Source of the DNA: a virus
Taxonomy: Duplodnaviria; Heunggongvirae; Uroviricota; Caudoviricetes
Length of the DNA stretch: 21,351 nucleotides
IMG/VR virus record: IMGVR_UViG_2861043448_000004
Span: 1-21,351 of that record
Strand: one strand, 5' to 3'
Part shown: positions 1 to 21,351 of the stretch, piece after piece
Layout of the letters: every line of letters begins with the position of its first letter
Numbering within the stretch: position 1 is the stretch's first letter
Notes under the pieces: model-generated
What the model was told of the DNA's origin: nothing
Seen by the model: only the letters and a program-made list of their open reading frames with translations
The model's database searches: none
Translations under genes and position numbers: made by a program

Positions 1-165
1 AAGAAATAGGGCTTCCACCTGGGAAGCCCTTTCTTTTTATAGTTCGGCTGTATGTAGGGTACAGCACGATGAATCTGTTAGAGGCGCAATAGTGACAGAT
101 TTGATTATCAATTCCTATTTTGTTCTAAGGATAAAACCTTAGGTTGTGATCATCCGCACAATCCC

Positions 166-408
166 TTAGTAACGCCAGCGGTCATAACGCTGATATTTCG
201 GCACTTTTGGTGCTTTAATCGCCTTAATAACCCACACCACCGCAATCGCCAGTAGTAACCACGGCAGCAACTTAATCATCAATGCCAGCATACCGCCGAG
301 GAACATAATGGCCGTCGCCACAACCAGCGCGGCGATAATGCCCAGCAACGAAACGCCGGTGACCATCAGCATGACAAAAAAGCCAAACACAAAAAGTAGT
401 TCCAGCAT
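166..408 (-). CDS. pspG: Phage shock protein G, small inner-membrane protein (80 aa)
   Basis: Translation from the internal ATG at 406..408 (MLELLFVFGFFVMLMVTGVSLL...KYQRYDRWRY) matches my recollection of E. coli PspG almost residue for residue; GGGAGAG Shine-Dalgarno precedes it. The 150-aa track ORF is an upstream over-extension. Confidence 0.8.
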   Translation of the reverse strand: MLELLFVFGFFVMLMVTGVSLLGIIAALVVATAIMFLGGMLALMIKLLPWLLLAIAVVWVIKAIKAPKVPKYQRYDRWRY

Positions 409-442
409 GATGCTCTCCCAAATATGAAATCTCTTGCTGGCA

Positions 443-459
443 TTACAAGAATCATGCCA
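443..459 (-). promoter_or_regulatory. Candidate sigma54 (-24/-12) promoter upstream of pspG
   Basis: Minus strand reads TGGCATGATTCTTGTAA, close to the sigma54 consensus TGGCAC-N5-TTGCW; pspG is known to be PspF/sigma54 dependent. Position relative to the start codon is plausible. Confidence 0.35.
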
Positions 460-541
460 AAAATAATCTATTGATTTAACAGCAAAATGCCCCGCGACGG
501 TGCGCAGGGCGTGGTGAATTTGACTACTTTTTGGTGAAAAG

Positions 542-1579
542 TTAACGCTTATCCGCCACCAGTTTGAGCGCGTGTTCCAGCACATTAATGTCTGCACCCG
601 CTTTATGGGCATTTTCACTTAAATAACGCCGCCACTGCCGCGCGCCAGGAATACCCTGGAACAAGCCCAACATATGCCGGGTAATATGGCCGAGATACGT
701 CCCCTGGCTGAGTTCACGCTCAATGTACGGATACATGGCGCGCACTACCGCCACTGGATCGGCATCGGTATCCGAGGAACCAAAGATCTCCCGGTCTACC
801 GCCGCCAGAATACCCGGATTCTGATACGCCTCGCGCCCGACCATCACGCCATCCATATGTTGCAGGTGTGCTTTGGCCTCTTCCAGCGACTTGATACCAC
901 CGTTAATCGACATTGTCAGATGCGGAAAGTCACGCTTCAGTTGATACACACGCGGATAATCGAGCGGCGGGATTTCACGGTTTTCTTTCGGGCTTAACCC
1001 CGAAAGCCAGGCTTTACGTGCGTGGATGATAAACATCTCACACTCGCCTTTGCCGGAAACGGTGTTGATGAAATCGCAGAGAAATTCATAGCTGTCCTGG
1101 TCATCGATGCCAATACGCGTTTTCACCGTCACTGGAATCGACACCACATCGCGCATCGCTTTCACGCAGTCGGCAACCAGCTGCGCATTACCCATCAGAC
1201 ACGCACCAAACATGCCGTTCTGCACCCGGTCAGACGGGCAGCCGACATTCAGGTTGATCTCATCATATCCACGCGCTTCTGCCAGCTTCGCACACTGTGC
1301 CAGCGCCGCCGGATCGCTACCGCCGAGTTGCAACGCTACCGGATGTTCTTCTTCACTGTACGCCAGGTAATCACCTTTACCGTGAATAATCGCCCCTGTG
1401 GTCACCATTTCGGTATACAGCAACGTATTGCGGGAAAGCAGACGCAAGAAATAGCGGCAATGTCTGTCCGTCCAGTCGAGCATAGGAGCAATGCTAAACC
1501 GAGAACTCCAGTAAGCGCCAGTTTTTTCAGGCATCACGCTGGTTTGATTAGTTTTCTGTGTTTCAGGATTATCGTGCAT
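542..1579 (-). CDS. dusA: tRNA-dihydrouridine synthase A
   Basis: 345-aa translation is collinear with E. coli DusA over the whole length (TIM-barrel Dus motifs such as [14 protein letters not shown] and [23 protein letters not shown]). The first ~30 residues differ from my recollection of the K-12 sequence, as expected if the prophage supplies a replacement 5' end. Confidence 0.9.
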
Positions 1580-1667
1580 TTTTGAACATTTCAGGCTATT
1601 TTTCTCGCGTTAGGTTCCCGCACAGGTTCCCACGCTTTATGGGAACCCGAAATAACGAGGTCGTGTA

Positions 1668-2765
1668 ATGGCGTACTATAACATAGAGAAACGACTAAAA
1701 TCCGATGGCACACCACGCTATCGCTGTAATGTGATTATCAAAGAAAAAGGTGTTATCACTTACAGGGAAAGCAAAACATTCCCTAAACATGCTCATGCCA
1801 AAACATGGGGCGCACAGAAAGTGATGGAATTAGATCTATATGGCATTCCATCATCAAATGCTGTTGACGGACTTACAGTCCGTGACTTACTACACAAATA
1901 TTTAAATGACCCAAATGCCGGAGGTAAAGCAGGCCGTACTAAAAGATATGTGCTGGAACTGCTTATGGATAGTGACATCTCCGCGATCAAACTATCTGAA
2001 CTGACAGAAAATGACGTAATTGAACATTGCAGGCTAAGAAACAACGCTGGTGCAGGCCCAGCAACAGTCAGCCACGATGTTAGTTATCTTGGCAGTGTTC
2101 TGGATGCGGCAAAACCTGTATACGGAATCAATTACACATCAAACCCGGCGAAAAGCGCTCGTCCATATCTACTTAAACTCGGTTTGATTGGTAAATCAAA
2201 CCGTCGTAATCGTAGACCAGCATCTGATGAACTGAACATGCTCATTGAAGGCCTTCAACAACGATCTACTCATAAATGCTCAAAAATTCCGTTCGTTGAT
2301 ATCCTCAAATTTTCTGTGTGGTCCTGTATGCGAATCGGAGAAGTATGCCGGTTACGATGGGAAGATCTCGACCAGGAACAAAAATCTATACTAGTAAGAG
2401 ACAGGAAAGATCCACGTAAAAAGGAAGGCAACCATATGAAAGTTGCCTTGCTTGGGGAAGCCTGGGATATCGTCCAGCGACAACCCAAAAAATCAGAATT
2501 CATTTTTCCATATAACAGCACTTCTGTTACCGCAGGATTTCAGAGGGTAAGAAGCAAATTAGGTATTAAAGATCTGAGATACCATGATTTGCGTAGAGAA
2601 GGGGCAAGTCGCTTATTTGAGGCTGGTTTTAGTATTGAGGAAGTCGCTCAGGTTACAGGGCATCGTTCATTAAACGTGCTATGGCAGGTATATACCGAAC
2701 TGTATCCGAAATCTTTACATAATCGTTTTGAAGAACTCCAAAGGAGCAGAAATAAGACCTCTTGA
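1668..2765 (+). CDS. int: Phage integrase, tyrosine recombinase (dusA-associated family)
   Basis: 365-aa ORF starting 88 bp upstream of and divergent from the dusA start; C-terminal catalytic region HDLRREGASRLFEAGFSIEEVAQVTGHRSLNVLWQVY carries the tyrosine recombinase H-x-x-R ... H ... Y signature; GAGG Shine-Dalgarno 7 nt upstream of the ATG. Confidence 0.9.
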   Translation: MAYYNIEKRLKSDGTPRYRCNVIIKEKGVITYRESKTFPKHAHAKTWGAQKVMELDLYGIPSSNAVDGLTVRDLLHKYLNDPNAGGKAGRTKRYVLELLMDSDISAIKLSELTENDVIEHCRLRNNAGAGPATVSHDVSYLGSVLDAAKPVYGINYTSNPAKSARPYLLKLGLIGKSNRRNRRPASDELNMLIEGLQQRSTHKCSKIPFVDILKFSVWSCMRIGEVCRLRWEDLDQEQKSILVRDRKDPRKKEGNHMKVALLGEAWDIVQRQPKKSEFIFPYNSTSVTAGFQRVRSKLGIKDLRYHDLRREGASRLFEAGFSIEEVAQVTGHRSLNVLWQVYTELYPKSLHNRFEELQRSRNKTS

Positions 2766-2813
2766 CACTGTTTATCCATACAGTTAAAAATAATACTGTA
2801 TACAAATACAGTG
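2762..2813 (+). promoter_or_regulatory. Sigma70-like promoter overlapped by two LexA (SOS) boxes
   Basis: TTGACA at 2762..2767; two CTGT-N8-ACAG boxes at 2768..2783 (CTGTTTATCCATACAG) and 2796..2811 (CTGTATACAAATACAG), the second a near-consensus 20-mer TACTGTATACAAATACAGTG; located immediately upstream of the dinI-like gene. Confidence 0.6.
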
Positions 2814-2825
2814 TAGGGGACTTTT

Positions 2826-3074
2826 ATGCGTATTGAAATCTGCATAGCCAAAGAAAAAATGACTAAAATGCCAACCGGTGCTGTGGATGCGTTAAAGGAA
2901 GAATTAACCCGACGCATCAGTAAACGTTATGACGATGTAGAAGTGATCGTAAAAGCCACCAGCAACGATGGCCTTTCTGTTACGCGCACCGCTGATAAAG
3001 ATTCAGCTAAAACTTTTGTTCAGGAGACTCTGAAAGATACCTGGGAGTCTGCTGACGAGTGGTTTGTTCATTAA
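2826..3074 (+). CDS. DinI-family SOS-response protein (prophage copy)
   Basis: 82-aa translation [11 protein letters not shown]...[11 protein letters not shown] resembles E. coli DinI (MRIEVTIAK...TWESADDWFV) end to end; AGGGGA Shine-Dalgarno 5 nt upstream; preceded by LexA boxes. Confidence 0.85.
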
Positions 3075-3105
3075 GTTCATCATCTCTGGACACCATTCAC
3101 TTGTA

Positions 3106-3134
3106 TTGACTTTAAGATCATTAAATTGTAATAA
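3106..3134 (+). promoter_or_regulatory. Candidate sigma70 promoter for the membrane protein-RT operon
   Basis: TTGACT at 3106..3111, 17-nt spacer, TAATAA(T) at 3129..3135; sits about 160 nt upstream of the ATG at 3297. Confidence 0.4.
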
Positions 3135-3296
3135 TTCAAAGGGATGGGGCAGGTTTTTCCTCTTGCGCATGCAAGGGCGGCTCTGATAATGAACAGTAAT
3201 ATTTTACTGTTGAGCTTATGCTCACTGATCCTGCCGGGCAGGATGTTCAACGGTTCCAATATATCCTGCCCCTTCCGCTTTTAAAAAGGATCTTTT

Positions 3297-3848
3297 ATGC
3301 ATGACAATATTTGGTTTACATATAAAGCACGTATCCAAGCGCACCATCGACTAGAATGGCTTGAAAAACACTCTCAATTTATCCTCGTTTGGTATGCTAT
3401 ATTGAGTGCGGTACTTTCAATTGTAACGTTGCGATTTCCAAAGGTTCTAGGAGATAATACAGATGTCGTTGCGGCGATACTTTCAGTGGCTCTACTGGGT
3501 ATTTCTCTGATCGTATCTAACCTAGATTTTCGTGGTCGAGCAATAGCCATGAGAAGGAATTATATTGCACTACAGCGACTCTATTTTGACATTACCACCA
3601 GTCAACAGTTATCTCTTGAACAGAAAGAAAAATATTTTAATTTGCTCAATGAGGTTGAGAATCACCGTGACATAGATGATAAAATTTCAAGGGTAACTCA
3701 AGTTGGACTTAAGACGAGGATCCCCACACAAAAAGAAAAAATAATTGTTATTTTATGGATATTACTTCGAATATTTATTACTGCCGCACTTTATATACTC
3801 CCATTAATATATCTTTGGATTGACTATGACTGCAAGCAGAATTTTTAA
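3297..3848 (+). CDS. Predicted multi-pass inner-membrane protein, partner of the reverse transcriptase
   Basis: 183-aa ORF with AGGA Shine-Dalgarno 6 nt upstream; hydrophobic helices FILVWYAILSAVLSIVTL, VVAAILSVALLGISLIVSNL and C-terminal IIVILWILLRIFITAALYILPLIYLWI; AT-rich codon usage unlike flanking genes; 3' end overlaps the RT start by 23 nt. Confidence 0.7.
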   Translation: MHDNIWFTYKARIQAHHRLEWLEKHSQFILVWYAILSAVLSIVTLRFPKVLGDNTDVVAAILSVALLGISLIVSNLDFRGRAIAMRRNYIALQRLYFDITTSQQLSLEQKEKYFNLLNEVENHRDIDDKISRVTQVGLKTRIPTQKEKIIVILWILLRIFITAALYILPLIYLWIDYDCKQNF

Positions 3849-5196
3849 AAAGTCATTCTCGAAAAAAAATCTTCTAAAAGTATACTCTGAAAAAATCAAA
3901 GAATCAGGAGCGATTGGCATAGATCGGATTCGCCCATCAAAACTTGATTTGACAATAAAAAATGAGATCACTTTCATTTTTGAAAAGGTTAATTCTGGCA
4001 ATTACAAATTTACAGCATATAAAGAAAAATTAATATCTAAAGGCGCTAACTCTACACCCAGACAGATTTCCATACCAACTGCTAGGGACAGAATTACTCT
4101 TAGAGCTCTCTGTGAATGCCTTACGGAAATATATCCTAAGTCCAGATTAAAACTACCACATACAGTAATTGACTCATTGAAAGAAGCATTAAACAACAGT
4201 CTATATGCTGAATATGCAAAAATAGATCTTAAAAGTTTCTATCCTTCAATTGAACATAAATTGATAATTAATGCAATAAAAAATAAAATTAGAAAAAAAG
4301 AAATTAGACAGTTAATAACATCATCATTAATCGTGCCTACTGTAAGTGGAACCACAGGAAGCAAAGGTATCCCTAATAATACCAGAGGAGTACCTCAGGG
4401 ATTAGCGATATCAAACATTTTAGCTGAAATATCACTATCTAATTTCGATGATGAAATCAATAAAATGCATGACATATGGTACATGCGATACGTTGATGAC
4501 ATTCTTATTTTAACACCAAAATATCAAGCAACAAAAATAGCTTCTCATATCATTGATAAGCTTCAATCATTAAATTTAAACCCACATCCATTAAATGAAG
4601 AGAACTCAAAATCCAAAGTAGGCAGTTTGGATGAAAGTTTTAACTTTTTGGGATACCACATAGAAAATCGAGAATTATTGATAAAACATGAGAGCATTCT
4701 TAGATTTGAGTCATCCTTAGCAAAAATTTTTACTGCATATAGGCACGCTCTACTACAAGCTAAAAGTAAGCGTGATAAAGAACGAGCTGTTGCATATTGT
4801 CAGTGGAAACTAAATCTCAGAATTACGGGATGTGTGTTTGAAGGTAAACGATTGGGATGGGTATCGTACTTCTCACAAATAACCTCAACAGCTCAACTTC
4901 GCTCTGTTAATCATACTATCAATAATCTTATCCGCCGATTCGGCCTTTCATCAGAAATAAAACCAAAATCTTTGATTAAAACTTTCTATGAACTCCGCAG
5001 AGGTAGAGCGGAGACTTTTAAATACATACCTAACTTTGACAATCTACATATATCTCAGAAACGAGAACTTGTTTCTATGTGGATAGGTAAAGAGAAGGAA
5101 AAAAAACTTAGCAATAGTGAAATAGAGAGGAAGTTTAAATTTAAAATTGCGAAATCAGTAAAAGAGCTTGAAGAGGATATTTCAGGAATATCATAG
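3826..5196 (+). CDS. Reverse transcriptase (defence-associated, non-retron motif pattern)
   Basis: 456 aa from the ATG at 3826 (track ORF begins at a TTG at 3820). RT motifs are all present: GIDRI, RQISIPTARDRITLRAL, YAEYAKIDLKSFYPSI, GVPQGLAISNILAEISL, YMRYVDDILIL (YVDD catalytic box), FNFLGYHI (FLG-type motif 7 rather than the retron VTG); about 170-aa C-terminal extension; AT-rich. Confidence 0.85.
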   Translation: MTASRIFKKSFSKKNLLKVYSEKIKESGAIGIDRIRPSKLDLTIKNEITFIFEKVNSGNYKFTAYKEKLISKGANSTPRQISIPTARDRITLRALCECLTEIYPKSRLKLPHTVIDSLKEALNNSLYAEYAKIDLKSFYPSIEHKLIINAIKNKIRKKEIRQLITSSLIVPTVSGTTGSKGIPNNTRGVPQGLAISNILAEISLSNFDDEINKMHDIWYMRYVDDILILTPKYQATKIASHIIDKLQSLNLNPHPLNEENSKSKVGSLDESFNFLGYHIENRELLIKHESILRFESSLAKIFTAYRHALLQAKSKRDKERAVAYCQWKLNLRITGCVFEGKRLGWVSYFSQITSTAQLRSVNHTINNLIRRFGLSSEIKPKSLIKTFYELRRGRAETFKYIPNFDNLHISQKRELVSMWIGKEKEKKLSNSEIERKFKFKIAKSVKELEEDISGIS

Positions 5197-5259
5197 ATAT
5201 GTAATCCATTAAGTCATTAAAATATATCGCAATAAACACACTATTTAAACTCACAAACC

Positions 5260-5300
5260 AGCCGCAGTATCCTGCCATGGCAAGTTGCTGCGGCTTTTTA
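5260..5300 (+). terminator. Candidate intrinsic terminator after the RT gene, possibly bidirectional
   Basis: AGCCGCAG (5260..5267) pairs with CTGCGGCT (5288..5295), inner palindrome TGCCATGGCA in the loop, followed by TTTTT at 5295..5299. Confidence 0.5.
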
Positions 5301-5303
5301 TGT

Positions 5304-5597
5304 TCAACGGATCAACAGCCAGATCAGAAGACACGCTACCATCGGCACAGCAAAATCCATCAGGCTTGCCACATCCCATGCGCGTGGATCAAAACCGCCC
5401 CACCACGGCATGTTAATCCGCTTGCCATGCCCGAACATTTCAATCCAGCGATATTATGCTTGGGTGTGTTCGCCCGCAATGAAGAACGTACAACTGGCTA
5501 TCGCTCCGTAAACCCAGTTTCCGGTAAAAAGCCCCACCAGTATCTGCGCAGCCACAGCACAAAGTGCATGAAGGAAAGGTGTTATACCCATTTTCAT
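5304..5597 (-). pseudogene. Small membrane protein gene interrupted by an in-frame TAA
   Basis: Minus-strand frame reads MKMGITPFLHALCAVAAQILVGLFTGNWVYGAIASCTFFIAGEHTQA, then TAA (5454..5456), then continues in the same frame YRWIEMFGHGKRINMPWWGGFDPRAWDVASLMDFAVPMVACLLIWLLIR to a TGA at 5304..5306. Hand translation; family not recognised. Confidence 0.35.
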
Positions 5598-5603
5598 CCT
5601 ACC

Positions 5604-5627
5604 CAATAAAACGGGGCGCACAGCCCC
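5604..5627 (-). terminator. Intrinsic terminator immediately after the tail fibre stop codon
   Basis: Minus strand GGGGCTGTGCGCCCC hairpin (5613..5627) followed by GTTTTATTG; lies 7 nt downstream of the stf stop. Confidence 0.5.
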
Positions 5628-5633
5628 TTAATA

Positions 5634-8477
5634 TTATTTAGAGGCAAGCGCCGCCTCAATTGCAGATAATCTTTGTTTTAATTCTGCGTTTTCTTCTTCC
5701 AGCGCGGTAACGCGATCATCTGTTTCACGGGCGACCTGAACAAGTAAGCCCGTCACGGCGGCGTAGTCAACATTCAGATAACGTGTTTCTTCACGTAATT
5801 CATTGCCGTCAACCGTTGGTCCCTGCAACTCTTTACCGTAATGAGTGAATGAGCCTACCGCTTCCGGTATTGCCTCCATTGCTTCCTGTGCAATAACACC
5901 AGCGTAAGGCAGTCCGTTTTCCTTAAGTGTGTAGGTGTACCCGTTCATTTTACGGATAGCTTCGGTTGCGTCACTGATAATCTGAATATTGTCTTTCAGC
6001 TCGCGGTCTGATAACTGATTCAGTGTTGTACAGTTAATAGCACCGTTTACATCAAACAGCTGACCTGACGATGTTTTTTGAGCATAAAACAGATACGCGG
6101 CAGACGTTCCAACCTCAAAAACGTTTTGTCGATCACCTGAACCCCACACCTTGACAGCAAATGGTAGTTCTGTATTACCTAAGTTCTGTAAAACAAAACG
6201 ATTGCCAGTCCCTGTTTGTTTTGTAAGAGTTAAATCAACAGTTGAGTTAACCTCATCCTTGTTGATAGTGAGCGCCTGCGCTTTAGCACCGTTAACAGCA
6301 CCTGTTTTGAGTTGAACCGCGCCGTCATTACCATTTAGCAGTATCTCAGCTCCGCTAAAGAAATTTTTTAGCGACAGCATCTTACTTACGCCGACTGATG
6401 AACCCAACGCCCACGCGAGAGAATTACCGGTGCTATCAAACCCACGTACAAAGCAATCCATTTTGCTATAGTCTGACGTGCTTCCAAGGACATCAATCCG
6501 CCCTCCGCCAGATTTTATCGGGTTAGATGTGGTTAATGACCTGACAGCAAGAGCGGTAGATGAATTGAGATCGTCTACTGTTAGTAATTTCTTCCATTCC
6601 TGCGTCGTTCCATTTTCAATTGTTCTTCCCCAAAAACCGGAATTGCGGCCTCCGAACTGCACAGCATAATTTTTACTAAATTGAACATGAATGCCGCCAA
6701 GAACCATAGAGCCTGCCGGGCCGTTTGTACTGCCTGCAATTGGTCTAAATTTGTCGACGTTATCAGTATGCTGAGCGTTCCAGTCTCGTCCTGTTTTTGT
6801 AAGCAGTCCTAATGTCGTGTCGAGCGCTTCGGTTAAAGTAAGGTTTTTAAATTTAACTGCGCTACTTTCGCCAAGACTTAAGTTGTTTCGCGCATCTTCT
6901 ACTGTTGTCGCACCTGTACCTCCTTGCCCAACAGCTAATGGCAACCAGCCAGTGCCATTATGACAACCCCACAAACCAGATTTGGAAACCTGTAAGCGTG
7001 GTGCGCCTGAAGAATACGTAGAATATACGTAAGTTGTTTCTTTTCCCTCTTCAACCCTTTCTGTTGATACATCTCTCTTCCATTCAGACCAGGTACCGCT
7101 ACCTCCTTCATATATTCGTCTATAAGTAATTCCCGGATTATTATAAGGGTGGTACACCTGAACGCAGGAAGAAGCAGTGTTGGCTCTCGTTTGGAGCACT
7201 ATTAAAGCGCCCGCCAGACCGATTGGGTAATTTAATTCTTCTGTTGCGTAAGCGCTCGTTGGTTGTTGATAGAAACCAGAATATTCACCGGTAAGGGTGT
7301 TTAGGTCAGTATTAGCAAGGCCAGCTTTTTGCTCATACATTACCCGCAAGTTCGCACGTGCTTGCTCGATAGTTCTTCCACCAGTACCACCCTGGGCTAA
7401 ACCTAACGGAGACCATTGTCCAGAAGAAGAATCATAAACCCCCCAACTCCCGTTAGTATGGATTTCAAAGAAACGATCACCAGTTGGACCATACATACGA
7501 GTTGTTGATTCATTTTGACCAAAGCGGCTTAATTCATCTCTGCGGGTATGACGTATCCATTGCGGGCCAGAACTTTGGCTGTAAATGTACGAATACAATG
7601 ATTTTGTATCTGAACCAACAAATAGACCGGAATATCTTTTTGTTGACACTTCTGATCTAACTATATAACCAGAAATAAGATTATCCCCGGCACTAGACGC
7701 TACTGATGGATAACCTTTCGCTGAGATGTAAATCCTGATAAATCCAATATAACCTGATGGCTCAACAGAGATATCAGTGCAGGTCATAGCAACTTCACCA
7801 AGACCAATATTGTTACCAACAACGGATTGTGCCTGGTTGCGATAATTAAGTGCGTCCGCTGCAGATTTCGCCGCGTTTGTTTCACTGGATTTAGCATTAG
7901 TTTCGCTGCTCTTTGCTGCTGCCTCGCTATTTTTCGCGTTGGTTTCTGATTTTTTGGCTGCTGTCGCGGAGTTTGCCGATGCAGTTTGTGAGGCCGCTGC
8001 CGCCTGTGCGCTGTTATCCGCATTCGTCTCAGACGTTTTTGCGGCCTTCGCGGAATTTCCTGCCGCCGTTGCCGAAGAGGCTGCACTACTGGCGCTCGAG
8101 GCTGCGCTCGTTTCTGATGATTTCGCTGCCTCTTTTGAGGCCGCCGCATCCCGGGCTGAGGTGGCAGCTTCTGACGCTTTCGTGGTCGCGGTGGATGCAG
8201 AAGTGGCTGCAGATTTTTGTGACGCTGCAGCATTCGTTTCTGACGTTTTCGCCGCACCGGCACTGGTAGCCGCCGCGCTTTTTGAGGACTCTGCAGCGGC
8301 AGCACTTTTTGATGCTTCAGTAGCCTTTGTTGATGCCGTTCCTGCGCTGGAAGACGCTGACTGAGCCGACGTCGCGGCCTGCCCGGCTGATGTGCTGGCT
8401 GCACGTGCTGAGCCTGCAGCATCAGTCGCATGGGTTCCCAGAGCACCACGCTGGCCGACTGCTCCGCACGGGTGCAT
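5634..8477 (-). CDS. stf: Side tail fibre protein lacking its N-terminal region, with C-terminal intramolecular chaperone (peptidase S74-like) domain
   Basis: Ala/Ser-rich repeats (SARAASTSAGQAATSAQ..., KTSETNA repeats) align with the part of lambda Stf that starts around residue 150 (from memory); two GQGGTG...ARxNL collar repeats; C-terminal LSDRELKDNIQ...VDYAAVTGLLVQ with ENAELKQRL coiled coil is typical of the self-cleaving chaperone domain. The first ATG directly follows the in-frame TGA of the upstream terminase fragment. Confidence 0.75.
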   Translation of the reverse strand: MHPCGAVGQRGALGTHATDAAGSARAASTSAGQAATSAQSASSSAGTASTKATEASKSAAAAESSKSAAATSAGAAKTSETNAAASQKSAATSASTATTKASEAATSARDAAASKEAAKSSETSAASSASSAASSATAAGNSAKAAKTSETNADNSAQAAAASQTASANSATAAKKSETNAKNSEAAAKSSETNAKSSETNAAKSAADALNYRNQAQSVVGNNIGLGEVAMTCTDISVEPSGYIGFIRIYISAKGYPSVASSAGDNLISGYIVRSEVSTKRYSGLFVGSDTKSLYSYIYSQSSGPQWIRHTRRDELSRFGQNESTTRMYGPTGDRFFEIHTNGSWGVYDSSSGQWSPLGLAQGGTGGRTIEQARANLRVMYEQKAGLANTDLNTLTGEYSGFYQQPTSAYATEELNYPIGLAGALIVLQTRANTASSCVQVYHPYNNPGITYRRIYEGGSGTWSEWKRDVSTERVEEGKETTYVYSTYSSGAPRLQVSKSGLWGCHNGTGWLPLAVGQGGTGATTVEDARNNLSLGESSAVKFKNLTLTEALDTTLGLLTKTGRDWNAQHTDNVDKFRPIAGSTNGPAGSMVLGGIHVQFSKNYAVQFGGRNSGFWGRTIENGTTQEWKKLLTVDDLNSSTALAVRSLTTSNPIKSGGGRIDVLGSTSDYSKMDCFVRGFDSTGNSLAWALGSSVGVSKMLSLKNFFSGAEILLNGNDGAVQLKTGAVNGAKAQALTINKDEVNSTVDLTLTKQTGTGNRFVLQNLGNTELPFAVKVWGSGDRQNVFEVGTSAAYLFYAQKTSSGQLFDVNGAINCTTLNQLSDRELKDNIQIISDATEAIRKMNGYTYTLKENGLPYAGVIAQEAMEAIPEAVGSFTHYGKELQGPTVDGNELREETRYLNVDYAAVTGLLVQVARETDDRVTALEEENAELKQRLSAIEAALASK

Positions 8478-9890
8478 TCATTCAGTGTTTCCTGCCGGAT
8501 AGCTGGCCGGATCAATTCGCTGGCTCTCCCCGTCGCTGTCACCGCGCAATGACTGCGTGATGTTGTAACGATCAATAATCCAGCGTTCGCCACGGCTGCC
8601 ATAGCCCGTTACCTGAACCACAAAACGGCGATGACGTCCCGCCTGCACATCCACTGTCGCCACAAGGAAATTAACGCCATCCGGCACACTGCGGGAAGGA
8701 ACTGGCTCTGCCCGCTGCTCAAGCAATTCACTTTTTCGTTGCTCCATGCTGGCGCGGGGAAGATAAGGTAATCCCCAGTCGGTATTGATAACCGTCTTGA
8801 GTGTCTCTTCACTTCCGGTTGTCTCGTATTCCTGTTCTGCAGTAAGCAGTTTGTAAACGAGTTGCGAGAGTGTCTGATAAGCAGCTGCCGGCCCCTCCAT
8901 CCAGAATGACGCAATACGTGAACGCCGGGGATCACCATAACGACTGCCATCTGCATTGATGGATTCACCATCCCGTAACCAGACCCCACGTCCGTTCAGC
9001 TCGCGTTTTTGTTCAGGCAAAATCCGTCCTGAACAGGAAGGACACTGAATATAAGCCGCCTCACTTGCCAGCACAGGATCGGCAATATCACGGAAACCAG
9101 CAACCACATCGCCGCAGGGCTGAAAATACTCACCACAGTGTGGACAGGGCCAGTACCAGCGACGGCGATCGCCACGGTTATAGAGCGACAGGATCCCCGT
9201 GGTTGGTGGAGCCTCATGCGGTGAAGTCCGTCGCCATTTCACATCCTTCACATCCCTGCCGGGGGAACTCTCCACCAGCGTCATACCACTGGACATAAAT
9301 GTGGTGGTACGTTTTGAGGCAAGAGAGAAGGCATCCCCCTCACCATCAATATCTTCCGGAAAACGGTCATAATCCGTCAGCGCCACGCATTTATAATCTG
9401 ATGAAGACATGATATTGACTGACGGCCAGCCGATTTTCAGGTAGTTGCCAGCAAGGAATGTTCTGTCATAAACGTTGTTGTCATTTTTGTTCGGACTCAG
9501 GCGACTGACCACTTCCGGGCTGACGCGAAACGTTCTGGCGAGTCGTTTTTTGGAGTGTTCGCGGGCTTTTTCCTCCGTCATCTGAATGATCAGCATATCA
9601 GCAGGATCGCAAATCACGTTGTAAATCACCCAGCCGTCAATCAGGCCGATAGTCTTGCCGGTTCGTGCCGGGCCAACAAATATCACTGCGTCGTATTCAC
9701 GCGAGGCCAGGCAGTTCATAGGCTCAATAACATACGGTGCCACCAGCGGATCCCACGGGACTGAGTTCCCTGCCCCCATGGGCACCCGCATATACTGAGC
9801 AACGGCATCAGCAACCCGCATTCGTCTCGGTGCGCGAAGGATATAACCTGAATCGGTTCGTGCTGCCTTTGCGGTTTCCTGATTCAGCAT
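8478..9890 (-). pseudogene. Terminase large subunit (GpA family), C-terminally truncated
   Basis: 470 aa against about 640 in lambda gpA; contains GPARTGKT Walker-A-like motif, zinc-finger-like WPCPHCGEYFQ ... CPSCSG and WIIDRYNI resembling lambda gpA ACPHCGEE and SWLIDRQII; start overlaps the small-subunit stop (TAATG) with GGAGGAG Shine-Dalgarno; ORF ends abruptly at TGA directly abutting stf. Confidence 0.75.
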
Positions 9891-10381
9891 TACTCCTCCT
9901 GCTGTAATTCCTCCTCATCATCCGCACCTGCTTCGGTCACCCGCAGGGCTATCTGATCGCGCAGATCATCAATAATGGACTGAACACGGCTCACAGCAGC
10001 AGGCTGCAGGCCGCAGTCACGTTCCAGAATATCCGGTAATGTCTCCAGCACCTGCACGACCGCTTTTGCCCAGATGGCAAACTCCCGTCTGACATCACTG
10101 GCCGGAATGAGTTGTGCCGTTTCCTGTTCGAACTTAAGACGCTCACGTTCAGACTGATACCAGGCTTTGCGTTCATGTGGATCCATTTCGCCCTCAGCAA
10201 CCGGCGGTGGTAACCCCATAAATTCAGTCAGAATATCGGTCAACCGGTATAGCTTGAGTTTGTCATGTCCACCAGCGGGACGAATGTTTTTCAGTCTTGC
10301 CACGACAGTCTGGCGGTGCAGACCAGATAAAGCCGCCAGTTGATTAATATTCAGCACCAGGTTTTTCAACTCATGATCCAT
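9890..10381 (-). CDS. Terminase small subunit (Nu1-like, N-terminal HTH)
   Basis: 163 aa; N-terminus MDHELKNLVLNINQLAALSGLHRQTVVARLKNIRPAGG is a winged-HTH resembling lambda Nu1; GGAGG Shine-Dalgarno 4-5 nt upstream; acidic C-terminus; translationally coupled to the large subunit. Confidence 0.65.
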   Translation of the reverse strand: MDHELKNLVLNINQLAALSGLHRQTVVARLKNIRPAGGHDKLKLYRLTDILTEFMGLPPPVAEGEMDPHERKAWYQSERERLKFEQETAQLIPASDVRREFAIWAKAVVQVLETLPDILERDCGLQPAAVSRVQSIIDDLRDQIALRVTEAGADDEEELQQEE

Positions 10382-10555
10382 ATTTCCTCCGGAGAGCTTT
10401 AAACATGCATCGTGCGAACAACTTTAAGAAAACGCGTTCGATGTCGAACAAAAAACACGCAATTCGACATACAAAAAACAAATAATCATTAATAATCAAT
10501 AAGATGTAAAGATGATGGTGGCCGATAAAAATGCAAAAACTAGCCTTTTTCCGCG

Positions 10556-10567
10556 ACGCTCCCGCCC
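10556..10567 (-). other. Candidate cosN cohesive-end site
   Basis: Minus strand reads ACGGGGCGGGAGCGTCGCGG, closely resembling lambda ACG-GGGCGGCGACCT-CGCGG (lambda cos recalled from memory); lies about 180 bp upstream of the terminase small-subunit start, as in lambda. Confidence 0.4.
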
Positions 10568-10998
10568 CGTGGCAGGCCACCCCACCGGGAGGACCCGTCA
10601 GCCTGACAGCTCTGACGAACGTCTGATACAACGCCTTGCATGAATGGCATCGGGATAATCCAGAAAGGCATAGCATCGTGCCCACAAGAATCTGTGTAAG
10701 TGTCCTGTTTCTTCCACCCCCGCACAGGACTGGCGAGCATGAGGGACAAACCCGCGAACCATAAACGCGGTAAAAACCCGGTGTGCATCGTTTTTGATTA
10801 TTCCCGCACACTCTCGCAGAAGGAGTTCCCCGTCGGGCTACGGTCTCTGTTAATACGGGAATACGGCGACGATACAGCGCATGATGTGTCAGGCTTGAAT
10901 ACCTTTATCCGTTAAAAGGGATATCAGTTAAATTATCCCGTGTAGGGTATAAGCCATTGTCAAAGACACTCGACATGGAATGGGCTTTGTAATAGCAA

Positions 10999-11020
10999 TA
11001 AAAAACCGCCCGGAGGCGGC
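10999..11020 (-). terminator. Candidate intrinsic terminator downstream of the 79-aa gene
   Basis: Minus strand GCCGCCTCCGGGCGG hairpin followed by TTTTTT (plus-strand A-run at 11000..11005). Confidence 0.45.
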
Positions 11021-11059
11021 ATTTCAAGTGTGACGTATGTTAGATCAAAAACTTAAATA

Positions 11060-11299
11060 CTAACTGTCGAATTTGTTTCGTAACTCCGGCGACAGTGACG
11101 ACCACCAGTTTATCGCTTCAAGTGCTTCTTTCTCTATATAATTTTTTTTATAGAATGCTTGCAATTGAGGTAGCACATTATCATGTGAGAATGCCTCTGA
11201 AATTTTGAAGTCTGCACCTAAGTGCATCGCTCCCATTTTCAATACCTTGAGATACCCATGGATTTCAGCATGTTTTTCAAAATCATCTAATATATTCAT
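11060..11299 (-). CDS. Hypothetical small protein (79 aa) between lysis genes and cos
   Basis: Intact ORF MNILDDFEKHAEIHGYLKVL...; followed by a terminator; family not recognised. Confidence 0.45.
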   Translation of the reverse strand: MNILDDFEKHAEIHGYLKVLKMGAMHLGADFKISEAFSHDNVLPQLQAFYKKNYIEKEALEAINWWSSLSPELRNKFDS

Positions 11300-11326
11300 T
11301 TCTTCATCCTTTAGTGAGAGCGCTCA

Positions 11327-11354
11327 ACATACTACATACTACATACTACATAAT
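11327..11354. repeat. Tandem heptanucleotide repeat (ACATACT) x3 plus one imperfect unit
   Basis: ACATACT ACATACT ACATACT ACATAAT read directly; spans the Rz stop codon and the upstream region of the 79-aa gene. Confidence 0.85.
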
Positions 11355-11807
11355 GCACTGGGTGACGATATAGTTCTGCAGATAACTAATCTGTTTAGTC
11401 ACTGTGACGATTCGCTCTCTAAGGGTGAAATAATCCCGTTCAGCGGAGTCATTAAGTCGGGGGCTGGTAACATCGCCCAAGCTGCCGGTGCTGGTCGCTC
11501 CATTCGCGGGACATCTGGCGTTGAAGTGCAGCCCACACTTGCCAGTGCGAACACAACGCTGCAAATCATCAAGCTGCTTTTTAGCATCAGCTAAGTCCTT
11601 CGTGTATTTGGCATCCAGAGCCGCTACATCACGCTGGCGGATCTGCATGTCTTTGATGGTGGCGTTCGCCAGTTTCAGTTCTCTGGTGTTTTTGTCGCGC
11701 TGCTCTTTGTAAGTCATGGCGTTATCCCGGTAATGATTAACAGCCCATGACAGACAGACGATGATGCAGATAACCAGAGCGGAGATAATCGCGGTTAATC
11801 TGCTCAT
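11346..11807 (-). CDS. Rz: Spanin inner-membrane subunit Rz (i-spanin)
   Basis: [30 protein letters not shown]... is near-identical in its first ~70 residues to lambda Rz; ATG at 11807 overlaps the upstream stop (ATGA). Confidence 0.9.
11399..11587 (-). CDS. Rz1: Spanin outer-membrane lipoprotein Rz1 (o-spanin), embedded in the Rz +1 frame
   Basis: 62-aa ORF wholly inside Rz in another frame; lipobox LASVGC, proline-rich [12 protein letters not shown] and PLNGIISP motif shared with lambda Rz1. Confidence 0.8.
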
Positions 11808-12178
11808 TTCTGCCCCCACAAACAGACTTCACGCTCAATCTCCCGACGAGTCATCAGTCCTTTCCATTGCTTACCGCCAGCGTATGTCCAGCGACGTAGC
11901 TGATCACACGCACCTTTGATATCGTCCCGGTTGATTTTGCGAAGAAGCGTCGATGTTCTGAAATTTCCAGTATCCGGAGGAAACAACACGATCTCCACTG
12001 AAGCAGGTGCCGACGTTGGTTTCGGCAGACGACGTAACTGCTCAACTATTGCTGCGCACGCCGCGCTCTGAAATTTTCGCCCCGCCTCGCTTATCAGGCT
12101 CTTACCAGCAAATGCCCCTTTGTTGGGGTGTCGCCAGTACGTGTTCACACTGGGCGGGAAAGGAAGGATCAACTTCAT
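11804..12178 (-). pseudogene. Chimeric ORF: RusA resolvase N-terminus fused to endolysin C-terminus
   Basis: Residues 1 to about 68 (LPFPPSVNTYWRH...VEIVLFPPD) resemble RusA (LPWPPSNNRYYRH...) but stop before the catalytic acidic cluster; the remainder [54 protein letters not shown] matches the C-terminus of a DLP12 RrrD-type lysozyme (from memory). Confidence 0.6.
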
Positions 12179-12501
12179 ACTTTCAGGCCCCTCTCATGTA
12201 ACCAGTGGGCTGCACGCAACCTGGCGTTCTCCTCACCGGCAAGCAGTGCGCGGATGATACCGACCGCCTCGCTGTCGTCGTCCTTCACTGCGGTATGAAG
12301 CGTGATCCCCCGGGCCACGCCACGCTTTATCGTGATGACGCCTTTTTTCTCCAGTGCGCGAAGATGCTCCACGGCTGCATTCACTGAACGGTATCCCAGC
12401 ATGGTTGCCACCTCCTGATTGGTTGGCAGAAAGCCACGCTCTTGCTGGTAAGAAATCAGAATATCCAGCACCTGCTGCTGGCATTGAGTTAACGTCGTCA
12501 T
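12175..12501 (-). CDS. LexA-like winged-helix DNA-binding protein with no peptidase domain
   Basis: 108 aa; MTTLTQCQQQVLDILISYQQERGFLPTNQEVATMLGYRSVNAAVEHLRALEKKGVITIKRGVARGITL parallels LexA residues 1 to about 70 (MKALTARQQEVFDLI...[30 protein letters not shown]); no S24 Ser/Lys domain follows. Confidence 0.6.
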   Translation of the reverse strand: MTTLTQCQQQVLDILISYQQERGFLPTNQEVATMLGYRSVNAAVEHLRALEKKGVITIKRGVARGITLHTAVKDDDSEAVGIIRALLAGEENARLRAAHWLHERGLKV

Positions 12502-13151
12502 GCCGCCATCTCCCTAACCAGTTTTTCCGCCTGCTGGCGAACCTGCGCCAGAAACGCCTCACCACATGCCTCAAGTTCATCGCGCCCGATGTAGCTGATT
12601 GCCGGTCCCTTCCAGGTCTTATCGAAAACAGCAATAGCACCAGCGAAGAAAGCGCCTGTCGGCACCTGCTTCTCATCCTTCGGGATAAACCAGGCAGGCA
12701 GTTCAAAACCAATACGCCCGCGAATAAAAGCAATATGGTCCGCATCTTCCGGCCACCACACTTCGCTGGTGGCAGCTTTGATCAGGAAAACATAGCGCCC
12801 ACCCTTATCACGCATGGCACTGGCATGTTTCATGATGTAACGCATGCCGGTGATGTATTGCCCCTCATGCTGACTGGCGCGGCTGTATGGGGGATTACCA
12901 AAGGCAGCCCCTTTAAGCTCCGCAAGACGTTCTGACCAGTCATGCGCCAGCGCGTTGTCTTCCGCCGTGTAATACGCAGCACATTTGGCGTTATCACCGT
13001 CAGTGAACAGATCCAGAACAAACGGGCCAAACAGGGTGTTAATTCCCCAGAAAATGTTGTCCGGCGTGCGCCACTGATCGCCCACTTCCTTCAGTTCATG
13101 GGCTGGTTTGTTCCGCAGTTCCACCAGCGCCTGGCAATATTTATTACTCAT
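12498..13151 (-). CDS. Phage Dam-like DNA N6-adenine methyltransferase (orphan)
   Basis: 217 aa from the ATG at 13151 (TAATG overlap with the upstream stop); NPPY catalytic motif in AAFGNPPYSRAS; no adjacent restriction endonuclease. Confidence 0.75.
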   Translation of the reverse strand: MSNKYCQALVELRNKPAHELKEVGDQWRTPDNIFWGINTLFGPFVLDLFTDGDNAKCAAYYTAEDNALAHDWSERLAELKGAAFGNPPYSRASQHEGQYITGMRYIMKHASAMRDKGGRYVFLIKAATSEVWWPEDADHIAFIRGRIGFELPAWFIPKDEKQVPTGAFFAGAIAVFDKTWKGPAISYIGRDELEACGEAFLAQVRQQAEKLVREMAA

Positions 13152-13639
13152 TAAGCCCCCACGTAATTCCCTGACAGATACCACTCATCACCCGGTACAG
13201 CGCGCTTGCTGCTTTTCCGTAAACACCGCTCACGACGCGCAAGAAAATTGTTTCGCTCTGGCTGGGAGTGGCTTTCACGGAATGCCGCCATCCACACCGT
13301 TGCAGCACGACGGTATAAGCCCCTCGACTCCAGTTCTTCCGCCTGGCGGGTCAGGCACAAAATCACCCGGGGATCGTTAGTGCCGACATAGAAATTGCGC
13401 ACAGGTCTGGTTTCACGAACTGGTTGCGGTTCCGCCTCCTGCGCTCTCTCAGTCAGGCGCGGGAAATGTCTGCGTGTATCCCCTTCACAACGGTGAGCCA
13501 CACGACCACTCTGACGTAACTTGCTTGCTGACTGCAGAACGCGCTGCCGTGAGTAACCTGCAAAAGCATCCGCAATGTCTCCGGAAGTACACCCCGGATG
13601 GGCTTCAATGTATTTCTGAACTTCATTCAAAAGACTCAT
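13151..13639 (-). CDS. Hypothetical phage protein (YfdN-like; PerC-like motif near C-terminus)
   Basis: About 162 aa from the ATG at 13639; segment LESRGLYRRAATVWMAAF resembles the PerC/Pch family signature (from memory); translationally coupled on both sides. Confidence 0.45.
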   Translation of the reverse strand: MSLLNEVQKYIEAHPGCTSGDIADAFAGYSRQRVLQSASKLRQSGRVAHRCEGDTRRHFPRLTERAQEAEPQPVRETRPVRNFYVGTNDPRVILCLTRQAEELESRGLYRRAATVWMAAFRESHSQPERNNFLARRERCLRKSSKRAVPGDEWYLSGNYVGA

Positions 13640-13641
13640 GA

Positions 13642-14460
13642 TCACCCCCTGAATCCTGCCGGGATCTGGCTGTAGTCCACGTTGTCGTAACTGGCTTTGA
13701 AGTACGGGTCCTCGCGTCTGGCTGCAGATACCGCAGGAACTTCCCAGGATTCTTCGAAATGACGATCCGGACCAAAGAACGTGACAGCCTGTTTCACAAA
13801 TTGTGTGCCGCTGTTACCCATCGCAGATACCCAGCCCGCGTAGCGTTTCACACCTTCCAGCATGGTTTCGGGGTTTACCCCCTCATTCAAACGGGCTTTC
13901 CAGGCTTTGAAGGCTGCAGATTTTGAATTGCCACCAGCACGTTTGGGATATACCAGCCATGCCTGCTCAAACTCCGGAGAGTATTCCGGTCGGTTTGAAC
14001 GAACTCGCACGGACTCATCAACTGATGCACCAACAGCTATTGGTTCATTGACTGGTTCTTTGACTGGTTCAAAAGAGTGACTGGTTCTGGGTGAATCTCC
14101 TGCACTACCCCCTGGTGCAACTCCTGCACTACCTGGTGAATTTGCTGCACCAGATAGTGAATTATTTGCACTACCCCCTAGTGAATCTCCTGCACCATCC
14201 AGATGAAGGAGATAGATATTACTTGAGTTACCTTTTTCACCTTTCCGGGTGACTTTTTTTACCAGCCCGGACTCACAAAGGGCCGCAATATGATTCATCA
14301 CAGAACGTTTGCTAATCTCGCACTGGTCAGCAATATGCTGGTAGCTGGGCCAGCACTCACCCTGATCGCTGGCATTATCAGCCAGCTTGATCAGAACCAG
14401 TTTTCGCAATGGATTACCCACTCGAATTTTCATCGCTTTAACCATCAGCTCCATACTCAT
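13642..14460 (-). CDS. Phage replication initiation protein (N-terminal HTH, repeat linker, C-terminal domain)
   Basis: 272 aa; N-terminal LRKLVLIKLADNASDQGECWPSYQHIADQCEISKRSVMNHIAALCESGLVKK is a replication-initiator-type winged HTH; low-complexity Gly/Ser/Ala/Pro linker encoded by DNA direct repeats; gene order matches the lambda O position. Confidence 0.65.
   Translation of the reverse strand: MSMELMVKAMKIRVGNPLRKLVLIKLADNASDQGECWPSYQHIADQCEISKRSVMNHIAALCESGLVKKVTRKGEKGNSSNIYLLHLDGAGDSLGGSANNSLSGAANSPGSAGVAPGGSAGDSPRTSHSFEPVKEPVNEPIAVGASVDESVRVRSNRPEYSPEFEQAWLVYPKRAGGNSKSAAFKAWKARLNEGVNPETMLEGVKRYAGWVSAMGNSGTQFVKQAVTFFGPDRHFEESWEVPAVSAARREDPYFKASYDNVDYSQIPAGFRG
14049..14200. repeat. Direct-repeat arrays inside the replication gene (candidate origin iterons)
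   Basis: Three copies of TGACTGGTTC (14049..14086) then about five imperfect ~22-bp units of GGTGAATCTCCTGCACTACCCCCT type (14090..14200). Confidence 0.5.
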
Positions 14461-14693
14461 GCTGCACCTCCGAGATGCTTCATGTTTTTTCCGGAGCGAA
14501 AGGCTATAAGCGGCATACTGACGCGGTAATTACGGCCCAGCGGTTCACAAATCACCTTCTGGCATTCACGGTCAACCAGGCTAACACGTAGAACATGCCC
14601 TGCAGGTGTGGTGTACCACTGCCCAACTGTAGGAATTGATGTTTTTTTACGCTGAAGCAAACGGCAAATATTGAGGATCAACGGATTAAGCAT
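14457..14693 (-). CDS. Hypothetical small phage protein (78 aa)
   Basis: ORF with ATGA-type overlaps to both neighbours in the early-right operon; no recognised family. Confidence 0.45.
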   Translation of the reverse strand: MLNPLILNICRLLQRKKTSIPTVGQWYTTPAGHVLRVSLVDRECQKVICEPLGRNYRVSMPLIAFRSGKNMKHLGGAA

Positions 14694-15522
14694 GACGATG
14701 CCCTCCGCTGATATTCAGGAGACGGTGAATATGAAAATTAGCCTTATCCGCCAGACGAATACGTTCAGCCTGCAAGTTAAGAAGGGTTTCTACCAGAACT
14801 TGATGCGCCTGCGGATCCGAAAGAGTTACCTTGCGCAGAGCACGTAGTGCAGTTGTTACATAACTGAGTTTATGTAAGTCTTCATCATTCAGACGAGTGA
14901 GGGCTGGGACAGTAGCCATGATGGCAGCCTCCGATAACAGTGAATTACCTTCACCACCGGAAACGCCAATTTCGCTGGTGGTGAACTGAACGGGGTTGGC
15001 GTAACCGGCGTTATCGGAAACCGGCGCACCTTTCGGTGCCCCCGTCCAGCCCACCATAATTTGGGTGTGCACAGACGCAGACGATAAAAAAGACGCTGGC
15101 GCGTCATATATCGCCGATAACATTTCCAGGACGCCAATCCCGGCACCCGCTTTATAAGGTGCCTGAACAGTGTAACGTCCCGGAATGGCAGAATCAATGT
15201 GCTGGTGGTCCTTCACACTCAACAAAATCACGCCTGAATTTCCACAAAGGACTAAAGCACTCATGCGGGTAGTCTTTGCGAAGATAGATAACGCGCTGTG
15301 TTTCTGGCTCCCAACGAATAACATGGACATAAAGCCCTCTTCCGTCACGAAACCAGCGGTTAAGTTCCTGCACAACTCGCCCCCCACAGTCAGGTAAAGT
15401 TCTCTGTGGTTACTTACAGCCAGGTGATTTGGTAATCTGCATTCATGCCGTAACAACAGGTGTTCAGCGACACTGACCACCAGCTGTTGCGACAAACGGT
15501 TATTTGCCGTTAAACTGTTCAT
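14686..15522 (-). CDS. Hypothetical phage protein (278 aa), possibly YdaU-like
   Basis: Long intact ORF, translationally coupled to the upstream gene; family assignment tentative and from memory only. Confidence 0.5.
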   Translation of the reverse strand: MNSLTANNRLSQQLVVSVAEHLLLRHECRLPNHLAVSNHRELYLTVGGELCRNLTAGFVTEEGFMSMLFVGSQKHSALSIFAKTTRMSALVLCGNSGVILLSVKDHQHIDSAIPGRYTVQAPYKAGAGIGVLEMLSAIYDAPASFLSSASVHTQIMVGWTGAPKGAPVSDNAGYANPVQFTTSEIGVSGGEGNSLLSEAAIMATVPALTRLNDEDLHKLSYVTTALRALRKVTLSDPQAHQVLVETLLNLQAERIRLADKANFHIHRLLNISGGHRHA

Positions 15523-16082
15523 GCGTTAGTTTCTCCACAGACACAAAACGCCACGACGCCCGGAGCTGCACACTCGCGGGCGTCACTCTTTTCTGGAGCG
15601 CAAAAGATTTTGTAGACCAGTGCTGCATGCTCCTGGAGCTTCGAAATTGACAGATACAACTCATCATTAATTGCTGTCTGCTCGTGTGGCTCCACTACCC
15701 CATCTTCGATTGCCGAACGAATCTGCTTTGAGTAACTCCCGATCTGTTCGATGACTTCCAGCAGGCGCTGGTTTATATCGGCGTTCTCTACTTCCTCAAT
15801 TTCAGGAAGCGATACAAACACCCCACCAGCAGACTGTGCGACAGCATCCGCAATGTAGTGAGTGCCAGCCGCGCGCTGTAAAATCATTGCCCATCCCAGC
15901 GGGAAAATCTGATCGCCATCTGCACGAAGGCGGTTGAATAAAGCGTTCTCTGTTACATCCAGCCACTCAGCAGCTTCAGCGTAACCCCCCGGCAACGCCG
16001 CGATAGTTTTTCTGACAGCTTTCACGTACCACTCAGGCTGTTTTTCTACTTTCCAGTGATGCTTACCCACGGTTAGCCTCAT
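15519..16082 (-). CDS. Putative CII-like early regulatory protein (187 aa)
   Basis: Sits immediately downstream of the cro-like gene in the cII position; identity inferred from position more than from sequence. Confidence 0.4.
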   Translation of the reverse strand: MRLTVGKHHWKVEKQPEWYVKAVRKTIAALPGGYAEAAEWLDVTENALFNRLRADGDQIFPLGWAMILQRAAGTHYIADAVAQSAGGVFVSLPEIEEVENADINQRLLEVIEQIGSYSKQIRSAIEDGVVEPHEQTAINDELYLSISKLQEHAALVYKIFCAPEKSDARECAAPGVVAFCVCGETNA

Positions 16083-16113
16083 CGTTCTGTGGTTAAAAAT
16101 TGAAGGTGTTCTG

Positions 16114-16314
16114 TTAATCTTTCGGATAGATATCCGGTCTTAAGTCAGATTTCGTAATTGCACCTGACGTGCATTGCTCAAGTTTTTTAGCCAGCACAAA
16201 ACTGGCTTTTTTATAACCATTGAAAACCAGCCGTAAGTAGCCTGGTGTTGAGCCAACTTTTCCGGCCAACTCACCCTGCTGTTCTTTGGTTAAAGAGTCC
16301 CAATACGCTTTCAT
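16114..16314 (-). CDS. Cro/YdaS-family HTH regulator
   Basis: 66 aa from the ATG at 16314 (GGAGGT Shine-Dalgarno 7 nt upstream); MKAYWDSLTKEQQGELAGKVGSTPGYLRLVFNGYKKASF...LRPDIYPKD resembles Rac YdaS-type Cro proteins; divergent from CI. The 167-aa track ORF over-extends across the operators. Confidence 0.65.
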   Translation of the reverse strand: MKAYWDSLTKEQQGELAGKVGSTPGYLRLVFNGYKKASFVLAKKLEQCTSGAITKSDLRPDIYPKD

Positions 16315-16320
16315 ACAATA

Positions 16321-16387
16321 TGTACCTCCGGTATACATATTACATGATTGAGATGAACCTTCAAGATACTTGTACCTTATCGGTACA
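16321..16387. promoter_or_regulatory. OR-like operator cluster with divergent pR and pRM-like promoters
   Basis: Three 17-bp sites of form TGTACC-N5-GRTACA: TGTACCtccggTATACA (16321..16337), TGAACCttcaaGATACT (16354..16370), TGTACCttatcGGTACA (16371..16387). Minus-strand pR candidate TTGAAG-16-TAATAT; plus-strand TTGTAC (16370..16375) and TTTAAT (16393..16398) would place the transcript start at the CI ATG (leaderless, as for lambda pRM). Confidence 0.5.
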
Positions 16388-16404
16388 AAGGTTTTAATTT
16401 CTTT

Positions 16405-17079
16405 ATGAAAACAGTCCATGACATCCGGCGGTCTAACGCCAGAAAACTGAGAGATGGTGTTGGCGGGAATTCTTCCTTTGCCACCATGATTGATCGCGAG
16501 CCAACCCAGACCAGCAGGTTTATGGGAGATGGTGCAACTAAAAATATCGGTGACAGCATGGCACGGCACATCGAAAAATGTTTCGACCTGCCTGTCGGAT
16601 GGCTTGATCAAGAACACCAGACAACGAACATCACAAAAAAACCTGACGTTTCAATCACTAACAAACAAATAACGTTAGTCCCTGTCATATCATGGGTACA
16701 GGCCGGAGCATGGAAAGAAGTTGGCTATTCTGAGGTTGATTTGAGCACAGCAGAAACTTATCCCTGCCCTGTACCCTGTGGCGAAATGACTTATATCTTG
16801 CGGGTGATTGGTGATTCAATGATTGATGAGTACCGCCCGGGAGACATGATTTTTGTTGATCCTGAAGTCCCTGCCTGCCACGGTGACGACGTTATTGCAT
16901 TGATGCACGATACAGGCGAAACCACCTTCAAGCGGTTGATAGAAGATGGAACACAGCGTTACCTCAAAGCATTAAACCCAAACTGGCCTGAACCTTACAT
17001 TAAGATCAACGGTAATTGCTCTATAATTGGTACAGTGATTTTCTCAGGAAAACCAAGAAGATACAAAATAAAGGCCTAA
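16405..17079 (+). CDS. CI-like prophage repressor with LexA-type S24 autopeptidase domain
   Basis: 224 aa; N-terminal HTH; Ala-Gly cleavage site in WVQAGAWKE; catalytic Ser in VIGDSMIDEY and Lys in TTFKRLIEDG. Confidence 0.85.
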   Translation: MKTVHDIRRSNARKLRDGVGGNSSFATMIDREPTQTSRFMGDGATKNIGDSMARHIEKCFDLPVGWLDQEHQTTNITKKPDVSITNKQITLVPVISWVQAGAWKEVGYSEVDLSTAETYPCPVPCGEMTYILRVIGDSMIDEYRPGDMIFVDPEVPACHGDDVIALMHDTGETTFKRLIEDGTQRYLKALNPNWPEPYIKINGNCSIIGTVIFSGKPRRYKIKA

Positions 17080-17091
17080 TCAATATTTATA

Positions 17092-17113
17092 ACCTGCTTC
17101 GGCAGGTTTTTTT
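17092..17113 (+). terminator. Intrinsic terminator after the CI gene
   Basis: ACCTGCttcgGCAGGT hairpin followed by TTTTTTT. Confidence 0.65.
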
Positions 17114-17117
17114 ATAC

Positions 17118-17161
17118 TTGACAATGTACCCTTAAGATACATAATGTATCTATAGGATACA
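17118..17161 (+). promoter_or_regulatory. pL-like promoter overlapped by two operator sites
   Basis: TTGACA (17118..17123), CATAAT (17140..17145); operators TGTACCcttaaGATACA (17125..17141) and TGTATCtatagGATACA (17145..17161) share the half-site family seen in the OR region. Confidence 0.5.
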
Positions 17162-17745
17162 TAACACAGGCAAGATTAAACTAAATTTGGTTGTAACACG
17201 GCGTATGGCACATGCGTCGTTAGCGGTCTGGGGACGTTAAAGGGGACAATCCACTCCTTGCTCGGGCAAACAAACCAGGTAGCCGGAATGTGCAAGTCAA
17301 TGATGATGCTGATAAGACGCCTAACCAGCGTGGCGATCCGGTTTGACGCCTGGGAAGAGACCAGGGTGCAACGATGAGGGCATTTATGGAACCGCGACAA
17401 AGTGTGGTGCCGTAACTGGCTAAGTGCTCTCAGCGTTGTGGTAATCCGCGAAATGGCGCGGCGGTAAGTATGGCGGGGTTACTCTTTCCCCGTTGAGGAC
17501 ACCGGATTGTCAGGTTGACCATACGCCTGAGTGACAACCCCACCACAACAGCCACTGCTTTGGCGGTACCAGTTTGTACACTTGCTTCCGGCTGGTACCG
17601 CTCTTTTTACAAAACAGAGAAGAGCATCACCGGACGACGGGCTCATAACCCAATCCATCCGGGCGGCTGCCACCGCAGGTGTTCTTCTCTGTTTTGTGGA
17701 GAAACCAACCGACCTTGCAGGGTCGATATGATGAGGAGCAGCAAA

Positions 17746-18108
17746 ATGGCTAGCGAACGCAGTACTGATGTGCAGGCATTTATCGGGGAGCTGGACGGCG
17801 GCGTATTTGAAACCAAAATCGGCGCAGTTCTCAGTGAAGTCGCTTCCGGTGTGATGAACACGAAAACCAAAGGTAAGGTCTCACTCAACCTGGAAATCGA
17901 ACCATTTGATGAGAACCGTGTGAAAATCAAACACAAACTCTCATATGTTCGCCCGACTAACCGCGGGAAAATTTCCGAAGAAGACACCACCGAAACGCCG
18001 ATGTATGTCAATCGCGGTGGTCGCCTGACTATTCTGCAGGAGGACCAGGGACAATTACTGACTCTTGCCGGTGAACCTGACGGAAAACTCCGCGCAGCAG
18101 GTCGTTAA
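17746..18108 (+). CDS. Hypothetical phage protein (120 aa), YfdP-like
   Basis: ATG at 17746 with GAGGAG Shine-Dalgarno 8 nt upstream; resemblance to CPS-53 YfdP is from memory by size and position next to a YfdQ-like gene. The 197-aa track ORF is an upstream over-extension. Confidence 0.5.
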   Translation: MASERSTDVQAFIGELDGGVFETKIGAVLSEVASGVMNTKTKGKVSLNLEIEPFDENRVKIKHKLSYVRPTNRGKISEEDTTETPMYVNRGGRLTILQEDQGQLLTLAGEPDGKLRAAGR

Positions 18109-18173
18109 TATCGTTCTTAATAAACTGATTATTTATCTCATCACTGAATATTTTTATATAGTGAGGACTTATT

Positions 18174-18998
18174 ATGTCTCAGAACTTAGACGCAACCGCA
18201 ATTAATCAAATCCATGCCCTTATTTCTGCTCAGGGTGTTAATGAAATTATCAGTAAGATTGGTGCCGATGCTGTGGCATTGCCTGAGAATTTCCGCATTC
18301 ATGATCTGGAAAAATTTAATTTAAATCGCTTCCGTTTCCGTGGTGCGCTTTCCACTGCCAGCATCGATGACTTTACCCGTTATTCTAAAGTTCTTGCAGA
18401 TGAAGGCACCCGCTGCTTTATCGATGCCGATAATATGCGTGCCGTCAGTGTGCTTAACCTGGGTACTATTGATGAACCAGGTCACGCAGATAACACCGCC
18501 ACTCTCAAACTGAAAAAGACAGCACCGTTCTCTGCTCTGTTGTCTGTTAACGGCGAGCGTAACTCCCAGAAGTCACTGGCAGAATGGATTGAAGACTGGG
18601 CCGACTACCTTGTGGGCTTTGATGCTAATGGTGACGCCATTCAGGCAACCAAAGCGGCTGCGGCGATCCGTAAAATCACAATTGAAGCGAACCAGACCGC
18701 TGATTTTGAAGATAATGACTTCAGCGGCAAACGCTCCCTGATGGAGTCTGTCGAAGCGAAGACCAAAGACATTATGCCAGTGGCATTTGAATTTAAATGC
18801 GTTCCGTTTGAAGGTCTGAAAGAACGTCCGTTTAAATTACGCCTCAGCATTATCACTGGCGATCGTCCTGTACTGGTTCTGCGCATTATTCAGCTGGAAG
18901 CGGTACAGGAAGAAATGGCTAACGAATTTCGTGATCTGCTTGTTGAGAAATTCAAAGACAGCAAAGTAGAAACCTTTATTGGTACTTTCACCGCCTGA
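18174..18998 (+). CDS. Hypothetical phage protein (274 aa), YfdQ-like (DUF2303-type)
   Basis: Intact [25 protein letters not shown]...; length and sequence match my recollection of E. coli CPS-53 YfdQ; function unknown. Confidence 0.65.
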
Positions 18999-19172
18999 TT
19001 TCATTACTGCAAATGCCCCTGCGGGGGCGTTTACGGAAGCGATAATTTTAACTATTGCCGCCCCTATAAAGAACCATTAAACAATAACGTGACGAAGCTA
19101 TTGATAGTAAATGAAGCACTTGCAAAATAATTGCATTGCGTATATATACACATGTGTTGTATTACAGCGATA

Positions 19173-19967
19173 ATGGTAAAGCAAATGATTAACTCTGAAG
19201 CAATTGAGCAACTAATGTGGCTATGGTCCTTATTTGACATTAAATTCTTATCTATTCTTGCCGCTGCCTTCACTATATATTTTGGCGTGCAAAAAATATC
19301 AAAAAAGGTGACAGTGTCGTATTCAGCAAATGCAAGTAGAATATATGACATGCATATATCAACCATAATCCTGAATAATAAAAGAGATAATGCAATTGCT
19401 ATATCTTCAATCAATATGGAGGTTGAAGGTAAAGGGATACTACAAGTTATTAAATTTGACTCCCCTCTTCTTTTAAAGAACTATGATTCTTTAAAAGTTG
19501 AACCACCAAAATTTAGCAGCCTTTATAATAATGATGGCGTAGTTAAGTTAGATATTTATGATAAGTTTCATTTTTATATAATCACGACATCTGGAGATGA
19601 AATTAAATGTATTTCTGAAAATAAATATGTGGCACCAAACATGGAAAACAAAATAGCTACAGACATAAGAAAATTTAATGGCATTGTCTTAACAAACAGA
19701 ATGTCTTATATTTTTTTCTATGCAAATGACAACAGAGAGAAATACTGCATAATAGATGTTTCATTGTTCATAAATGGTGACAACCCATTTCATTTTAATT
19801 TTTTAAAAGAAGATGAATTAAGAGATTTTTCTAGCATCCTTATTAGTTACGGATATCACCAACAGTTTAAAAGTTATGCATTGTTTAAAATAGACAACCA
19901 TCTTGCTCCTTCTTTGGTTTTAAATAAATCAATGATAGAAAATAATATTATTGAAATGAATAAGTAA
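19173..19967 (+). CDS. AT-rich membrane-anchored protein of unknown function (cargo gene)
   Basis: Start uncertain (ATG at 19173 or 19185; track ORF begins at a TTG at 19131); one N-terminal hydrophobic helix LMWLWSLFDIKFLSILAAAFTIYFG then about 230 soluble residues rich in N/K/I/F/Y; strongly AT-biased codons relative to neighbours. Confidence 0.55.
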   Translation: MVKQMINSEAIEQLMWLWSLFDIKFLSILAAAFTIYFGVQKISKKVTVSYSANASRIYDMHISTIILNNKRDNAIAISSINMEVEGKGILQVIKFDSPLLLKNYDSLKVEPPKFSSLYNNDGVVKLDIYDKFHFYIITTSGDEIKCISENKYVAPNMENKIATDIRKFNGIVLTNRMSYIFFYANDNREKYCIIDVSLFINGDNPFHFNFLKEDELRDFSSILISYGYHQQFKSYALFKIDNHLAPSLVLNKSMIENNIIEMNK

Positions 19968-20003
19968 CTCACCGGGTGCAGCCGGTTATGATGGAGAAAT
20001 GAT

Positions 20004-20273
20004 ATGAATACCTTGTTTTTACTGATGGCTGAATTCAATACCCCAAACATTGAACTCTCAGCAGTTAGTCAAAAATACTTTGGTATGAGTCCAGCCACAG
20101 CAGAAGCAAAAGCAAACGCTTGTAAGTTGCCTGTACCTACATATCGCATCGGTACATCACAAAAAGCAAAACGCTGCATCAACATTCAGGATCTTGCGGA
20201 ATATATTGACAAAAGACGGGAAGAAGGGCGAGCTGAGTGGGAAAAAGTCAGAACGGAAAAAAAATATAACTAA
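20004..20273 (+). CDS. PrtN-family (pyocin activator-like) DNA-binding protein
   Basis: 89 aa; N-terminus MNTLFLLMAEFNTPNIELSAVSQKYFGMS and LPVPTYRIG ... DLAEYIDKRREE match the PrtN family pattern as I recall it. Confidence 0.55.
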   Translation: MNTLFLLMAEFNTPNIELSAVSQKYFGMSPATAEAKANACKLPVPTYRIGTSQKAKRCINIQDLAEYIDKRREEGRAEWEKVRTEKKYN

Positions 20274-20287
20274 ACTAAAACTATGGA

Positions 20288-20315
20288 TAACCCGTATATG
20301 TACGGGTTATTTTTC
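20288..20315 (+). terminator. Candidate intrinsic terminator between convergent genes
   Basis: AACCCGTAtatgTACGGGTT hairpin followed by ATTTTTC; overlaps the stop codon of the minus-strand gene. Confidence 0.45.
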
Positions 20316-20855
20316 TTTATCACTATCTTTTCTTGATTTGAACAATCCACTAACAACGAAACCAACCAAACCAACAATACTAATTGTACTTGTACCTAGT
20401 AATGCAACGATCGCTTCAACTGGAGCCTTTCCTTCATGTGCAATAAGAAACGATGTAAACATTGCGACAACGAATAAGCACCAACACGACATAAACCAAA
20501 CCGTGAATGATGCCATTTTTGTCCGGAGCTCATTGTCTATTTCTTTACCAGTTGCGTCAGCTATCTTATCCCGTACTTGTGATTTGAGCATATCAAGCTG
20601 AGCTTGAAGACTGTCCATTCTGTTCTGCTGCATAAACTCATGCAATGCACCAGTATTAGAACCAAACTCTTCTTCCTCCAGAATAGCCTTATTTTCTGAA
20701 GAAGAATCATCATCGCGTTCATGATTAGACGGCTCAAATGCGGATTCAAAAGCCTGCTCTTGACTGTCAGTAGAGTTTAAGGATGCTTCAGAGCGACCAT
20801 TTTCAACACCTGCGGCCGCTCCGATCAGTTTATAGATATCTGAATTATGAGACAT
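20307..20855 (-). CDS. Small membrane protein with acidic N-terminal region; candidate toxin partner of the Panacea protein
   Basis: 182 aa; N-terminal half acidic and polar with predicted coiled coil (LQAQLDMLKSQVRDKIADATGKEIDNELRTKM); C-terminal two hydrophobic helices (FTVWFMSCWCLFVVAMFTSFLIA and AIVALLGTSTISIVGLVGFVVSGLF); starts 22 bp downstream of the Panacea gene on the same strand. Confidence 0.55.
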   Translation of the reverse strand: MSHNSDIYKLIGAAAGVENGRSEASLNSTDSQEQAFESAFEPSNHERDDDSSSENKAILEEEEFGSNTGALHEFMQQNRMDSLQAQLDMLKSQVRDKIADATGKEIDNELRTKMASFTVWFMSCWCLFVVAMFTSFLIAHEGKAPVEAIVALLGTSTISIVGLVGFVVSGLFKSRKDSDKEK

Positions 20856-20877
20856 GTCATCCCTGAATATTACTTTT

Positions 20878-21351
20878 TCAGAGGCCCTGACATTGCTGTC
20901 GGTTATTCAATAAATCATGATAATAAGCCTTGATCGCATCATTTGAGATGATCGACGAGCCAATACCATTATAAGCTTGTGACCAAGGCGTACCTGGCAT
21001 ATGAGTTAGAGTTGATAACTCAATTCCATTTTTCGAGCCGTAAAACTTATAAACAGCCCCGATAATGCTCTCTGCTTGCGGATCCATAGTAACGATGCCA
21101 CCAAAAGGAGCTACTGCTACATTCGTAACAGGTTTATTCCCATAGTCTTTGAAAGCATCGTACATTCCAGGAATAACTGGACCGTACTTCCACGCGGAGA
21201 CACATTCATTGAGCAAAGGCTTACCTGTTAATGCTAAATAGTAACCATGGGCAATATAAGTAAGCTTCTGCAGTTGCATGTGGGTCAGAGGATTATGATG
21301 TTGGTTTCCCAACGTTATGAATTTATTGGCTATTTGTACCGGACTGTACAT
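20878..21351 (-). CDS. Panacea-domain (DUF4065, SocA-like) protein; candidate antitoxin
   Basis: 157 aa; MQLQKLTYIAHGYYLALTGKPLLNECVSAWKYGPVIPGMYDAFKDYG matches the Panacea core pattern (KLQKLLYyaqG ... pLf ... AW.yGPV ... Y). Start codon is the last three bases of the window, so the upstream region is unseen. Confidence 0.65.
   Translation of the reverse strand: MYSPVQIANKFITLGNQHHNPLTHMQLQKLTYIAHGYYLALTGKPLLNECVSAWKYGPVIPGMYDAFKDYGNKPVTNVAVAPFGGIVTMDPQAESIIGAVYKFYGSKNGIELSTLTHMPGTPWSQAYNGIGSSIISNDAIKAYYHDLLNNRQQCQGL

Follow-up and report, generated by a model that had tools for sequence, protein, structure and literature searches.

What occupies the stretch of about 600 bp between the leftward early promoter of this caudovirus and its yfdP-like gene? 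The interval (17162-17745) lies in a window of 21,351 nucleotides, by which we mean the whole stretch of IMG/VR record IMGVR_UViG_2861043448_000004 that was analysed. An initial annotation had described it as a structured RNA with a boxA-like string and a long hairpin, and had suggested an antitermination RNA of the HK022 put type, an attenuator in front of yfdP/yfdQ, or a prophage small RNA. Our results indicate that the interval is probably a processed non-coding RNA array of mobile cassettes, followed by the yfdP leader, and not a nut or put site. This reading builds on the promoter and terminator motifs, the homology to the Qin prophage and phage P1, the covarying folds, the non-coding character and the cassette order that were observed; we infer the processing of the transcript and the functions of A-core, module B and module D. 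The locus comprises the following elements:

16405-17079: cI-like repressor gene (Pfam Peptidase_S24), 5′ of the pL-like promoter
17091-17108: terminator of the repressor gene, between that gene and the pL-like promoter
17118..17145, plus strand: pL-like sigma-70 promoter, TTGACA-16 nt-CATAAT, matching 11 of 12 consensus positions
17197..17368, plus strand: A-core, a conserved structured RNA of ~170 nt, supported by covariation
17368..17439, plus strand: A2 spacer hairpin, an RNase III-type stem by fold prediction
17438..17545, plus strand: module B, a relative of the DicF precursor, by homology to Qin and phage P1
17559..17608, plus strand: module C, a DicF-type 3′ end with intrinsic terminator, a perfect 10-bp inverted repeat
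17609..17697, plus strand: module D, a long hairpin, by covariation in a 19-sequence alignment
17710-17725, plus strand: small hairpin CGACCUUGCAGGGUCG, between D and yfdP
17733-17738, plus strand: Shine-Dalgarno sequence GAGGAG, ahead of the yfdP ATG at 17746

Operator-like repeats (GATACAT) overlap the promoter, from which transcription would start near 17152. The plus strand of the interval folds better than its shuffles (z = -4.95, with z = -3.18 for the minus strand), and covariation was also found, which bears out the structured RNA first proposed. Because folding is better on the plus strand and invariant G-U pairs occur on that strand only, we consider it to be the RNA-bearing one. Collectively, the comparisons support the view that 17162-17745 specifies a non-coding structured RNA composed of at least five modules.

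The A-core is predicted to fold into five helices and a pseudoknot, each backed by covariation:

17199-17207/17211-17219, plus strand: helix P1
17223-17237/17270-17283, plus strand: helix P2, with a variable tip
17278-17296, plus strand: invariant joining sequence GGUAGCCGGAAUGUGCAAG
After the joining sequence, plus strand: helix P3, a variable hairpin
17317-17320/17328-17331, plus strand: helix P4
17323-17326 with 17340-17343, plus strand: pseudoknot with a CACC-type loop
17349-17353/17361-17365, plus strand: helix P5, with a GAAGAGA loop

We gathered 105 distinct A-core variants from IMG/VR and genome loci. An alignment of 27 sequences had 96.2% of its cells paired, a level that none of 500 shuffles reached, and it contained 84 compensatory cells versus at most 16 in slid controls. 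The pseudoknot reads CACC/GGTG in 61 variants and AACC/GGTT in 21, with no mixed pairs. Folding and covariation in related prophages, the check that had been recommended, thus found the stems of both A-core and D kept by compensatory changes. Instead of the P1 hairpin, RNAalifold favoured a long-range pairing that is invariant; P1 was retained in the model because it shows compensatory changes. The alternative to the P1 hairpin involves GCACAU:AUGUGC.

A-core is widespread. Of 5426 complete E. coli genomes, 1832 contain it, with RefSeq annotation absent among the matches listed, and it also occurs in phiV10/epsilon15-like and lambdoid phages. Phage P1 carries a copy, at 71015-71194, with 78% identity between tRNA-Ile and ban, ~2.3 kb from Pban. 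At gathering score, Rfam 15 matched only C4 and isrK in the full window, both outside the interval; searches at E<=10 of 16900-17900 and 17520-17625 returned chance-level matches only, with no riboswitch, ribozyme, small RNA or tRNA family. Full-text searches of the accessible literature gave no description of A-core or D. In K-12, copies of A-core, A2, C and D were not seen: the CPS-53 prophage has yfdP without these modules upstream, and Qin has only B and DicF. This absence from K-12 is a possible reason why A-core and D were overlooked.

The A2 arms, GCAACGAUGAGGGCAUUUA (17368-17386) and UAAGUGCUCUCAGCGUUGU (17421-17439), form about 17 pairs with one bulge in the fold prediction. The 3′ arm shows homology to the arm in Qin that reads GUGCG and then CUUCCGGUUGUGG, to which the 5′ end made by RNase III in the 190-nt DicF species maps; the Qin DicF precursor is processed by RNase III as well as by RNase E (PMC10448788). 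Hairpins of the A2 type also stand between A-core and tRNA-Arg in phiV10-like phages, and in some cases, phage P1 among them, A-core has no spacer hairpin following it.

Over 123 nt, module B is 89% identical to Qin (L157, 2752-2874), where the 190-nt DicF precursor has its 5′ part, and it has 75% identity to the leader of the phage P1 ban operon (68739-68832). The 5′ part of the DicF precursor is structured and measures ~137 nt. The available diversity of module B is small (12 variants). Its differences from the P1 version include compensatory ones, with UUGUCA/UGACAA exchanged for UUGCCA/UGGCAA and GUAUGG/CCAUAC for GCAUGG/CCAUGC. Homology to the DicF precursor, followed by an intrinsic terminator, fits the prophage small RNA among the original suggestions. 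It also connects the DicF precursor of K-12, itself well studied, with a far wider family.

Module C opens with UUUGGCGGUACCAG and contains a perfect 10-bp stem (17563-17572/17592-17601) followed by a T-run (17602-17608, TCTTTTT). This second inverted repeat was absent from the initial annotation, and its 3′ arm and T-run hold the string that was described there as boxA-like. The hairpin and a run of T5-8 are found in all aligned relatives, while the letters vary; by motif and conservation, module C is a predicted Rho-independent terminator. A simple terminator scanner missed it, its loop being 19 nt.

The consensus of boxA is (C/U)GCUCUUUAACAA. The string CGCTCTTTTTAC does occur at 17599-17610, as a single match. 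At one mismatch or fewer, 0.10 matches are expected by chance, and since 9 of 100 shuffles also held at least one match, the string alone is weak evidence of a boxA. It consists of stem bases 17599-17601 plus the T-run, and relatives read CCGTCCTTTTT, GCCGCACTTTTTT or GCCGCCCCTTTTT at this place. A boxA or Nus site was rejected, as the letters are unconserved in relatives while the hairpin and T-run are kept. In agreement with the reported lack of an N-like gene, Pfam and PHROGs searches of the left-operon proteins yielded no N family. Only families of unknown function were returned by Pfam and PHROGs for YfdP, its neighbours and SfV orf33, and YfdP had no Pfam match.

The sequence TTTGGCGGTA(C/T)CAGTTT is common to module C and K-12 dicF. 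Nevertheless, module C was rejected as a DicF orthologue, as the Rfam model fails and ftsZ complementarity is absent. The DicF model (RF00039) had no match in the window, nor in a 106-nt slice searched at E<=10, whereas the K-12 dicF control scored 76.7 bits. K-12 DicF forms an RNAduplex of -38.5 kcal/mol with the ftsZ start region, across -29 to +25. The duplex of module C with ftsZ reaches -24.8 kcal/mol versus a shuffle mean of -31.9 kcal/mol, is weaker than that of 97% of shuffles and lies off the ribosome-binding site. What the locus does appear to share with DicF is the context: a putative repressor-controlled early-left transcript, a precursor part with 89% identity, a homologous cleavage arm and a terminator.

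Module D has a branched predicted structure:

17609-17628/17678-17697, plus strand: outer stem, 18 contiguous pairs plus extensions
17630-17634/17658-17662 and 17663-17666/17673-17676, plus strand: inner hairpins
17638-17651, plus strand: CGGGCUCAUAACCC, within the conserved loop

The inverted repeat annotated at 17611-17623/17683-17695 is indeed perfect, and it extends to 25-nt arms (17609-17633/17673-17697) that are 84% complementary. The hairpin had been described as ending in a T-run. The letters are present; they are not a separate tail. The T-run lies within the 3′ arm, and most relatives have GUUGUGUGG there. A terminator role for D is not supported. The alignment of 19 sequences from more than 10 genera has 93.9% of its cells paired, a share that 0 of 500 shuffles reach, and 12 pairs show compensatory changes versus at most 6 in slid controls. 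The long hairpin before yfdP is thus a conserved, covarying element. In relatives it always comes after the terminator and before the ribosome-binding site of yfdP, and this linkage was observed in Escherichia, Shigella, Kosakonia, Phytobacter, Enterobacter, Leclercia, Mangrovibacter, Atlantibacter and others, as well as in Salmonella phage ST64B. The position of the small hairpin (17710-17725) holds CGGCGGUGGCAGCCGCC in other genera. Upstream of yfdP in K-12 CPS-53, only the last ~25 nt are common with this leader.

In the modelled folds, both D and A2 offer about two turns of double-stranded RNA, as do hairpins cleaved by RNase III. The conserved inner sequence of D suggests more than a plain RNase III site. 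The sequence CGGGCUCAUAACCC in its loop has a 14-nt identity to the anticodon stem-loop of the E. coli initiator tRNA. Pairing of the D loop with the yfdP ribosome-binding site was considered and rejected on inspection, as it amounts to 4-5 bp and is not conserved. Meanwhile, SfV keeps C-D-yfdP and has an ORF in place of A-core and B. Since C-D-yfdP stands alone there, the A-core/B half is separable from C-D, and the two may not act together.

The order of hairpin, A-core, hairpin, tRNA-Arg or B, and DicF-like terminator recurs across unrelated phage types, and the distance from the A-core motif to the terminator downstream of it is 284-304 nt in 67 of 113 distinct loci. In phiV10/epsilon15-like phages, namely TL-2011b and IMG/VR relatives, the ncRNA operon has the same order, the same spacing and a DicF-like small RNA terminator (CCGCCCUUUUUAC). 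In contrast to our phage, its slot is filled by tRNA-Arg(UCU) and not by B, and it forms a stand-alone unit between virion genes with no D-yfdP after it. Genuine tRNAs occupy the equivalent slot in loci L036, L052 and L018, and phage records contain an unannotated tRNA. Within the window, ARAGORN found no tRNA up to 2.5 kb from the A-core motif and the Rfam tRNA model had no match. The phage P1 ban operon, annotated with a 'dicF-like region' and tRNA-Asn/Thr/Ile, likewise brings together, in a single operon, tRNAs, a B-like module and a copy of A-core. It differs in that the B-like module is near the promoter, A-core comes straight after tRNA-Ile and upstream of ban, and A2, D and yfdP are missing.

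The dicBF operon of Qin in K-12 offers a view of how such a transcript may be handled. Both are repressor-controlled operons of the pL type, both have an intrinsic terminator opening with UUUGGCGGUA.CAGUUU, and in both a long hairpin stands ahead of the gene that follows, that of Qin having a stem of ~20 bp between dicF and dicB. However, the small RNA bodies differ, Qin has ydfABC at the place of A-core, its downstream gene is dicB instead of yfdP, and D is not sequence-homologous to the Qin hairpin. The lambda N leader is an RNase III-sensitive hairpin leader. Our interval resembles the nutL/N leader of lambda in its position just after pL and in having an RNase III-type hairpin directly before the first early-left gene; unlike nutL, it has no conserved boxA or N-like protein, the boxA-like letters being a terminator.

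Based on these findings, we postulate that the leftward early (pL) transcript begins with this interval as an untranslated segment. From a start near 17152, this transcript would run through A-core, A2 and module B to the DicF-type terminator at 17559-17608, where many transcripts would stop. By analogy with the homologous Qin stem, RNase III would cut the A2 stem, freeing two RNAs, one of ~220-280 nt with A-core and one of ~175 nt with B and the terminator, the latter being the presumable counterpart of the 190-nt 'long DicF'. Transcripts that read through would enter D, the conserved 5′ leader of yfdP, whose predicted 18-20 bp stem is of the kind cleaved by RNase III and encloses a sequence-conserved inner loop. 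Module D may thereby part the mRNA from the small RNA section and set the stability or translation of yfdP mRNA.

Other readings were weighed against this processed array. One is that A-core is a cis-acting processive antiterminator RNA, a new and larger put-like class in N-less phages, which would let polymerase read through the DicF-type and later terminators. The put RNA suppresses termination and pausing factor-independently via the beta-prime zinc-binding domain of RNA polymerase. As in HK022 and HK639, we have here a lambdoid phage that lacks N and carries a promoter-proximal structured RNA in its left operon. A-core comes first among the structured elements after pL in phages without a recognisable N; here it starts ~45 nt after the inferred pL start, with an intrinsic terminator downstream. 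Its helix P1 hairpin has ACGGCG...CAUGCGUCG in common with put stem I, and the G.A/G.U interior of its second helix is reminiscent of put stem II (PMC9378689). We built a put covariance model from eight RNAs (HK022 L and R, HK639, phiEt88, UPF_BP1, CobraSix, S9-5 and PdC23), the consensus tested being AACGGCG...GUCGG for stem I and GGCGGG.UCAGGA.GA.CGGCAAU for stem II. Controls scored 55-97 bits (96.6, 92 and 55.3 among them). With default filters the model found nothing in the window at E<=10; with filters off, its best score in 17100-17800 was 4.3 bits, and 17199-17219 obtained only 1.1 bits, from stem I alone. Moreover, put is ~74 nt with two stems, while A-core, with five helices and a pseudoknot, is more than twice as long and lacks the 5′ duplex of put. 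The HK022 put-type RNA of the initial annotation was not sustained, since the put model found no match and the stem-I-like element also occurs far from early promoters, in non-lambdoid settings. The A-core of phage P1 immediately follows a tRNA and lies ~2.3 kb away from the promoter of ban, and in phiV10-like phages it belongs to short tRNA/small RNA units that end at terminators. SfV has the same left operon without A-core. Finally, no further convincing plus-strand terminator was found before ~20285. An antiterminator of this new class is therefore, in our judgement, unlikely.

Improbable too is a role of the terminator and D as a regulated attenuator, or as a translational operator, of yfdP/yfdQ, with the D loop binding a phage protein (for instance YfdP), 30S/IF3, MetRS or another RNA and thereby governing read-through or the start of translation. 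The order of terminator, D, small hairpin, ribosome-binding site and yfdP is invariant across genera, and the D loop is kept in sequence beyond what pairing demands, including the exact initiator-tRNA anticodon stem-loop. Against this, we saw no alternative pairing that would break the terminator, the complementarity to the ribosome-binding site is short and unconserved as noted above, no ligand-type Rfam family matched, and some genera differ at the first G of GGG and at the two As 3′ of CAU.

It is quite hard to credit that B, D and perhaps C are decaying, functionless remnants of tRNAs and small RNAs caught between useful genes. B does stand in the tRNA-Arg slot and begins with GUGG as tRNA-Arg does, D carries the arm resembling that of tRNA-fMet, C lacks the ftsZ-pairing body of DicF, and K-12 CPS-53 retains yfdP with none of these modules. 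Yet compensatory substitutions keep D in more than 10 genera and pairing in B is kept between the E. coli and phage P1 versions; neutral remnants would not hold pairing at 94%, which disfavours this explanation.

Coding potential was assessed last. The statement that the plus strand holds no ORF of at least 60 aa is correct for ATG starts only, as a GTG-started ORF of 66 aa spans 17531-17731. In the program-made ORF list, a TTG-started upstream extension of yfdP begins at 17515, and both traverse the D hairpin segment. Length differences among relatives are non-multiples of 3 in the D segment and in the cassettes alike, and comparison with relatives gave no 3-base codon periodicity in the interval. 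A conserved gene with lost repeats, the outcome named beforehand as contrary evidence, was not found: the ORFs are unconserved and the D repeat covaries. That the interval codes for small proteins is extremely unlikely, for although mechanical ORFs are present and the record of phage Ayreon annotates 40-aa and 64-aa hypothetical proteins (minus-strand ORFs) in the corresponding region, the ORF from the invariant ATG at 17289 varies from 6 to 96 aa in three frames across relatives, and variation tracks base-pairing instead. These results mark likely spurious 'hypothetical protein' calls in phage records.

The proposed array has implications for the understanding of lambdoid phages of the SfV/ST64B/cdtI/mEp460 type. 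These phages lack N, and their left operon starts with 450-700 nt of unstudied untranslated RNA; their leader consists of exchangeable RNA cassettes. A-core, present in the model phage P1 and in a third of complete E. coli genomes, and D are covarying elements with no Rfam family, no RefSeq annotation in the inspected matches and no description in the papers found. Going further, and only tentatively, we suggest jointly that A-core may represent an undescribed family of pseudoknotted phage RNAs, spread across P1-like, epsilon15-like and lambdoid temperate phages, with an activity of its own and that D may be a mimic of the initiator-tRNA anticodon arm, a combination that we regard as possible but doubtful. 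If true, the activity of A-core could define a new class of polymerase-modifying antiterminators, distant kin of put via the stem-I hairpin. Alternatively, A-core could be a processed trans-acting RNA, delivered with rare-codon tRNAs and DicF-like small RNAs against the host. The D mimic, in turn, would target the 30S P site or IF3, or MetRS, or would serve as a decoy for tRNA-fMet-cleaving nucleases.

Lambdoid prophage DNA of E. coli makes up the window, and the 661 bases spanning the finding occur as identical copies in many RefSeq genomes. Given the arrangement of repressor, promoter and yfdP on the plus strand and of cro-like, cII and replication genes on the minus strand, the plus strand is the leftward early operon. 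The interval 17162-17745 occupies the slot of nutL-N in lambda and putL-nun in HK022.

Features of the locus (window positions)
16405-17079, plus: cI-like repressor, Peptidase_S24 (Pfam)
17091-17108, plus: terminator of the cI-like repressor gene
17118-17145, plus: near-consensus pL-like promoter TTGACA-16-CATAAT, directly after the repressor terminator
17197-17368, plus: A-core
17208-17213, in A-core: GCACAU (loop and 3' arm of the P1 hairpin), invariant, complementary to the next entry
17288-17293, in A-core: AUGUGC (joining sequence), invariant
17368-17439, plus: A2 hairpin
17438-17545, plus: B
17559-17608, plus: C, terminator
17609-17697, plus: D hairpin
17638-17651, in D: CGGGCTCATAACCC, identical to the metZ initiator tRNA anticodon stem-loop, including three G:C pairs
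17710-17745, plus: small hairpin and Shine-Dalgarno
From ATG 17746, plus: yfdP, then yfdQ (DUF2303), then PrtN-type excisionase
Divergent, minus: cro-like, cII (CP76) and replication genes
14974-15162, minus: C4 antisense RNA (82.8 bits) adjoining isrK RNA (63.7 bits) (Rfam)

We consider it probable that the interval specifies a processed non-coding array, A-core, A2, B and C, which ends at an intrinsic terminator and is followed in read-through transcripts by D, the yfdP leader. The support found here consists of motifs, homology, folds backed by covariation, and a lack of coding signal. The predicted C4 and isrK RNAs lie inside a putative minus-strand ORF (14686-15522, 278 aa, Pfam Ash family) whose SfV counterpart is labelled 'immunity region'; RNA genes and ORF overlap.

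Compared with shuffled sequences, the interval's plus strand is far more stably folded (z = -4.95). The strings and coordinates of the initial annotation are correct, and its 13-nt inverted repeat, now part of D, is perfect, with arms that lengthen to 25 nt; the T-run thought to close this hairpin belongs to the stem and is not conserved. The reported lack of plus-strand ORFs of 60 aa or more holds only if mechanical ORFs with GTG or TTG starts are set aside (17531-17731, and yfdP lengthened upstream to 17515). A second perfect inverted repeat (17563-17572/17592-17601), followed by TCTTTTT, had been overlooked, and the proposed boxA-like CGCTCTTTTTAC is the last three stem bases of this hairpin plus the T-run. 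Since this intrinsic terminator, the hairpin and T-run at C, is conserved in the sense of being always present among the relatives compared, while the "boxA" letters vary, the boxA reading is removed. Folding and covariation analysis in relatives backs the A-core and D folds with compensatory changes.

Module borders were drawn by BLAST against yfdP-containing loci of 31 species, phages, phage P1, TL-2011b and Qin, and these comparisons split the interval into units with differing distributions. SfV-type phages have only C-D-yfdP in common with it, and an ORF stands in for A-core and B. In SfV (3152-3631) the slot holds orf33 (98 aa, PHROG 3195) and a terminator. Relative to this prophage it is a module swap just after pL, with a protein in place of RNA. 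K-12 CPS-53 shares with the window only the last ~25 nt before the yfdP ATG; its 357-nt region upstream of yfdP (4248-4604) is unannotated and unrelated to modules A-D.

The A-core structure was tested on a non-redundant 27-sequence alignment, which backs helices P1, P2, P4 and P5 as well as a pseudoknot in which the P4 loop pairs with GGUG further downstream. Across this alignment 96.2% of all cells are paired, with 84 compensatory cells against at most 16 with slid partners; 0 of 500 shuffles match the alignment's result. Of the 82 variants parsed, 61 have CACC/GGTG as the pseudoknot pair and 21 have AACC/GGTT, with no mixed pairs; one evolutionary event may account for this split. Junction and loop sequences GGUAGCCGGAAUGUGCAAG, AGCGGUC, UCACCA, GGUGUGAC and GAAGAG are invariant. 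RNAalifold favours the long-range GCACAU:AUGUGC pairing, which competes with helix P1. Because P1 shows compensatory G:C to A:U changes, both pairings may form; as the favoured one excludes P1, a conformational switch is possible.

Scanning IMG/VR for the exact motif GGTAGCCGGAATGTGCAAG matched more than 120 stretches; the matches listed and other loci together provide at least 105 distinct A-core versions. The element also occurs in phages P1 and P7 (between tRNA-Ile and ban), in P1-like phage-plasmids, in phiV10/TL-2011b and other epsilon15-like phages, in Klebsiella, Salmonella and Enterobacter phages, and in Kosakonia and Phytobacter prophages. Of 5426 complete E. coli genomes, 1832 carry it; 554 of the places found are plasmid-borne. 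Among the 39 full-length or near-full-length chromosomal or plasmid matches listed, none has an RNA annotation under it. The phage Ayreon record places hypothetical proteins of 40 aa (4159-4278, plus; window ~17258-17377) and 64 aa (4380-4574, minus; window ~17479-17673) across the RNA modules; both calls are probably spurious, because the plus-strand frames tested are not kept in relatives.

The same array is present in an unrelated phage type: TL-2011b and another phiV10-like contig have, in this order and wholly between virion genes, a promoter-like site, a hairpin, A-core, an A2-type hairpin, a genuine tRNA-Arg(UCU), a DicF-like small RNA that ends in CCGCCCUUUUUAC, and then a second terminator. 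In 67 of 113 distinct loci a DicF-type terminator lies 284-304 nt past the A-core motif, and the spacing holds whether the slot carries tRNA-Arg or module B, which begins GUGG exactly at the tRNA start position and shows compensatory changes relative to the phage P1 version. The spacer hairpins share the arm consensus (A)CAAC-N-AGAGCAUU ... AGUGCUCU-N-GUUGUGG, which as a sequence fits RNase III processing stems; they are perhaps also recombination boundaries. The TL-2011b tRNA-Arg(UCU) (3242-3315, plus; Rfam 73.3 bits, also called by ARAGORN) is missing from the feature table, which has a 'hypothetical protein' CDS (3248-3499) over it on the opposite strand. Weak matches in phage P1 (2239-2310 and 2494-2536, E 0.02-0.95), with the motifs ACGGG.TCATA.CCCAATC (D-loop) and AGTG.TCTCA.C.TTGTGGT (hairpin arm), fall within the plp/upl region annotated on the opposite strand, where more RNA cassettes may be hidden.

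Over window 17435-17557, identity is 89% to the segment that immediately precedes dicF in Qin and 75% to the phage P1 ban leader, which adjoins an annotated "dicF-like region". Qin DicF has no internal promoter and is found in two sizes, 53 nt and 190 nt; RNase III generates the 5' end of the long form, and RNase E generates the short one (PMC10448788). A distance of 190 nt from the 3' end of dicF puts the RNase III cut between GUGCG and CUUCCGGUUGUGG, in the 3' arm of a long hairpin that is the homologue of the A2 3' arm AAGUGCUCUCAGCGUUGUGG. Downstream of B, the window and Qin dicF have UUUGGCGGUA.CAGUUU in common and the window then forms its intrinsic terminator, whereas the small-RNA body differs from that of DicF. 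C was rejected as a DicF orthologue: shuffled sequence is predicted to pair more strongly with the ftsZ start region than C does (K-12 DicF, -38.5 kcal/mol). Given this weak duplex and an Rfam DicF model that matched K-12 and not the window, C is a candidate DicF-type 3' module or simply the terminator of B.

The interval could instead hold a new put-like antiterminator, which we regard as unlikely. Using HK022 putL and putR from the genome sequence and the cryo-EM structure (PMC9378689), a covariance model of eight put RNAs recovered HK022 putL (96.6 bits), HK639 putL (92) and HK022 putR (55.3) and found nothing over the window; an unfiltered search peaked at 4.3 bits in 17100-17800, and the A-core P1 hairpin reached 1.1 bits with stem I alone. 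The HK022 put-type RNA suggested initially thus finds no match. BLAST with putL recovers the known family (HK75, O276, phiEt88, UPF_BP1, CobraSix, S9-5, HK639, PdC23), with no phage carrying this leader among the matches. In alignment, put stem I and helix P1 have ACGGCG...CAUGCGUCG in common, a likeness we treat as a lead, not as put membership. A-core lies directly 3' of a tRNA, 2.3 kb into the ban operon, in phage P1, and within a stand-alone tRNA/small-RNA unit in phiV10-like phages; these settings argue against a purely promoter-proximal antiterminator.

The order terminator, "AC", D, GGAGAAAC, small GC hairpin, Shine-Dalgarno and yfdP is kept in Escherichia, Shigella, Kosakonia, Phytobacter, Enterobacter, Leclercia, Mangrovibacter, Atlantibacter, Superficieibacter, Scandinavium and Pseudocitrobacter, in reduced versions in Providencia, and in Salmonella phage ST64B. 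The ST64B pL leader (1180-1945, ~700 nt non-coding) has other modules, the same C-D-small hairpin-yfdP (sb37) end, and GGTGAATGCGGCTCAGCGCACGCGG, also found after dicF in Qin. Over 19 distinct D sequences, 93.9% of cells are paired, with compensatory changes in 12 pairs against at most 6 in slid controls (reached by 0 of 500 shuffles). The inner loop GGCUCAU..CCCAAUC is conserved in sequence; in the window it contains CGGGCUCAUAACCC, which matches the E. coli initiator tRNA anticodon stem-loop exactly, and CAU with the flanking CCCAAUC is kept from genus to genus. The identity may be mimicry or a relic. Qin has a long hairpin between dicF and dicB, without sequence homology to D. A regulated attenuator or operator for yfdP carries the same low probability as a put-like element, and decaying cassettes are somewhat less probable still. 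Small proteins are very improbable: the suggested ORF at the invariant ATG 17289 runs to 6-96 aa in three frames among relatives, there is no codon periodicity, and A-core is not coding.

A-core and D match no Rfam family and are unannotated in the inspected records, and no description of them turned up in the literature searched, though an earlier mention in older papers is possible. The DicF-type part of the array is a variant, not seen before, of the known DicF kind. In the processed-array reading, the transcript would be processed in this phage as in Qin; A-core-A2-B-C would end at the intrinsic terminator, and read-through would continue into the D leader of yfdP.

Follow-up and report, generated by a model that had tools for sequence, protein, structure and literature searches.

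An AT-rich cargo gene in the excisionase-proximal slot of a dusA-integrated lambdoid prophage and its possible role in phage exclusion

Introduction

What does a strongly AT-rich gene do when it is lodged between two ordinary phage genes near the end of a decaying Escherichia coli prophage? The locus lies in a window of 21,351 nucleotides (the whole stretch of DNA that was analysed), which represents the dusA end of an E. coli chromosome together with a prophage (Table 1). The integrase gene is followed by DinI and then by a SLATT protein and a reverse transcriptase, and the tail, terminase, lysis, and replication genes occupy the minus strand. Rightward from cI, the order is yfdP, yfdQ, the cargo gene, a PrtN-family gene, and two minus-strand genes that reach the right end. 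E. coli APEC O78 and strain 035152 contain identical, annotated DNA, in which a dusA fragment marks the right attachment site and the genes for portal, minor tail L, lysozyme, and RusA are truncated, so that the prophage has to be regarded as defective. The first-pass annotation had identified the two flanking genes as YfdQ-like and PrtN-like, which Pfam searches bore out (Table 1), and had proposed that the gene between them is membrane-anchored cargo without a recognisable family.

Table 1. Features of the window relevant to the cargo gene and its slot
Feature	Position	Strand	Remarks
dusA	542-1579	-	
Tyrosine integrase	1668-2765		next to dusA
cI-like gene of the Cro-like/cI-like pair	16405-17079	+	
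YfdQ-family (DUF2303) gene	18174..18998	+	Pfam DUF2303/YfdQ E 2.4e-92; invariant upstream neighbour in E. coli-type loci
Terminator-like hairpin after yfdQ, left slot boundary	19011..19032	+	RNA fold -18.5 kcal/mol, z -3.2
Sigma-70-like promoter candidate TTGATA-16-CAAAAT	19101..19128	+	consensus scan; in the 186-nt AT-rich upstream spacer
Cargo CDS	19185..19967	+	260 aa plus stop; WP_000610754.1; PHROG 14996
N-terminal hydrophobic helix (~residues 10-34), predicted membrane anchor	19212..19286	+	Kyte-Doolittle 1.4-1.7; AlphaFold helix 4-39
Ig-like beta-sandwich domain, residues 42-141	19308..19607	+	AlphaFold model
C-terminal alpha/beta domain, residues 156-260	19650..19964	+	no informative structural neighbour
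Short hairpin ACCGGGTGCAGCCGGT, right slot boundary	19971..19986	+	just 5' of the Shine-Dalgarno of the excisionase-like gene
PrtN-family excisionase-like gene	20004..20273	+	Pfam PyocinActivator/PrtN E 2.8e-23; PHROG 1300 'excisionase' E 7.5e-40; invariant downstream neighbour in E. coli-type loci

The Cargo Gene and Its Start Codon

The open frame spans 19131-19967 (+) and comprises 278 codons when counted from a TTG. The ATG at 19185 (MINSEAIEQL...) is the start shared by the Citrobacter, Klebsiella, and other homologues, by PHROG 14996, and by RefSeq; in 11 homologue clusters the start mostly falls at the same position, with M1 and N3 conserved in at least 90%, and the match to PHROG 14996 (E 3e-176, 585 bits) pairs residues 5-264 of a 264-aa version with positions 1-260 of the 260-position profile. 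Because the homologue alignment, the PHROG 14996 profile, and the RefSeq annotation of identical loci agree, the start is placed at 19185 and the product at 260 aa, so that the gene originally called at about 265 aa is retained and only its length is revised. The RefSeq product is WP_000610754.1, a "hypothetical protein" that is the same in E. coli APEC O78 and strain 035152.

The base composition of the gene had been described as very unlike that of its neighbours, and the measured values agree, with a GC content of 0.287 (28.7%; GC3 0.264) against 0.461 in yfdQ, 0.400 in the PrtN-like gene, and 0.460 in the window. It constitutes the lowest-GC stretch of 783 nt in the window, where stretches of that size average 0.461 (sd 0.069). 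If each codon is a stop with a probability of 0.085, 260 codons stay open with a probability of ~9e-11, and among 2000 shuffled sequences the longest open run reached 149 codons, as compared with the 278 observed; the frame is therefore not a chance product of AT-rich DNA. Alleles of 92% identity keep the frame intact without a frameshift and differ by 33-35 changes, 10-12 of them synonymous and 22-23 non-synonymous, at a dN/dS of 0.45-0.55. The cargo gene is thus real and under constraint. A minus-strand ORF at 19064-19414 was considered spurious on account of its TTG start and its overlap with the conserved cargo gene.

A Variable Slot Next to the Excisionase Gene

The interval in which the gene resides is bounded by two hairpins (Table 1). 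The stretch covering the end of yfdQ and its terminator recurs in 45 phage and 2229 E. coli records, the majority of them without the cargo gene, and is labelled 'terminator' in phage Ayreon. The right boundary, ACCGGGTGCAGCCGGT, folds weakly (-8 kcal/mol, with no T-run) and belongs to the xis leader. In five lineages, whose xis genes belong to three unrelated families, it follows the stop codon of the homologue, and its stem carries a compensatory change in one of the loci (L036). Its assignment to the cargo cassette was rejected, because the same hairpin also precedes the PrtN-like, xis-like gene of mEp460, which is without the cargo gene. The exact 16-mer occurs in >120 viral contigs, and the ORFs located just 5' of it form 23 clusters, corresponding to ~15 plausible distinct gene families and including some spurious short ORFs.

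In SfV and mEp460, the same interval is filled by a nucleotidase and other small genes, from which it follows that the cargo gene is one interchangeable item of a defined slot. Its description as cargo is therefore upheld, all the more as 98 E. coli genomes carry the gene as compared with the 2229 E. coli records of the left flank. Two hallmarks of a phage moron are found here, namely presence or absence between conserved flanks and a base composition unlike that of the neighbours. Promoter-like sites in the region are no more numerous than in shuffled sequence, and the candidate at 19101-19128, a weak one, is identical in the 92% allele. Together with the separate terminator upstream, this weak site bears on expression, and the gene may be transcribed from a promoter of its own.

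The first-pass annotation had also likened the position to that of rexAB, downstream of cI, a comparison that holds loosely. The gene does lie on the cI side of the immunity region and in the orientation of cI, and across five lambdoid lineages an S24-type cI repressor is found 2-5 kb away, likewise co-oriented with the cargo gene. Adjacency to cI did not hold, however, since 2.1 kb containing yfdP, yfdQ, and the -18.5 kcal/mol hairpin separate the two genes. A more precise placement is in the variable slot that adjoins the excisionase gene of a dusA prophage; the conserved neighbour there is this att-proximal excisionase gene.

Family Size and Spread

A word-indexed search of 5.8 billion proteins returned 11 close clusters in E. 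coli, Citrobacter, and Klebsiella, and a HMMER scan of 1.84 billion representatives at E <= 1e-3 extended the family to 220 members reaching Pseudomonas and Acinetobacter. These 220 representatives, counted at 50% identity, are nearly all 235-280 aa long and share the same architecture at identities down to ~20%. The gene itself is present in 98/5426 complete E. coli genomes and in 24 IMG/VR contigs, and the close-family pattern was found in 3/185,579 species-representative genomes. A tblastn search with the 260-aa protein against 50,697 GenBank phage records, a set which we take to include lambda, P22, HK97, and other named phages, gave no match at E <= 1e-3.

The low GC content accompanies the family. 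At enterobacterial loci the deficit relative to the surroundings amounts to 15-20 points (0.26-0.33 against 0.43-0.53) over the range from 100% to 30% identity, and at Pseudomonas-type loci to 1-10 points (0.46-0.49 against 0.47-0.59). As the deficit is seen in all loci examined, low GC is a lasting property of the family, beyond a mark of recent arrival.

Protein Architecture and Conservation

The AlphaFold2 model of the full protein, built on a 12-sequence alignment, has a mean pLDDT of 83 and consists of a helix (residues 4-39), a beta-sandwich (42-141), a poorly predicted linker (145-152), and an alpha/beta domain (156-260); when modelled separately with 34 sequences, the C-terminal domain reached a pLDDT of 92. 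The model and the hydropathy profile (Table 1) both support the N-terminal hydrophobic helix of the earlier description, and the hydropathy profile shows no second hydrophobic segment. This helix is only moderately hydrophobic and includes D18 and K20 in the E. coli protein; it is followed by K37, K40, and K41, the first of which is K or R in 124/125 members. The reported richness in N, K, I, F, and Y is likewise borne out by the composition (I 33, N 24, S 24, L 22, K 22, F 18, D 16, and Y 14).

Only K37, N65, P94, S111, C142, and G194 are nearly invariant across the family, while K/R67, D68, K98, E/D101, N165, Y179, and N205 are strongly conserved family-wide. A binding role is likelier than an enzymatic one because no recognisable catalytic constellation is conserved; judged from these alignments, the cargo protein is most likely non-enzymatic and would act by binding.

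That the protein belongs to no recognisable family, as had been stated at the outset, was corroborated by the searches of Pfam, NCBIfam, PADLOC, and PDB sequences. For the single protein, the best Pfam hit was Ig_TMEM131L_3 with 16 bits against a cut-off of 28, and NCBIfam gave no match. A Pfam scan of 125 members placed no family in more than two of them, the 125-member profile reached a best E of 0.085 against PDB sequences, and Foldseek found no match in BFVD at E <= 1e-3. No families at E <= 1 were returned by PADLOC-DB v2.0.0, which covers systems up to 2023, and PHROG 14996 carries no function. Remote-homology and structure-prediction checks, which had been suggested for this gene, thus yielded empty profile, PDB, and BFVD searches on the one hand and a model with a two-domain body on the other. 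A literature search for WP_000610754.1 found no paper naming the accession; neither the accession nor the N-terminal peptide occurs in the text supplementary tables of Vassallo 2022 and Rousset 2022 (PMC9122126), and nothing about the yfdQ-xis slot was found in a preprint on hotspots. What is added here to PHROG 14996 and RefSeq is consequently the breadth of the family, its architecture, its predicted topology, and its genomic contexts.

These observations bear on the explanation that the gene is a functionless or selfish passenger, a piece of decaying foreign AT-rich DNA that persists by hitch-hiking. Its residence in a defective prophage, its rarity among E. coli and species-representative genomes, and a fairly high dN/dS of ~0.5 would all be compatible with such an origin. 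This explanation nevertheless appears very improbable, since frame and length are kept in 220 clusters down to ~20% identity, residues are conserved family-wide, the AlphaFold models are confident, and dN/dS stays below 1 over 33-35 substitutions with no frameshift. The ORF is also undamaged in two prophage remnants that have decayed in different ways.

Predicted Membrane Topology

The 15 residues on the C-terminal side of the helix contain more Lys/Arg than the N-terminal flank in 100/125 members, with means of 2.5 positive and 0.4 negative charges on the C side and 1.5 negative charges on the N side (125 members). On the positive-inside rule, this charge bias would leave the N-tail, which is short and acidic, on the outer side and put both domains of the body on the cytoplasmic side. 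The variant P0031 carries an extra positively charged signal-anchor plus ~90 residues ahead of the family helix, a two-helix layout that can be reconciled only with a family helix crossing from the outer to the inner side (N-out/C-in). The soluble domain is accordingly predicted to be cytoplasmic and tethered to the inner membrane by one helix; no signal peptide or lipobox was found in the cargo protein.

Genomic Contexts across the Family

The 16 E. coli-type loci always have the order YfdQ, cargo gene, PrtN-like gene, and the last is followed by one of several interchangeable two-gene minus-strand cassettes and then by the prophage end. In Citrobacter and in two other lambdoid lineages (L036/37 and L039), the cargo gene precedes an excisionase and an integrase of differing families at the end of the element, and in total at least four lambdoid lineages have it just 5' of the excisionase gene. 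Elsewhere, a 30%-identical member (L045) lies between the portal gene gpQ and gpA of a P2-like viral contig, a locus identified as an anti-phage hotspot (Rousset et al. 2022, PMC9122126). In integrase mini-islands of ~4.5 kb, the member is the terminal gene, located directly after a serine recombinase, and in Acinetobacter members are found on small plasmids.

Several of the remaining neighbourhoods contain genes linked to phage conflict. A member in Pantoea adjoins a type II-A retron (RT E 2e-106, NDT E 9e-59), another lies near HEPN_LA2681, DUF4062, and MvaT genes, and a third near HsdR and a Metallophos protein with a faint NACHT match, while members at other loci adjoin HNH nucleases. When circularised, the window prophage itself brings a Panacea module and the SLATT/UG17 reverse-transcriptase pair within ~6 kb of the cargo gene. 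Of ~17 independent contexts, about one in three has recognised defence genes within ~5 kb, a qualitative count made with no statistical control.

Other contexts are ordinary early-gene regions with MT-A70 or DNA methylases, ParB-like genes, and an antirepressor. The Klebsiella member follows an MT-A70 methyltransferase between the replication and late genes, inside an operon with gaps of 78 and 2 nt, a position that suggests lytic-cycle expression there. On such grounds, the protein could be the product of an early phage gene for lytic growth, a membrane-acting counter-defence or host-takeover protein that, for example, neutralises a membrane-bound defence effector or alters transport or division. 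The cargo gene is co-oriented with the early-left genes yfdP-yfdQ-xis, the Klebsiella operon is an early-right one and an Acb2/Tad1-type gene is present in the same phage, the L044 member adjoins a DNA methylase, and early-gene regions also house counter-defence and host-takeover genes. Variable early-operon slots, moreover, often hold anti-defence genes. We nevertheless consider this role unlikely, as it makes little sense for the members outside phages (chromosomal islets, integrase mini-islands, and small plasmids), as the gene remains intact in prophages no longer able to grow lytically, and as it is absent from the 50,697 deposited phage genomes. A membrane-anchored protein of 260 aa is also atypical of known anti-defence proteins.

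An all-against-all comparison of neighbours at 23 loci showed no partner conserved between lineages, and the sole recurrent neighbours were phage immunity-region genes such as the S24 repressor. The idea of a conserved partner gene was discarded, the neighbours of 477 aa in Citrobacter, 427 aa in Acinetobacter, and 361 aa in the P2 locus being mutually unrelated and without informative domains. The same comparison weighs on the possibility that the protein serves lysogenic conversion or host fitness in a way unconnected with phages, for example as an immunity protein for a bacteriocin, CDI, or T6SS toxin, or as an envelope or stress modulator. It is, after all, a membrane-anchored accessory protein kept in cryptic prophages, AT-rich prophage cargo often codes for host-phenotype factors, and the Pantoea member lies ~0.9 kb from an orphan CdiA-CT RNase-A-domain gene. 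Against this, no toxin partner is conserved across the 23 loci, and in Pantoea the member and the CdiA-CT gene are divergently oriented, the latter being followed by a small ORF of its own; a CdiI-type immunity function in Pantoea was rejected for this wrong orientation and for the presence of that ORF. Furthermore, the lack of a signal peptide or lipobox and the predicted cytoplasmic location of the domain are unlike most envelope immunity proteins, and the neighbourhoods in the P2 hotspot and beside the retron suggest conflict with phages instead. A fitness role thus seems unlikely.

Comparison with Known Systems

A first parallel, in layout, is PdpSau of S. aureus prophages. The product of this att-proximal gene, 278 aa long, has a membrane helix at its N-terminus and its body in the cytoplasm, aborts Kayvirus infection with membrane depolarisation, and contains an OB-fold-like region in its positively charged cytoplasmic C-terminal domain (PMC10127798). 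Like PdpSau and lactococcal AbiP, the cargo gene is a single gene of the ~260-280 aa class whose product has an N-terminal membrane helix and a predicted cytoplasmic body, and it travels as stand-alone prophage cargo. It is also an accessory gene beside the attachment site, as is ORF016 of phage 53, which lies between endolysin and integrase. The folds differ, with a predicted beta-sandwich and alpha/beta domain in the cargo protein in place of the OB-fold-like region. Homology to PdpSau was rejected, the hhalign comparison of the 125-sequence profile with phage 53 ORF016 giving a probability of 0.3% and an E of 0.19.

A second parallel is offered by P22 SieA, a prophage-expressed inner-membrane protein of superinfection exclusion (PMC10883804). 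With SieA, and by kind with HK97 gp15 and Sie2009, the cargo protein has in common that it is prophage-borne, apparently non-enzymatic, and predicted to reside in the inner membrane, where it could act on an incoming phage. It differs in having no tblastn match in the 50,697 phage genomes, a set taken to include P22 and HK97, and in that its bulk is predicted to be cytoplasmic. Lactococcal Sie2009 genes sit between repressor and integrase. The tblastn search (E <= 1e-3, 50,697 records, assumed to include the phages in question) revealed no similarity to P22 SieA/SieB, lambda RexAB/SieB, HK97 gp15, or T4 Imm/Sp. Like lambda rexAB and sieB-type genes, the gene is non-essential cargo that sits in the immunity region on the side of cI and shares the orientation of cI; unlike rexAB, it is a single gene 2.1 kb beyond cI, without obvious co-transcription and without similarity. 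It also resembles the cargo of the P2 gpQ-gpA (old/tin) hotspot, in that its 30%-identical relative occupies exactly that locus, although the window copy resides in a lambdoid prophage.

The combination of an N-terminal helix with an Ig-like sandwich is further shared with archaeal type IV pilins and FlaF/FlaG. A pilin-like reading was discarded because the N-terminus, MINSEAIEQLMWLWSLFDIK, is without the basic leader or the G/A cleavage site of a class III signal peptide and the charge bias is opposite. A lysis protein of the i-spanin or holin type was excluded as well, the gene lying outside the lysis cassette and its product being beta-rich and not coiled-coil.

Proposed Function

A phage-exclusion or abortive-infection function gives the best fit to a gene that is stand-alone, persistently AT-rich, mobile, kept in dead prophages, and repeatedly found in known or likely defence neighbourhoods, and whose product is membrane-anchored with a non-enzymatic look. 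On the basis of genomic association, we therefore hold at even confidence that the cargo gene encodes a protein of a new family that works alone, is anchored in the inner membrane, and serves phage exclusion or abortive infection, and this confidence is divided roughly equally between a block of entry and a membrane-perturbing abortive mechanism.

Under this proposal, the gene would be a horizontally exchanged moron in the slot just 5' of the excisionase gene of a dusA-integrated, defective lambdoid prophage. The N-terminal helix would tether the protein to the inner membrane, with the short acidic N-tail facing the periplasm, while the Ig-like sandwich and the alpha/beta domain, the latter of a novel kind, would lie immediately beneath the membrane on its cytoplasmic face. 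From there, the cytoplasmic module may detect, at the membrane, some part of a foreign phage that is entering the cell or developing in it, and so protect the lysogen. Either genome entry would then be stopped before completion, in a SieA-like manner, or the membrane would be perturbed and the infection aborted, as with PdpSau and AbiP. PdpSau and SieA are precedents for proteins of this kind; the cargo protein, homologous to neither, would resemble them in its action without being their relative.

More tentatively, the gene may be the E. coli representative of an undescribed family of at least 220 clusters (50% identity) of single-gene anti-phage proteins. These would be membrane-tethered, non-enzymatic sensor-effectors whose C-terminal domain is without a PDB relative, and they would shuttle between the lambdoid xis slot, the P2 old/tin hotspot, integrase and serine-recombinase islands, and small plasmids, with AT-richness possibly serving H-NS/MvaT silencing of a potentially toxic protein.

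Conclusions

The gene is an uncharacterised prophage moron, probably a defensive one, and finding such a gene at this site would not surprise a specialist. Should it prove to be without a phage phenotype, it would join the other conserved hypothetical morons, and its interest would be only local. At 783 bp, it provides a compact test object that is present in clinical and avian-pathogenic E. coli lineages, and the slot delimited by the yfdQ terminator and the pre-excisionase hairpin offers a place to look for more cargo genes. Were the exclusion role confirmed, the protein would add a new family and a new C-terminal fold to the few one-gene, membrane-anchored prophage defences.

Prophage organization and decay

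The integrase gene occupies one end of the prophage and the excisionase-like gene downstream of the AT-rich cargo gene the other (Table); in the circular form, attP falls between the two. In KplE1/CPS-53, intS and torI are placed likewise. The prophage in the window is defective, as seen at window 5634-10811 and in the compared locus L046. The RefSeq annotation of the locus matching the window marks the genes for the portal, minor tail protein L, lysozyme, and RusA as partial, and the matching record holds about 2.2 kb beyond the window's content inside the matched span. A further reduced version of this prophage is present in E. coli APEC O78, with the cI-to-attR segment intact.

Table. Coordinates of features in the window and in compared loci (L-numbers)
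Feature	Location	Strand	Evidence
Integrase	window 1668-2765		
SLATT-domain protein	window 3297-3848	+	PADLOC 'RTasSLATT', E 1.5e-56
458-aa reverse transcriptase	window 3820-5196	+	PADLOC RT_UG17, full-length match, E 1.2e-158
C4 antisense RNA	window 14974-15061	-	Rfam, 82.8 bits, above gathering score
isrK Hfq-binding RNA	window 15086-15162	-	Rfam, 63.7 bits, above gathering score
Hairpin ACCGGGTGCAGCCGGT	window 19971-19986		
Same hairpin, other loci	L007 ~8787-8801; L036/L037 ~10786-10801; L039 ~10832-10847; L004 ~7025-7040		
Excisionase-like (PrtN-family) gene	window 20004-20273		
182-aa protein, C-terminal hydrophobic region	window 20307-20855	-	PHROG 13343 (function unknown)
Panacea/SocA-domain protein	window 20878-21351	-	Pfam E 5.9e-18
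Acb2/Tad1-hairpin protein	L009-L012 ~14352-14612		
MvaT (H-NS-like)	L015 8846-9214		
195-208-aa serine recombinase (Resolvase + HTH_7)	L017 7237-7824; L053 7125-7751; L055 7038-7649		

A conserved hairpin and a second variable slot

Directly 5′ of the Shine-Dalgarno sequence of the excisionase-like gene lies a short conserved hairpin, ACCGGGTGCAGCCGGT, which also precedes excisionase-like genes elsewhere, belonging to at least three unrelated families, and whose stem carries a compensatory change in the lambdoid locus L036. Its exact 16-mer recurs in more than 120 IMG/VR contigs, mostly 1.3-2.3 kb from one end of the contig, and is preceded there by a wide variety of genes. The element looks like a module boundary or a xis leader.

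Beyond the excisionase-like gene, the Panacea/SocA-domain gene is followed downstream by the gene for the 182-aa protein, and the two probably encode a PanA-type antitoxin with its membrane toxin. Because sister prophages carry other pairs (139/190, 178/235, and 156/193 aa) in place of this cassette, the stretch from the PrtN-like gene to attR constitutes a second variable slot.

Other accessory modules

The SLATT and reverse transcriptase genes adjoin the integrase, overlap each other, and are AT-rich (GC 0.36 and 0.33, respectively); the pair is a candidate two-gene DRT-class defence module. The reverse transcriptase is split in the APEC O78 copy, with an IS2 upstream.

Both the C4 and isrK matches fall within the region of a 278-aa minus-strand ORF, annotated in RefSeq as an ash-family gene, a placement resembling that in P1/P7-type immunity systems.

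The cargo-gene family in other hosts

A Klebsiella prophage with a 45%-identical homologue of the cargo gene encodes, among its head genes, an Acb2/Tad1-hairpin protein of the anti-CBASS/anti-Thoeris type. Homologues of the Pseudomonas-type branch directly adjoin a serine recombinase and are placed terminally in integrase islands about 4.5 kb long. The pairing could be a matter of co-mobility alone, or of an expression switch that works by inversion.

Wherever the family was examined (window, L005-L045), its GC content is below that of the neighbouring DNA, whatever the host or element. The deficit is 15-20 points in enterobacterial loci, where it persists down to 30% protein identity, and 1-10 points in Pseudomonas-type loci; in one of the latter, an MvaT gene lies directly downstream. 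This compositional pattern suggests that the AT-richness of the family is maintained, perhaps in connection with xenogeneic silencing.

Follow-up and report, generated by a model that had tools for sequence, protein, structure and literature searches.

The last two genes of the window, a 21,351-nucleotide stretch of viral DNA (Caudoviricetes; IMG/VR record IMGVR_UViG_2861043448_000004), very probably constitute the Escherichia coli PanAT type II toxin-antitoxin module, carried as a moron by lambdoid prophages integrated in dusA and composed of a pore-forming toxin, PanT, that is blocked by the antitoxin PanA. Because the antitoxin is identical and the toxin nearly identical to those of a published pair, this is an already characterised system, the E. 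coli PanA-PanT pair studied experimentally in 2022, and its recognition here is a correct call rather than a discovery. The combination of a Panacea antitoxin with a membrane-acting toxin in a toxin-antitoxin pair, put forward in the initial annotation of this DNA, has thus been published for an identical PanA and for a toxin that differs at 6 of 182 positions (PMC8832971). The further suggestion that the partner might be a new Panacea-associated toxin has to be abandoned, as this protein falls into T3, a PanT cluster already published.

The antitoxin gene, panA, is found on the minus strand at positions 20878..21351 and codes for a protein of 157 residues, its ATG starting at the final base of the window. 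The toxin gene, panT (20307..20855, minus strand), codes for a 182-residue protein. Both genes were taken from the ORF list, and reading of the sequence places between them a 22-nt spacer on the minus strand (20856..20877; AAAAGTAATATTCAGGGATGAC), which verifies the coordinates and the distance initially given for the same-strand partner. The location of both genes on one strand with close spacing is the two-gene arrangement of PanATs. The 22-nt gap and the antitoxin-toxin (A|T) order are constant in all 19 related loci inspected, namely 18 E. coli genome loci and the locus of phage PhiR47_1. E. coli APEC O78 and many other E. coli chromosomes carry a 100%-identical copy of positions 19900-21351 of the window, and on this DNA RefSeq annotates panA as WP_000287252.1, a Panacea domain-containing protein, and panT as WP_000019186.1, a hypothetical protein.

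The experimental evidence comes from Kurata et al. 2022 (PNAS 119:e2102212119, PMC8832971), whose Table 1 lists PanA-PanT of E. coli STEC O31 with the mode 'Membrane'. The antitoxin tested in that study, WP_000287252.1, has the same accession as that of the window, and the toxin tested was WP_000019185.1. The corresponding row of the dataset places the toxin in cluster T3 and records the order A|T, a gap of 22 and the outcome 'TA'. The STEC O31 pair and that of the window therefore have in common the antitoxin accession, the toxin length and architecture, the gene order and the 22-nt gap. They differ by six toxin substitutions and by their reported settings, the published locus being labelled 'NotPhage' whereas that of the window clearly forms the end of a prophage in dusA. 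A full-text literature search for WP_000019186 retrieved nothing.

In E. coli BW25113, the E. coli PanT was toxic and caused growth arrest, and it was neutralised by its cognate PanA (PMC8832971). A 10x10 cross test showed PanAs to be strictly cognate-specific (PMC8832971). Induction of the E. coli PanT inhibited translation, transcription and replication together, as did HokB and CCCP, and microscopy revealed the loss of the DiSC3(5) signal and the gain of SYTOX Green, which the authors ascribed to large-pore depolarisation (PMC8832971). The checks proposed along with the initial annotation, i.e., toxicity of the partner alone, rescue by PanA and membrane depolarisation, were thus positive in Kurata 2022 (PMC8832971), on a toxin with 6 of 182 residues different. 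That study also found PanA neutralisation to be independent of ClpXP and Lon, the pairs assayed not being named in the text, and reported the pull-down of stable complexes for five PanAT pairs, a set to which the E. coli pair does not belong (PMC8832971).

Profile searches bore out the assignment of the upstream gene to the Panacea (DUF4065) family. PanA matches Pfam PF13274 (SocA_Panacea) with 66.3 bits for a gathering cut-off of 25.7 (E=5.9e-18), over residues 27-123 of the protein and positions 1-112 of the 113 of the profile, and it is part of phrog_1281 in PHROGs (E=6.6e-49). [quoted passage not shown] The codons of the GPV signature, G57-P58-V59 (context WKYGPVIPG), were read in the sequence at 21175..21183 on the minus strand, with Y56 just before them. 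The GPV motif was shown to be important for neutralisation in the PanA of V. harveyi. In the stand-alone PanA of Bartonella, the Y56A substitution abolishes neutralisation (Ernits et al. 2023, PMC10440598). The PanA of the window also has a Tyr residue at position 56, putatively equivalent, by residue number, to the Bartonella Y56.

The Panacea domain is common to PanA and to SocA, the antitoxin of the type VI SocAB system of Caulobacter crescentus. SocA is a ClpXP adaptor, and by the same token PanA could be a proteolytic adaptor that delivers its toxin to ClpXP. The NCBIfam SocA_antitoxin model (NF047745) does detect PanA (E=1e-27), but the score of 97 bits is below the curated cut-off of 190, and PanA is therefore no SocA equivalog. 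In addition, its partner is a membrane protein with two transmembrane (TM) segments and not SocB, which is no membrane protein, and PanA neutralisation works in strains devoid of ClpXP and Lon (PMC8832971). We consider a SocA-like mode of action highly improbable.

The HMM search that had been suggested for both proteins was thus productive for PanA, whereas PanT could be assigned to phrog_13343 only. It is a full-length member of the latter (E=2.9e-111), and all its matches in PHROGs are labelled 'unknown function'. Its Pfam hits amount to sub-threshold noise (7tm_6, 13.4 bits; DUF2975, 13.5 bits), and no NCBIfam or PADLOC family was found above threshold. With the PADLOC-DB v2 models, no family was identified for PanA or PanT at E<=0.01.

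Residues 1-112 of PanT have a net charge of -14 and a pI of 4.4, as determined by charge count. Of these, residues 1-60 (20676..20855, minus strand; net charge of -9) are predicted to be mostly unstructured, with two short, low-confidence helices and otherwise mostly no secondary structure in the AlphaFold2 (AF2) model (pLDDT 44-53). Residues 61-112 (20520..20675, minus strand) are predicted to form an amphipathic helix ahead of the membrane segments. Two hydrophobic stretches on the minus strand follow, the predicted TM helix 1 at residues 113-139 (20439..20519; Kyte-Doolittle peak of 2.15, helical in AF2) and the predicted TM helix 2 at residues 149-172 (20340..20411; Kyte-Doolittle peak of 2.22), and the protein ends with a basic tail, KSRKDSDKEK (residues 173-182). 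In the AF2 single-sequence model, a long helix (residues 61-139, pLDDT 57-82) runs into the first membrane segment, and a short loop connects it to a second helix (residues 146-180). The model is only moderately confident (mean pLDDT of 65, with 70-82 in helices), and for a protein of two or three long helices fold matches are meaningless. The acidic N-terminus and the two C-terminal TM helices described in the initial annotation are borne out by the charge, the hydropathy profile and the model, but the coiled coil is not, as residues ~61-112 are predicted to form an amphipathic helix only and residues 1-60 seem to be disordered. An acidic region, here at residues 1-112, followed by two hydrophobic helices is the architecture of T3 toxins, and PanT also belongs to T3 by sequence, since it shares a 90% cluster (P0004) with the tested WP_000019185.1.

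A similar organisation is found in the PanAT pair of Bartonella apis/choladocola (cluster T12, node D11), which likewise combines a stand-alone Panacea domain with a toxin harbouring a charged N-terminus and C-terminal TM helices. There as well, the toxin causes depolarisation and SYTOX permeability, and neutralisation occurs via the Panacea domain itself. The Bartonella PanT forms a separate cluster, described by the authors as 'potentially homologous' to T3. In that pair, the Panacea domain was predicted to contact the N-terminal region of the toxin and a short helix that precedes the TM segments, and the contact was confirmed by mutagenesis, with the interface mutants Y56A and H120E (Ernits et al. 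2023, PMC10440598). Because the Bartonella Panacea domain contacts these elements, residues ~61-112 of the E. coli PanT are likely, by analogy, to represent the PanA-binding region.

We propose the following mechanism for the E. coli module. The two genes would be co-transcribed, probably from a sigma-70 promoter located ~170 nt upstream of panA. PanT would enter the inner membrane via its two C-terminal helices and make large pores, through which the membrane potential would collapse and SYTOX Green would enter, and this collapse would bring translation, transcription and replication to a stop together. As a stand-alone Panacea domain, PanA would block PanT, most likely by binding the conserved pre-membrane helix and the acidic region, and its binding would keep the toxin from inserting into the membrane or oligomerising. 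We infer direct PanA-PanT binding in the E. coli pair, together with the binding site, from the analogous systems, and the toxicity of the exact window allele, WP_000019186.1, from its sequence. The same end effect, inner-membrane depolarisation with global metabolic shutdown, is produced by HokB and by the RosmerTA toxin of Gordonia phage Kita, and the labelling profile of HokB was comparable to that of PanT in the PanAT paper (PMC8832971). Hok-type toxins are under antisense RNA control (type I), with no protein antitoxin, and have no sequence relation to PanT. They are also far smaller proteins, of ~50 residues.

The tested toxin allele, WP_000019185.1, was traced via the RefSeq annotation at the 18 E. 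coli loci and found in STEC1588, whose PanA is identical to that of the window. The window PanT is identical to this allele at 176 of 182 positions (96.7%). The six substitutions, from the window to the tested allele, are E61A, V130A, A131G, T134V, A144P and S178G. A144 is in the inter-helix loop of the window PanT, and a Pro residue occupies this position in every other allele compared. With 939 contigs, as compared with 366 for the tested WP_000019185.1, the window allele WP_000019186.1 is the commonest one in the protein collection.

For selection analyses, nine other loci were compared with that of the window. PanA is identical at the amino-acid level in seven of them despite up to 10 synonymous changes, and PanT shows between 1 and 15 substitutions across the nine. 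The pN/pS (dN/dS) values, ~0.07 for panA and 0.18 for panT, indicate purifying selection on both. The dN/dS of 0.18 led us to reject the alternative that PanT, a variable toxin facing an invariant antitoxin, is under positive or diversifying selection. Within the toxin, residues 65-112 are the most constrained (pN/pS of 0.05) and residues 1-64 the most variable (pN/pS of 0.26), and the constraint on the former segment is compatible with an interaction surface. Among 5,426 complete E. coli genomes, 78 (1.4%) have panAT, always as one chromosomal copy. In view of the dN/dS values and of the intact, single chromosomal copy in each of the 78 genomes, panA and panT are genuine genes and not chance ORFs.

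The window corresponds to a defective lambdoid prophage of ~20 kb integrated in dusA. It starts with pspG, dusA and genes for an integrase, a DinI-like protein, SLATT and a reverse transcriptase, and continues with tail, portal, terminase and lysis remnants, a replication/immunity region and the gene of a cI-like repressor. At its end come yfdP, yfdQ, an AT-rich ORF of unknown function and the gene of a PrtN-type excisionase, followed by the convergent panT-panA pair. The cI-like repressor gene, yfdP, yfdQ, the AT-rich ORF and the excisionase gene are on the plus strand and point at panAT, and an orphan 105-nt 5' fragment of dusA just outside the window marks attR, directly beside the pair. 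The location at the accessory end of the prophage, convergent with the pL operon, had therefore been correctly perceived, as the plus-strand genes run toward the pair and attR comes next. In the circular phage, panAT is located between xis and attP/int. As an accessory gene pair, or moron, panAT occupies the attachment-site end of lambdoid prophages that integrate in dusA.

The pair is also present in three deposited phages, two of which have an Stx/STEC name or host, namely phiSTEC1575-Stx2k, a named Stx2k phage, and 1720a-02, from an O174:H21 STEC isolate. The dataset of Kurata 2022 (PMC8832971) flags the locus as 'NotPhage', and this flag is incorrect for the loci examined here. In Escherichia phage PhiR47_1 (PV340566.1, host ECOR13), a deposited complete phage genome of 43 kb as opposed to the defective prophage of the window, the DNA of the pair is 97.7% identical to that of the window, with an identical PanA and 5 differences in PanT. 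There, the pair is likewise beside the phage attachment site, and its GenBank record (2025) carries the annotations 'PanA antitoxin' and 'PanT toxin'; PanAT is not discussed in the paper that used this phage. The early-left genes of PhiR47_1 encode an HD hydrolase, EaE, Ea22 and exonuclease VIII, whereas the window has the AT-rich ORF instead.

As a small pore-former of a temperate phage with two TM helices, whose pores admit SYTOX Green (PMC8832971), PanT could be viewed as a holin-like lysis or exclusion protein and PanA as an antiholin-type regulator, with a role in the timing of phage lysis. However, panAT is outside the lysis cassette, which is found near 11060-11819 in the window, and it opposes the early left operon and probably has its own promoter. 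No holin family of Pfam or PHROGs was matched, and pairs of PanA with homologous T3 toxins are found in several phyla, in many settings other than phages (PMC8832971), the taxonomic breadth of the cluster being drawn from the dataset of Kurata et al. 2022. A function in lysis appears very unlikely, and we retain that of a toxin-antitoxin module.

Just beyond the window, ~170 nt before panA, the phage DNA carries a consensus sigma-70 promoter sequence, TTGACA-16-TATAAT (12/12 positions), that does not vary among four loci and that we consider the probable panAT promoter. ACAGTG/CACTGT repeats flank this element. It is followed by a ribosome-binding site, GAGGAGGG, ahead of panA. In the spacer between the two genes, a purine-rich AGGGA found 5 nt before the ATG of panT is read as a Shine-Dalgarno-like element. 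The orphan 5' fragment of dusA is upstream of panA on the same strand. The host dusA promoter as the sole driver of panAT was set aside, the 12/12 promoter being situated between the dusA fragment and panA. At the other end of the pair, a terminator scan of both strands on identical DNA (L002) detected a 12-bp hairpin (20285..20312) that separates the excisionase gene from panT and overlaps the stop codon of the latter. RNA folding gave it a stability of -14.3 kcal/mol (z=-4.1), which 0 of 200 shuffled sequences attained. Because a run of T residues comes next on the plus strand, this hairpin is predicted to be the terminator of the plus-strand xis (putative pL) transcript, and it is possibly bidirectional.

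Regarding the biological role of the module, we tentatively consider that it may mediate abortive-infection defence of the lysogen. Another phage would be sensed, possibly by the Panacea domain, and PanT would be freed and kill the cell by depolarisation before the invader replicates. Along these lines, Ernits et al. 2023 (PMC10440598) propose that Panacea is a sensor of activating cues, and the phage-borne, membrane-depolarising RosmerTA of Gordonia phage Kita has antiphage activity (PMC10440598). The position of panAT as a prophage moron beside the att site, and the presence at the other end of the prophage of RT_UG17 and SLATT, a second candidate defence pair, are in agreement with such a role. 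Conversely, the searchable literature gave no phage-challenge data for the E. coli PanAT pair, neither protein matched a PADLOC model, and the Kurata dataset treats the locus as 'NotPhage' (PMC8832971).

Prophage addiction appears rather unlikely. Loss of the element would deprive the cell of a labile antitoxin, and cells would be killed or arrested. The persistence of the pair at the edge of decaying prophages would then be explained. In the window and in the 100%-identical genomes, the portal, tail, lysozyme and RusA genes are truncated and a further 2.2 kb are deleted, while panAT is intact, and it directly adjoins attR. A possible addiction role was raised by Kurata et al. 2022 (PMC8832971) for PanATs near mobile elements. 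However, lability of PanA relative to PanT is an assumption, independence from Lon and ClpXP says nothing on turnover, and the pair is found in a very small proportion of the complete E. coli genomes.

The position of panAT might itself be functional, although we regard this putative scenario as doubtful. Antiterminated leftward transcription would pass the hairpin and disturb panAT, thereby releasing PanT, and the pair would act as an abortive or exclusion switch coupled to induction or infection, or would kill the cells that lose the prophage. If so, phage induction or infection by a related phage would be the trigger of PanT release.

Relative to the published characterisation of the pair, the contextual data on selection, distribution, prophage setting and expression signals are incremental. 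They show that the validated E. coli PanAT is phage-borne, as it occupies the attachment-site end of prophages integrated in dusA and of phages with an Stx/STEC name or host. Its own predicted strong promoter and its intactness in decayed prophages point to a role in prophage retention or in superinfection defence.

The E. coli PanAT pair was scored as 'NotPhage' in the GCF_000281775.1 row of Dataset S1 of Kurata et al. 2022. In contrast with this published flag, panAT lies inside a dusA prophage at every locus that we examined, and three deposited phage genomes carry the pair as well.

At the left end of the window, an intact dusA gene (542-1579, minus strand) adjoins a tyrosine integrase gene in divergent orientation (1668-2765, plus strand), and a second piece of dusA, an orphan 5' fragment of 105 nt, is located past the right window end. 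We take this layout of dusA, integrase and orphan fragment to be that expected for an element with a dusA-specific integrase, which supplies a replacement dusA 5' end. The prophage is defective, because 2,245 nt present in E. coli strain 035152 are absent from the window and because its portal, tail-L, lysozyme and RusA genes are truncated. Comparison with the same strain places the deletion junction at 8492-8501, where the two sides overlap by 10 nt, and the missing segment comprises part of the portal pseudogene and the terminase large-subunit gene.

The region directly upstream of window base 21351 was analysed in L002, an E. coli locus whose identical DNA runs past the window end. This panAT upstream region (L002 7453-7760, minus strand) is phage DNA corresponding to the attP arm. 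It harbours, just past the window end, a predicted panAT promoter (TTGACA-16-TATAAT, 12/12) and a predicted ribosome-binding site, GAGGAGGG. It also contains several ACAGTG/CACTGT inverted repeats, which could serve either as arm sites for the integrase or as an operator. The orphan dusA fragment, together with its own upstream region, is oriented toward panA, in the same direction.

Across the related panAT loci compared (L001-L019), the PanA antitoxin (WP_000287252.1; 20878-21351 in the window) is identical at the amino acid level in most cases, even at approximately 2% DNA difference. There are at least nine alleles of the PanT toxin (20307-20855 in the window) in this set, with variation concentrated in residues 1-64 and the first transmembrane helix, and residues 65-112 nearly invariant.

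Two neighbouring Rfam matches with scores above the gathering thresholds were obtained within the prophage region with the 'ash family' ORF, one to C4 antisense RNA (14974-15061, minus strand; 82.8 bits) and the other to the Hfq-binding sRNA isrK (15086-15162, minus strand; 63.7 bits).

The ORF at 19131-19967 (plus strand) codes for a protein of 260-278 residues of unknown function that corresponds to phrog_14996, and Pfam and PADLOC searches of its product yielded no match. Its GC content is very low, 28-32% as compared with 40-55% in its surroundings. In the Escherichia phage PhiR47_1, which has a related panAT pair, the same slot is occupied instead by HD-hydrolase, EaE, Ea22 and exonuclease VIII genes. 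This ORF is probably another horizontally acquired moron.

Finally, the integrase end of the prophage harbours two overlapping genes on the plus strand, coding for a SLATT-domain protein with two transmembrane helices (3297-3848; PADLOC RTasSLATT, E=1.5e-56; NCBIfam SLATT_5) and a reverse transcriptase of class UG17 (3820-5196; PADLOC RT_UG17, E=1.2e-158). Based on these profile matches, they represent a candidate DRT-type anti-phage pair. With this putative pair at the integrase end and panAT at the other, the prophage would thus carry a module with a two-transmembrane-helix effector at each of its ends.
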